DNA of 64,000 nucleotides. Source: Mobula hypostoma. Lineage: Eukaryota. The notes under the pieces are model-generated. The model saw only the letters and a list, made by a program, of their open reading frames with translations. It made no database searches and was not told the DNA's origin. The stretch is taken from assembly GCF_963921235.1 (NCBI RefSeq), contig NC_086097.1, positions 158,846,001-158,910,000 on the forward strand. Direction: 5' to 3'. The stretch's first letter is position 1; the number at the start of each line of letters is the position of its first letter. A program made the translations under genes and the position numbers. Shown piece by piece: positions 1 through 64,000 of the stretch.

Positions 1-302
1 TAGTAAGAATGGCCTGTACTCTCTGGACATGAGAAGAAAGATTGGCGATCTTATTGAAACAGAGAGCAGATCATTTTTAACATGTTCTTGCAACTGTCAT
101 GCAAACAAAACAACAACCAGTGTTCATGAAGGATGGGCCAACAGGCAGCAATGAAAATAAAAAATGGTTATGCTTTGGTTGGGAGACAATTGAAAGCTCT
201 GTCTCTAGGTGCATCCATTGCCATACGTAAATGATGTCACTTAACCTTTTACATTCAGTGGTCACATTGGATGTGGATCACATACCTCATTGACAAGAGA
301 AT

Positions 303-1368
303 GTTCAAAGGTTCATTTTATTTCCAAAGTATGTACACAGAATACAACTCTGAGATATGTCTTCTTCAGATAACCATGAAATACAGATAAAACATGGAAG
401 TCATTGAAAGCAAAGACATCAGTATCCCCCCGACATACACACAAAAAAGAAGCAGAAACAGAACTCGCAAACCCCAAACCCTCAAACCTCTCCCTTGCAC
501 AAAAACTGACAGATCGCCCTCCGAACTCAGTGGTGGAAACATCAAATCCTAACCCCGACAAGCCCCTCCCACACAAAAAAACAACGGCAATAACATCAAA
601 CCCCCAACCTCTCTCGTACACAAAAATCTAACAGATTGCTCACGCAGAAAAACACTAACTAATACATCAGACCTCAAATCCCCAATCTCTCCTTTGCCCA
701 AAAAAGTAACATAATTACCAACACTCCAATTGACAACAAGAAAGAAAATGGAAAAAAAATGAAGGAGACCAATATAAACTACAGTCCATACCAGTAAACA
801 CGTGTATCTTGGAACTTTGAAAACAACCTCCATCAGCATCAAGGAGAATGACAACTCAAACTCGGTCCTTCTGTGGGTAACGACCACCAACCTGCAGCTA
901 TTCCACCTCCTGCCCAACCTGTGAAGAGCACCCTCCGGCCCGATGCCGCCCCCCCCCCCCACCCCCACCACAACCGACCGCCAGCCCAGCCCGGCCGCCC
1001 AAACTCCTGTCTGACCCGCACACCTGACCTCTGGACCAATGCAGCCTCTCGACCTTCATCCCAACCCGTGGAAAGCGACCACCGACCCAGCCTACTCTGC
1101 ATTCAACTGGATGTTGCAATTTTCCTCAATGCTCAAATCGGCAAGAAATTGAGCCGATCATGGCCCCCCGCGCCTCGTCTCTGATCTCCTGTTCGGGACA
1201 ACTCATGTTGGTGATTGTTTCCTGGAATTTTCATGGGGACAGCAGAGCGCCAGATCACTAGTTTGAACTCCAAACTGTAAGTCACCGTCTCCAATAGTCT
1301 CCAGAGCACAATTAAGATAAAAAGAATAAGTAAAATGCATGGTATTTCAGAAAAATGAAATAATTGAC
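303..1368 (-). mobile_element. Non-coding retroelement remnant with a Rex1/Babar-like 3' tail; interrupted by the Tigger element and probably continuing to about 3030
   Basis: Begins GTTCAAAGGTTCATTTTATTTCCAAAGTATGTACACAGAATACAACTCTGAGAT. This is the reverse complement of the type of 3' end seen on Rex/Babar fragments here (e.g. 55990-56070, 60410-60480). Layout resembles 50568-51385. No RT coding seen. Confidence 0.45.
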
Positions 1369-1370
1369 TA

Positions 1371-2984
1371 CAGGTGTCCCCTGCTTTTCGAACATTCGCT
1401 TTACAAAACCTCACTGTTACGAAAGACCTACATTAGTACCCTGTTTTCGCTTTCAGGTGTTTTCACTGTTATGAAAAAAATCAGTGCGCGATAAAAAGCC
1501 GCGCACGCCCCGAGCAGCCGCGCTCCCCCAGATTCGGAATGGCATTGCTTTAACACTTTGCATTGAGCAGCCGTTTGCAAAATGAGTTCTGAGGTATTGG
1601 AAAAGCCTGAAAGAGCTCGTACGGGTGTTACATTTAGCGTAAAACTAGGCATAATTAAGCGTTTTGATCGTGGTGAACGAAATAAGGACAAAGTGAGTTT
1701 GACTTGTGGAAGCTGACGAAGATGATGTTGAAGAGGTTTTGGCATCCCATGACCAAGAGCTGATAGATGAAGAGCTGATGCAATTGGAAGAGGAAAGGAT
1801 AACAATCGAAACCGAATGCAGTAGCTTAATGAACGTGAAGCCACTGCGTGAGATTTTCGCTGCAATGATAAAGTACGACTTTAATTTTGAAAGGGTATGT
1901 CGGTTTAGGGGATATTTGCAAGATGGTTTCAGTCCTTACAAAGAACTGTATGATAGAAAAATGCGCGATGCTCAGCAGTCAAGCAAGCCTTCCACATCAG
2001 CCACAGCAGACAACGAACCCCGACCTTCTGACATCGAGGCGGGCAGTCATAGGAGAAGATGAGCCGCCTGCTGTAATGGAAACACGAGGACGAGATAACA
2101 CCCCAGTGTCCCACCACCCCAACACCCAGGCCGCGGACAGATACAGTACCGATTCACGGAGAATGCAGCAGTAGCCGGGAGAGACACAGCACCCTTTAAG
2201 AAAAAAGCAGAAATAACATGCTAATTAATTAGGTGCCGCCCTACACGTAAATGTCAGCCCAGATCAGAGGCGATGCAATCAGAAATCGGCACTGATCTGA
2301 GCCAACAATTACGTGTTGGGCGGCACCCAATTAATTAGCATGTTTATTTCGGCTTTTTTCTTAAATATGTGCTGTGTGCCTCCCGGCTACCGCTGGACTC
2401 CTGCGTGCCTCGTGGCAATGTATTGGTCGGCGGCCTGGAGGGTGGGGGCCACTGCACCACCCAACCTGCGACGACTCAGTCTAACACACCATCATCAGTG
2501 TGCTTGGCAAGCTGTCTTCCCGATTCCGGTAAGTGATACTACACTGTGCATACATTATTTCTCTTTATATCGGCTGTGTATTTTTACGTGTTATTTGGTA
2601 TGATTTGGCAGTTTCATAGCTTAAAGGTTACTGGAGAGCGCTTGCGTCATGTTTCTGCGGAGAGCGCTTGCGTGAGATTTTCTGCTGACGGCGCTTGCGT
2701 GAGATTTTCGCTTCGACGAACAGTGCCGGCAATGATTCTGAAAAAGTGTTTTTACTTTATATAGGCTGTGTATTAATCATATCATTCCTGCTTTTACTAT
2801 ATGTTACTGTTATTTTAGGTTTTATGTGTTATTTGGCATGATTTGGTAGGTTATTTTTGGGTCTGCGAACGCTCACAAATTTTTCTCATATAAATAAATG
2901 GTAATTGCTTCTTCACTTTACGACATTTCGGCTTACGAACCGTTTCATAGGAACGCTGTACCTTCGGATGGCAGGGGAAACCTG
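1371..2984 (+). mobile_element. Tigger/pogo DNA transposon, internally deleted non-autonomous copy
   Basis: TA at 1369-1370 and 2985-2986. Imperfect TIRs CAGGTGTCCCCTGC...GCAGGGGAAACCTG. N-terminal CENP-B-type HTH remnant from 1582 (MSSEVLEKPERARTGVTFSVKLGIIKRFDRGERNKD) is joined to an acidic C-terminal remnant (EADEDDVEEVLASHDQELIDEELMQLEEER). The DDE core is absent. Confidence 0.85.
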
Positions 2985-3154
2985 TATCTGCAAGATGTTG
3001 CCTGAGGAATTGTTGTATCCCTTCTGTACTACTCTGAAGTTATGGAAACGTGAACCAGTGCAGCACAGGAACGGCCCCTACACCCCCATGTGGACCATCA
3101 TGCCAAGCTAACTGATCCCTTATGCCTGCACATGGCTGACATCCTTCTATTTAT

Positions 3155-3418
3155 TATTTAGGGTTACAGCACAGAGTCCGCCCTTCGAGCCACGCCACCC
3201 CAGCAATCCCACAACCCCACAACCCCGAATAATCCTAACCTAGTCATAGGACAATTTACAATGACCGCTTAAACAGCCCAGTACACCTTTGGACTTGTGT
3301 GAAGAAACTGGAAGACTCGGGGAAAACCCACTGGGAGGATGTAGAGATTGCCGACAGAACGGCGCCAGAATTGAACTCGGAACTCCAGTTCACCCTGAGC
3401 TGTAATAGCGTCATGCCC
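3155..3418 (-). mobile_element. tRNA-derived V-SINE-like element
   Basis: Reverse complement contains GCATGACGCTATTACAGCTC (tRNA-like head) and GTGGGTTTTCCCCGAG...CCAAAG (V-domain-like), similar to 13090-13325. Confidence 0.55.
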
Positions 3419-3956
3419 ATGATATTCTCTGCCTCTTCATGTACCTGTCTAATCCCTGTTAAAGTCTTTATAGTTATTTCGGTGAATTCTGATACATATG
3501 CTGAGATATGAAAGGAGTGGGTGGTGACAATGTGTTTAAAGTTGTTGCTTTATGACACTGAGTGGCATTGTCTAGTGTCATCTATTTGTCTCCGCTAAGT
3601 CCTAATGTAACAGTTTATTTCTTTTTCCCAATCTGTAAAATATTCTGTCCCTTCTGAAGCAGTCATATTCACCATATTTTTTTCTTGCCAAATTTATTTT
3701 GGATAGATTTTCACATACCCATATGGGTGAAAAACTGATAGATTGGATCATCTGTCAGCTTCGAATTCATTAGAAGCATGATCATCCGGTTATGAGTAGT
3801 CTATTTAGTTCAGTTATCACCCAGGCTGATTATGTCCAGATTGTGTTTGAAGGTTTGTTTCTTAATAAGTAAAATTCTGTCATTTTCAATGAATAATATA
3901 TATCCACTGAAATTTAAAGATATAAACAAGATTTAATGTGCATTCTTAACCTCCAA

Positions 3957-4096
3957 ATTGTTGAATGGAACCAGACCACTGGCTTTCCTTTTGCATTACC
4001 CACGATTAATAAAACAGGATGTGCTTGAAAACATTAAACATTTTGCCCATCACTGGTTGATATCCATGCTGTGTGGATACCAGTAAATTATATCCT
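3957..4096 (+). repeat. 140-bp segment duplicated at 4571-4710
   Basis: ATTGTTGAATGG...ATTATATCCT occurs twice; 2 mismatches on manual comparison. Confidence 0.95.
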
Positions 4097-4708
4097 TTCA
4101 ATATCTGGGTTGTTAATAGTTAATATTAAAGGATATAAAAATTTCAGACTGCATTACAGTGTTTTCTAGCCAATAGTGGCAGGAAATTATTTACCTAGTA
4201 GCAGTTACACCATTTTGAATAAGATTCTTCAGCACCTTCAGTGGAAAGTTTGAAAGTTGACCAGCTTTAAAATATTTCCAAAAACAAAATGCGTTAGCTA
4301 TTTGAGATATCTTACAAACAGGAACACTGAAAATTCTCCACAGATCAGGCAGCATCACTGATGAAGAAAGGTCATTGACCTGTTTTTATCTCCGCAAGTG
4401 CTGGCCTGATATGGTTGAGCTCTAATATAAAGTCAAAGTCAACTTTATTGTCACCTGCACAAGTACATGTATGTAGAGGGGCAATAAAAATAACTTGCAG
4501 CAGTATTAGAGGCAAATAGCATCATCTCGGCAGCATTCACACGAAGAATTAAATTAAACATAAGTTATACATTGTTGAATGGAACCAAACCACTGGCTTT
4601 CCTTTTGCATTACCCACGATTAATAAAACAGGATGTGCTTGAAAACATTAAACATTTTGCCTATCACTGGTTGATATCCATGCTGTGTGGATACCAGTAA
4701 ATTATATC

Positions 4709-5482
4709 CTGAGCAGAATTATCTGCAGCTTAATGTGAAAAAGACTAAGGAGCTGGTGGTAGACCTGAGGAGAGCTAAGGTACCGGTGGCCCCTGTTTCC
4801 ATCCAGGGGGTCAGTGTGGACATGGTGGAGGATTACAAATACCTGGGGATACGAATTGACAATAAACTGGACTGGTCAAAGAACACTGAGGCTGTCTACA
4901 AGAAGGGTCAGAGCTGTCTCTATTTCCTGAGGAGACTGAGGTCCTTTAACATCTGCCGGACGATGCTGAGGATGTTCTAAGAGTCTGTGGTGGCCAGTGC
5001 TATCATGTTTGCTGTTGTGTGCTGGGGCAGCAGGCTGAGGGTAGCAGACACCAACAGAATCAACAAGCTCATTCATAAGGCCAGTGATGTTGTGGGGATG
5101 GAACTGGACTCTCTCACGGTGGTGTCTGAAAAGAGGATGCTGTCGAAGTTGCATGCCATCTTGGTCAATGTCTCCCATCCACTACATAATGTACTGGGTG
5201 GGCACAGGAGGACATTCAGCCAGAGACTCATTCCACCGAGATGCAGCACAGAGCGTCATAGGAAGTCATTCCTGCCTGTGGCCATCAAACTTTACAACTC
5301 CTCCCTTGGAGGGTCTGACACCCTGAGCCAATAGGCTGGTCCTGGATTTATTTCATAATTTACTGGCATAATTTACATATTACTATTTAACTATTTATAG
5401 TTCTATTACTATTTATTATTTATGGAGCAACTGTAACGAAAACCAATTTCCCCCGGGATTAATAAAGTATGACTATGACTAT
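4709..5482 (+). mobile_element. Rex1/Babar-type LINE, 5'-truncated 3' portion
   Basis: Encodes EQNYLQLNVKKTKELVVDLRR...YKYLGIRIDNKLDWSKNT...YFLRRLRSF with one in-frame stop. Ends AATAAAGTATGACTATGACTAT. TATACA flanks the whole insertion (4566-4571, 5480-5485). Near-identical to 33208-34174. Confidence 0.9.
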
Positions 5483-6164
5483 ACAAAATTTGTACAAGGC
5501 CACAAACAAAAAAAACATGAAGTGTAAAGTGATGAAAGTGTTCATAATGTTGCTAAACCATAGTGATACAGTTTTACCATTTGGTTCAAGAACCAAAAGA
5601 CTGAAGGGAAGTAACTGTTCTTGAGCCTGGTTTTGTTGGCATCAGAAGCTCTTGCCCGATGGCAGCTGCAAGAAGATAGCTGCCTTCAGGCAAGCTGAGG
5701 TGGTGGGGATTGTGGATTGTGGATGCTACCAGTGTTGGGGAGGAGTATGCTATGATGTATTGTGCGGAGCCCTCTAATCTTTACTGCTTCTTATGTTCGT
5801 ATATGTTTGAAATAATTTGTGTCTGTAAGGACTGGTGTTCATACATAGACTCAATTCTCTGAGATGTTTTCTGTTTATGATCTAGCCCCCTTGAAACATT
5901 GAAAAAATGAAATAGAAGAGTGGCTGGCAAATAAATCCGTATTTATTTTGCAAATTAAGTGGTTTTTAATATTGAGTATCTTATAAAAAAGGATACTGCC
6001 AAACCACAAAGATATTCAGGCATTCTATAAATGTAAACATCAGTCCACCATTTAGTCTTACCCCAAATCTCACAGATGCTGAGTAAGTTGAAAAAACATG
6101 TGAGAGAAGGGAAGACGGTTCAGGAACCGGGCCTATCGTGCTAAGAAATGAAGTATAATACATG

Positions 6165-7540
6165 ATACCATAAGAGATCGGAGAAGAATTAGGCCATCAA
6201 GTCTGCTCCACCATTCAATCGTGGCTGATCCTTACTCCTCTGTCATACCACTGTAATTTCCTTTACTCCACTAAAATACTGCTACATCAGACCTTATTTT
6301 CCCCCCATCAAATTTCAAGTTGAACTCAGTCATATTGTGCTCACTGCCTCCTAATGGTTCTTTTACTTTAAGATCTATAATCTCCTCCGGTTCATTACAT
6401 AACACCCAATCCAGTATAGCTAATGCCCTGGTACGTTCATTAACAAACTGCTCTAAAAAGCCACCTTGTACGCATTTAACAAACTCACTCTCTTGAGATC
6501 CATTACCAACCTGATTTACCCAATCAGCGTGCAAGTTGAAATCTCCCAAGACTATCATAACATTGCCCTTTTGACACACCTTTTCTATTTCCTGTTGTAA
6601 TCTGTGGTCCACATCCAGCTACTGTTGGGAGACCTGTATTTTTAACTGCCATCAGGGTCCATTTACCCTTGCAATTTTTTTAACTCAACCCACAAGGATT
6701 CAACATCTTCTGATCCTGTATCACACATTTCTCCTAATTTGATGCCAGTTCTTTACCAGCAGAGCCATACCATCCCCTCTGTGTACCTTCATATCTCTCC
6801 GATACAACGTGTAACCTTGGACATTCAGCTTCCAAGTACAACCATCCTTAAGTCACAATTCAGTGATGGCCTCAACATCATACCTGACAATCTGTAATAT
6901 TGAAACAAGATCATCCATCTTATTTCTTATATTCCATGCACTGAGATAGACCCTTTTTGATTTTGCATCCCTAATACACTTACCCTGCTGGCTGCAATTT
7001 TGTCCTATCATTTGCCTGCCCTTCCTGACAGTATGTCTTTGCTTTTTTACCATTTGTCCTACCCTGAGTTCCTTCACTCTGGTTTCCACCACCTGCCAAA
7101 TTAGTTTAAACCCTCCCCAACAGCTCTAACAAACCTGTCCACAAGAATATTGGTCCCCCCTCAGTTTCAGGTGCAACCTATCACTTTTGAACAGGTCATA
7201 CCTCCCTCAGAAGAGATCCCAATGATCCAAGAACCTGAAGCCCTGCCCCCTGCATCAGCCTCTCAGCCACACATTAATCTGCCAAATCATCCTGTTTCTA
7301 CCCTCACTGGCGTGTGGCACAGTCAGCCATCCAGAAATTACTACCCTGGAGTTCCTGCTTCTCAGCTTTCTACCTAGCTCTCTAAATTCTCTTCTCAGGA
7401 CCTCTTTGCTTTTCCTTCCTATGTCATTGGTACTAATATGTACCAAGACACCTGGCTGCTCTCCCTCCTTCTCCAGAATGCTGTGGATGCAATCTGAGAC
7501 ATCCCTGATCCTACCCTGGCATCAGGGAGGCAACATGCCA
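6165..7540 (-). mobile_element. CR1 LINE, internally deleted (ORF1 esterase and endonuclease remnants joined to the 3' UTR)
   Basis: ORF1 SGNH-like VHISTNDIGRKSKEVL (7255-7446). APE endonuclease motifs VLGDFN, ILDWVLCNE and EPLGGSEH (6271-6612). Jumps to a CR1 3' tail near 6240. Confidence 0.85.
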
Positions 7541-8480
7541 TTCTTTATTCCCCATACTAGACTAAGGACGCTCGGTCGATCTGTGTGAAATTGTGTTCTG
7601 CGCTCATCAGTGATCTTGTAGCAAATGGAATCAGACATTCAGATCCATCTTTCATAGTGTGTGACAAAATGGCATCACTGCCATAAGGGGATGCATCGCA
7701 CACCAGACTGATAGGCAGTGATGGGTCATAATGGGTGAGCAGTTCATCAGACGTTATTAGTCCCTTTGTTTTCTTGAATGCTTTTTCAAATCTTTCTGAC
7801 CATTCCCACTTAGCTCTTGTTGGTAAATATGTCAACTATTACCAGTAGTTTAGGGCTCAAATGATTTTGTAAAATTGTTACAATTTCTTCAAAGATCTTG
7901 TTTGCTGATTTTTCAGAGGTTGCTAAGTTGTGTAAGAGACTGTACATTCTTGGGCCCATTATGCTAAGAAGTGCAGGGGCTTTCTCTTGCTCTTACATGT
8001 TGTTCATATTACAATGCAATTGAACCCCCTCTGTATATGACACCCAGCAATAATTAGCGCTATCAAATTTGTCAGCTTTCCCAATTTAAGCCATAGCCAC
8101 ATTATTTTCACTTTAAATTCATCGCTTCTTTCACTGTTACTATGCACTGTACAACCTTTGTTAGTGTCTGTGACGGCCTTCTCTGTGGTGTTTAACTCTT
8201 GCTGTTTCGTCCCATAAGCGTGCTGTAACTTTCATTGCAGTTTGTGATATTTTCTGACATTTAGGTACGTACTTGTCACCAATTTGTTGTGTCTGTGCAC
8301 AATGACAAATCAATTAAATGAAAGCATGCATGCAGGAGATGGCTTTAATTGGTGTGTTCACATTGCAGCGAGAGAGAGCGAATTCATATGCATAGACAAC
8401 AGCGCATGCGCAGACGACATATGTAGTAATAATGGAGCATGTCATTGCTCTAAAAAAATATATCCATACATTACATTATA
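7541..8480 (-). mobile_element. Mag-like Ty3/gypsy LTR retrotransposon remnant (5' LTR, PBS, gag N-terminus, RNase H)
   Basis: RNase H-region peptide LTHYDPSLPISLVCDASPYG...FATRSL (7557-7835). Decayed gag N-terminus about 7845-8100 (ALLSIMGPRMYSLLHNL). CpG-decayed PBS CTTGTCACCA at 8272-8281, then an LTR edge TGTTGTG at 8285, the same layout as the element at 41077. Confidence 0.75.
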
Positions 8481-9469
8481 AATGCATTTTTTTTTCAATT
8501 TTTGGAAGCACCTGGTTACCCAACAAGTGAAAGTGCATTGTAATCGGGGTAATTATTCTACTTTAAATCAAATACAGTAGAGCAGAGTTTTCAGGAAATC
8601 TTAGTGTTTATAAAACACTCTTTGTAACATTTAAAATAAGGCATTGTACACATTGAACAACTTATGTTGATCCCTTCTTTGTCTTTGGATGAATTCCTTG
8701 GTGTTACCCAAGGACTAAGTAAATTCCATTCACTGTCAAAATTACAGTTGCCTGCAGACTTTAGAGATGAATTTGGTCTCTTTCCAACTCTGCACAGGGA
8801 GTTGTGATTGTGAATGAGACTAGAACTGTAGATGTAAAAGGTCTTTAGCTTTTTTTAATTTCAGAAGTAAACTTTATTCACAAAAAATATACATACAAGC
8901 ATACAAAAAGCAGTGCATGGCCTTCTTTGCAATCGTAGTGTTGCTCAGTCTACACTTTCATCGTGGACTCTCGTTCTTCCCCACAAAACTTTGTGTTGGC
9001 TTCATAAAACTTTTGCCTAAGCTAGTCCTATTTATCCCTCAGAACCATTTCCATCCATGTACTAGTCCAAATGTCATTGTAGCTGTACCTGCCTCTACCA
9101 CTTCCTCTGGCAGGTCATTTTATTTACCCATCACCTATGTGAAAAACCTGCTCCCCAGATTCCTCTGAATATTACCTCTCTCACTTTAAATCTTTGCCTT
9201 GAGTTTTAGACTCCTCTACCCTGAGAAAAAAATCAGTGACCATTGAATCTAGATAGACCCCTCTTAATTTTATAAATCTTATAAGGTCACCTTTAGCTAC
9301 TCTGCTCCAGGGAAAACAGTCTCAATGTATCCAATCTTTCCTTAGAGCTCAAGCTCTCAGAGTCCCAGCAATATCTTAGTGCATATCACCTCCTTTTACC
9401 ACACTGACCAGAAATTCCCACAATACTCCAAGTGTGATCAAACCAACATTTTGTACAATTGTGATAGGG

Positions 9470-9900
9470 AGAACATAACTGCAGCTGTGAAGATCCCTGC
9501 TGCATCCGGTGACACTGTGATCTCCGTTTTGGAGGCCGATGTTAGACTGTCTTTAAGGAGGGTGAACCCTTGCAAGGTGGCATGCCCTGATGGAGTACCT
9601 GGTAAGGCTCTGAATACTTGTGCCAACCAACTGGCGGGAGTATTCAAGGGCATTTCCAACTTCTCACTGCTACGGTTGGAAGTTCCCACCTACTTCAAAA
9701 AGGCAACAATTATACCATTGTCTAAGAAGAGTATTGTGGGAAGCCTTAATGACTATCACTCAGTAGCACTCACATCTACGGTGATGAAATGCTTTGAGAG
9801 GTTGGCCATGACAAGGTTGAACTCCTGCCTCAGCAAGGACCTGGACCCACTGCCATTTACCTATTGCCACAATAGGTCTACAGCAGACCCAATCTCAGTG
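9470..9900 (+). mobile_element. Rex1/Babar-type LINE RT N-terminal fragment
   Basis: ACPDGVPGKALNTCANQLAGVF...VALTSTVMKCFERL...YCHNRSTAD. Confidence 0.8.
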
Positions 9901-10520
9901 GCCATGGATGGACATATCGAAATGGGAATAGGAAGTGGAAATAAAATGGGTTTAATTCCACTTTAATTTCCCATTTTAATTTCATTTCCCAATGCCATTC
10001 TGATATGTCCGTCCATGGCCTCCTCCACAGTCGTGATGAAGCCACACTTAGGTTGGAGGAACAACATCTTATATTCCGTCTGAGTAGCCTCCAGCCTGAT
10101 GGCATGAACATCGATTTCTTAAACTTCTGGTAATACTCCCACCCCTTCCCTCTTCACCATTTCCCATCCCCTTTTCCCTCTCTCACCTTATCTCCTTGCC
10201 TGCCCATCGCCTTCCTCCGGTGCTCCTCCCCCCTTTTCTTTCTTCCATGGCCTTCTGTTTCTTTCACCAATCAACTTCCCAGCTCTTTACTTCATCCCTC
10301 CCCCTTCAGGTTTCACCTATCACCTGGTGGTTCTCTCTCCCCTCCCTCCACCTTTCAAATCTACTCCTCAGCTTTTTTTCTCCAGTCCTGCTGAAGAGTT
10401 TCGGCCCAAAATGTTGACTGTACTCTTTTCCGTAGATGCTGCCTGGCGTGCTGAGTCTTCCAGCGTTTTGTGTGTGTTGCTCAGATTACCAGCTTCTGCA
10501 GATTTTCTCTTGTTTGTGAT
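9900..10520 (+). mobile_element. Penelope-like element 3' fragment with a short inverted 5' duplication
   Basis: GIY-YIG C-terminal coding remnant (MSVHGLLHSRDEATLRLEEQHLIFRLSSLQPDGMNIDF), pyrimidine-rich UTR, and a decayed hammerhead at about 10383-10420. 9900-9951 is an inverted copy of about 9969-10020. Confidence 0.8.
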
Positions 10521-10795
10521 TGTCTTTGAGTGAATTGATGATGTTCCAACAGCACTTGATGTTTGTCTTGAAACACCCCAATCTGCAACAGCAACACACT
10601 AACTACTGCGCTACTGTGGCACCCAGAGGTGACACTGGAATAATTTCTTGTAACTTTCAATGTAATTTTCCTCTCTTCATTTTTAATCTGTCTCTCTGTC
10701 AGAAGAGATTATAATGGCTTGGTATATTTCCAGCTGTGGGAGTGACCATGCATTAGTTGTTTGACTTGTACATTTCCTAAAGATTCTTCACATAC

Positions 10796-10907
10796 TTTCT
10801 GGAATAAAGACAGCAGGATGAAGCAATCTCCTTCCATGAGCAGCAGAAGCCGATAAGAAAGGTTAGCTTTATCCTTCCAATTTTCCACTTCTGCAGACAA
10901 GCCATAC
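10796..10907 (-). CDS. Candidate host-gene exon (YGLSAEVENWKDKANLSYRLLLLMEGDCFILLSLFQK)
   Basis: Non-repeat sequence. Acceptor CTGTTCCACCCCAGTAG and donor AAA|GTATGT, with an open frame from phase 2 to phase 0. Gene not recognised. Confidence 0.25.
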
Positions 10908-10941
10908 CTACTGGGGTGGAACAGTGACACAATAGGTAGTG

Positions 10942-11520
10942 CCAGAAAAGGCGGGATCTCCCAGCGGCCACCCATTTTAATTCCACTTCCCATTCCCATT
11001 CTGACATGTTAATCCATGGTCTCCTCTACTGTCGTGATGAGGCCACACTCAGTTTGGAGGAGCAACACCTTATATTCTGTCTGTGTAGCCTCCAACCTGA
11101 TGGCATGAACATCGATTTCTCAAACTTCCAGTAATGGCCACCCCACCCCCTTCTCCATTCCCCTTCCCCTTTTCCCTCTCTCACCTTATCTCCTTGCCTG
11201 CCCATCACCTTTCTCTGGTGCTTCTCCGCCCTTTTTCTTTCTTCCATGGCCTTCTGTCCTCTCCTATTAGATCCCCGCTTCTGCAGCCCTGTATCCCTTT
11301 CCTCAAACAAATTTCAAGTTCTTTACTTCACCCCTCCCCCACCCCAGTTTCAGCTATCACCTTGTGTTTCTTCCTCCCCTCCCCCCCACCTTCTAACACT
11401 GACTCCTCATCTTTTTTTCACCAGACCTGAGGAAGGTCTTGGCCTGGAAAGTCAACTATACCCTTTTCCATAGATGCTGCCTGGCCTGCTGAGTTCCTCC
11501 ATCATTTTGTGTGTGTTGCT
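10942..11520 (+). mobile_element. Penelope-like element 3' fragment with a 16-bp TSD
   Basis: Encodes HFNSTSHSHSDMLIHGLLYCRDEATLSLEEQHLIF. Flanked by GACACAATAGGTAGTG (10926-10941) and GATACAATAGGTAATG (11521-11536). Confidence 0.85.
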
Positions 11521-13089
11521 GATACAATAGGTAATGTTGCTGCCTCAGTGACCTGACTTTGATTTCGCCCTCTGTTGCTGTCTGTCAAGCTTGTGTTCTC
11601 CTTTCAACTGCATTGGTCCATGGGTTTCCTGCCCCATTCTAAAGACATGCTGTTTGGTAAGCTATTGTCTATTTAAGTCATCCTAGGTGTGTGTCAGAGA
11701 AATAAGGTGACCATGCACATATGAGAGAGAATATATTACTGGAAAATAAGTGGAAGAATGGAATTGATGGGATTGTTCTGAGAGCAGGCATAAACTTGAA
11801 AGATAATATGAAAAATGATATGGGAAATGTTGAGTTGATGAACGTTATTGGACTACTTTTAAGCCTATTTTAGTAATCTAAGCTAGGAAAGACCATGGAA
11901 TGTTTAACAGCTGAATGCCTACTCACGAATGTGAAGGATGCATTGGAGCGATTCTACTTCCATTACTGTTGTCCAGTCTAAGCATCTAATCATAGAGTAC
12001 TATCTCTCAGAAACTGAAACAGACCCTTCAGCTCACCATGTCCACATCAACCTTCAAGTGCCTATCTGTAACGAATACAATTTACCATCTCCTACTCTGC
12101 CTTGATGATTCAAGTGTTTATACATTATAACTATTCACAATTTTTATGAGAGTACTTGCCTCCACCACCTATTCAGACAGTGTACTTCAACCATACTTTG
12201 GGTAGAAGTAGTCTTTGTTTAATACCCTCTTAACCTTTACTCCTCAACGTAAATATCTGGACTTGCACACCACTACTTTGGGGAAGAGTTTCTGACTATT
12301 ATTCCTATCTATGCTTCTCATAATTTTGTTTATTGCCATTAAATCCTCACTGAGTCTCCTCTGCTCAAGGGAAAACAAACCCATTCATACAATATTTTAC
12401 ATTTAAGTATTCAGTACTGTATACTTCATATTCGTATATTACATCCTCATACTTCCATAGAGCATATTTTCTTTAAATATAAAACCATAATTTCTCTTAT
12501 ATCTATAACACCTCTATGAAATAAATTAAACTTATTGTATAATTGAACAGTCCTGGTAATACCAACAGGACAACAGATGTAAAAATATGAGAGCTCATCC
12601 TCCTTGAAAAATAATAAATAACGGCAGGATTCTGTTTCATATCCTGTTATCTTACAGTAACAGCACACTCAGGAGGTTTTGCATCTGATTTAATTGATAT
12701 TCACAAAGAAAGTGAGAATATTCATTCCTTTTTCACATCAAATCACCATCATCAGTACCAAAATTAATTTAGATTCAGGGACTTGCAAAGATATAATTGG
12801 ATGCTTTATAGTTTAAAATCTATTCAAACTTTCAGGTGCTATCACTATTTTTGTTTGAATTTCAAATATGTACTTAAAACCCATGTCAGTTCTGGATAAT
12901 TAAACATTCGATGTTGCTTCAATGCAGTGGAATAGGAGGGAGCTATTGGACTATGCTGTTTGCTAGGCTGATAAACTTTGCCTTTAAAGAGTAAATTAGA
13001 GCATGCAGGAACATGCTGCCAAATGATGCTGAGGTAAAATATCAGTAATAATGCTGAAGAATGGTGGCATAGCGCACGGGAGAAAATCA

Positions 13090-13325
13090 TGGGTGGTAGG
13101 GTTAGTGGTTAGCATAGCGCTATTACAGTGCCAGCAATCTGGGTTCAGTCCTACTATTGTATGTAAGGAGTTCTCTCTGTGACCGTGTGGGTTTCCTCCA
13201 GTTTCCCCCCACGTTCCAAAGAATGCTGGCCAGTAGGTTAAAATAATTAATCACATGAGAGTAATTGGTAGGTGTAGGCTTGTTGAGCCAGTATGGTCTA
13301 TAAGTGTGCGGTATCTCTAAATTTT
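13090..13325 (+). mobile_element. tRNA-derived V-SINE-like element
   Basis: A-box-like TAGTGGTTAGC, B-box-like GGGTTCAGTCC, and central GTGTGGGTTTCCTCC...TTCCAAAGA. Confidence 0.6.
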
Positions 13326-13354
13326 TTTTATTAAATCAGCTTCTCCTTTACAAG

Positions 13355-13797
13355 AGAACTGCTTGGATTAGAGAGCATGCACCAAGAGAAGAAGTTGGCC
13401 AAACTAGGTTTGTTTGCTCTGGAGGCAGAGAGGAGATCTGATAGAAGTTTATAACATTATGAGAGGCATAAATGGATTAGATAGCTGGTATTATTTACCC
13501 AGGATCAAAGTTTCCAGAAGGCATGCACTTAACATGAGAGGACAAAAGTTCAAATGAAAGGTGCGAGTAAGTGTTTTACATAGAGCGATGAATGACTGGA
13601 ATACGTGGTCAGAGGCAGTGGTGCAGATAGATATCATCAAAGAATTTAAAACGCCCCTAATATGCAGAGATTGGGGAGGATGTGGAAAGTGCATAGGCAG
13701 GAGGCGTTTCATTAATTAGATGTCATTAACTTAATTCCTTCGCACGACATCGTGGGCCACGAGACCTGCTTCCGTGCTGTGTTCTATGTTCTATGCT
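13355..13797 (+). mobile_element. CR1 LINE 3' fragment, degraded
   Basis: Resembles the ORF2 C-terminus and 3' UTR of 15547-16260; ends GTTCTATGTTCTATG. Confidence 0.7.
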
Positions 13798-15091
13798 TTT
13801 ATTTCTTCTTCTGTTAAATCCAAAAACGCTACCACTGTCAATCAATCATTTGAATTCATAGATTCAGAGAGAAATATAAGCAACTTTGTTTGGAAAAGTT
13901 CTTCACTATTTGCCAAGCAGAACCTAGGTGAAATATAGTTTATATTTAACACCTTCAGGGTGTCTTAAGCACTTCCAGAGTTGCTATTGTAAGATAGGCA
14001 GCCAATTTGCACACAGCAAGGTTCCAGATGCAGCAATATAATAATCATTGGATAATCTGTTATATTTTACTCATTCTGGAGGTGTGGCTGTTGATGGCAA
14101 GCCTTACATTTATTCCAGTTATTATTTCATGTCAGGAAGGTAGTGTTGATAACAATGATCTATTTCAGACCGCATAGCAGTTAAACTCAGCCATTAATAA
14201 ATTGTATTCTGATTCTTACACATTCATGCCTGGTTTATGCTTGAGCATATTCAATTGAGGTACACAAGATGTGAGTGTCACTAGAATAGGTGTATTTTTT
14301 ACTCATTTTTATGTTTCAGAGGAAATTGCATTTAGCTTACTTCGAGATAATTTTTCATCTCTCGTTTGTTTTCTATCAACTGAGAAGCAGTTGTTCATGG
14401 AACCGATTAGGTACTAGAACACACTGCCAAAGGAGGTGGTGGAATAACATGCAATTATTATGTTTAAGACACATATAGGCAGGCACACAAATAGGTCAGC
14501 TAGAGAAGGAAATGTTCCTGATGTAGGCAAATGGGATTAGTGCAGGTCAGCCAAAAAGCTGGTATGGACGTGGTGGGCAAAGAGCCCATTTCAAGATTCA
14601 AAATTGTTCAATGTAATTTCCAGTAAACAAGTGTAAAGAGAATGAAATATGAGTAGTTGTTACTCTAGGTCCAATGCAGCACAAAAAAAACACAATATAA
14701 AAACACAACAGTAATAAAAAGCACAATAGATATAAATGTGTAAAATAGCTTATTTTCATAGATTGATTGCATGTTCATTAAAGGATGCTAGACACAACAG
14801 TGTCTATGCTGAAAATGTCTTGGGGTTGCCAGAATTATGGCCTGGATGCCCATTCCATCATATAAAAGAAACCTCTCTGTTTTCATGTCAATCAACATCA
14901 ATCATTTGTATCAGGATTTCTCTATTAAAAAGTTAAACTCTTTACAAAAAAGCCCAAAAAGCTCTCAAATTTTAAACAAGCAAATTAAAAATATGAGGTG
15001 AAAAAATCAACAGCATATAATTAGACAGGTTGGACTAATAATTTCTCATCGACATGCCAATGAAATCAGAAATATCCTAGTGCTGTCTGTA

Positions 15092-17302
15092 AGACCATAA
15101 GATATATGGGCAGATTTAGGCTATTCAGCCCATTGAGTCTGCTACACCATTTCATTATGGCTGATCCAATTTTCCACTCAACCCTAATCTCCTGCCTTCT
15201 CCCTGTATCCCTTCAGGCCCTGACCAGGCAAGAATCTATCAACCTTTAAATACACATGCCTTAAATGTACATAAAAACTTGGCCTCCACAGCTGCCTGAG
15301 GCAAAGAATTCCACAGATTCACCACTCTGGCTAAAGAATTTCAACCTCACCTCTGTTCTGAAATGATGCCTCTCTATTCTGAGGCTGTGTCTTCTGGTCT
15401 TAGACTCTCCCACCATAGGAAATGTCCTCTCCACATCCACTCTATCAAGGCCTTTCACCATTTGATAGGTTTCAATCAGGTCATTCCTCATACATCTGAA
15501 TTCTAGTGGATACAGGCCCAAAGCCATCAGACGCTCTTCATATAGGATACTTGGCAGTGTGGAGGAGCAGAGGGATCTGGGGGTACATGTCCACAGATCC
15601 CTGAAGGTTGCCTCACAGCTGGATAGGGTAGTTAAGAAAGCTTATGGGGTGTTAGCTTTCATAAGTCGAGGGATAGAGTTTAAGAGTCACGATGTAATGA
15701 TGCAGCTCTATAAAACTCTGTTTAGGCCACACTTGGAGTACTGTGTCCATTTCTGGTCGCCTCACTATAGGAAGGATGTGGAAGCAATGGAAAGTGTACA
15801 GAGGAGATTTATCACGATGCTGCCTGGTTCAGAGAGTATGCATTATGATCAGATATTAAGGGAGCTAGGGCTTTACTCTTTGGAGAGAAGGAGGATGAGA
15901 GGAGACATGATAGAGGTGTACAAGATAACAGGAGGAATAGATAGAGTGGATAGCCAGCTCCTCTTCCCCAGGGCACCACTGCTCAATACAAGAGGACATG
16001 GCTTTAAGGTAAGGGGTGGGAAGTTCAATGGGGATATTGGAGGAAGGTTTTTTACTCAGAGAGTGGTTGGTGTGTGGAATGCACTGCCTGAGTCGGTGGT
16101 GGAGGCAGATACACTCGTGAAGTTTAAGAGACTACTAGACAGGTATATGGAGGAATTTAAGGTGCAGGGTTATATGGGAGGCAGGGTTTGAGGGTCGGCA
16201 CAACATTGTGGGCCAAAGGGCCTGTACTGTGCTGTACTATTCTATGTTCTATATGTTCTATATGACAAGTCATTCAATCCTGGAATCATTTTTGTGAATC
16301 TCCCTTGAACCCTCTCCAGTTTCAGCACATCTTTTCTAAAATAAGGGGCCCAAAACTGCTCACAATACTCCAAGTGAGGCCTCACCAGTGCTTTATAAAG
16401 TCTCACCATTACATAATTGCTTTTACATTCTAGTCCTCTTGAAATGAATGATAACATCACATTTGCCTTCCTCACCGTAGACTCAACCTGCAAATCAGCC
16501 TTTAGGGAATCCTGCACAAGGACTCCCAAGTCCCTTTGCACATCAGTTTTTTGTACTTTCTCTTCATTTAGAAATGGACAACCCTTTCATTTCTTCTACC
16601 AAAGTGCATGACCATACACATTCCAACATTGTGTGCCATCTGCCATTTCTTTGCCCATTCTTCTAATCCGTCTGTCCCGCTGTAGCCTTCCTCAAAACTA
16701 CCTGCCCCTCCACCATCTTCATATCGTCTGCAAACTTTGCAACAAAGCAATCAACTCCATCAGACAAATCATTGACAGATAACGTGTAAAGAATCAATCC
16801 AACACAGACCCCTGTGGAACACCACTAGTCACCAGCAGCCAACAATAAAAGGCTCCCTTTATTCCCACTCTTTGCCTCCTGCCAATCAGCCACTACTTTA
16901 TCCATGCTAGAATCTTTCCTGCAATACCATGGGCTCATAGTTTGTTAAGCAGCCCCATGTGTGGCATCTTATCAAAGGCCTTCTGAAAGTCCAAGTACAC
17001 AAGTTCAACCAATTCTCCTTTGTCTATCCTGTTTGTTATTTCTTCACAGAATTCCAGCAGATTTGTCAGGCAAGATTTTCCACTGAGGAAACCATGCTGA
17101 CTACGGTCTATTTTATTATGTGCCTCCAAGTACCCTTAATAATCAACTCCCAATGTTTTCCCAACTGCTGAGGTCAGACCAACTGGTCTATAGTTTCCAT
17201 TCATAAGCCTTTCTTTCTTTTTGAAGAGTGGAGTGATGTTTGCAATTTTCCAGTCTCCCAGAACCATTCCAGAATCTAGTGATTGTTGAAAGATCATTAC
17301 TA
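15092..17302 (-). mobile_element. CR1 LINE (RT and 3' end), interrupted by a younger opposite-strand CR1
   Basis: QHGFLSGKSCLTNLLEF...VYLDFQKAFDK (16935-17129) and YKALVRPHLEYC (16242-16541). 3' tail near 15092. Confidence 0.9.
15547..16260 (+). mobile_element. CR1 LINE 3' fragment nested in the older CR1
   Basis: Open 210-aa ORF 15559-16191 (QRDLGVHVHRSLK...YKTLFRPHLEYC...FFTQRVVGVWNALP) with a TTCTATG-type tail. The host CR1 resumes at TATGACAAG. Confidence 0.9.
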
Positions 17303-17829
17303 AGTACTGTCAAAGTACTTTCAGGGTGGAGTTGATGGGCATGCGACACAATCTCTTTTACTTTTTTCCCTCATCATCACGCTGTTCTCTACCCCGCTCT
17401 GTACAAGTTAGAGCAGCTTAATAACATCTGATCATGTTTATTATGCTTGCCAGCAATGATTGATAATAGAATTAAAATGGCTTATCTAGTTTATGTTTCA
17501 CCATGAATCTTATGCACATCATACACCATGTGTGTTTGTGTTACACATTCATGAGGATCTATCTGAGACTGCCCCTTTGCTTGTCGAGTGTCCTCCCAAA
17601 CTTGACTGCAAATCAAAACGGGTGGTGACTTTCATGTGTATTGGGATTCATGTGGATTATGGTTGTGAATCTGAAAGCAATCCCTCTGTTTACACGTTAG
17701 AAACTTTTTAATACTTCAGTGTCTCTCTGTTCAATCGTTGTATTTAATCCCAGTTTTAAAAAGGAAGATTACAGAAATAGATTGAAGGTTAAGAGGCAGT
17801 TTATTCCATGCACTTTATATTAGGAAGTG

Positions 17830-18028
17830 TATGGGGTGTCGAGGATGGGCAGCACCTCTGGTGGGGGAACATGTCGTGTCCTTTTCAAGGTGGTTAGTCC
17901 ACAGTTGGTCCCCATCTGGCACTCAGCTCTCACCTGTGGCTCCCCGTAGCTGTTTGTATGCGACAGCGGCCACACCCATCATAATGGTGTCAATGTCCTC
18001 ATTGACATCGACGTTGGATGAACACACT
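17830..18028 (+). mobile_element. 199-bp retroposed element with a 12-bp TSD (possibly an RTE-derived short non-autonomous element)
   Basis: TATTAGGAAGTG occurs exactly at 17818-17829 and 18029-18040. GC-rich insert, no recognisable tRNA head. Strand and family are tentative. Confidence 0.7.
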
Positions 18029-18329
18029 TATTAGGAAGTGCCTTGACAGAGGAAACAAAGTAACAGATCCACTCGGGTTCACAGAGTGAGGTAGTTGGTA
18101 AAGAACCAGATGGAGAACAACATATATTAACTAATAACAACACTCAAAAGGAAATAGGATAAGAAGAGACATTCACACAAGAAGGACTGGTAGTAGTTTA
18201 ATTGGACCACGCTTTCAAAGGGCCAATTCTGGCATTAAGGGATGAATGGATTCCCTGAACTCTCTTAGATTCTGTGACTGTATGGGCAACTGATCACAAC
18301 TCAGTAAGTTAATGACAAAATGTCTTGGA

Positions 18330-20766
18330 TTAGACAATAGACAATAGGTGCAGGAGTAGGCCATTCAGCCCTTTGAGCCAGCACTGCCATTCACTGTGAT
18401 CATGGCTGATCATCCACTATCAGTATCCAGTTCCTGCCTTAGCCCCATAACCTTTGATTCCACTATCTTTAAGAGCTCTATCCATCTCTTTCTTGAAAGC
18501 ATCCAGAGACTTGGCCTCCACACCCTTCTGGGGCACAGCATTCCATATATATCCACCACTCTCTGGGTGAAAAAGTTTTTCCTCAACTCCGTTCTAAATG
18601 GCCTACCCCTTATTCTTAAACTGTGGCCTCTGGTTCTGGACTCACCCATCAGCGGGAACATGCTTCCTGCCTCCAGCGTGTCCAATCCCTTAATAATCTT
18701 ATAAATTTCAATCAGATCCCCTCTCAGCCTTCTAAATTCCAGAGTATACAAGCCCAGTCGCTCCAATCTTTCGACATATGACAGTCCCGTCATCCCGGGA
18801 ATTAACTTTGTGAACCTACGCTGCACTCCCTCAATAGCAAGAATGTCCTTCCTCAAATTTGGAGACCAAGACTGCACACAGTACTCCAGGTGTGGTCTCA
18901 CCAGGGCCCTGTACAGATGCAAAAGGACCTCTTTGCTCTTATACTCAATTCCCCTTTTTATGAAGGCCAGCATGCCATTAGCTTTCTTCACAGCCTGCTG
19001 TACTTGCATGCTTACTTTCAGTGACTGATGTACAAGAACACCTAGATCTCGTTGTACTTCCCCTTTTCCTAACTTGACTCCATTTAGATAATAATCTGCC
19101 TTCCTGTCCTTACCACCAAAGTGGATAACCTCACATTTATCCACATTAAACTGCACCTGCCATGCATCTGCCCACTCACCCAACCTGTCCAAGTCACCCT
19201 GCATTCTCATAGCATCCTCCTCACATTTCACACTGCCACCCAGCTTTGTGTCATCGGCAAATTTGCTAATGTTACTTTTAATTCTTTCATCTAAATCATT
19301 AATATATATTGTAAACAGCTGCGGTCCCAGCACTGAACCCTGAGGTACCCCACTGGTCACTGCCTGCCATTCCGAAAGGGACCCATTAATCGCTACTCTT
19401 TGTTTTCTGTCAGCCAGCCAATTTTCAATCCATGTCAGTACTCTGCCCCCAATACCATGTGCCCTAATTTTGCCCACTAATCTCCTATGTGGGACTTTAT
19501 CAAAGGCTTTCTGAAAGTCCAGGTACACTACATCCACTGGCTCTCTCTTGTCCATTTTCATAGTTACATCCTCAAAAAATTCCAGAAGATTAGTCAAGCA
19601 TGATTTCCCCTTCGTAAGTCCATGCTGACGGACCGATCCTGTTACTGCCATCCAGATGTGTCGTAATTTCATCTTTTATAATTGACTCCAGCATCTTTCC
19701 CACCACTGACGTCAGGCTAACCGGTCTATAATTCCCTGTTTTCTCTCTTCCTCCCTTCTTGAAGAGAGGGACAACATTAGCCACCCTCCAATACACAGGA
19801 ACTGATCCTGAATCTATAGAACATTGGAAAATGATTACCAATGTGTCCACGATTTCTAAAGCCACCTCCTTAAGTACCCTGGGATGCAGACCATCAGGTC
19901 CTGGGGACTCATCAGCCTTCAGACCCAACAGTCTATCCAAAACCATTTCCTGCCTAATTTAAATTTCCTTCAGTTCATCCATTACCTTAGGTCCTTTGGC
20001 CACTATTATATCTGGGAGATTGTTTGTGTCTTCCCTAGTGAAGACAGATCCAAAGTACCTGTTCAACTCGTCCGCCATTTCTTTGTTCCCCATAATAAAT
20101 TCACCTGCTTCTGTCTTCAAGGGCCCAATTTTGTTCAAACTATTTTTTTCCTTTTCACATACCTAAAGAAGCTTTTACTATCTTCCTTTATATTCTTGGC
20201 TAGTTTACCTTCGTACCTCATTTTTTCTCCGCGTATTGCCTTTTGGTTACCTTCTGTTGCTCTTTAAAAGTTTCCCAATCCTCGGGCTTCCCACTCGTCT
20301 TTGCTATGTTATACTTCTTCTCTTTTATTTTTATACTGTCCATTACTTCCCTTGTCAGCCACGGCCTCCCCTTAGTCCCCTTAGGATCTTTCTTCCTCTT
20401 TGGAATGAACTGATCCTGAACCTTCCGCATTATTCCCAGAAACACTTGCCATTGTTGTTCCACTGTCATCCCTGCTAGGGTATTGTTACATTGAACTTTG
20501 GCCAGCTCCTCCCTCATAGCACCATTGTTCCCTTTGTTCAGGCTGTAATACTGACACTTCCAAGTTTCCCTTCTCCCTCTCAAATTGTAGATTAAGACTT
20601 ATCATATTATGGTCACTACCTCCTAATGGCTCCTTTACCTCGAGGACCCTGATCAAATCCGGTTCATTGCACAACACTAAATCTAGAATTGCGTTCTCTC
20701 TGGTAGGCTCCAGTACAAGCTATTCTAAGAATCCATCTCGGAGGGACTCCACAAACTCCCTTTCTT
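18330..20766 (-). mobile_element. CR1 LINE, 5'-truncated; relatively young ORF2 with a few frameshifts
   Basis: 420-aa RT ORF 18410-19672 (LDFQKAFDKV, GVPQGSVLGP, FADDTKL). Upstream segments SPGPDGLHPRVLKE, NYRPVSLTS and EPLGGSDHN. Tail TAGACAATAGACAATAG. Confidence 0.95.
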
Positions 20767-20924
20767 AGATGAGAAATGTATGTTTAGAGTTTTAAAAGGG
20801 CAGTAGTGGTAGTGCTGTGAACAAGGGCAAACAAGTTATTTTAGATCTCTCTCTTGTATCAGTACTTGCTCCCTTCCTCCTGAAATATTTTCTCTTCTGT
20901 TTTTTAAATTAACACACAATGAAA

Positions 20925-22240
20925 AACAGGAAGTGCTTGACGAACTCAGCAGGTCGGGCAGCTTTAATGGGCTGATTTGACCCAAGCAATTCGAGTGTCC
21001 AGGAAATGTGGTAATAAGCATACAAGCGCAACTAAGTAACTTAAGCCCAATTTGTTATAATAAAAGGGTTCACGATTCTTAGTCATCACTTGATTGTTAC
21101 TGTTGTTGGCTGAACTCCGAATTCCGACTCACTCGTGAAACCACCCTTGGGTCTTAGGCACAAACATAGATCATTTGTTATCATGCCATTAACTCAGTCT
21201 GGTTTCTTTCATTCAAACAATACATGTGTTCATTGACACAGTGTTTAGCATACCCTAATAAATCAATTTGACACTTTAATTGTCACTCCTTATCCATCAG
21301 TCCATCAGCATTTTTGACTTAACCTTGCTTTAGTTACCGAAGAACATTTATATTACATATAAGGGATAAGCCCAAAAAGACGAAGAAGAAGCCATCAGCC
21401 AGCTTGACAGAAACCAAGAAAGAATCCATCAAACTAGCTCTCAAACTGACCAACAGCTATTTAGTCATGAACAGACATCCTCATGTTAGTAGTGACTGAG
21501 ACTAAAAAAAATCCTTTAGACATTAGACATTAACAGACCTACGGTAGTTACTTTGTACAGATAATCTACATGCTGCAAGCTCGCAGAGAGTTGAATTGCC
21601 ATTTTGAATCATTCAGACATCATTAAATGTTTACAAAATTTAATATATCACACCAGCATCTATGGAAGGAATTGAACAGTTGATGTTTTGGGACAGAGAC
21701 CCTTCAACAGGAGTTGAAAGAAAAAGTGGCTGAAGCCAGAATAAAAGGGCGGGAGAAGGGAAGGGAGGGGGAGGAGCACAAGGGGCAAGTGAGTCCAGGT
21801 GGGAGGAGAAAGTTAGGTAGATGCAGGAAGGAAGTAGGAATGATGTAAGAAGCTGGGAAGTTATAGGTGGATGAGGCAAAGAGCTGAGAAGATGGAATCT
21901 GATAGGAGAGGACAGTAGATCATGGAATATAGAGTAAGAAGTGGGAAACCAAAGGGAGGGAGGTGTGGGTGATAGGCAGGTTCTGGAGATGGGCTGGGTA
22001 AATATAGGAGTAGTGGGGCGAACAGTATAAGGAAAACACAAGACGGAGGAAGTACAGAGGGGAGTGGTTACCGTAAGTTGGAGAAACCAATGTTGAAGAT
22101 GTCAGGGAGGAGAATGAGGTGCTGTTCCTCAGATCTACTTCCAGCCTCAACTTGGAAATAAAGGAGGCTGTGGAAATACTTGGCAGTGTAAAAATCAGGA
22201 GTGCAATTAAAATGGTTTGTCATCAAAACATCCTGGCTGT
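20925..22240 (-). mobile_element. Penelope-like 3' fragment (minus), split by a 691-bp insert at 20963-21653
   Basis: The end sequence ACTCAGCAGG..GGCAGC|ATCTATGG is broken between 20962 and 21654. A purine-rich UTR and GIY-YIG C-terminal remnant extend to about 22240. Confidence 0.7.
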
Positions 22241-22289
22241 TATAACAGATGGAGATGAAAGAAAAGAGGACATCTCAGATTCATATTTT

Positions 22290-22925
22290 GTTTTCCTTTT
22301 TCTCTCTAATCCCATTAACCTTTCCCTTCCCCTTTCCCCGCCTTCGTGACCTGCCGATCATTCACAACTCCTGTACTTTATTCCATGGTCCACTGTACTT
22401 TCCTAACAGATTCTATTATCTTCCACCCTTCACCTTTCAGCTTCTCACAGCATTCCCACTTCCTGCCCCCACCAACTATCTTCAATAGCTACTGGATACC
22501 TGGATTCAATAGCTACTGCCAATTTGTGCTCCTCCCCATCCCCTTCCATTTTGTTCTGTCTTCTGCCCTTTCCAGTTCTAATAAGACCATAAGCTCTAGG
22601 AGCAGATTCAGGCCATTTGGCCCATCGAGTCTGCTCCGCTGTGTCATCATGGCGGATCTATTTTCCTCTCAGCCCCAATTTCCTGCCTACCCCCCCCCCA
22701 CCCCTGTCTCCCATTTTGCCCTGATCAATCAATAATCTATCAACCTCTGTCTTAAATATACATAAAGGTTTGGCCTCCACAGCAATGAATTCCACAGATT
22801 CACTAATGAAGTGTCTCGGCCTGAATTGTCAACTGTTCATTTCCCTCTATAGGTGCTGCCTAACCTTCTGAGTTCCTCCAGCATTTTGTGAGTATTGCTC
22901 TAGATTTCTAGCATCTGAATGCCTC
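22290..22925 (+). mobile_element. Penelope-like 3' fragment with a CR1 3' end (about 22583-22802) inserted in its hammerhead core
   Basis: TTCCAGTTCTAAT|CR1 tail|CTAATGAAGTGTCTCGGCCTGAATTGTCAACTG, with CTAAT duplicated. Confidence 0.7.
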
Positions 22926-25419
22926 CAGTTAAAACAGGATATAGCATTGGAAAAATACAGTCATTTGACTTTAATTTCACTCATGAGAACAAGCTGACAA
23001 CTCACTTGTGAAATGGAAGAAGCTTACTGTGAGCTGTGCCTTATCCATTGTGAATAGTGATATGAAATGGGATTGTGCCCTAGGTTACAAATCCTCAATT
23101 AAGTTATATTAATTTTATAATAACTGATGTGCTTCCATCAAAGTTGCCAACAAATGGTCTTGTGATACCATTTGTATTACACTTTTTCTTGAGTATGAGA
23201 GTTAGAATGATAGTGGAGAATGGAAGTTGAATTTTAATACATAAGATCAATCAGGTGGAGATAAACATCAGCAATACATTCAGGTGACTACAGCCCATGC
23301 CCAATGTGTCCATCCTTCTTGGTAGCGCATAAACAAGATTACTTGATGGAATCACTTCCATTATTGGAGCACTTAAGTTTGCAACAAACCCAATACTCAA
23401 CAGCGTAAGTTACGTGGAAATTGGAGAATCTCTTAGGATTTTCCCCAATATGCTCACAAATGAGTGAGTTTTAGATAATCGGCATGTTGGTCTATAGTCC
23501 TCAACTTATCCACTTCAGCAGAGGCTCAATCCCCACCACCACTTTCTAAGGTTACTCTGTTAAGCAAATATCAGGGGATCCTTTGCAGCACAGAAGTTTT
23601 TTTGAGAATGCTGGCACTTCAAAACACACCTCAGAATGTGTCATATCTTGGCATTCATCAGTGCATTAGTTTCCAGGGCACACTAATGGACAGATGTAAA
23701 AGAGTTGCCATATTTTTTTTTAGCTTTATAAGAAAGGAAAACTTAACAGAGAGAACAATTTCTCAAACAACATCTTTATATACAAACTCTTAATGACTAT
23801 AATTTATGATGAACATATGCTTTCCCTGACTTTTGTCATTCCTTTCACGATTATGATCCATGTCTCTTCGTGATCTCTGCCTTATCAGTTGAAAAACTCT
23901 TAGTACTTAAACTTGAAATTTTGGAGCCTCTGGGGATCCTGTCAGAAACCACTTCACCTGGTCTTTGTTGATAATGAAAGAAGACATGGAAGAGTGGTCT
24001 CGCTTCAATGTCTCTTTTCACCATCATACATCTTCTGAGTCAGCAACATACAGTACTGTGCAAATGTCTTAAACTCCCTAGATTTTTTATATGGTTTACT
24101 TTTGACTTTCTCAGCCACTGCATCTCCGCAGAAGGTACACTGGTGATAAAGCTTTCTTTGTTCAATGTGCCCATCCTTCAATGCAACCAACTCAGAATCA
24201 AAGAAAGGAAAGATATTTCAGAACAGTTTACCTTGCACCACTCTACCAACAAACAACCCATTGCAACCTGTGAAGCACTGTTTGCATCATCAGATTGTAC
24301 CTGGCTGGTTGTGCAGGCAGAGATTGAAGACTGGCATTTCAGTCTCTGGCAGTTGTAATAGGAACTATTATTCTTAAAACACATTATAGCTCTGTGTCAT
24401 AACACAACTGCTACCTCCGCCTGCTTCCGTTTCACTGATTTACTGCCACATGTGAAAGGATATGATTCATGTCAGACGAGGAAGATTTACTATGAAATTA
24501 GTTAGATATCAAAATAAACAAAACCTGCAGTGTGGCTCCCTCCTTAGTGTTAGCACTCTGATGTGAAACGTTACTCTCTAAAGGAGGATGGAGATGAGTG
24601 ATATGCATGATAAATATTTACCTTAAGACAGATGGCAGCCCCATCTTTTAAAGTAATTAATTGTTGACATAATCCCACATAATCCTGGTTACAGAACTCT
24701 GCTGTGCAGCCTTATGTTCAGCCAGTTTCACTCAGCTTCGTCTAGTTGCAGTAGCCATCATCTGTTTGATGATTCTTTGCAAATCATCTTCCTTTTTGTT
24801 AAGACTGCATCCAGATTTATTAGACTTTATCAAACACTCACTCATTTTTTTATCAAATTGTATGTAAATGTGATTAAATGAATCTGACCCAAAAGAACTC
24901 TCACATGAATTACTTTGAAATGGGTCGCTTACAAACTCCCGCCAATTGTCAAAAAGTAAGAGGCCAATTAATCTATTAACACTGGAGTTGTTTGAGGGAG
25001 CACTGCTGATCTGGGATCCTCTTCTTTTCTAAAATACTGCCCAGAGGTTTTAAAAACCTGTCTGAATTACTATGGTAGATATTATCTTTTGCTGCCCCAA
25101 ATACTAGATAGCACACACAGCAATGTGGTCTTCACCAAGAGCTGTGCTGATATGCCTGCCAGGTTTTTGTGGTTAAGTCATGGTGTGGGGTTAAAATTTG
25201 CCGCTGCCTGGCTCAGGGGCCAGAGTCCTTTCAGCAGCATCATGCCTGTACTCCAAGCAGAATCAGTGATCCGTTCGTGTAAGGCACGTGTCTGCTGAAT
25301 ACTTTAAAGTAGAGATATGATAAAACTGACCTTCCAAGAAGAAGATTTTAAAAAAAGCCATTAGTCTCCCTTTAAGATGTAACTCAGATGAAACAGCGGG
25401 CAGATGAGGGAGATACAAG

Positions 25420-25890
25420 AGATGCAATCTCAGTGGCTCTCCACTCGGCCTGGAACCACCTGGACAGCAGCAGTTCCTACATCAGGCTACTGTTTTTTGA
25501 TTACAGCTCAGCGTTCAACAACCTCCAAAATGTAGACCTCTGTCCCTCCCTCTGCACCTGGATCCTTGACTTCCTCATTGGGAAATCACAGTCAGTGTAG
25601 ATCAGAAATAATCTCCTCCTCCCTCAAGAATGTGTGCTTAGCCCACTGCTCTACTCTCTCTACACCCATATCTGTGTTGCTAGGCACAGCTCAAACATGG
25701 TCTATAAACTTGGCGATGACACAACTGTTGTTGGCAGAGCTCAGATGGATAAAAAGAGGCATACATGAATGAGATAGTTGTTATAGAGTGTCACCACAAC
25801 CTTGCACTCAACATCAGTAAGACCAAGGAACTGACTATGAACATCAGAAAGGAGAAATCAAGGGAACGCACACAAGTTTTCATTGAGGGA
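25420..25890 (+). mobile_element. Rex1/Babar LINE RT fragment, degraded
   Basis: DAISVALHSAWNHLD...YIRLLFFDYSSAFN...LCTWILDFL. Confidence 0.75.
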
Positions 25891-26079
25891 CTGATGTATT
25901 GAATCCAGATGAAGGATCTTGATCCACATTGCCAACTGTCCATTTCCCCCCACATATTCTGCCAGACAGAGAAGAGATAACCTTTCTTTAATGAAGACTA
26001 TTAGCATTGATCACGGATTTTATTTCTGTATGATATTATCTTCCTTTAATTTTTTGTTCACAATTGAAATTGCAGTTGT

Positions 26080-29000
26080 TATCAAAAACTTTAACTGGAA
26101 CAGATTGAGTGAATCAAGCTGATTAAGGCAGTCTTGAGGAGGACTTCATTGATTGCATCTGTAATAGCTCTCTTCAACAGCATGTATTGAACCTACAAGG
26201 GAACGTGCTACCTTAGATCTGGTCCTGTAATGAGGCAGATAAAATAAAGGAACTTACAGTTAGGGATCGGCTTAGAAAAAGTTATCACAGTATGATTAAA
26301 TATTTCATAGAAATAGAAGGTGCAATAATCGATCTAAAGCCTGTGCTTTATGCTTAAACAAGGGAGACTACAACAGGTTGTGGGACGAGTCAGGTGGTAT
26401 AGACTTGGGACCACATGCCATATGGTGGGACATTTAAGGAATAGTGAAAGATTTTTCAAAGAGATTTTTCACAGTGCTCATCAAAAGCATATTCCACTTA
26501 AAAGTTAGGACAGAAATTGTGTAGAGAGCCAGCCTTGAATAACTAAGGAAATACATGAAGACATCAAGCTAAAGCTCGTCCATACGAAGACAATGAGAAA
26601 CTGGAAGATAAGGAAAACTTTAAAAAGCAACATTGACCCACTGAGCAAGCAACAAAGGAAGGGACAACAGATTATTAACTAGCATAAAAAAACATAAAAG
26701 CTTCTGTAATTAACAGAAAAGGGTGTCTAAAGTGAAATTAGGTCCCTTGGAAGATAAGAAAGTAGAATTAATATTGGGTAAGGCAGAAGTGGCCAAGGCT
26801 CTGAATGAATGAATGACAGTCTTCACCGTGGAGAACATGTCTAACATCCAAAGAAAAATGTTACAAATGCAATGGGAGCTAAGGACCTCAATGCAATCAC
26901 TATCAAGAAAGAGGTAATTCTCAGTGAATTAGTGGTTCTAAAGGTGAATATATTCTCTGGTCCTTATGGACTGCACCCCAGGTATTGAAAGAAATTATAG
27001 TAGAGGCATCTGTGATAATTTATGAAAATTCTGCAGATTCTGGGCAGGTTGGTGGATTGGAAGACAGTGAATATCATGGTACTACTTTAAAAAGGATTAG
27101 GCAAAATGCAAAATACCAGTTAGTTTAATGTCTGTAGTCAGGAAAAATGCTACATTATGAAAGAGGTAGCTAGATATCTGGATGAAAAGGGTTCCTTGAG
27201 GGAGATGCAGCATGGATTTTGGAAGGGCAGGTCTTGTTTGACAAATTTACTGGAGCTCTTTGAGGGTATAATGAGCGCAGTGGACAGAGGCAAACAGGGG
27301 GGATAATGAATATCCAGATTTCCAGAAAGTGTTCATTAAGGTGCTGCACAGAAGACTTACCCATCAGATAAGGATGCATGGGGTTGGGGATAATGTATTA
27401 GCATGGATAGTGGATTGAGTAACCAATAGAAGGCCAGAGAGCTGGAATAAAAGGGTGTTTCTCTGGTTAGTAGTCAGTGCTGACGGGGGTGCTGCAGCAA
27501 TCGGTTCTGGGCCAGCAACCTTTCACAACATACAGGAGAGGACTGAGTGTGGCATATCTAAGTTTGCTAGTGACTCTGAATTGAGTTTCAAATAAATAGT
27601 GTAGTGGATGCAGAGAGATATACAGTTGATGTCAGAAGTTTACATACACCTTAGCCAAATACATTTAAACTCAGTTTTTCACAATTCCTGACATTTAATC
27701 CGAGAAAACATTCCCTGTCTTAGGTCAGTTAGGATCACTACTTTATTTTCAGAATGTGAAATGTCAGAATAATAGTAGAGAGAATGATTTATTTCAGCTT
27801 TTATTTCTTTCATCACTTTCCCAGTGGGTCAGAAGTTTACATACACTTTGTTAGTATTTGGTAGCATTGCCTTTAAATTGTTTAACTTGGGTCAAATGTT
27901 ATGGGTAGCCTTCCACAAGTTTCTCACAGTAAATTGCTGGAATTTTGTTCCATTCCTCCAGACAGAATTGGTGTAACTGAGTCAGGTTTGTAGGCCTCCT
28001 TGCTCGCACACGCTTTTTCAGTTCTTCCCACAAATTTTCTATCGGATTGAGGTTAGAAAATGATGTCAAGTCTGGTTCATCCTTGGGAGCAATTTCCAAA
28101 CGTCTGAAGGTACCACGTTCATCTGTACAAACAATAGTACATAAGTATAAACACCATGGGACCACACAGCTGTCATACCGCTCAGAAAGGAGATGCATTC
28201 TGTCTCCTAGAGATGAATATACTTCGACGCAAAAAGTGCAAATCAATCCCAGAACAACAGCAAAGGACCTTGTGAAGATGCTGGAGGAAACAGGTAGACA
28301 AGTATCTATATCGACAGTAAAACGAGTCTTATATCGACATAACCTGAAAGGCTGCTCAGCAAGGAAGAAGCCACTGCTCCAAAACCGCCATAAGAAAGCC
28401 ACACTACAGTTTGCAAGTGCACATGGGGACAAAGATCTTACTTTTCGGAGAAATGTCTTCTGGTCTGATGAAACAAAAATTGAACTGTTTGGCCATAATG
28501 ACCATTGTTATGCTTGGAGGAAAAAGGGTGAGGCTTGCAAACCGAAGAATACCATTCCAGCCGTGGCAGCATCAGGTTGTGGGGGTGCTTTGCTGCAGAG
28601 GGATGGGTGCACTTCACAAAATAGATGGCGTCATGAGGAAGGAAAATCATGTGGATATATTAAAGCAACATCTCAAGACATCAGCCAGGAAGTTAAAGCT
28701 CAGTCGCAAAAGGGTCTTCCAAATGGTCAATGACCCCAAGCATACTTCCAAAGTTGTGGCAAAATTGCTTAAGGACAACAAAGTCAAGGTATTAGAGTGG
28801 CCATCACAAAGCCCTGACCACAACCTGATAGAAAATTCGTGGGAAGAACTGAAAAAGCGTGTGCGAGCAAGGAGGCCTACAAACCTGACTCAGTTACGCC
28901 AGTTCTGTCTGGAGGAATGGAACAAAATTCCAGCAACTTACTGTGAGAAGCTTGTGGAAGGCTACCCATAACATTTGACCCAAGTTAAACAATTTAAAAG

Positions 29001-29420
29001 CAATGCTACCAAATACTAACAAAGTGTATATAAACCTCTGACCCACTGGGAAAGTGATGAATGAAATAAAAGCTGAAATAAATTATTCTCTCTACTATTA
29101 TTCTGACATTTCACATTCTTAAAATAAAGTAGTGATCCTAAGTGACCTAAGACAGGGAATGTTTTCTCGGATTAAATGTCAGGAATTGTGAAAAACTGAG
29201 TTTAAATGTATTTGGCTAAGGTGTATGTAAACTTCTGTCTTCAACTGTAGATAGATTAAGTGAGTCGGTAAGGGCCAGACAGATGAGTATAATATTCTAA
29301 ATGCAAAGTCATCAACTTTGGAAGGACAAAGAGAAGATCTTATTATTTAAATTGTGAGAGGTTCAGCATGTTGTTGTGCAGAGGGACTTGGAAGTACTGG
29401 TTCATGAATCATTAAAAGTT
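26080..29420 (+). mobile_element. Old, degraded CR1 ORF2 hosting the Tc1 insertion
   Basis: Decayed endonuclease and RT sequence (CATGGATTTTGGAAGGGCAGGTCTTGTTTGACAAATTTACTGGAG; CTAAGTTTGCTAGTGAC). It continues across the Tc1 TA site. Confidence 0.7.
27623..29247 (+). mobile_element. Tc1/mariner transposon of the Sleeping Beauty (salmonid Tc1) subfamily; rearranged, inactive
   Basis: TA at 27621-27622 and 29248-29249. Termini CAGTTGA(T/A)G..AGAAGTTTACATACACC. Frameshifted transposase from about 28067 (KSGSSLGAISKRLKVPRSSVQTIV...WSDETKIELFG...NDPKHTSK...WPSQSPD). Confidence 0.95.
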
Positions 29421-29429
29421 GACACAAGA

Positions 29430-30054
29430 GATCTGAAGATGCTGGAAATTCTGAGCAACACACAAAAAATGCTGGAGGAATTCTGCAGGTCACTCTTCAT
29501 CTATGGGGGAAAATGAATAGTCAATGTGACAGGCCAAGATCAAGCAGATAACCTTCATCTCTTTTGTCGCGATGAGGCCACACTCAGGTTGGAGGAACAA
29601 CATCCTATATTCCATCTGAGTAACCTCTAACCTGATCACATGAACTTCGATTACTTGAACTTGCAGTAATGCCCCCACCACCTTCACCATTCCCCATTCC
29701 CATTTCCCTCTCTCACCTTATCTCCTTACCTGTCCATCACCTCCCTCCTGTGCTCTTCCACACTTTTCTTTCTTCCAAGGCCTTCTGTCCTCTCCTTTTA
29801 GATTCCCCCCTTCTCCAGCCCTGTATCTCTTTCACCAATCAACTTGCCAGCTCTTTACTTCATCCTTCCCCCTCCTGGCTTCACTTATCACCTTATGTTT
29901 CCCCCTCCCTTCCCCCCAGCTTTTAAATCTACTCCTCATCTTTTTTTTTCTCCAGTCCTGCTGAAGGGTCTCGGATTGAAGCATCGACTGTTTACTCTTT
30001 TCCATAGATGCTGCCTGGCCTGCTGAGTTCCTCCAGCATTTTGTGTGTGTTGCT
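29430..30054 (+). mobile_element. Penelope-like 3' fragment with an inverted copy of its 3' end at the 5' side
   Basis: RDEATLRLEEQHP remnant at about 29568 and a decayed hammerhead at about 29953-29990. 29430-29540 is an imperfect inverted copy of the 3' terminus. Confidence 0.8.
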
Positions 30055-31254
30055 TTCTCATTAACCATTTTAAAAGTTCCTTCAAACTGGTCTAGTCTTT
30101 CTCACTCTGTAATCTGATCTGTCACCTAAACTTGGCAGCTTCAAATCTCGAGAGTAAGACATTAGCCCACAGCAATTGGCAGTAGAGAATAATGTTGTGT
30201 GGTTTGCTGCAGTCATTTTTGAAGTATATTTTATTTGTTCTGAAGTGCTTTAGCAGATACAATAGTCTGGTTATGTAATTGGAGAGGGTATTGAGGGCAC
30301 CAGGTGAATCAAATTCAACAGTTTACAGTGATGGAGAAGTAAGTGAACAAATTTGAAGAGCTGTTTTATCTCCAACACCACCGACACAATCATTCCCTGA
30401 AGTGATTTGATAGTGGACAGAATAGATTCTAATAGTGCTGTATAATATCTTATACACTGGATTTGACTTTCCCTGTTAGAAAACAATTTTTTTGTTGTTT
30501 TTTTAAATTCCTATATTCTTTGAGTCATAAAGAGTACAACATGGGAACAGGCTCTTTGGCTCAACATGCCCATACCAATTCAGAGTGCCCACCCAGTTTG
30601 TTCCAATTTCCTGCATTTCGACAATATCACTTGAAGCCTCTACCCTCCACGGACCTATCCAACTGCTTCATAAATGATATTATTTTATCTGCCTTAACCA
30701 CTTCCTCTAGGAGCTCGTTTCATATACTTACCAACCTCTGCATGAAAAAGTTACCTTTCAGGACCCTTTTAAATCTTCCCCTTCTCATCGTAAATCTAAT
30801 CCTCGTACAACCTCGCCATCCTTCCTCTAATGGGACGAATTCCATTACAAAAATTGGTGGAATAACTGCATGCTTAGCATGATGGATAGGGTGCCAGTTA
30901 AATGGGCTGCTTTCCCCTTGGTGCTTGGACAGTAATGAGTTTCTTGACTATTAGAATAGCATTCATCCAGACAGCTGGATCGTAATCCTTCACACTTCTG
31001 ATGTGTGCCTTCCAGCTGGTGGAAGAGAGTCAGGAGATAACCAAGTTGCCACTTGATATGTATGCAGGTGAGTAAGATCTCACCTGCATACACATCAAGT
31101 GGGATGTAATTTGGCTCTTCACATATGCTCCCTGCTTTTTCTTTTACCCTCCATCTAAAGAAAAGGCGATGTTCACCTTTTAGTTGGAATACAGGAAACA
31201 GTGGAACTCTCTCACAAGGCAAATCCGCATTTTCAAGATTTTGAAGGGAATAAA

Positions 31255-31580
31255 AGAACTCCACAAGTCAGGCAACATCTAAGGAGGATGTACTGTGAAG
31301 TTTTTTGGGCCGAGGTGTCCCTTCTTTTTCTTCCATGGTCCATTGTCCCCTCCTATTAGATTCCTTCTTCTTCAGCCTTTACCCCTTCCACCTGCCAGCT
31401 TGCACTCCACCTCCTACACCTAGCTCATATTCTGGCTTTTGCACCCTTCATTTCCAATCCCATTAAAAGGTCTCAGGCTGAAATGTCAACAGTTTATTCC
31501 CCTCCATAGATGCTGCCCAATCTACTGAGTTCCTCTAGCATTTTGTGTGTGTTGTGTAAATTTTCCAGCACATGCAAAAT
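31255..31580 (+). mobile_element. Penelope-like 3' end, degraded, with an inverted 5' stub
   Basis: Contains AAGGTCTCAGGCTGAAATGTCAAC...ATAGATGCTGCC...GCATTTTGTGTGTGTTG. Confidence 0.65.
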
Positions 31581-32078
31581 CACTTTTGTTTATAGTCTAT
31601 GAATGATATTTTTGGATGTAATTCTCCTATTGTGTTATATTTGCGGGAAAGCATATTCTAAATTTTTCAGGTCAATTTTTGGGAAGATAAAATATCCTCA
31701 TCAAATGCTCAAGTTCCATGCAGTAGGGTTAACTTCATTTCATTTTTGGAGAGAGAGGCAGAACACTGTGGCATTGATTTATCTGCGACGACATAATGTG
31801 CAATATGTCTGTGACATTGCACTTAATTTAAGCATTTAAAACACATGATTTTTTTTTTGCTTTAGTTCCTTTTACAATTGTTGGGAATCCATAATTGTTT
31901 GCAGACAGTGAAATGGTTTGGAAAATAAGCACTGTTGTACTTCAGCTTGTAGAGCAGCCAAGATGTGCACAGCAGGATTCCAGAAATTAAAATATGGTAA
32001 CACCCAGGGAATCAGTTCCTTTTAATAACATGGATGAGGAATAAACATTGTTCTGGAAACTAGTGATAGGATGTGACC

Positions 32079-35000
32079 TAGAAACATAGAAAACCTACAG
32101 CACAATACAGGCCCTTCGGCCCACAATCCTATGCCAAACATGTACTTACTTTAGAAATTATCTTGGGTTACCCATAGCCCTCTATTTTTCGAAGCTCCAT
32201 GCACCTATCCAGGAGTCTCTTGAAAGACCCTATTGTATCCGCCTCCACCACTGTCACCGGCAGCCCATTCCACACACTCACCACTCTCTGCGTAAAAAAC
32301 TTACCCCTGACATCTCCTCTGTACCTACTTCGAAGCACCTTAAAACTGTGCCCTCTCATGTTAGCCACTTCAACCCTGGGAAAAAGCCTCTGGCTATCCA
32401 CACGATCAATTCCTCTCATCATCTTATACACCTCTATGAGGTCATCTCTCATCCTGTGCCGCTCCAAGGAGAAAAGGCCAAGTTCACTCAACCTATTGTA
32501 ATAAGGCAGGCAACATCTTTGTAAATCTCCTCTACACACTTTCTATAGTTTTCACATCCTTCCTGTAGTGAGGTGATCAGAACTGAGCACATTACTGCAA
32601 GGGGTCTGACCAGGGTGCTATATAGCCGTTACATTACCTCTCAGCTGTTAAACTCAATCCCACAGTTGATGAAGGCCAGTGCACCAAATGCCTTTTTAAC
32701 CACAGAGTCAATGTGCGCAGCAACTTTGAGTTTCCTATGGACTCGGACCCCAAGATCCCTCTGATCCTCCACACTGCCAAGAGTCTTACCATTAATACTA
32801 TATTCTGCCATCATATTTGACCTACCAAAATGAACCACTTCACACTTATCTGGGTTGAACTCCATCTGCCACTTCTTTGCCCAGTTTTGCATCCTAACAA
32901 TGTCCCACTGTAACCTCTGACAGCCCTCCATACTATCCACAACATCCCCAACCTTTGTGTCATCAGCAAATTTACTAACCCATCCCTCCACTTCCTCATC
33001 CAAGTCATTTATAAAAATCACAAAGAGAAGGGGTCCCAGAATAGATCCCTGAGGCACACCACTGGTCACTGACCTCCATGCAGAATATGATTCATCTACA
33101 ACCACCCTTTGCCTTCTATGAGCAAGCAATTCTGGATCCATAAAGCAAGGTCCCTTTGGATCCTATGCCTCCTTACTTTCTCAATAAGCCTTGCATGGAT
33201 ACCTTATGCACTGGGGCTCCACAGGGGACTGTCTTGTCTCCCTTTCTCTTCACCATTTACACCTCGGACTTCAACTACTGCACAGAGTCTTGTCATCTTC
33301 AGAGGTTTTCAGATGACTCTGCCATAGTTGGATGCATCAGCACGGGAGATGAGGCTGAGTACAGGGCTACGGTAGGAAACTTTGTCACATGGTCTGAGCA
33401 GAATTATTTGCAGCTTAATGTGAAAAAGACTAAGGAGCTGGTGGTAGACCTGAGGAGAGCTAAGGTACCAGTGACCCTTGTTTCCATCCAGGGGGTCAGT
33501 GTGGACATAGTGGAGGATTACAAATACCTGGGGATACGAATTGACAATAAACTGGACTGGTCAAAGAACACTGAGGCTGTCTACAAGAAGGGCCAGAGCC
33601 GTCTCTATTTCCTGAGGAGACTGAGGTCCATTAACATCTGCCGGACGATGCTGAAGATGTTCTACGAGTCTGTGGTGGCCAGTGCTATCATATTTGTTGT
33701 TGTGTGCTGGGGCAGCAGGCTGAGGGTGGCAGACACCAAACAGAATCAACAAACTCATTTGTAAGGCCAGTGATGTTGTGGGGATGGAACTGGACTCTCT
33801 CACGATGGTGTCTGAAAAGAAGATGCTGTCTAAGTTGCGTGCCATCTTGGACAATGTTTCTCATCCACTACATAATGTACTGGGTGGGCACAGGAGTACA
33901 TTCAGCCAGAGACTCATTCCACCGAGATGCAGCACAGAGCGTCATAGGAAGTCATTCCTGCCTGTGGCCATCAAACTTTACAACTCCTCCCTTGGAGGGT
34001 CAGACACCCTGAGCCGATAGACTGGTCCTGGACTTATTTCATAATTTACTGGCATAATTTACATATTACTATTTAACTATTTATGGTTCTATTACTATTT
34101 ATTATTTATGGAGCAACTGTAACGAAAACCAATTTCCCCCAGGATTAATGAAGTGTGATTATGACTATGACTATTTTCAAATGCCTTGCTGAAATCCATA
34201 GACACTACATCTACTGCTCTACCTTTTGAAACTTTCATAAGCTTTTCTTTTCTTCTTGACTAGATTTACAACAGCCTTTGTACACCACGGTTCCTGTAAC
34301 CTACCATCCTTTCTCTGTCTCATTGGAATGTACCTATGCAGAATGCCATGCAGATATTCCCTGAAAATTTACCACATTTCTGCCGTACATCTCCCTGAGA
34401 ACGTCTGCTTCCAATTTATGCTTCCAAGTTCCTGCTTGATGGCTTCATATTTCACCTTACTCCAATTAAACACTTTCCTAACTTGTCTGTCCCTATCCCT
34501 CTCCAATGCTATTGTAAAGGAGACAGAATTGTGATCACTATCTCCAAAATGCTTTCCCACTGACAGGCCTGACACCTGACCAGGTTCATTTCCCAATACC
34601 AGATTGAGTACAGCCTCTTCTCTTGTAGGCTTATCTACATATTGTGTCAGGAAACCTTCCTGAACACATCTAATAAACTCCACCCCATCTAAACCCCTTG
34701 CTCTAGGGAGATGCCAATCAATATTTGGGTAATTAAAATCTCCCACCACTACAACCCAGTTAATATTACACCTTTCTAGAATCTGTCTCCCTGTCTGCTC
34801 CTTGATGTCCCTGTTATTATTGGGTGGTCTATAAAAAACACCCAGTAGAGTTATTAATCCCCTTCCTGTTTCTAACTTACACCCACAGAGACTCAGTTGA
34901 CAATCCCTCCATGTCTTCCTCCTTTTCTGCAGCCGTGACACTATCTCTCATCAACAGTGCTACGCCCCCACTTCTTTTGCCTCCCTCTCTGTCCTTTCTG

Positions 35001-36135
35001 AAACATCTAAAGTCTGGCACTTCTAAGTAACCATACCCGTCCCCAAGCCATCCAAGTCTCTGTAATGGCTCAACATCATAGCTCCAAGTACTGATCCACG
35101 TTCTAAGCTCATCCACTTTGTTCATAATACTCCTTGCATGAAAATAAACACACCTGAAATCATCGGTCTGAGTACATCCATTCTCTATCACCTACCTATC
35201 CTCCTACTCACACCGTCTCCAAGCTTTCTCTATTTGTGAGCCAACTGCCCCTTCCTCTATCTCTTCAGTTAGGTTCCTTCCCCCCAGCAATTCTAGTTTA
35301 AACTCTCCCCAATAGCCTTAGCAAACCTCCCTGCCAGAATATTGGTCCCACTTGGATTCAAGTGCAACCTGTCCTTTTTGTACAGGTCACGCCTGTCCCA
35401 AAAGAGGTCCCAGTGATCCGGAAATCTGAATCCCTGCCCCCGTGCTCCAATTCCTCAGCCACAAAGTTATCCTCCACTTCACTGTATTCCCATACTCACT
35501 GTCACGTGGCACAGGCAGTAATCTTGAGATTACTACCTTTGAGGTCCTGCTTTTCAACTTCCTTCCTAACTCCCTGTAGTCTGTTTTCAGGACCTCCTCC
35601 CTTTTCCTAGCTATGTCGTTGGTACCAATATGTATCACGACCTCTGGCTGTTCACCTTCCCACTTCAAGATATCGTGAACACGATCAGAAACATCCCGGA
35701 CCCTGGCACCTGGAAGGCAAACTACCATCCGTGTTTCTTTCCTGCGTCCACAGAATCACCTGTCTGACCCCTTAACTATAGAGTCCCCTACTACTGCTGC
35801 CTTCTTCCTTTCTTTACCCTTCTGAGCCACAGGGCCAGACTCTGTGCTAGAACCATGGCCACTGTTGCTTCCTCAAGGGAGGCCGTCTCCCCCAGTAGTA
35901 CTCAAACAGGAGTACTTATTGTTAAGGGGGACAGCCACAGGGGATACTCTCTGGTATCTGACTCTTGCCTTTCCCTGTTCTGACTGTACCCACTTATCTG
36001 TCTCCCGAGGCCCCGGTGTGACGACTTGCCTATAGCTCCTCTCTGTCACCTCCTCACTTTCCCTGACCAGACAAAAGTCATGGAGCTGCATCTCCAGTTC
36101 CCTAACCCGGTCCCTAAGGAGCTGCAGCTCGATCT
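32079..36135 (-). mobile_element. CR1 LINE spanning ORF1 to the 3' tail, with an internal deletion and a nested Rex1/Babar copy
   Basis: ORF1 esterase CLPGARVRDV...IHIGTNDI (35387-35728). Endonuclease FYRPPN, VGDFNYP and GDSDHN (34369-35191). Deletion junction near 34226. RT GVPQGSILGPLLF and FADDTKV (32641-33141). Tail TAGAAACATAGAAA. Confidence 0.92.
33208..34174 (+). mobile_element. Rex1/Babar LINE 3' portion nested in CR1
   Basis: TGAPQGTVLSPFLFTIYTSD...FSDDSAIVG...YKYLG with an ATGACT-repeat tail. The host CR1 sequence ACCTTAT|CAAATGCC is split. Confidence 0.92.
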
Positions 36136-37516
36136 CTTACCTCTCAACCTGAGAGAGCACAGGGCTGCAGTTTTCTTCACAGCAAATGACAACATCCCTG
36201 AGAATTTCGTACCTCACTACTAAACTGGGGTGTTAGTTGAATTCTTTGTCCTTATATCTCTTGTATGTGAATGCAGTCAACAATTGTTTGACTCATATAG
36301 TCTTCCATGCATTTTACAAGAAACATAGACAGATGTATTCAGGTACTTAAGTTTTTACTGCAAGATAATTAATCTTTTTAAGGATCAAACAGAAACTATA
36401 GTGAATTACTGATAGGCTCGCTAACAGATTTGCTTCCCGGACAAGCAGCTTTTGACATTTTTTATCATGTTGAAAATAATTCACTCTTTTGGGTTCCTAG
36501 TACCGAGAAGAAACAAACAGACTTTATCAAGACATTATTTTGCTTTCCCCAAAGTCTGTTCTTTGCCCTAATATATAATTACTGAACTAAAAATCCATTT
36601 TTGGTTTTCTTTTGCCCAAGACCAACCAATATGACCCCACTATTCGAAATGATATTGCCCACTACTGGTCTTAAAGTTTCAGTCATGGAGGCAGATTGCC
36701 CATTAAAGTTCAAGCTTCCTGCTAGTAGCACTTGTAATTCTAAATGCAATGGTGCAGGGCCCTGATTAACGTGCCATTTCACACATGGAAGAATTCCTTT
36801 GCTTGTATCCTTAATAGCTTCACATCCAGTGAATTACTTTTCAGATGTAATTACCATTGTTCTGGAGGCAAGTCAAGCAACTACTTGCACACATCAAATG
36901 TCAATAAAAGGGGGAAAAGACATAATGATGTTAAAAATCAGAAATAAAAGCAGTAATGGGTGGAAGTATCCAGTTACATTTCAGTTTTAATGGTTTAGCT
37001 TATAAAAACAAGCACAGTTTGCTCTTGATTTACTATGTTCAGTACTTACAGGGTGGCGATTGACCAGTTTCTGACTTTTCCAACCATTCGCAGCAACTCG
37101 TAACCCCATTGAAAGCTATACTAACCATTGTCTGACTTTTTTGTATAACAAAGGGTTTATCAGGAGCTTAATCCCTTTGTTATCCAAAAGCCACCGAAAT
37201 TCTGTTATGGGAGGGAATGCAGTGCTATTATCATATTTGCATCCATTTGAACCAGCAGACAGAAATCAGTTTAATATGGCCCAAAAAATGATAAATATGA
37301 CAACAGCACATACTCAACACTGCATTTAAGTGTCATTATAGATCATTTAATGAAATTGACTTTGCTATCAAATTAGATAATGACAGCACCAATTGTCACA
37401 TTGACAGTTATAGTGCTGTCAAATACAAGGTTTCTATGTATGTAAAATAAAAGTAGAAAGTTTGCTTCTGCCAGCAGCTGTCCTGCCTGCATCTAAATGA
37501 CAATTAGATGAGTTAC

Positions 37517-37699
37517 CAGTGGACAGAATCATGCTGGAGACAACTTGCTGTCCACACCTCCAGATTTCCAATCCTTACATGAGCTGGGTGCAGAGTTTTG
37601 ATCCTTTTGATTTTCTCTACCTGGGAGTTGTCTGGTGAGGTGTGGTTAGGTCTTGGGTAGCAAACTGCTGAAGCCCTGTATCCAGCATGGGCCAATAAC
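37517..37699 (-). CDS. Candidate host-gene exon, 183 nt (LLAHAGYRASAVCYPRPNHTSPDNSQVEKIKRIKTLHPAHVRIGNLEVWTASCLQHDSVH)
   Basis: Acceptor CTTTGCATTCTTTCAAAG and donor TG|GTAACT. Length is divisible by 3 and the frame is open from phase 2 to phase 2. Non-repeat sequence; gene not recognised. Confidence 0.35.
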
Positions 37700-37796
37700 C
37701 TTTGAAAGAATGCAAAGTTGTGGTGGAGTTTTGCTTTCTAGTCAAGGTTTGTGAGGTTTTTAATCACACATTTTTTTTAGAATATCTAATGGTTAG

Positions 37797-37994
37797 TGTT
37801 GTGTATGTGGCCTGGTTACACAACAATACTATTAATAAAAATGCTGGAGATGGGAGCTAAGGTTCATGGTTATTTACTGGCAGAAACCGAACTCAGCACA
37901 CATGTACAAATCAATATGCGCCTAATACCGCATTCAACGACGTGTTACTAAAACATAAAGTAGACCCTTATTATACTGTAAGCTCTACGGTACA
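37797..37994 (-). repeat. 3' LTR (198 bp)
   Basis: TGTTGTGTATGTGGCCTGG...ACGGTACA. About 16 substitutions versus the other LTR by manual count, and it lacks a 25-bp internal tandem duplication. Confidence 0.95.
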
Positions 37995-38007
37995 CTCCTC
38001 CCCTTTT
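37995..38007 (-). promoter_or_regulatory. Polypurine tract
   Basis: Minus strand AAAAGGGGAGGAG directly abuts the 3' LTR. Confidence 0.9.
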
Positions 38008-38172
38008 ATTTTAATAGTGTATCAACTGTTTTATTACTGGGGCACTATGCTAACAAATATGTTCACCCTTAACATACAAACACCTACCATTTGTTTACTT
38101 AGTAACTTAATACAAACGTTTATAATATCAAATTATAACAAGCCTTTTTTTTACTTTTGTTCTAAGACCTAT

Positions 38173-38228
38173 TTATAACTCAAGTCTCTGGGTGGGGGGG
38201 TCTTCTCTGCCTCTCCGGGTAATGTCTG
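38173..38228 (-). pseudogene. Residual C-terminal tail of gypsy Pol/integrase
   Basis: Reads RHYPERQRRPP..(frameshift)..QRLEL-stop, resembling the RxYPxRxRxPP tail typical of Mag-like integrases. Confidence 0.6.
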
Positions 38229-38336
38229 TCAATAAACTTGTTTGTCTTAATACAGATTTCCATATAAAAGTCATGAAAAGTTGACCTCTGAGCATAGGAA
38301 GTTAAGAAGATGTGCGCCTCCGACTTGCTAAGAGTT

Positions 38337-39268
38337 CTAGGCAGCAGATTGCCTCCGTATAATGAAGACTCCTCTGTGCAGCTGCCCTAGATATATACAC
38401 ATCTTTGTGCTATCACTTATCTTCCTTACCATATCTCATTTGTTCCATCTGAGTTGATTACACAGCCAATCTTCGTATTCTCCTTAGATTCCAAATAGAT
38501 AGCTTGACCTTTATGATACCATCTCTTATTGTAATATAACTTTCCATCTTCTATTTGTGCTTCATATCTTTGTGCTGGTGTTTCAGCAGGAGTGCTGGGA
38601 AGATGCTCAGGAGAAGACGGAGTTGCTGGTCTTTTCAGAGATTTAAACTTATTGCGAGTTTGCAGATCTTCCATTATCTGTTCATCTGTTAACAAGTAAT
38701 TTAACTGTGCAGGTGCAGGTTTTTATCTTTTGTCTGTAATTGGAACAGGGTCATTAGGTCCCCTTCTTAGTTTCCTAGTCATTATTAACTTTACCTCCAT
38801 AGAATCTCCTGTGAGTTCCATTGTTAGCCTCTCTTTCTCAATCATCTTTTTATTTTCTTCTAACTCAATCTTTTTATCTTCAAATTCCTTCACTGCTGCT
38901 TTCTTCTCTTTAATATACCTTTCCACCTATTCTGTCTCCAGTTGCAGAAAAAGCCCTGCATTTTGTATTCTTTCCTTGTATTGTTGATCTAGTTTCTTCA
39001 TCCTTTCCTGATACTCCTACAAAGAGCCTTCCTGTAACTGCTGTAGCTGTCTTTTCAGAGATGTCAATTTCTCCTGGTGCATCTGCTCTTTTACTTCCAG
39101 GTAGTCTTCATCATTCTGCTTATTGGCAATATCTGTCTCCCTTGCATCCTCTGTATTTTCATCCGAGTCGCAGCCACGGATACTGCATTCGTCCTCATCG
39201 TTGACGCTGTCTAGCTCCTCCTCGTTGTTGTAACAGTCGACAATGGGTGAGAGGAGAGCTGTGGACAT
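38337..39268 (-). pseudogene. SUDS3: Intronless SDS3 (Sin3 histone deacetylase corepressor subunit) retrocopy inside the LTR element
   Basis: Colinear from ATG (39268) to TAG (38337): MSTALLSP...[135 protein letters not shown]. These match vertebrate SUDS3 as I recall it. Stops at 39017-39019, 38927-38929 and 38723-38725; 1-nt frameshift near 38428. Confidence 0.95.
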
Positions 39269-40395
39269 CTTCCCTGCCGAGCTGCCCTCCTTTGTTGACA
39301 CATCTAGTGCCTTGATGGTGTGCCAATCCAACTGGATTTTACTGAGCCGTTCATGTCCCAGCAACGGTGGTCCTCCATTTTTCAGTACATAGAGGTTCAG
39401 CTGCTGTGTTTTGTCTCCGTAGGTCACTGTCACTTTACTTTTACCTTTGGGATGCACCTTCTGTCCTGTGTAAGTCTTTAGCAGTAGTTTAGTACATTTC
39501 AGAGGTATATAAGAAGACAGTTGTTTGTAGTCATGTACAAAGATCACTGTTAAAGCTGAGCCTGTGTCCAACTCCATTTTCAGTCTCACGCCTGCCACTT
39601 GTGGAGTGATCCATATTACTCTTCGATCATCTGTCTCTTTCACGCTGTGAAGTTGCAGACAAGACAATTCACTTCCGTCTGAGTCATTTTCATCAGAACT
39701 GCTTTCTTCCATGTTGTGTGCATTGTTGTGTTTTCCTTTCTGGCGTTTCTTGTTTCTCTGTATTCTTGTTCCTTCTTCTGCTGTTTACTAGCTTTGCATA
39801 CTCTGCCAATGTGGCCCTGTTTGCCACAGTTTCTGCATTCTTTGTCTTTAAACCAACAGTTATCTGGATCATGTGACCTGTTCCCATGCTGGTAACATTT
39901 CTGTCCTTCATTTCTGTTCAGTGACATTTTATTTGTGGCATATTCCAGAGATTTTTGTTGTATCTCAGAAGCACCCTGTACTGCTGTTGCCGTTGATATT
40001 GCAATGTTTAGCGCTTTTTCAAATGTAAGGTCTCTTTCACACAGAAGCTTCTTCTGTGTGGTTTCACAGTGCATGCCACACACCAACCTGTCCCTCAATG
40101 CGTCCGATAGACCTGCTCCAAATTGACGATGTTCTGATAGTTTGCACAATTCAGCACAATATTGAGAAATGCTTTCATTTTTTGCTCTGATTCTGACTGT
40201 GAAATTTAAATCCTTCAGCAATGACCAGTGGTTTGGGGTTTAAATGCTGTTGGAGAGTGTCTACTATTTGCTTGAACGTTTTATCAGCTGGCTTTTCAGG
40301 GGTGAACAAGCTCTGTAGCAGGCCGTATGTTTTTGCTCCCATAAGACGCTGGCTTTCTTTTCATCCTTAACACCACTAACCTCACAATATAACTC

Positions 40396-40606
40396 ATCAA
40401 AGTTGCTGGTGAACGCAGCAGGCCAGGCAGCATCTATAGGAAGAGGCGCAGTCGACGTTTCAGGCCGAGACCCTAGTCCTGACGAAGGGTCTCGGCCTGA
40501 AACGTCGACTGCGCCTCTTCCTATAGATGCTGCCTGGCCTGCTGCGTTCACCAGCAACTTTGATGTGTGTTGCTTGAATTTCCAGCATCTGCAGAATTCC
40601 TGTTGT
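40396..40606 (+). mobile_element. Palindromic Penelope-like mini-insertion (inverted pseudo-LTR) with a 14-bp TSD
   Basis: TCACAATATAACTC at 40382-40395 and 40607-40620. Perfect 80-bp inverted arms at 40395-40474 and 40486-40565. Confidence 0.92.
40475..40510 (+). ncRNA. Minimal type I hammerhead ribozyme motif of a Penelope-like element
   Basis: Stem I AGTC/GACT, core CTGACGA, stem II AGG-gtctcgg-CCT, GAAA, palindromic ACGT helix III, and cleavage triplet GTC. Confidence 0.8.
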
Positions 40607-41062
40607 TCACAATATAACTCCACTCTTTCAATGTAAGTTGCCCAGTCTTCAATGGCACTATCAAATGCTGTAATGGTTCCAATCATCACCATCTTTTTTA
40701 TGTTAATTAAGCCCCGTTCCCCCCTTATTTTCCTTTTTTGACTCGTGTCCCATTTGCTAGCACCACGAGCGCACTCTGTCTAGATGTGTGTGTGCCGCTC
40801 CTTTTTATCTCCCTTCTGGAGCAGGCAGACCCTCAGTCCCTGGGGGTCAGCGCCGGCCGTGGTCTCGGCTGGACGTGCTGTGGCTCCGACTGTGTCTCTT
40901 GGTCTCCCAACGTTCCCGACCCTGGCTGTGCTCCCGCTTCCTTTCAGACTCGCAGCCTCGCTCTGCCTCCTTCTCTCGCTCCTTGGCTCGTTCCTTGCAC
41001 TCTTCTTCTGAGTGTCGTTATCAATTAAAACACGGTGTTCCGATACGATGTAGGTTCATTAA

Positions 41063-41073
41063 CCTCGTCGCCA
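41063..41073 (-). promoter_or_regulatory. Primer-binding site complementary to the 3' end of tRNA-Ser(GCU)
   Basis: Minus strand TGGCGACGAGG, 3 nt inside the 5' LTR. Vertebrate tRNA-Ser(GCU) ends ...CCUCGUCGCCA. Confidence 0.85.
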
Positions 41074-41076
41074 ATG

Positions 41077-41299
41077 TGTTGTGTATGTGGCCTGGCTACA
41101 CAACAATGCTATTAATAAGAACACTGGAGACGGGAGCTAAGGTTCATGGTTCTTTACTGGCAGAAACCGAACTCGGCACACAAGTACAGATCAATATGCG
41201 CCTAATTGCGCATGCGCAATATGTGCCTAATAGCGCATTCAACAATGTGTTACTAAAACATAAAGTAGTCCCTTATTATACTGTAGGCTATACGGTACA
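41077..41299 (-). repeat. 5' LTR (223 bp)
   Basis: Direct repeat of 37797-37994 plus the extra 25-bp unit AATATGCGCCTAATTGCGCATGCGC. Confidence 0.95.
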
Positions 41300-44200
41300 G
41301 TCAGAAATGTTTAAGCCCATTAAACTGACAATAAATATTTTAGTACAGTTTAATAATATTGGCATTTATTAAATATAGTCAGTAAAATCACTTATAAAGA
41401 AATGAAAATTACCCCATGTTCCCCATTCTCCATTAAAATGAATAGAGTCTCGTATCCTACATCAGGTCTGTAATACTGGGGAATCCCAGCAAAATTAGGC
41501 TCCGTCGTTAGATTCTATGTGAAATCTGGTGATGGACAGAACAGTAGATAGAGAGTCAGCTCTCTTTCAGAAAGGCCTGGACTGGTGTATTTTGTTGCTT
41601 GAACCAAAAGAAATACCAAAGCTTTGTAGATTTTTGCAGATGATCTAAATAACATTTACAATGCTGATTGAGAGTTGCTGGGAATTTCAGTCTGCCCCTG
41701 TGGGTGATTTAAGAAGCTCACACTGCATCTTGAACTTTGTAAGCAAGCTACCTTGAGCTGTTTAACAAAAGGAATAAATAGCCATTATTCAAGATGCAAT
41801 GGTGCTTAAGAGCAGTGTGCTGTTACCAGGACACTGAGGAGTGATCAGCAAACAAGATGAGATGTTTAGCTTCAGATGGAACACTTGCAGAAGTTCAAAT
41901 AATTAGAAGGGATCCAATAAAATTCTCACTCGAAAACAATGCCCCGAGGCACTGTATAGAATGTATTGTGTGGAAAATCATCATTATTAAATGATTCATG
42001 TAATTTAAAGGAGAAAGGCATCATGATGTTCCTGTAAAACCGCCCCGCTATTCCTAAATATTAAAAAAGTACTGATCAGTCATCTTGTTACTGTATTCTA
42101 CTACCTACACATACGATTAGTTTATTTTTTTCTGCAGTCTGAACTGGAAGCAGAATTAGGCCATTTGAACTCTCTTGTTTGCTCCAACATTCAATATAAT
42201 CATGGCTGATCCTTTACCTCAGAACAACTTTCCTGCCAGCACCCATATCGCTTGATTCTCCAATGGCCAAAATACTTCCTGATTATAAATGGTGAACCAT
42301 TGCTCCTTCATTTCATCTACCTGACTGTTTAGAACCGACCACAGTTATATTCTACTTTGTTGTCCACATATATCATTTCTTCATTATTTTCCTGTTCTGT
42401 AGCCGCCAACACATCTCTTCTCATGCCCCGGAAATCTCCTTAACTTAATTTTATGCAGATAAAAGTTTTGTTCCTCTGTTCTTGCCAAAAATTCATTCCC
42501 ATTCCCCATGGAGCTCAGCTTTGTTACTCTGTTTGCCCTGGCTACATCCTTCACTGAGATCACTCTTTCACTGTTCTGTCTCTGTCTTTGTATACAGCTT
42601 CCCTTGACTGTCTGCACTCTATAATAATAACTCCTCCAACATTTCCCTGTTAGCTCATCCTACATAAGCTTTAATTTGTCTCACAATTTGTCATCCACAT
42701 GTGTCATGCTCAATTTTGCTGCCTTGTCACTCTTCACCTCGTGAACTCTTCATTGGTTTTCAAAGAGTTGAAAGCAGGAACATTTTCAGTTTGCTTCTTT
42801 ATTTGTCTGTTGGCTTACCCCTACATATCTTATGAACATATTTTAGTCTTGCATGATGGTGCATTTTTTTCCAGTGTTGAAACATTAATACTGTTTGCAA
42901 TTGCCAACAATCCATTGAACTTTAACAGACTAGCTGGCAGTTATCTTTTTTACATATTAAAATATTGTTGCTTAAATTATTTAGCTTTGTTCTGTTCTTC
43001 AAAAAAATCAGTATATACCAATGGTCCTGCAATCTTTCTTCTATCATCTGCTTTCACCTTGGTGAAGAACTTTTTTTTTAAAGAACAAGAAGTCATTGGT
43101 CTCAGAACACTTCCAGTATTTTTTTGTTTTTATTTTAAATTTTGAGCATCTGCATTTTAGATTTTTAACTTTGCTACCATGTTCTGGTATTGAACATATT
43201 TATTATATGAATGCAAAATTAAACATTACATTCTTTTGTTTTGTGTTAATTTGTATAAATTATCATTTCATATAAATTCCCTTTTGGCATATTTTGATTA
43301 CTTTTTATACTGATGAAAGTCAAAATATCTTGGAAAATATGCCTTTTTGCTAAAATCTGCAGAAGACTTGGTGCAAAGTGCCTCAGTATGCTTTCAACCA
43401 TCATGTGCAATTTTGTCAGAAGCCTATTAATAAAAACCACATTTCTGAATACTCATTGTAAACTATCCAGAAACCTGTCAGGATATTAGCATGCTAATTC
43501 ATTAATTGGACTAGAACACAGATTAAAAGCCAATCAATCCTCTGACGCAACTTTCCTGCCTTCATTTATAATTAATTTTTTGACTTTGAGAAAACCAACC
43601 AGGATGTTCTTTCCCACCCCTACCCTTCTCTAGCATCCAACTGCCATAATGCTGGGCTTGATATACCCCCACCCATGTTAAAGTTCTGTAAAGCATGTGA
43701 TCCCGGAAGAATTAGAGTAGTGCAGCAGAGTTAGGGGAAGGGTATCTTTTGGGAAAAATATGCTGCCAATTGTGTTGACGTAAAATGTTCAATTCATTGG
43801 GATCTGAGCATTTTAATGTGGAAGAGCAACTATCACATTGGCTATTGTGCACTACATCTTACCACACTACCAAAGCCTTTGGATTGTAATAGAACTGCTG
43901 TGTTCAAAACTTGAGAGGCAAATTTGTTCCTGAGTGACCACTTCGTTTATGATACTCCATTTGACAAAAGCAATTTTGATGTGAAAATAAATCATTCTTT
44001 TTTATTATACATTTAGTTTCCAATTTTTCATTAGCTTGAAAGCCGGAGGCTCCCTCATGAAACACCAATTTCAAAAAAAGGAGCTTTTCAGTTTTTGTAA
44101 TTTTTGCCATTAAAATATTTGAACTGGAACAAAAGAAGTATATGAAGAAATATGGTAGCTTAAACTAATCCAATTATAGCACCAGTCCATGCAATACTGA

Positions 44201-45794
44201 AGAGTTCAAAGAAGGAAAGATAGGAAATTAATTGGAAATAATTTTCAGAAGAGATGATTTGCTGTTTTCTCCTCAGAAGAAAACTTTGTTGAAAACAAAC
44301 TTGGATACTTGGCTCAGCATGACAGTTGTCAAGTGCATTTTATGCTTTGTTCCTGACTGACACAGATCAAAGGATGCAGATTATGAGTCTTGCACAGCAG
44401 TTGGGACAATGCAAAAGCTTTTAGATTCTCTGGGTTCAGCAGTGGGAAAAATAACCAGGCTTTTAATTTGCGTCCTCTGCTGGAGATTCTGCACTTGTGG
44501 ATGGCGGGCATGGAGAACATCTTGCCGACACCCTGTGCTTCTGTTCACATGACAAAGTTAGGTGAGGTAATGGAGGCTCTCTAATCACCATGGAAACAGG
44601 CTGCAGCATGAGTCATATTTCAAGCAAATGATGGGAATAGATTGGAAAAAGTAACAACTTGACAATGCAGACCGCCTTAGATACCACCTACACACAAACA
44701 AAATGTGTTGAAAGGCTTCTTCCTATGGTGGACTGTGTCAGCAAGACTGCAAAGGGTATAATGAATTGACTGTAATTTTAGCTACACTGTCAGCATAAGT
44801 ACTCACTGGATAAGAGGCCAGTTATTTAGAACAGGGACAAGGAGAATTTTTATCTTAATCAGAGGTCTGAAACTCTTGAGATTTTTTCTCACTGCAAAGG
44901 GTTATTTGATATATTCAAGGTATGAGATTGATGGACACTTAAGAATTACTCAAGGGCATGGAATTGGGGTACTGTATCAACCAAGAAATTAGATAGAGTA
45001 GATGTATTGGGTTATGCAAACTACCCTGTTCCTATTTTTGTTCTTCTCACATACAGTAACTTCTAATATTTTACAGGTGCTTTATTGTTTGATTGTTGGT
45101 GTGCTTATGACCAGACAAAACCTTACGCCATTGCTGAGTTATTACAAATTAGTCTTTGGTTCCTGGGTTTTAAACTTCTTTACATTCCACAAACCGCAGA
45201 GAGCAGTTTGTTGAGCTCGTGAGAAAGAGCAACTATGTCGGGGGAGCAGTGTGACGTGCCTTGATTTCCACACACAGCGATTAAAGGAGAAGTTAAAGCA
45301 CAAAAGTGCATCATTTTTTAAGCCAAATAAGATATTTGCAAGATCACTGGCTGTGGGAGTTTGACCTTTATTTAAAAAAAAACACAAAAAAGGTTGTGTC
45401 AGAGTGATGAAAAAAGCTTAAAGATGGGAGATGTGTGGTCTATTGGGTGACATTTAAGTCCCAGCTTGGAAAATTGACAAAGATGGAGAAAGTTACAATG
45501 GTTCTCAGAAGTCATCAGTGAAGGGAGTTTTAAAACTGAGATTGACATCATCTTGATTAACCTGTTAGCGATCTTGTTACCTTCCTTTTAAATTGGGCAA
45601 AACTTGTTATATGTCACATACAATGAATACTGCATTGTGAGCAAAGACAACAAATGCTACTTGTAGGATTAATTAGCAAGCTTCATAGCCAAAACCTGAT
45701 GGTTACCTTTCAGTGTACTGTGGAAGGACAGTTGTTTAATGGATGTATCATTATCTTTTTATTGCCAATTTGTGGATTTCAGCCTGGTTCACAC

Positions 45795-46529
45795 GTAGTA
45801 CCAAATTTCTTGGTGTTCACCTGGTGGAGAATCTCACCTGGTCCCTCAACACCAGCTTCATAGCAAAGAAAGCCCAGCAGCACCTCTACTTTCTGCGAAG
45901 GCTGAGAAAAGTCCATCTCCCACGCCCCATCCTCACCACATTCTACAGAGGTTGTATTGAGAGCATCCTGAGCAGCTGCATCACGGCCTGGTTCGGAAAT
46001 TGTACCATCTCGGATCACAAGACCCTGTAGCGGATAGTGAGGTCAGCTGAGAAGATCATTGGGGTCTCTCTTCCCGCCATTACAGACATTTACACCATAC
46101 ACTGCATCCGCAAAGCAAACAGCATTGTGAAGGACCCCACGCACCCCTCATACAAACTCTTCTCCCTCCTGTCATCTGGCAAAAGGCACTGAAGTATTCG
46201 GGCTGTCACCACCAGACTATGTAACTGTTTCTCCCCCAAGTCATTAGACTCCTCGATACCCAGAGCCTGGACTGACACCAACCTACTGCCCTCTACTGTG
46301 CCTATTGTCTTGTTTATCATTTATTGTAATGCCTGCACTGTTTTGTGCAATTTATGCAGTCCTGGGTAGGTCTGTAGTCTATTATAGTTTTTGTGTTGTT
46401 TTACATAGTTCAGTGTAGTTTTTGTATTGTTCATAGAGCACCATGGTCCTGAAAAACATGGTCTCGTTTTTACTGTGTACTGTACCAGCAGTTATGGTCG
46501 AAATGACAATAAAAAGTGACTTGACTTGA
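45795..46529 (+). mobile_element. Rex1/Babar LINE 3' fragment
   Basis: [18 protein letters not shown]...[15 protein letters not shown]...[10 protein letters not shown]. Ends AATAAAAAGTGACTTGACTTGA. Confidence 0.88.
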
Positions 46530-46813
46530 GTAAAAGATCGAGAATGGCACATTGCTCAGTTTATGCTGTTTTTTGACATCTGCCATTCTTGAAAGAGCCC
46601 TTCTGATGGGAGGGCAGGTGTCCATCTGTAAGTCGTTCTGAAGAGCATAGGAAAGAGGAGCAGAAGTAGATCATTCAGGCCCACCAGGTTGTTGCACCAT
46701 TCAGTAAAATCATGCTTGATCATTTACCCCTGCACCATTTTCTTATTCTGTTCCAATGGTTCTCGATTTGCCTAATATCCAGAAATCTATGTATTAACTC
46801 TCAGTTTTGAATG

Positions 46814-48704
46814 CAGACATCCCACCTCTCCCAGGAGTTCCGGGAGTCTCCCGCATATCGACAGCGGCTCCCTGATGCCCGCAAGTTATATACAATATCC
46901 CGGAAATAGATTTTTTAGAGAGGGAGAGGGAGAGGGAAAAAAAAGAAAGGAAAAAAATGAATGAATCCTGCTCGATCTCTCTTTGTGCTAAGTAGACCTA
47001 TCCATTTTCTCTGTGGGCGGGCTTTACAGTCAACCTCTCTCTCTCTCTCTCTCTTCCATAGTTCATCAGCTCAGTTACTGCCGTCTGTGATGATGCTGAA
47101 ATCATCAGACAGCTGTCGGTGATGAAGTACAAAAGCCTAGTGAAGAAATACCCAAGGCTGGCGGTGGCAACCTGACTACGTGAGGCTGTCCTATACGGGC
47201 GGGGCACGTTGGCATCTTAAAGGGGATTAGAGCAAAATTCCAAAATCGTCCGCTAAGACATCTCTAAAAAATGCGCTCGCAGCAAGCAAATTCTTCGGGT
47301 TTTTTTTCCTGAAACACTTCCACTAACAGGTACATCGAAGCTTGCGATGGGCTGGGTTTAAGCACAGCCGTTTTCAGAAGAAAAAACAATTTTAATAAAT
47401 ACCCGGCCCCCACCGGGGTCTCGTCATTAGAACAGCAAACTCTTTACCTGTGCTGCACACTTTATATGCATTTTGAATTACACTTTATTAAATAATATGG
47501 TAATATATTGTTTTATGTGGTGTGTATGATATATGTATTGTGGCTACACCATGGTCCGGACAGAGGTTGTTTCGTTTGTGGACCATCAGCCAGATGACAA
47601 TAAACTTGAACTTGAAGATACAGAACTTCTAAATCAGTCATTTAAAATCCCCCATTTTGATGTAAGAAAGTAAGTTCTGATCCCAACAATTCATCGTCGT
47701 CATGGCTATCCCTCGAGGTCGAGGATGATGGCCTTTGTTCTATTGATCTGTAAGAAGTGGCCCACAGAGCGAAGGTGCCTGTGCGTGTATTTGTTTAACG
47801 TGTACTTGATGTTGCACTCCAAGAAGCACACGATACTTCACAAATCAATCAACTGATTCCAATGGCATGGAAACCACGGCGATTGGAGCTGATGGATTTG
47901 TTGCAGCCTTCATCCACCTTCACAGCCTTTGAGATCGAAGTAACTTCATCCGCCTGTTCCACCGTTGAGTCTCGGTTGGATTGTTCTTTGTCAGGGACCT
48001 CACTCTCGACCTTACTGCCATGGGTGACCCTACCAGGAGCATAGCTCCAGGCGGCATTGCTCTCGGGATCTCAGGACCACACAAGCTTCTCCACCACGAC
48101 AAGGTGACAATCCGACAATCCACAGAGGAGTCCTAACTCTGTGTGCGTGTGTGTGTGTGTGTCTGAGTGTGAGACCACAGACGTATATGTGATCTGACGT
48201 TGTCCGAATGGACATTAAGCGGCGCACACCAGTAATAAGGATACACCTTATGCTTTTATTTTTTTAAGGGACCACAACATATTAGGGAGGCTAAGCGCAG
48301 GGAAGGCTACTCAAGTATTTCACAGTTTTTTTCAGCAGAAACCAAAGTCTGATAGAGAAGGTCACTAGAGCTGAGGTGTTCTTTACATCTTTCATCGTTG
48401 AGCATAACCTGCCATTCCAAGTGTGTAAGCACACAGGCAAGCTATTCAGGAAAATGTTTCCTGATTCAGAAATAGCAAAAAACTATGCCTGCTCATCAAC
48501 CAAGCCAGCAGCTATTGTGAACATGGCACATTAAGACAGAATTCAGAAGTCAGCTGTCTCACAAAACACTTGTGAATCTGATGTCTTGCAAAATTAACAA
48601 ATTCATTGACACAGACTGCTATGAGGTTGAGACTTCCAGTCGAGACCTCCCTGAAATGAAGTTGAGACATCCCTGAAATGAGTTTTTGCAGGGTGGGATG
48701 TCTG
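46814..48704 (+). mobile_element. hAT-like non-autonomous DNA transposon with a 6-bp TSD and nested retroelements
   Basis: TIRs CAGACATCCCACC / GGTGGGATGTCTG. TGAATG at 46808-46813 and 48705-48710. Transposase remnant at 48361-48534: VTRAEVFFTSFIVEHNLPFQVCKHTGKLFRKMFPDSEIAKNYACSSTK. Confidence 0.8.
47691..48113 (-). mobile_element. RTE-clade bipartite non-autonomous element (5' UTR joined to 3' tail)
   Basis: Minus-strand 5' end GTCACCTTGTCGTGGTGGAG...CTGGTAGGGTCACCCATGGC resembles Rex3/Expander RTE 5' UTRs. 3' end ATCCTCGACCTCGAGGGATAG is a hairpin followed by GAT/GAC repeats. Confidence 0.65.
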
Positions 48705-49968
48705 TGAATGCAATTAATGAGTGAACTTCCATAGCATCTTGGCTAGAGAATTCTAAAGATTTATTACCCCCTGTGTGAAGATACCTCCTCATTTCAGTCT
48801 TAAGTGGCTTACCCCTAATTTTACCCCGAACTCCTAAACCAGAGATTATAATTTCATCTACCCTATTGAGCGCACTAATTATCTTGTATGCTTTGGGGCA
48901 ACACAGTAACACAGCTGAATTACATCTCTAGTGATGGTGATTAATCCTATCCTCTAGCTCTATTTTTGGGGAATCTAACCATTCTCCATGACTGTATAGG
49001 TTTCTTCCCATGTTCAAACTTGGGTTGGTAGGTTAATTGGCCGCCTTATTATATAGTATCTAGGTAGCATCTGTGGAGAATCATTGGGAATGTAAGAAGA
49101 GTAAAATATGATTAGTATAGGATTAAATGGGTGTTTGAAATGCGTTGTAGTCTCAAAGGAATGAAGAGACCCTTTCCATGCTGTATAATGCTGTAATCAT
49201 CTCAATTAGGTCAGCTTTCATTCTCATAAACTTTAGGGACTAGAAATACAACCTTCTCAATCTCTCCTTTTATGGCTAACCTACCATTCCAAGGACCTTC
49301 GCTGCAATTCTTCTGCTACTGGTATATCCTTCATTTGATAAGGAAAACAAAATAGTGTACGATATTACTGGTGTCATCTCACTAAGGTCCTATATAGTCT
49401 TAGAAAGATGTCTATCCCTCTATTTGCTCACAAATCTTTTTTATCTCATTAAAAGTCAACAAACAGTTTGCTTTCATAATTGCCTCTGTTGAAATATTCT
49501 TCATATTTTTATGAGTGATAGCCTATCAACCAGTTTATTCTTTGTTTACTATCTTCTATCAGCATTTATCCCTCTCTATGATATTAGTCCTATTTTATGT
49601 GCTCGTACCTTTTTCTGTAATTTCCTGTATAGGACTTTATTAAGACTATCTGAAAATACAAATACACATATCATTTCCCATCATCTGTAGTATTAGATAC
49701 TTTATATTTTTAAAGAATTCCCTTTGATAAATTTCTTTCATAAATCCACATTGACCTTACTCAATTATATTATTATCTACACAAACTTTAATATAGCATT
49801 TGACAAGGTCTTTCATAATAAAAGATTAAGTCTCACAGAATCCACAGGGAGATGGTAAGTTAGATGCAACAGAAGGATAGTAATAGAAGGATGTTTCTCC
49901 TGCCTGGAGATCTGTGGACAGTTGTGTTCTGCAAAGATCAATGCTGTTGTCCTGTTGTCTATGATACA

Positions 49969-49969
<1 letters not shown>

Positions 49970-50004
<35 letters not shown>
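49970..50004. repeat. (TA)n microsatellite within a degraded CR1 (about 49790-50567)
   Basis: Uninterrupted TA run, 35 nt. Confidence 0.95.
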
Positions 50005-50007
<3 letters not shown>

Positions 50008-50567
50008 AATAAGCTGGATAAAAAGGAAATACAGGTAGTCTGATTAGTCAGCTAGGCATTAGGATTGGAGTTGTTGATATTGAGAAACAACATCAAATGA
50101 TAGAAAATGAGATAAATCCATTGGAAATTTGGACAGAGAAATGGAAAATGGAGCTTAATCCAGACAGATTATCTTTGAGTGGTGGAGGCTGAGGGGGTAA
50201 AGTGATAGAAATATATAAAACTAAAGGAGCCATTGATAGGGCAGATAGTCAGAGTCTACTCCCAGGGCAGAAATGTTAAATTCCAGAAAGCTTCGAGAAA
50301 TTCTAGGAATCAGGTGGGAGGGGGAAAATTTAGGAAGAGGTGTGAGGTAGGTCTTTTCCACTGAGGGCAGTAGGTGTCTGGAACATGTTGCCAGGAGCTG
50401 GAGTAGAAGCAACATTTAAGAGACATTTTGACAGATACATGAATGTGTAGAAACTGGAATGATAGGGATGTGCAGGCAGATGGAATTGATTTAGATCAGC
50501 ATCATGGTTGGCATAGACATAGTAGCCAGCAGGGCCTATCCTCCTTCTATACTGATTCATGTTCTAT

Positions 50568-51385
50568 GTTTCAAAGGTACATTTAATGTCAGAGAAACGT
50601 ATACAGTATACATCCTGAAATCCTTTTTCTTCACAACCATCCACGAAAACAGAGGAATGCCCCAAAGAATGACTGACATTTAAATGTTAGAACTCCAAAG
50701 ACCCCACCAGCTCCCCCTCCCATGCATAAGGAGCAGTAAAGCAATGATTCCCCCTCCCCCACCAGCAAAAAAAAAGCATCAGCAGCCCCCAGCGAGCACT
50801 CAAGCATGCAGCAAAGTGTCAATAAAGACACAGACTTGCAGTACTGCAAAGACATCTTGTTCACCCAGTAATTCAACATACCACAGGCTTTCTCTCTCCC
50901 TAATAAGGCAAAAACAAGTGTCCCTGTTTCATAGCGAGAGGGGAGACATAACAAACAACTCCCTGATTTACGATTTAAAAAGTTCGTTGCGTTGCTTTTT
51001 CCGAGCTCTGTGCCCAAAGAACTTGAGTCTCTGGGCACGCAGCCAGCAGCCAGCTTGCTGCTTTTGATCCTCCATCTCCCACGACACTCTGATTTCCTGC
51101 GGAAACACCGACCTCAAGTCCGCCCGCCTCCGGAGCCCCAAAATCCCGGAGCCCTGAAGGTGCGCTAGTCTTCTAGACCGCATTCTTGGCATATCGAATA
51201 GCAGCCAGTCGTGAGACCCCAAGAGCGGGTCCCATTCCCGCAAAGAACTGAAGTCAATGTGTCACTCCAGGTCAGGGTCTTCAAAAGAACCCTGAAAGGG
51301 AAAATTAGAGATATTAAAGATAGAAATAGAGCTGTTTCTGGAGATGCAAGCAAAGGAGTTGCCGTTATGTGCCATCGTCCTCCTG
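50568..51385 (-). mobile_element. Non-coding element with a Rex/Babar-like 3' tail and a GC-rich 5' part
   Basis: Minus strand starts GGAGGACGATGGC and ends TTCTCTGACATTAAATGTACCTTTGAAAC. No RT coding. Confidence 0.55.
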
Positions 51386-51911
51386 AGCTCCAAATTTTGG
51401 GAGAACATTGCCTTTCCCATTCGTTGGCAAATTTTAATCAAATTTAATAAAGATAGTTCAAATGTAGGGAGCATATAAGTTATAAGCTGACAGGAAATAA
51501 CCAACTCAGCTTGCAGATCTGAAAAAGGTGAGTAATATTGTCTTGATTAGACGAGAAAGTTTTTAACTTTTGAAATATATTACTTCATTAGCATGTAAAT
51601 TTAAAATTGTTTGACTGAGTGATGTATGGTACTGCCATTTACCTCAGCAACATTGTCTTAATCCATCTCAGGTGTACAGGATTTGATCCTCCCTCTGTGA
51701 GTCATAATTCCATCAAAACACTTCCATTTATATGATACCTTTTATGCAGTCAGTTGCTTTGCCAAATCTCTGGAATAAAAATAGAAAATGCTGGGAAGAC
51801 TCAGCAGGTCAGGCAACATCTGTGGAAAAAGAAGCAGACATAACACTTCAGGTTGAGGACTGGGAAAGAGAGAAAACAAATAATTAAAAATCAAAAGACT
51901 AAAGATGAAAT

Positions 51912-52345
51912 AATTGGAATTGGTTTATTATTGTCACATGTACCATGTTGCAATGTAAAGCTTTTCCTGCGTACTTTTCATATAGATCAGATCATTACAC
52001 AGTGCATTGGAGTAGAACAAGGTAAAGCAATAACAATGCAGAACAAAGTGTAACAGCTACAGAGAACGTGCAGTGCAGATAAACAACAAGGTGCAAGGTC
52101 ATAATGAGGTAGATTGTGAGACCGTGAGTTCAATTTGTCAAATTAGGGAACTTGTTAATAGTCTTATAACTGCAGGGTAGAAGCTGTTGCTAGGTCTTGT
52201 GTTGCATGCTTTCAGGCTTGCTGGGAGGGGAAGAAGAGAGAATGTATGGTGTGGAAGGGGTCTTTGATTATGGTGGATGTTTTACTGAGAGGATAAACCC
52301 GTGGACAGCAGGCTGGTTTCTGTGATGTGCTGAGCTATGTTCACA
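51912..52345 (-). mobile_element. Rex1/Babar-type LINE 3' end, degraded
   Basis: ATTGGAATTGGTTTATTATTGTCACATGTACC tail and the GGGTAGAAGCTGTT motif typical of these 3' ends. Confidence 0.55.
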
Positions 52346-53669
52346 CAAGTAAATAATTGCAAGCACTCAGGATATCAGGAAAGAGAAGCAGAGTTATCTT
52401 TTCAGATTGAAGACTCTTTGTCAGAGAGGAACAGTTGCAGAAAGTGATGCAGAGATGGTAGGAAGAAATGGATAGAATCAAGTGAATATCTCTGACAGGG
52501 CGAGACAGGATTGCAGATGTGATAAGATATCAATGTAAACATCTAGGCTAAGGGGCGATGTTAGCGAGAAAGAACACACACAAAGAAACATATAAAAGAG
52601 TGCAATATATTCTGGGAAATGCCTAGCAAGTTAAGCACTGTCAGTAGAGAGAAAAAAGCCAAGCTAATGTTACAGGTAGTTGACTTACTGAAGAGAAAGA
52701 TCATTTACCTGAAATGGTTGACTTTGACATTCTGTCAAAAAGGCTGCCCAGACAGAATATAAGATGCTGTTTCTCCCTTTATGTTAAATCTCATTACAAC
52801 AGTCCACAAGGCTACAGGTAGATGAATTGGAGTGGAATAAAGAATTAAAGTGACAGATGATGGAATTTCGGAGTCACCCCAGTGGATTAAACACAGGTCC
52901 TCCACCAAGCAGTCACCCACTCCGCACTTTCAAGTATCAGGAATACTCTTGGAACAAAGGCAGGAAAAGAGTTAGTGTTGGAGGAAGATTTGAAAGTAGT
53001 AGCCAGTGGAGTGAAATTGAGAATGTACTGTGTAGAAATATGACAACTCTACTACCAAGGACTGAAGGTAGGGTACTGCGGCAAAGGACTGCCAAGTGAC
53101 AAAAAGACTCCCAGATCTCCCACCCCTTCCAGCTGACGTGAGGACTGTAAGTGCCCCTAGTTCTTAAGGGAGTCCCACTTCATGTTACTTTCATGGCCTA
53201 GTTCTGAAGGTGCCTTCCAATGCTATGCATGATCCCCAGAGACTCCCAGTGCAGATTTTTGACACTTGAGTGCCTCCCAACGTGGACCAAGCCATCCTTT
53301 TGATCATTGCTGGGTTCAGTGCTTGATCCCAGCAGTTCACATTTCCAATTTGCTGATGTAAGAAATCTAGGTGAGTCTGCTAGTAGTGAAGAAGATCTTA
53401 AAGAGTCTTCAACAGGATGGGGACAAGTAAATGAGTGAACAAGTACATGGCAGATGCAATATGACAGGAAAGATGTGAGATCATCTCTTTGGCGCACAAA
53501 ATATTAAAACAGTGTATTTTTAAATGATGATCAGCAAATGTTGATGTTCGAAATGGGTGCCCTCATTCATAAGTCACTGTAAGCTGAAATACAGTTGAAC
53601 CAAACAGTCAGGAGTACAAAAACATTTAAATACAGCAGGAAAGATGTTTTGCTGCTATTGGTGCTGCTG

Positions 53670-54320
53670 TCACCCGCTTCTCACCCATTTCTTGAACATC
53701 CGTGCTCGCCCAATCTTCCTATTGTCTTAACAGTGATAGAGTTCCTCGTCCTTACCTACCACCCCATGAGCCTCTGCATCTAATACATCATCCTGCACAG
53801 CTTCTGCCATCTCCAAAGGGATTTTACCACCAAACATGTCTTTACCTTACCCCCCTCCCCACCGCTTTGCATTCCGCAGGGATCCCGCCATCTCTAAACC
53901 CTTGTATATTCATCCCTTGCCCACTAATCTTCCCCGCAGCACTTATCCATTTAAATAGCCGAAGTGCTATACTTGCCCATTCAATTCCTTCTTTACCCCA
54001 AAGAGTCCCCCCAAGTGAGGCAATACTTCACCTGCTAAACTGCTGGGGTCATCTATTACGTCTGGTGCTCCCAATGCGGCCTCCTCTACATTGGTGACCC
54101 ATTGTAAATTGGGGGATGGCTTCATTGAGCATTTCTGCTCCACCCGCCAAAATTGGGACTTCCTGCTTGCCAAACATTTTAATTTCGATTTCCATTCCCA
54201 TTCCAACATGTTGGTCCATGGCCTTCTCTTCTGCCAAGATGAGGCCACCCTCAGAGTGAAAGACCAACACCTTAGATTGTAGAATCCATGCTATTAACAT
54301 GATTTTCACTTCTCCAGCCT
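53670..54320 (+). mobile_element. Penelope-like element endonuclease region (GIY-YIG), decayed
   Basis: FTC...VIYYVWCSQCGLLYIG-type remnant at about 54025-54095, then LAKHFNFDFHSHSNMLVHGLLFCQDEATLRV. Confidence 0.8.
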
Positions 54321-55151
54321 TGCAATTTCACCATATCTGCTGTGGTAGTGGGACCAGAGAGATAGTTTCTAATCCATTATACAAGAGGCAGCTTCAGGTT
54401 TTCATTTGACAACTTCATTAAGAATGTTAATGTGTTTGAGCTACTATAGAAAATAAATTAGAAACTTCAGGCTTATTTTTTGTTTTATTTCCAGTGAGTA
54501 AATGAAATCCTTGTGCGATTAAGCAAGTGCAACAGGCATGCAAACGGGGAAAGTCAATCAACTTTAGAAGCAAAAATAGATTAAAATTCGGGCAGGACAC
54601 TCCTGAGAGCTCATTACAAATTAGAACCTTTATTTTCCCCCTCTTTGTAGGTGTTCATTTATCAGCCATACAGTATAAATTGGAGCACAGAATGTGAAAC
54701 TAAAATAGTAATGATAAATATTTCTGTGCAATTAGTCAGCCCATTGAACACTATTTGGAACTGGAATAAAGAAAGAACATTGTTGATACCCAAGAGCAAT
54801 CAGCATATTTCACTAGAATTAGGCAGGAAATAAGGCACTGGTGCAAGGATGCTTAAAGTACTGGAATTAATTTCTACAGAGTAATGATAAATGAGAGGAG
54901 ATTTTCTCTCATTTTAGAAATCTTTTAAAGCTTTTAAAAATTAAAGTTTTAATGAACTGAATATGCTATTTCCTCTGCTTGAGGTGTCAATATCAAGGAG
55001 TGAAGGACCCCTCAACTATCAGGCTCTTGAACCAAAGAGGATAACTACACTCAGCTTTACATGCCCATCACTGAAATGTTCCCACAACCTATGTGACTCA
55101 CTTTCAGGGACTCTTCATTTCATGCTCTTGTTACTTATTGTTTAGATTTTT

Positions 55152-55846
55152 TTTTAGATTATGAGAACACTCAGTGCTCTTTTTATTGTCATTTGGAAAT
55201 GCAAACATGCATTAAGAAATGATACAATATTTCTCCGGAGTGATATCACAGAAAGCAGGACAAACCAAAGGCTAACACTGACAGAACCATATAATTATAA
55301 CATATAGCTACAGCAGTGCAAAGCAATACCATAATTTGATGAAGAACAAACCATAAGCATGGTAAATAAAGTCTCAAAAGACCTGAGTCCCCGATAGCAG
55401 GAGGCAAAAGGGAGAAACTCCCTGCCATAAACCTCCAGGCACCATCAACTTGCCGATGCCTTGGAAGCAGCTGACCACAGCCGACAGTGAGTCCATCCGT
55501 CCGAAAACTTCGAGCTTCCAACCAGCCTCTCCGATACAGCCTCCCGAGCACCATCCTCTGCCGAGCGCCTTCGACCTCATCCTGGCCGCTGAAACACGCA
55601 AAGCTGAGGATTTCGGGGCCTTCTGCTCTGGAGATTCGGGTTACCACACAGTAGCAGCGGCAGCGAAGTGGGCATTTCAGAAGTTTTCCTCCGTTCTAAC
55701 ACATGCAGGATGCAGGATGTTCCTCCGTGCTCTCACGTCTGTCTCCATCAAATCAGAATTGTGCAGGGTTCCCTACTTGACAAATAACAGACATCATCAC
55801 CGAAGTGGCCGGGCATGCTGCCGTCGCGCTGCCATCTTCTCCTCCC
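55152..55846 (-). mobile_element. Non-coding element (5' AGAAGATGGC; 3' GACAATAAAAAGAG..CTCATAATCT) inserted into a Rex/Babar 3' UTR spanning about 54995-56070
   Basis: The host 3' UTR is similar to 60180-60480 and is split at 55145/55847. Confidence 0.6.
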
Positions 55847-57824
55847 TCATTTATTCATTGTTATTATTTCTTTCTGTATTTGCACAGTTTGTTTTATTTT
55901 GCATACTGGTTGAATGCCCAGTTTGGTGCAGTCTTTCATTGATTCTGTTATGGTTATTATTCTATGCATTTATTGAGTATGCCGGCAACAAAATTAATCT
56001 CAGAGTTGTATATGGTGACATTTACATTATGTACTTTTTTAATAAACTTACTATGAACTTTTGAACTTTGAGGGTGTCATCAATTCGGACTGACAACAGA
56101 GGATGAGAAGAAGGACTAGGAGAAATTTCATTATGAAGCAAGTTTCTTGGACAGTGTATCTTTTAAGGGATAAATAGTTGAACAGGAGAAGCCAGGTCAA
56201 CAAGCAGGACAATGAGTTTAGTTCTGTATTGCATTGAAGTTTGAATAGCTGCTGAGAAATTGGACCCATTTATGCATGTTTGATACACAGAATAATTTTG
56301 CGTATGTTAGAATAGGACAAAAATAATTTGAGTTGATTAGGAAATGGTCACTGACAGTACAAGGTGGAATTTATCTTACTCATGCCCAAGTTTTCCCTGG
56401 TTCAGTCAAGCTAATGATGTCAATGGTCGCATTCCTAGCTTTGACAGAAATTGCAGGTTTGGAGAAACAATTATTCATTGAACAAAAACGAATTCTTGCC
56501 TTGTGATTCAGGAGTAAGACATAATGAATCTATTCTCTCACCATGCAGGTGTTACACACATCTCCTAACCTCATTGTTCGATGGCTATATAATGTTTAAT
56601 AAGTCTCTGTTCACAGTCAGTAATGCAACCCATCATGTGCTAATTAACTCTGAGAAACAAGCAGTTCAGACCACTTATTGCTTGGGAGTCACTCAGCCAG
56701 TTCACCACATTGAGAGGTTTAGAATGTAGATGGAGATAGGGGTTACTCAGACTACCTTTCATATTGTTCTTTCTGAGTTTCAGAGGGTTTTTCCTAAAGC
56801 ATTACTCAGAGAGGGTGTAGCTCAAGCCACCTGGGCACAGAATGAAGGAAGAAGCTTTGGTCTTCCCATATTTCTTCTTTGCCAAGGAACAGGGTGAAAA
56901 ATTGGATTGTTTGAGGTAAAACATTTGAGAGATGAATTGTCACCAAGCAGCTGATGCATTCTTATAGTTAACTGGATATCAGTATTGAAATTCAACTGCT
57001 ATAAGTGACTGGTAATAGCTGTTAAAAGGGAGAGAAAATGGAGGGAATTCATTTCCACAGTGAAGAAAGTACTAAATCTGTCTCTTGGATGAAGGCTTGA
57101 GATACCGTCGGAAATTCACTCTTGTTTTCTCAGCTTGGAAATAAATGAAAGGAATAGCATTTATTAAGTTACAAGTGCATGTCAGGTGTTGTGTATCTTT
57201 ATGTATGAGGCCAGAGTCAACTGTCCCCAATTAAAATAAACAGATAAACCCTGCCTTTACTGGTAATATTACTGTTGCTATTTCCAATGAACTGGGTCTG
57301 GGTCTTGAATGAAGCCAGCTACTGAAGTTAATTTACTGAATATCTCATCCTGTTCTTTCTGATGTTTATTGGTAATGATCATGAGAAATCTGTACAAATT
57401 ATAGGACTGTTGGCAGCAACAATAGAACAAAAAAATTAAAAGTAACACAACTTGGATTGATTCTTCATGTCACTTACTGTAACTCACTTGGTGAAATTAC
57501 TCTAAGGCTTATTATTGTATATTTAAAACTTCTACAATTTTGTAAGTGATTGAATAACTGATTTCTCCCAGTGCAACTATTTAAAATATGTAATGAAGCA
57601 GCCTGCAGATCTGAATTAACAGTGTACTGCAATTTGATCCCACTTCACAGGAGGACAACATATAACTCATTGGAGCTCAGGCAATTCCAATAAAATCTGA
57701 GAATTTCAAAACTGCTCTACTGAGGAATTTCTTAAATACTTCTCTAAATGTTGTTAGGCAAACCCAAAGGGTTGGAAATGACTTGCTTCCACTCTAGTTC
57801 TGCAGGTGACAAGGCTGATATGTC

Positions 57825-58188
57825 CTTTTCGGGATCAGCAGGTGTTCCAGCAAAGAAAGGTGTCTGCAAGGGAGTGCTGCCAGCTGGCGCATTCCAAGTT
57901 GCGGGAGTATGTGTTAGGAGACATACTACAGTTCAGTCCAGCCAGCAGAAAGATTCTGTCAGGAAGGACCACAGAACCACACATGGAGGCTCTGAGTCAA
58001 ATGGGGAAGCCCCTCAACCATTGAAATTGTATATTACCCCGGGGGAGCCCAAGTGACAAAGAAGATATGGTTCTGAAAATATGTTAACATTACTGAATGT
58101 ATTGACTAAAAACGTAACAGTTTTGTCTGATTTCTTCATTTGTATATTTTTCATTATGAATAAAGTTTATCTTCAAAATTAAAAAAAT
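57825..58188 (+). mobile_element. L1/Tx1-type LINE 3' end
   Basis: VFQQRKVSARECCQLAHSKLREYVLGD C-terminal peptide, then AATAAA and an A-rich end. Confidence 0.65.
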
Positions 58189-58629
58189 CTGCAGACTTAC
58201 AGGAGATGTTTGACAGGTCAGTCTTGCGAATTGTGTGTTCCTCCCCTTGTGTGTACACAGCTTCTACAAGTTTATTACCATCCTGAATACTCCACCTCCA
58301 AGAAGGCAAGCCAGGCATTCCCATGAATCAATGAGTTTGTTACGTATTTCGAAGAGAGCTTTTGAGACAGTCCCTAAAGTGTCCTCTCTATCCTCCAGCA
58401 GATCTGTTGCCTTGGTGGAGCTCAAATTAGAATGTGAGTGCTAGAACTCGTTGGTCAGTGTTGTGGACAGTACAGATTTGCCATTGGAATTGACTGAGAA
58501 TAATTGGAGCTGCTGTGTTAAGGATATTTCCCCATGAGTGGATGATGGGGAAACTTACCTTGATAAAAATTTCAGATAATATTCAGAAGCGGTATTGCTG
58601 GTACATAAGGGCTAAAGGGAAAAGGGATG

Positions 58630-59005
58630 GAAGTTTAAAACTTACGAGAGCCATAGATAGGAATAGCTCTTTTCCCTGAGTCAGAATCTTTTCCCTGGGG
58701 TGGAAATGTCAGATACTAGAGGGCACAGGATTAAGTCTAGAGGAGAAAAGTTTAAAGGAGATGTGCTGAGCTAGTTTTTCTCCCCCACACAGAGAACAGT
58801 AGATCCCTGAACAGAGGTGGTGATGGAATCAGATATAATAGATGCTTTTAACAGGCTGTTAGATGGATGCAAGAATATGCATAAGGTGAAGGTATATGTG
58901 TCAAGTACAGACCGAAAAGATTTAGTTTAATTTGGCTGTGCATTTTGCACAGACATTGTGTGCCGAAGGGCCTGTTCCTGTGCTGTACCATTTTATCTTT
59001 TATGC
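58630..59005 (+). mobile_element. CR1 3' fragment, degraded
   Basis: ACTAGAGGGCACAGG...CCGAAGGGCCTGTTCCTGTGCTGTAC. Confidence 0.7.
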
Positions 59006-59744
59006 ATTGTAATTCAATGATTGATAGGACAATCTGATGACATTACCTATTTTCCTGCAGAAAAATTCCACATTGATATTTGATCTCACTGCATCTAAAG
59101 ACAATATTATTAAGGCATATTAACAAATCAAAAAAAATTTACATACCAATGGAATTTCTCAACATTTCTTTCAAAAATCTAAGTAGGTTTTGTCACTATT
59201 GTAAAACTAAGTGACAATTTGACTTTTCTATTCACAAAAGTCATACGTCTTGCTCTCTGTCTTCTTGTTGCAACTCCGTTTAGCTCAGGGGCATAGTTAT
59301 CACAGTCACTAGATATATTCTCCTATCGCATCTGAACTAAATTGTTCCTTACGTTATCTCAAATATATATTAATGGCCTTGACTTGATTTTTTGTGGCTT
59401 AAGACCACATTAGTCTTTTGAATCCTGAGGGCAATATTTCTACTTAGAAGCTTTGAAACACAGGAATTCATTATTTTGAATAAATTGCTGTTAAGAAAAC
59501 AAAATGAGCATTCATCTCAATGACAATAGAATAACAGTAAGGTTAACATCACAAGTGATGTTTGTTCCTTTGTGTATTCTTATCTGGAAGCTCTGTGTTC
59601 TAGTTAATTATTGAGCTTCACAAATTTGGAATGAATTTTGTTCTTTACCATTATCAAAACAGTTTTCACAATACAGATCACTATTTAGAAGGCGTTGTGT
59701 CTATTCAGCACAACTGGCTCATTGGCCCTACGTGTTCTCATTAC

Positions 59745-60480
59745 AAGTTAATTATTGACTTCAGGAGGAGGAATCCGGAAGCCCATGAGCCTGTCCTCAT
59801 TGGAAGATCAAAGGTGGGGAGGGTCAGCAACTTTGAATTCCTCAGTGTTATCATTTAAGAGGACCTGTCCTAGGCCCAAGCAAGTAAGTGCAATTATGAA
59901 GAAAGCACAGCAGTGCCTCTACTTCTTTAGAAGTTTGCAAAGGTTCAATATAACGTCTAAATCTTTGACAAACTTCTATAGATGTGTGATGGAGACACTG
60001 GTTGCATCACAGCCTTGTGTGGAAACACCAATGCCTTTGAATGGAAAATGCTACAAAGAGTAGTGAATAAGGCCCAGTCCATCCTGGGTAAAACCCTCCC
60101 ACCATTGAACACATCTGTCACAGGAAAGCAGCATCCATTATCAGGGACCTCCACTACCCAGGTCATGTTCTCTTTTCAGGCTCGTGAACTAGAGGGATTA
60201 ATTTTGCTCAATTTCACTTGCCCACAGTGAACTGTTCCCACAACCTATGGGCTTACTTTCAAGGAATCTTTATCTCATGTTCTCAATATTATTTATTTAT
60301 TTTCTACTTGCCCAGTTTGTTGTCTTTTGCACATTGTTCGTTTGCCTCATTGGGCATAGTCTTTCATTGCTTCTCTTATGGTCCTTACATTTACTGAACA
60401 TCCCCGCAAGAAAATGAATCTCAGGGTTGTATACGGTGTTGGAAATGTACTTCTATAATACGTTTACTTTCAACTTTAAC
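59745..60480 (+). mobile_element. Rex1/Babar LINE 3' fragment, degraded
   Basis: LIIDFRR...FEFLSV and KKAQQCLYFFRSLQRF...LTNFYRC. Confidence 0.8.
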
Positions 60481-61670
60481 CTTTTAAAAGTAGTAAGTAT
60501 TCACTTCACTTAATCTTAAAAAATAACAAGCCTTCTAATTTTTGCATCTTAAATCAAAGTACACAGATAAATACAAGCAAATGGCATGGTTTTTGTGGGG
60601 AAACTTATCATTCCCACCCCTCCCATAGTGCCATTCCTGTGTATTTGAACAAGGTTTAATTGACCAGAGACATAGGTTCACAAATATGGCTCATCCATCA
60701 GGGCCAAACATGTATAGTTTCTGTGCTCTGACTACAGACCTGACTCTACATTTATTTCTTTGGACCAATCTGTCAAATCACATCTCTAGTGGCTGACTCC
60801 TTGTACATTGAATAATATGGGAAAATCAGTTATTGTATAGTTGCATAGTTGTGAAAGGTTTCATTATGTTGTCTTAAATTCTGAAGCCTTTTTTTTCAGG
60901 ATGAAAGCATCACTGTGCAGACATTTAATACCCATCCTCATCTGCCTATGAAAACAGTAGTTTGTTGGGCCATTTTAACTGACTTTTGAGAGAAAACAAC
61001 ATTGTTGTAGTTCTCTTTATACCATTATGATATTGACATAGTACAGCATACTGTAACCTAAAAGCTTACCTTGCTGACTCATCCATTCAAGGCCCATGGT
61101 CAATAGTTCGATGCTGTTGACCAGTCATGAAATCTTTGATAATGAAACTGATAAAGGAGGTTTGGATAAATTGGATAGGGTGGCCTTCTCTAATCCAGGA
61201 GCAGGCAGCGCTCTGAAAAGCTATCCATTTTGGATCTTAATGTCAATGTCTTCATGATTTACTATACAACCCGAAATATAATCCTAGTCTTAGTTTCCTT
61301 ATTTTTAAAGAAAGAGCCGTTCTGACAGCCCTCCCTACAAGATATGCTGCAACCTCTATAACATTCCTTCCTATCTTGTAACCATTCTGCAAATTAACCC
61401 ATGCTTTCAATGCCTTGAGCACTCAAATACTCTCCTAACCTGTTTCCTTTGCTTCACTTTGCCCATCATTTTTCCAAGTTAAAGAAGGTGTAATCACTTG
61501 TGATATTACGGCTATTTCCTTCCATAAACTAGTCTTTGATAGCCCCAATAGGCTGGCATCTATACACTGATGAGCAGTGATCTAACTGTGGGAAACTATT
61601 GTGTTAAAGTGTCCCAGAGCAACTAGCCTATTAATTAGCAATGATGGGTCTTTCAGAAGCTATTACGTAC

Positions 61671-61718
61671 CTGGCTGTTGACAGGTTTCTTCAATCATTT
61701 CCAGTGCTTGAATAAAGT
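61671..61718 (-). CDS. Candidate 48-nt host-gene exon (DFIQALEMIEETCQQP)
   Basis: Strong acceptor TTTTTACTTGCTTTACCCTGTTCACAG and donor CAG|GTACGT. Symmetric phase 1, open frame. Gene not recognised. Confidence 0.55.
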
Positions 61719-61930
61719 CTGTGAACAGGGTAAAGCAAGTAAAAAGCAGCACAAATATCCTAACACTGATTCGCACAAAGGCTGTGAAAAGAGAAATAAA
61801 CTTCCCACTATTATTAGGAAAAGTAAGAAAATGTATTGCTGATTTAACTAATTGTTTTATGGCCAGAAAAATGATAGTGAAAACTAAGCTATAGAAAATT
61901 TCATTTATGAAAAATGGGTAGAATATAATG

Positions 61931-62024
61931 ACGAAGGGTCTCGGCCTGAAACATCGACTGTACCTCTTACTAGAGATGCTGCCTGGCCTGCTGCGTTCAC
62001 CAGCAACTTTGATGTGTGTTGCTG
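61931..62024 (+). mobile_element. 94-bp Penelope-like 3' terminus with a 10-bp TSD
   Basis: GAATATAATG at 61921-61930 and 62025-62034. Same young subfamily as 40396-40606 (CTGCGTTCACCAGCAACTTTGATG). Starts inside the hammerhead core. Confidence 0.88.
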
Positions 62025-62569
62025 GAATATAATGTTGGACAGTTGATCTGTTTTTATCCATTTGGTGCTACCAGCCAAAACCAATTTCACCACTTTATCA
62101 TAAGAGATGGAGGAAATTAATAGTGGACCATTATTCCAGGAGAGAGGAAATAAATGATGTAAGTGTGTCTTTAATTCAATTACACAACCTTTCAAAACTA
62201 TCCTTATTGGAAGTTAAAAACCAAAACCAAGCATGAAAATAATTTAAAGAGTCAATGTAATGGGCAGACAGTCGGGGATTTGGCGTCTCTGTTACAATAA
62301 TCCTAATATACAAAACTCTGTGTTTATCATAAGCCCTTTTTTTCCATACACATTATGATTAATCTATGCCCAGAAGGATTTACAAACAAGGATGTTTGTG
62401 AATGCTGTTGCATTTAAAAGTACACAAGGTACGTGCAAGATTAAGAAAGGGTCAGAAGGCAGTGGAGGCCAAATCAGATGTTTAAACCAGATGTTCATAG
62501 GTTTTTCATTATAAGAGTGGCAAAGATTACAGGGAGAAGGATGGAAAATGGAGCTGAGAGGGAGAATAA

Positions 62570-64000
62570 ATAAGACCATAAAACATAGGAGCAGAATTAG
62601 GCCATTTGGCTGTCAGGTCTGCTTGGCATGCAATCATGGCTGATCCTTTTTTCCGCTCTTCAGCCCCACTCCCTAGCCATCTTTCCATAACCTTTGATGC
62701 CATGTCCAATCAAGAACCTACCAAGCTCTGCCTTAAATACACCCAATGACCTGGCCTCCACAGCTGCCTATGGTAATAACTTCCACAAATTCACCACCCT
62801 TTGGCTTAAGAAATTTCTTTGCATCTGTTTGAAAGGGTGCCCCTCTATCCTGAGGCTGTGCCCTCTTGTCCTAGACTCCCTGCTATAGGAAACATCCTTT
62901 CCACATCTACTCTGTCTAGGCCTTTCAACATTCGAAAGGTTTTAATGAGATCCCCCCTCATCCTTCTAACTTTCAGTGAGTACAGAACCAGAGCCATCAA
63001 ACGTTTCTCATATGGTAACCCTTTCATTCCCAGAATCATCCTTGTGAACCTTCTCTGAACCCTCTCTAATGCCAGCACATCTTTTATTAGATGAGGAGCC
63101 CAAAACTGTTCATAATACTCAAGGTGAAGCCTCACCAGTGCCTTTTAAAGCCTCAGCATCACATCCCTGCTCCTGTATTCCAGACATCTTGAAATGAATG
63201 CTAACATTGCATTCGCCTTCCTCACCACCGACTCTACCTGCAAGTTAACGTTTGAGTTGTTCTGCATAAGGACTCCTAAGTCCCTTTGCATCTCTGGTTT
63301 ATGGATTTTCTCCCTGTTTAGAAAATGGTCTGCACATTTATTTCTACTTCCAAAGTGCACGACCATGCATTTTCCAACATTGTATTTCATTTGCCACTCT
63401 CTTGCCCATTCTTCTAATCTGTCTTAAGTCTTTCTGCAGCCTACCCGTTTCCTCAACACTACCTGCCCCTCCACCAATCTTCGTATCATCTGCAAACTTC
63501 ACAACAAAGCTATTTATTCCATTATCTAAATCTTTGCTATCTAGCATACAAAGAAGTGGTCTCAACACCGACCCCAACGGAACACCAGTAGTCACTGGCA
63601 GCCCACCAGAAAAGGATCCTTTTATTCATACTTACTGCCTCTTACCAATCAGCCAATCCTCTAACCACACCAGTAACTTTCCTGTAATACCATTGGTTTT
63701 AACTTGGTAAGCAGCCTCATGTGTGGTACCTTGTCAAAGTGCTTCTGAAAGTCCAAATATACAACATCCACTGCATCCCCTTTATCTATCCTATGTGTAA
63801 TCTCCTCAAAAAATTCCAACAGGTTCATTAGGCAAGATTTTCCCTTAATAAAACCATGCTGACTTTGTCCTATCCTGTCCTATGTCTCCAAGTACTTCAT
63901 AACCTCATCCTTAACAATTGACACCAAAATCTTCCCAACCACTGAGGCCAGGCTAACTGGTGTATAATTTCCTTTCTGCTGCCTTCCTCCTTTCCTAAAG
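62570..64000 (-). mobile_element. CR1 LINE RT and 3' end (runs off the window)
   Basis: GVPLGSVLRPLL...KFADDTKIGG, QRDLGVL, and HLEYYEQFWAPHL, with a CR1 tail at about 62570. Confidence 0.92.

Follow-up and report, generated by a model that had tools for sequence, protein, structure and literature searches.

In acutely transforming retroviruses, host coding sequence replaces pol in frame with gag, and the resulting gag-onc fusions are helper dependent. Capture of host mRNA by LTR retrotransposons was described by Tan et al. (2016; PMC5131818), who, in the sections drawn on here, report retrocopies in which an mRNA lies within a discontinuous LTR element, with switch points marked by microsimilarity (median, 6 bp) and with neither a poly(A) tract nor a target site duplication (TSD). 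These retrocopies can undergo further retroposition as nonautonomous elements. In crocodilians, the endogenous retroviruses (ERVs) CrocERV29 and CrocERV31 have captured KIT-ligand and nectin3, respectively, and v-Kit and RSV are cited alongside these captures in the available text (PMC4299795).

Here, we describe a family of nonautonomous Ty3/Gypsy elements in the genome of Mobula hypostoma that carries the host gene SUDS3. The family resembles the gag-onc retroviruses in its in-frame replacement of pol, but its cargo shows no sign of selection or of a phenotype. Relative to the retrocopies of Tan et al., as covered by the same sections (PMC5131818), we observed the same capture features, microsimilarity at the junctions (7 nt at the 5′ end, 5 to 7 nt at class A 3′ junctions, and 0 to 3 nt at class B 3′ junctions), and further retroposition. 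In contrast, the SUDS3 coding sequence (CDS) is complete and in frame with gag-protease, there are two classes of 3′ junction, and at least 186 loci, probably about 400, are occupied, compared with two Drosophila retrocopies reported to have more than one insertion site. The crocodilian ERVs and the SUDS3 family are both old vertebrate LTR lineages that took up a host mRNA, exist in multiple copies, and share in-frame indels among copies; however, as far as that account extends (PMC4299795), the former are retroviruses whose cargo open reading frames (ORFs) are intact under purifying selection (nine for KIT-ligand), whereas the latter is a Gypsy family with pol replaced and in neutral decay. 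The mechanism of capture is known (Tan et al., 2016), and its scale here is unusual. Our literature search, whose reach excluded most subscription papers, found nothing on a SUDS3 family in Mobula, and the portion of a Greenland shark preprint at hand mentions retrogenes close to LINEs or LTRs without reference to this family. Parent, host, switch points, deletion, and recombination are all readable across its copies, which makes the family an extensive and well-resolved vertebrate example of LTR-mediated gene capture.

Structure of the chimeric element

The window analyzed here is a 64-kb stretch of the M. hypostoma genome, in which the element occupies positions 37797 to 41299 of the minus strand and represents one decayed copy of its family. 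A preliminary description made from the sequence of the window had proposed, in minus-strand order, an LTR, primer-binding site (PBS), gag, protease, intronless SUDS3 CDS with 3′ untranslated region (UTR), integrase tail, polypurine tract (PPT), and LTR; every part was found at its proposed place. The 5′ LTR (41077 to 41299, minus strand, as for all parts below unless noted) has TG...CA termini and contains a 25-nt internal tandem duplication, apart from which it is identical to the 3′ LTR (37797 to 37994) at 182 of 198 aligned positions. Flanking the element are the TSDs CTGAC (5′, 41300 to 41304) and CTAAC (3′, 37792 to 37796), which match at four of five bases and correspond on the plus strand to GTCAG and GTTAG, the 5-bp pair previously placed around the whole unit. 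The PBS follows the 5′ LTR (41063 to 41073); its sequence, TGGCGACGAGG, begins at 41073 and presumably matches tRNA-Ser(GCU). The PPT, which ends at 37995, precedes the 3′ LTR. TG...CA LTR pairs, a 5-bp TSD, and a PBS and PPT in these positions are all features of Ty3/Gypsy elements.

The gag region (39790 to 40692, with an approximate end) contains zinc knuckles and is broken in the window copy. It is followed by the gag-protease linker and aspartyl protease (39288 to 39784; D-T-G at about 39568), which is in frame with SUDS3. The zinc knuckle and protease of this copy gave only weak Pfam matches (E value of 0.007, below curated cut-offs), and the protease frame was up to 62% identical to full Gypsy polyproteins (e.g., P0123), with named relatives that are K02A2.6-like. 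The element shares with K02A2.6-like or Mag-type Ty3/Gypsy elements a single gag-pol frame, short LTRs, a 5-bp TSD, and, in its relatives, the order protease (PR), reverse transcriptase (RT), RNase H (RH), and integrase (IN). Culex Mag elements have a Ser or Leu PBS and LTRs of similar size to those of the SUDS3 element, according to the part of the source consulted (PMC3286476). Judged on these sequence features, the relatives, LTR size, TSD, and PBS type would be consistent with the Mag lineage.

Downstream of the 5′ switch point, GGGCAGC (39281 to 39287), the SUDS3 CDS extends without introns from ATG to stop codon (38337 to 39268), with 24 nt (8 codons) missing near 38861. It is a pseudogene in the window copy, with three stops and one frameshift. 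Translated with X at stops, its frame matched Sds3 (PF08598) above the cut-off and shared 83% identity with the SDS3 protein of Mobula birostris. The CDS is followed by 113 nt of host SUDS3 3′ UTR (38224 to 38336), which runs to the 3′ switch point CAGAC (38228 to 38224; class A junction), and then by the last codons and stop codon of the parent integrase (38173 to 38228) and the parent 3′ untranslated region, including an A-run, together with the PPT (37995 to 38172). The preliminary description had put the two junctions at about 39285 and 38229, within a few bases of the switch points at 39287 to 39281 and 38228 to 38224.

A secondary fold-back insert of 211 nt (40396 to 40606, no strand assigned) lies within gag, flanked by 14-nt duplications at 40620 to 40607 and 40395 to 40382. 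It is private to the window copy; none of the other copies listed has it at this position. Across 40382 to 40620, the fold-back arms are 83 nt long and 99% complementary and lie inside the 14-nt duplication, and related pieces occur elsewhere in the window at about 61930 to 62030, 10380 to 10510, and 29950 to 30050. The repeat and these pieces may represent a LINE/SINE 3′ tail. An Rfam scan of the 64-kb window gave no match. An extra segment in the Hemitrygon akajei SDS3 annotation (P0009) translates like the same fold-back repeat and is probably a mis-annotated exon.

Host gene, parent element, and family size

The host gene was located with a peptide spanning the residues missing from the copies, which matched the genome exactly at a single place on contig C78, in an exon that has ag/gt borders. 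The last exon lies on the same contig, about 20 kb from the first located exon. These two host exons, with their splice borders, bear out the earlier contrast between an intronless CDS and a multi-exon host gene, with the intronless copy residing inside a discontinuous LTR element. When the end of host exon 1 was sought by pattern, three matches turned up, all of them on contigs other than the host one. A further host-exon peptide match (G000:C58:4449767-4449910; 81% over 48 codons, one stop) is neither a host exon nor a typical family copy and may represent a partial copy or a paralogue.

The parent element was recognized among matches to the protease: of 20 further matches, 16 ran into SUDS3 with the same 5′ junction and 4 ran into pol (4 of 40 protease matches were left unfetched). 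As the proposed alignment to an autonomous parent would have it, the pol-bearing copies part from the chimera and rejoin it at microhomologies common to host SUDS3. The relative P0123 has the domain order PR-RT-RNaseH-IN, and its full-length matches in the genome end at the 3′ side like the tail and LTR of the chimera. Mapped against these parents, SUDS3 takes the place of everything between about residue 405 of the relative and the final codons of integrase, leaving the chimera without its own RT, RNase H, and integrase, just as the preliminary description held in stating that the pol core was missing and SUDS3 stood in its place. The protease query yielded 1,246 candidates compared with 422 to 503 for SUDS3; 20 were examined, and the remainder may include derivatives with different cargo.

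Pooled searches located the SUDS3 chimera at a minimum of 186 distinct loci on 32 contigs of the 3.48-Gb genome, so that what had been raised as a possible SUDS3-carrying family is a large one. First-look candidates numbered 503 in one search and 422 in another, and an overlap estimate, in which both samples lean toward better-preserved copies, gave a total of about 380 to 395 (i.e., about 400). The 40 SUDS3 matches that were scored all spanned nearly the full length, and the 39 other than the window copy itself showed 90 to 93% identity. Detailed comparison covered 51 distinct loci, obtained from 60 fetched after removal of duplicates and comprising those most similar to the window copy. The same 5′ junction was present at all 51, and of the 29 copies with two LTRs, 25 had TSDs matching at four or five of five bases, each in its own flanks, whereas in 4 the TSDs were mismatched at the element ends as called. 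The earlier proposal to count copies with identical junctions was thus answered by many loci that share the 5′ junction and differ in their TSDs.

Individual copies have been further rearranged. Several (L009, L014, L026, and L006) carry internal gag deletions or duplications, giving elements of 2.4 to 2.9 kb with intact TSDs, and in several the A-run downstream of the integrase tail is the site of private inserts. Comparison of 17 private inserts in the 51 copies with each other revealed no second cargo common to copies. One contig of run X19 spans the 5′ junction; this run is marked “probably DNA”, and such contigs cannot show transcription.

Junctions and the proposed route of capture

At the 5′ junction, parent and host share the 7-nt microhomology GGGCAGC, which lies in the SUDS3 5′ UTR on the host side. 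The parent side was read from four pol-bearing copies; the host side was read from 30 letters at the loose end of one contig from run X16, which we guess to be RNA. Contigs of runs X15 and X16 stop matching the chimera at 39287. At the class A 3′ junction, CAGAC (5 nt) is common to the host UTR and the last integrase codons of the parent, extending to GACAGAC (7 nt) with one parent copy; of four predicted parent 3′ ends, two fell outside the element and one was cut short. Class A accounts for 30 of the 51 copies. The UTR is longer in 18, of which 16 reach about 340 nt (class B), and 3 are unassigned. In class B, the parent sequence resumes 18 nt later, with a match of 0 to 3 nt. Because 18 nt of the parent occur in class A alone and some host letters in class B alone, neither class can be derived from the other by deletion only, and the two classes imply later recombination with helper RNA. 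The simplest reading is that class B is the older and that a subsequent switch onto helper RNA produced class A. Neither these classes nor the in-frame fusion of SUDS3 to gag-protease had figured in the preliminary description.

A 24-nt gap between two TGAGTT (6-nt) repeats of the host exon was found in 50 of 51 copies and 148 of 150 scored matches, whereas presumed mRNA contigs in three runs retain the 24 nt. No poly(A) or TSD bounds the SUDS3 cargo, as had been noted for the window copy: in both classes the capture ends mid-UTR while the host UTR continues. The A-run near 38150 was considered as a poly(A) remnant and rejected, since it is also present in a pol-bearing copy (L088) and is therefore parent sequence. 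Template switching is well supported by the microhomologies at both junctions, the mid-UTR stop without poly(A), and the common 24-nt deletion. The double template switch and mobilization in trans proposed earlier agree with the junctions, loci, and parents; however, a simple double switch is incomplete, as the 24-nt deletion and the two 3′ classes need further switches.

Common non-CpG variants (those in at least 8 of 49 copies) numbered 19 in 1 kb of gag-protease versus 2 in the SUDS3 segment, and none tracked the A and B classes, a pattern that fits one cassette moving among helper haplotypes and lends support to the later switch.

We propose that spliced SUDS3 mRNA was co-packaged with Gypsy element RNA and that reverse transcriptase jumped onto the mRNA within the SUDS3 3′ UTR. 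A return switch to the element would have occurred at the 7-nt match, shortly before the SUDS3 start codon, so that the cargo took the place of RT, RNase H, and all but the end of integrase, and a further slip between the TGAGTT repeats would account for loss of the 24 nt. Since the product kept its LTRs, PBS, and PPT, helper elements could have copied it in trans, presumably reaching about 400 sites in a single burst long ago, with continued recombination with helper RNA giving rise to the second 3′ junction and a mosaic gag. The SUDS3 cargo was most likely a passenger. As a whole, LTR-mediated capture of SUDS3 mRNA followed by trans amplification of a passenger cargo is very probably the correct account of the family.

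Decay of the cargo, alternative origins, and age of the burst

SUDS3 was in frame with gag-protease in 48 of 50 copies, and the gag start, protease, and SUDS3 start still shared one frame in 15 of 51, with frameshifts elsewhere scattered. On this basis, the source element probably encoded a Gag-protease-SUDS3 polyprotein. After insertion, every copy examined decays neutrally. Non-CpG nonsynonymous changes numbered 223, compared with 222.7 expected from synonymous and UTR rates, and stops numbered 22 versus 20.4 expected, in a class-matched comparison with host exons that covers two exons and 252 coding nt. Five of 51 copies were free of stops in SUDS3 at a mean of 2.27 stops, which fits a Poisson process, and no open frame in the 150 scored matches exceeded 560 amino acids, which is less than the full fusion. 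Thus, class-matched counts, stop counts, and open frames gave no indication of purifying selection or a preserved ORF in this set, from which younger or preserved copies could have escaped through its selection by similarity to the window copy. One result ran against neutrality: pairwise Nei-Gojobori dN/dS was 0.58 for SUDS3 and 0.54 for gag-protease. We rejected this ratio as a test of selection because it ignores transition and CpG bias, to which we attribute the values below 1 given that the class-matched test shows no deficit.

An alternative with the same origin holds that the cargo was useful: the Gag-protease-SUDS3 polyprotein would have been made and cut, and the shortened SUDS3 would have interfered with Sin3/HDAC silencing, aiding the burst. 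The full CDS in frame across nearly all copies is also what a selected cargo would look like. The copies that retain all three landmarks in one frame, amid otherwise scattered frameshifts, and the lack of a stop common to most copies speak for this alternative too. The 24-nt deletion falls inside the coiled-coil region solved as 4ZQA, described as the dimerization region in the portion of the source used (PMC8800102), so that a register-shifting deletion there might have made SUDS3 a decoy against Sin3/HDAC repression. Were this so, SUDS3 would be an element-encoded antisilencing factor stolen from the host, which would explain the hundreds of copies. However, where the family differs from the host protein in all or many copies (P187T, S263G, S43R, and the 8-residue deletion), the changes are nonsynonymous, as are both variants shared within the family SUDS3. 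Among shared gag-protease variants outside residues 231 to 251, 12 of 25 are synonymous. An in-frame fusion has a prior chance of one in three, a benefit in trans would serve helpers equally, and a protease stop at a CpG is present in 22 to 23 of 50 copies (TGA versus CAA, P = 0.05). The literature found contained nothing on a role of Sds3 in silencing endogenous retroviruses. We therefore consider both a useful cargo and its decoy form improbable, and a role for the cargo is unsupported. The family does allow one to ask whether a captured silencing factor was ever of help to the element carrying it.

Even less likely is that SUDS3 entered a Gypsy element as a LINE-made processed pseudogene and that pol, together with the poly(A) and TSD of the insertion, was deleted later, before amplification. 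LINE-type insertions are frequent in the copies as private inserts, and the class B junction has little microhomology, but this route requires two precise deletions, the cargo ends mid-UTR in both classes while the host UTR continues, both ends join the parent at microhomologies, and the downstream A-run belongs to the parent (L088). Assembly artefact or segmental duplication, for which no fact speaks, is refuted by TSDs and flanks that differ on 32 contigs, by contigs from a run labeled as another organism that bridge the 5′ junction (X10 records 4 and 5), and by six “SDS3-like” proteins annotated in two Mobula species that carry the family deletion and the P>T and S>G marks; we regard it as having almost no probability. 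Such surplus “SDS3-like” genes in Mobula annotations are explained as retroelement cargo.

Under the favored reading, capture of the mRNA by an LTR element, the burst of copying is old, as LTR pairs within copies differ by about 10% (median K2P, 0.097; range, 0.064 to 0.153; n = 28). Median identity of the copies to the last exon and UTR of the host gene was 94%. No mutation rate for rays was found in the literature; a shark rate of 7 × 10⁻¹⁰ per base per generation, as given in the accessible part of its source (PMC10587355), suggests great age, with no figure in years attached. The tree of copies was star-like (terminal, 2.18; internal, 0.14). Three well-supported pairs stood out on it (L048/L056, L020/L057, and L010/L054), two of them on one contig each, possibly reflecting local duplication or short-lived source copies.

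Follow-up and report, generated by a model that had tools for sequence, protein, structure and literature searches.

A 3.5 kb Ty3/Gypsy LTR element on the minus strand (41299-37797) carries a joint between an aspartic protease (PR) and the coding sequence of SUDS3 in the window, the 64,000-nt stretch of the Mobula hypostoma genome that was analysed (NC_086097.1, positions 158,846,001 to 158,910,000). With a probability of about 0.72, this element is a decayed copy from a non-autonomous Ty3/Gypsy family in which spliced SUDS3 replaced reverse transcriptase (RT), RNase H (RH) and integrase (IN), likely by template switching, with the SUDS3 sequence likely carried as passenger cargo and the copying likely performed by the enzymes of a parent family.

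The element is bounded by a 5' LTR (41077-41299, TG...CA) and a 3' LTR (37797-37994), which are direct repeats of each other with 17 differences over 202 aligned nt, and by a 5-bp target duplication in which four of the five bases match (41304-41300 and 37796-37792). All of the following features lie on the minus strand unless noted. A primer-binding site beginning TGGCG (41063-41073) was located directly behind the 5' LTR and is followed by gag (39838-40692), which was recognised by homology to Gypsy polyprotein P0123 and by anchor spacings and is broken by private indels and an insertion. The insertion (40396-40606, no strand assigned) was a later 177-nt near-perfect hairpin repeat, identified by its inverted repeat and a 14-nt duplication at 40620 and 40395, and was absent from that gag position in 79 of 101 copies, which had the modal spacing. 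Copies of the hairpin repeat at other loci (e.g. L203:530-663) are 99% alike, and it is therefore younger than the LTR burst. A CCHC zinc knuckle and linker (39713-39837, zf-CCHC E 0.007) precede the protease (39288-39712, DTG at 39568-39560), which was assigned from its open frame, protein homology (81% to a Gypsy Gag-PR-RT protein) and a Pfam gag-asp_proteas match that was weak and below the cut-off (E 0.007). The SUDS3-derived stretch (39290-38224 overall) includes an intronless coding copy identical to the host at 875 of 932 nt (38337-39268) and a captured 3' UTR of the short class, reaching +113 (38231-38336). The remaining 3' region (37995-38223) ends in a polypurine tract (38007-37995) and is common to RT-bearing copies. 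Elsewhere in the window were a 439-nt inverted repeat, 96% complementary with arms 757 nt apart and possibly a DNA transposon (27618-29252), and minus-strand remnants judged by eye to be a LINE-like ORF1 and endonuclease (34369-36136). No tRNA gene was found in the window.

Host SUDS3 was located by its splice-border pattern, which gave four matches including one intron-bearing gene of 12 exons over ~59 kb on contig C78, and none of its 11 introns was present in the element. Intron 7 of the host gene has AT-AC ends of the minor-spliceosome type, and the 319-residue product, SDS3, is identical to a devil-ray SDS3 (319/319). The captured spliced sequence starts 21 nt upstream of the start codon and ends either 113 or 342 nt downstream of the stop, with 59 copies in the short and 48 in the long 3' UTR class. 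Both joints of the copy in the window showed an exact 7-nt identity between the parent element and the host mRNA, one between parent pol and the SUDS3 5' UTR (39281-39287) and one between the host 3' UTR and the final codons of integrase (38224-38230), and these microhomologies argue for template switching, while the 3' joint of the long class had only 2-3 nt of microhomology. Simple deletion cannot derive either 3' class from the other, and forming the short class takes a second switch, this time onto parent RNA.

RT-bearing parent copies had their LTRs, gag, protease and 3' region in common with the hybrids at ~90%, and their PR-RT-RH-IN order, TG..CA LTRs and 5-bp target duplication place them in Ty3/Gypsy, of which the hybrid is a derivative without RT-RH-IN. 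The preliminary description had SUDS3 occupying the slot of RT alone, but the replaced segment of ~2.75 kb proved to take in RT, RNase H and almost the whole of integrase. Protease matches picked solely for not continuing into RT carried SUDS3 in 20/20 cases, and protease lay directly upstream of SUDS3 in 122 of 128 copies. Among the RT-bearing parent copies (L177-L221), 13 of 18 had a stop at one protease codon with no decay product of the opposite strand, a hint that the parent family includes a defective subfamily.

The likely sequence of events behind these joints begins with SUDS3 mRNA being co-packaged in a particle with element RNA, after which RT would have switched onto the SUDS3 mRNA at the end of the protease and returned to the element within the final integrase codons. 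The product, retaining all cis signals, was likely multiplied by the enzymes of the RT-bearing parent, and later switches likely gave the short-UTR form and a form carrying a piece of RNF213, with all copies decaying afterwards.

An open reading frame joining the DTG protease to the SUDS3 start was confirmed as a stop-free minus-strand frame (39784-39017), and the same joint was in frame in 112 of 124 measured copies, which makes it a trait of the family. The stop closing this frame (39019-39017) is premature, falling at SDS3 codon 84, and was present in 6 of 132 copies. The SUDS3 coding sequence had been described as complete with its own stop, and the natural stop is indeed present (38339-38337), although the coding sequence is only near-complete, with three internal stops (39019, 38929, 38725), a frameshift near 38430, a private 3-nt gap and a family-wide 24-nt deletion at 38868/38867. 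With its three stops and frameshift, the locus does not hold the intact, constrained ORF of a functional retrogene. Slippage at a CA run near 39715 had been put forward as the origin of the break between gag and protease and was ruled out, since the break maps to ~39760-39780, 50 nt away, and is private; the reading frame across that interval is kept in 103 of 121 chimeric copies and in all 25 RT-bearing ones. A programmed gag-pol frameshift was likewise ruled out, as the parent and its relatives use one frame. Ty3/Gypsy elements that encode gag-pol as one frame (proteins P0122 and P0123, named K02A2.6-like in fish), a 'Mag-like' type, have Gag, CCHC and PR in one frame as here, and differ in having pol where the hybrid is without RT, RH and IN.

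The proposal that the ancestor encoded a single Gag-PR-SDS3 frame was supported by the copies, the family having multiplied as one open polyprotein frame. Modal spacings from the gag start to the SUDS3 start were each divisible by three and matched those of the parent as far as the protease end, the last of them, from protease to SUDS3 start, being the one in frame at 112 of 124 joints. The family consists of many copies, and no stop or frameshift was shared anywhere in the long frame in any subfamily. Only the joint needed luck, because the parent and related elements already encode gag-pol in one frame, and the earlier caution that an in-frame joint is weak evidence, arising one time in three by chance, was upheld, the frame being set by the position of the 7-nt microhomology. 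Stops were spread over 86 SDS3 codons, the commonest at a CpG codon (37/131 copies), and at one protease CpG codon, considered as a candidate mark of a subfamily, 37 of 85 hybrids had a stop, with no linkage to six subclade markers. None of 94 copies is open from gag to the SDS3 end today. During the burst the family probably produced a Gag-PR-SDS3 protein, which appears to have given no measurable advantage.

The junction motif occurred 221 times genome-wide (at most one mismatch) and that of the RT-bearing parent 190 times, against 0 and 1 for controls. As the motifs detected 76 of 122 sampled hybrid and 22 of 25 sampled parent copies, rough totals of 355 hybrids and at least 215 parents were derived. 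From 183 fetched loci 133 unique copies were kept, 112 of them spanning the CDS, and most were chosen by likeness to the host protein, a choice favouring open frames. LTR-LTR distances were 0.09-0.10 in both hybrids (55) and parents (6), and diversity was 0.090 within hybrids, 0.087 within parents and 0.093 between the groups; the two families are of equal age. A tree restricted to 103 copies within 40 nt of the modal length was a star with terminal branches of 4.7%, and the 5-bp target duplication was exact in 36 of 55 copies. Searches for SLU7 and the MIR domain, run as controls for other amplified cargo, returned exon-like matches only (5 and 18, respectively).

Contigs bridging the protease-SUDS3 joint were present in runs of three organisms, the RNA status of these runs being guessed. 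SDS3-like gene models with the 24-nt deletion are annotated in two Mobula species, one of which is perhaps not independent of this genome. A contig of run X18 (L112:3106-3725) joins protease to host-type SDS3 retaining the 24 nt and represents either a hybrid of organism E that predates the deletion or a mosaic created by assembly. In run X15, again of guessed RNA status, a contig (L112:2700-3334) runs from the gag end straight into SDS3 pieces with the protease left out, and its depth of 2189 far exceeds that of the host-type contigs (about 104-138).

A third subfamily had SDS3 cut near codon 230 with an antisense RNF213 piece attached (L232:3800-4600 and 34 further copies), and numbered at least 35 unique copies with 40 of 150 candidates scored. 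Its frame stops 42 codons past the cut and is followed by a long tail, and a 57-nt in-frame deletion was common to 8 of the 35 copies. The coiled-coil and Sin3-binding segments were kept in all three subfamilies, while the RNF213 subfamily is without the SDS3 C-terminus, which holds the capped Tudor domain described in the portion of PMC8800102 drawn on here. Capture was thus recurrent and promiscuous.

Changes private to single copies amounted to 28.8 replacement (stops included) and 11.0 silent per copy, a pN/pS of 0.68 that was unchanged in 25 copies chosen by protease alone and that fits a transition-biased neutral expectation (neutral ratio 2.6:1); the private decay of SDS3 is neutral. 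Host and family differ at 15 sites, three replacement and twelve silent, and this raw ratio was ruled out as proof of purifying selection since most silent changes fell on the host branch. Polarising was done with host-type contigs of organism E, which may be mosaics. These contigs have the family letter at codons 33, 35, 61, 92, 233, 253 and 265, which therefore changed on the host branch, and the host letter at codon 31 and all three replacement sites; codons 268 (element) and 272 (host) were assigned by inference from contig difference counts, with codons 3 and 7 left unassigned. Seven of the twelve silent differences were placed on the host branch, or eight with the one inferred, so that the element (post-capture) branch carries three replacement and one to four silent changes, a comparison of low power at only 4-7 substitutions in all. 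Neutral probabilities for the replacement to silent counts were 0.73 (3:1), 0.21 (3:3) and 0.04 (3:5), the fit weakening to between 0.21 and 0.04 if the two unassigned sites and the inferred one all belong to the element branch. A host-like constraint (omega 0.05) had a probability of 0.006-0.024, and the counts were also compatible with moderate purifying selection (omega 0.2-0.5). The three element replacements fall on residues kept in 103/104, 117/117 and 115/117 aligned homologues.

The 24-nt deletion was found in 121 of 122 copies, the single exception being a poor alignment, and takes out SDS3 residues 138-145, which are present in 111/111 homologues and lie within the stretch matching PDB 4ZQA, which we take to be the dimerisation coil. 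Short direct repeats flank the deletion, a structure that would be expected of RT slippage. Chance alone often preserves the frame, as seen in 29 of 53 private deletions and 44-51% of direct-repeat pairs. That both shared deletions (24 and 57 nt) are in frame did not differ significantly from nulls of 44-55% and was rejected as proof of selection. A dN/dS near 1 on the post-capture branch, named beforehand as evidence against a captured function, is roughly what was found, at low power, with three replacements and an eight-residue deletion against one to four silent changes. The suggestion that the captured SDS3 titrates or retargets Sin3-HDAC repression went unsupported by these neutral-like changes.

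Several observations count against the passenger reading. No frame break is shared and both shared SDS3 deletions are in frame, at equal motif stringency the hybrids are no fewer than the parent copies (221 vs 190), and the truncated subfamily retains the coiled-coil and Sin3-binding parts. Together with the in-frame joint, these would fit an unlikely scenario in which particles carry and release a dimerisation-altered SDS3, weakening Sin3-HDAC and fuelling a burst of several hundred copies. SDS3 would then be packaged at one per Gag or overproduced, and once freed by the protease would sequester or misdirect Sin3-HDAC. Sds3 has been implicated in pericentric heterochromatin in the portion of PMC8800102 cited, and a deletion in the dimerisation helix could suit a dominant negative. 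The post-capture replacements at near-invariant residues, the low probability of host-like constraint and the frequency of in-frame deletions by chance all speak against such a weapon, as do a protease release site that is putative and the lack of any open copy among the 94; a benefit in trans would moreover serve parent and hybrid equally and need not favour the carriers. For the passenger reading, copies that arose in a star-like burst had little time in which to accumulate shared damage, and non-autonomous elements often outgrow their parents according to the cited part of Tan et al. 2016 (PMC5131818). Help at the level of RNA, ranked somewhat lower and also doubtful, would have the frame read to the SDS3 stop, shortening the untranslated tail and sparing the RNA, or piRNAs directed against host SUDS3. 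An open frame with no sign of protein constraint fits this idea, and Drosophila telomeric elements with silencing-gene fragments have higher copy number and more host-gene piRNAs in the account available from PMC13534243, but the RNF213 subfamily reached its copy number despite an early stop and long tail, and host SDS3 shows no amino-acid change from the devil-ray protein.

Retention by the host of one or a few copies as an SDS3 retrogene or fusion gene is improbable. The SDS3 frame was without stop or frameshift in 4 of 112 full-span copies, deletion-bearing SDS3-like proteins are annotated in the two Mobula species, and one organism E contig joins protease to host-type SDS3; against this, with about 2-4 breaks per copy a few open frames are to be expected, sampling by host-protein likeness favours those that are open, and the contig may be an assembly mosaic. 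Hardly credible is an origin from independent LINE-made processed pseudogenes landing in LTR elements, or from an assembly artefact. A 2026 preprint, in the part cited, links vertebrate retrocopies to non-LTR elements, with SUDS3 a top parent in cartilaginous fishes (10.64898/2026.06.26.734816), but the copies have one common 5' joint and deletion, pol is replaced and not interrupted, and microhomologies, LTR-type target duplications and copies 9% apart on dozens of contigs were observed; independent LINE pseudogenes are refuted by the joints common to the copies.

LTR-mediated retrocopies with the same anatomy and secondary spread are described in the part of Tan et al. 2016 (PMC5131818) used here. 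There, as in the SUDS3 element, mRNA replaces part of the internal ORF with both LTRs retained, several host genes may occur in one element, non-autonomous secondary spread follows, and joint microsimilarity has a median of 6 bp against 7 in the SUDS3 element, which with its intron loss, internal-ORF replacement, joint microsimilarity and secondary spread belongs to this class. It is unlike the cases in that part of the paper (PMC5131818) in its near-full CDS with UTR ends, in cargo in frame with Gag-PR that encodes a chromatin repressor, and in its hundreds of copies compared with 1-5 for maize Bs1 as cited there. The crocodilian ERVs with KIT-ligand or nectin3, as far as the cited part of PMC4299795 goes, are likewise amplified vertebrate LTR elements with a host ORF and shared in-frame indels, but are retroviral, with 6-9 copies and separate ORFs that are intact and under purifying selection amid decayed viral genes, whereas SDS3 in the ray element decays like its flanks. 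Drosophila telomeric elements with piRNA-pathway fragments (PMC13534243, in part) are similarly abundant and carry a piece of a silencing gene, but are non-LTR elements whose non-coding fragments act via piRNAs and record repeated capture from one pathway, in contrast to one SUDS3 capture with later cargo unrelated to silencing. Host sequence inside a transposon frame, as here, is also covered in the cited part of Abrusan et al. 2013 (PMC3597677), where selection was reported in 37% of 51 cases; none was detectable in the SUDS3 element. Our literature searches found no paper naming this SUDS3-carrying element or its LTR vehicle.

The element is best read as an LTR-mediated retrocopy that multiplied to an unusual degree with SUDS3 as passenger cargo. 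Passenger or not, a single event that left hundreds of SUDS3 copies is an extreme example of gene capture by an LTR element. A fusion protein that had in fact lifted silencing would count among the rare chromatin factors encoded by vertebrate transposons. The copies mislead annotation, appearing as SDS3-like gene models. In cartilaginous fishes SUDS3 ranks as one of the leading retrocopy parents, credited to non-LTR elements in the part of the preprint cited (10.64898/2026.06.26.734816), and the element likely explains that rank, a caution that retrocopy counts need not mean many LINE events or selection for gene function.
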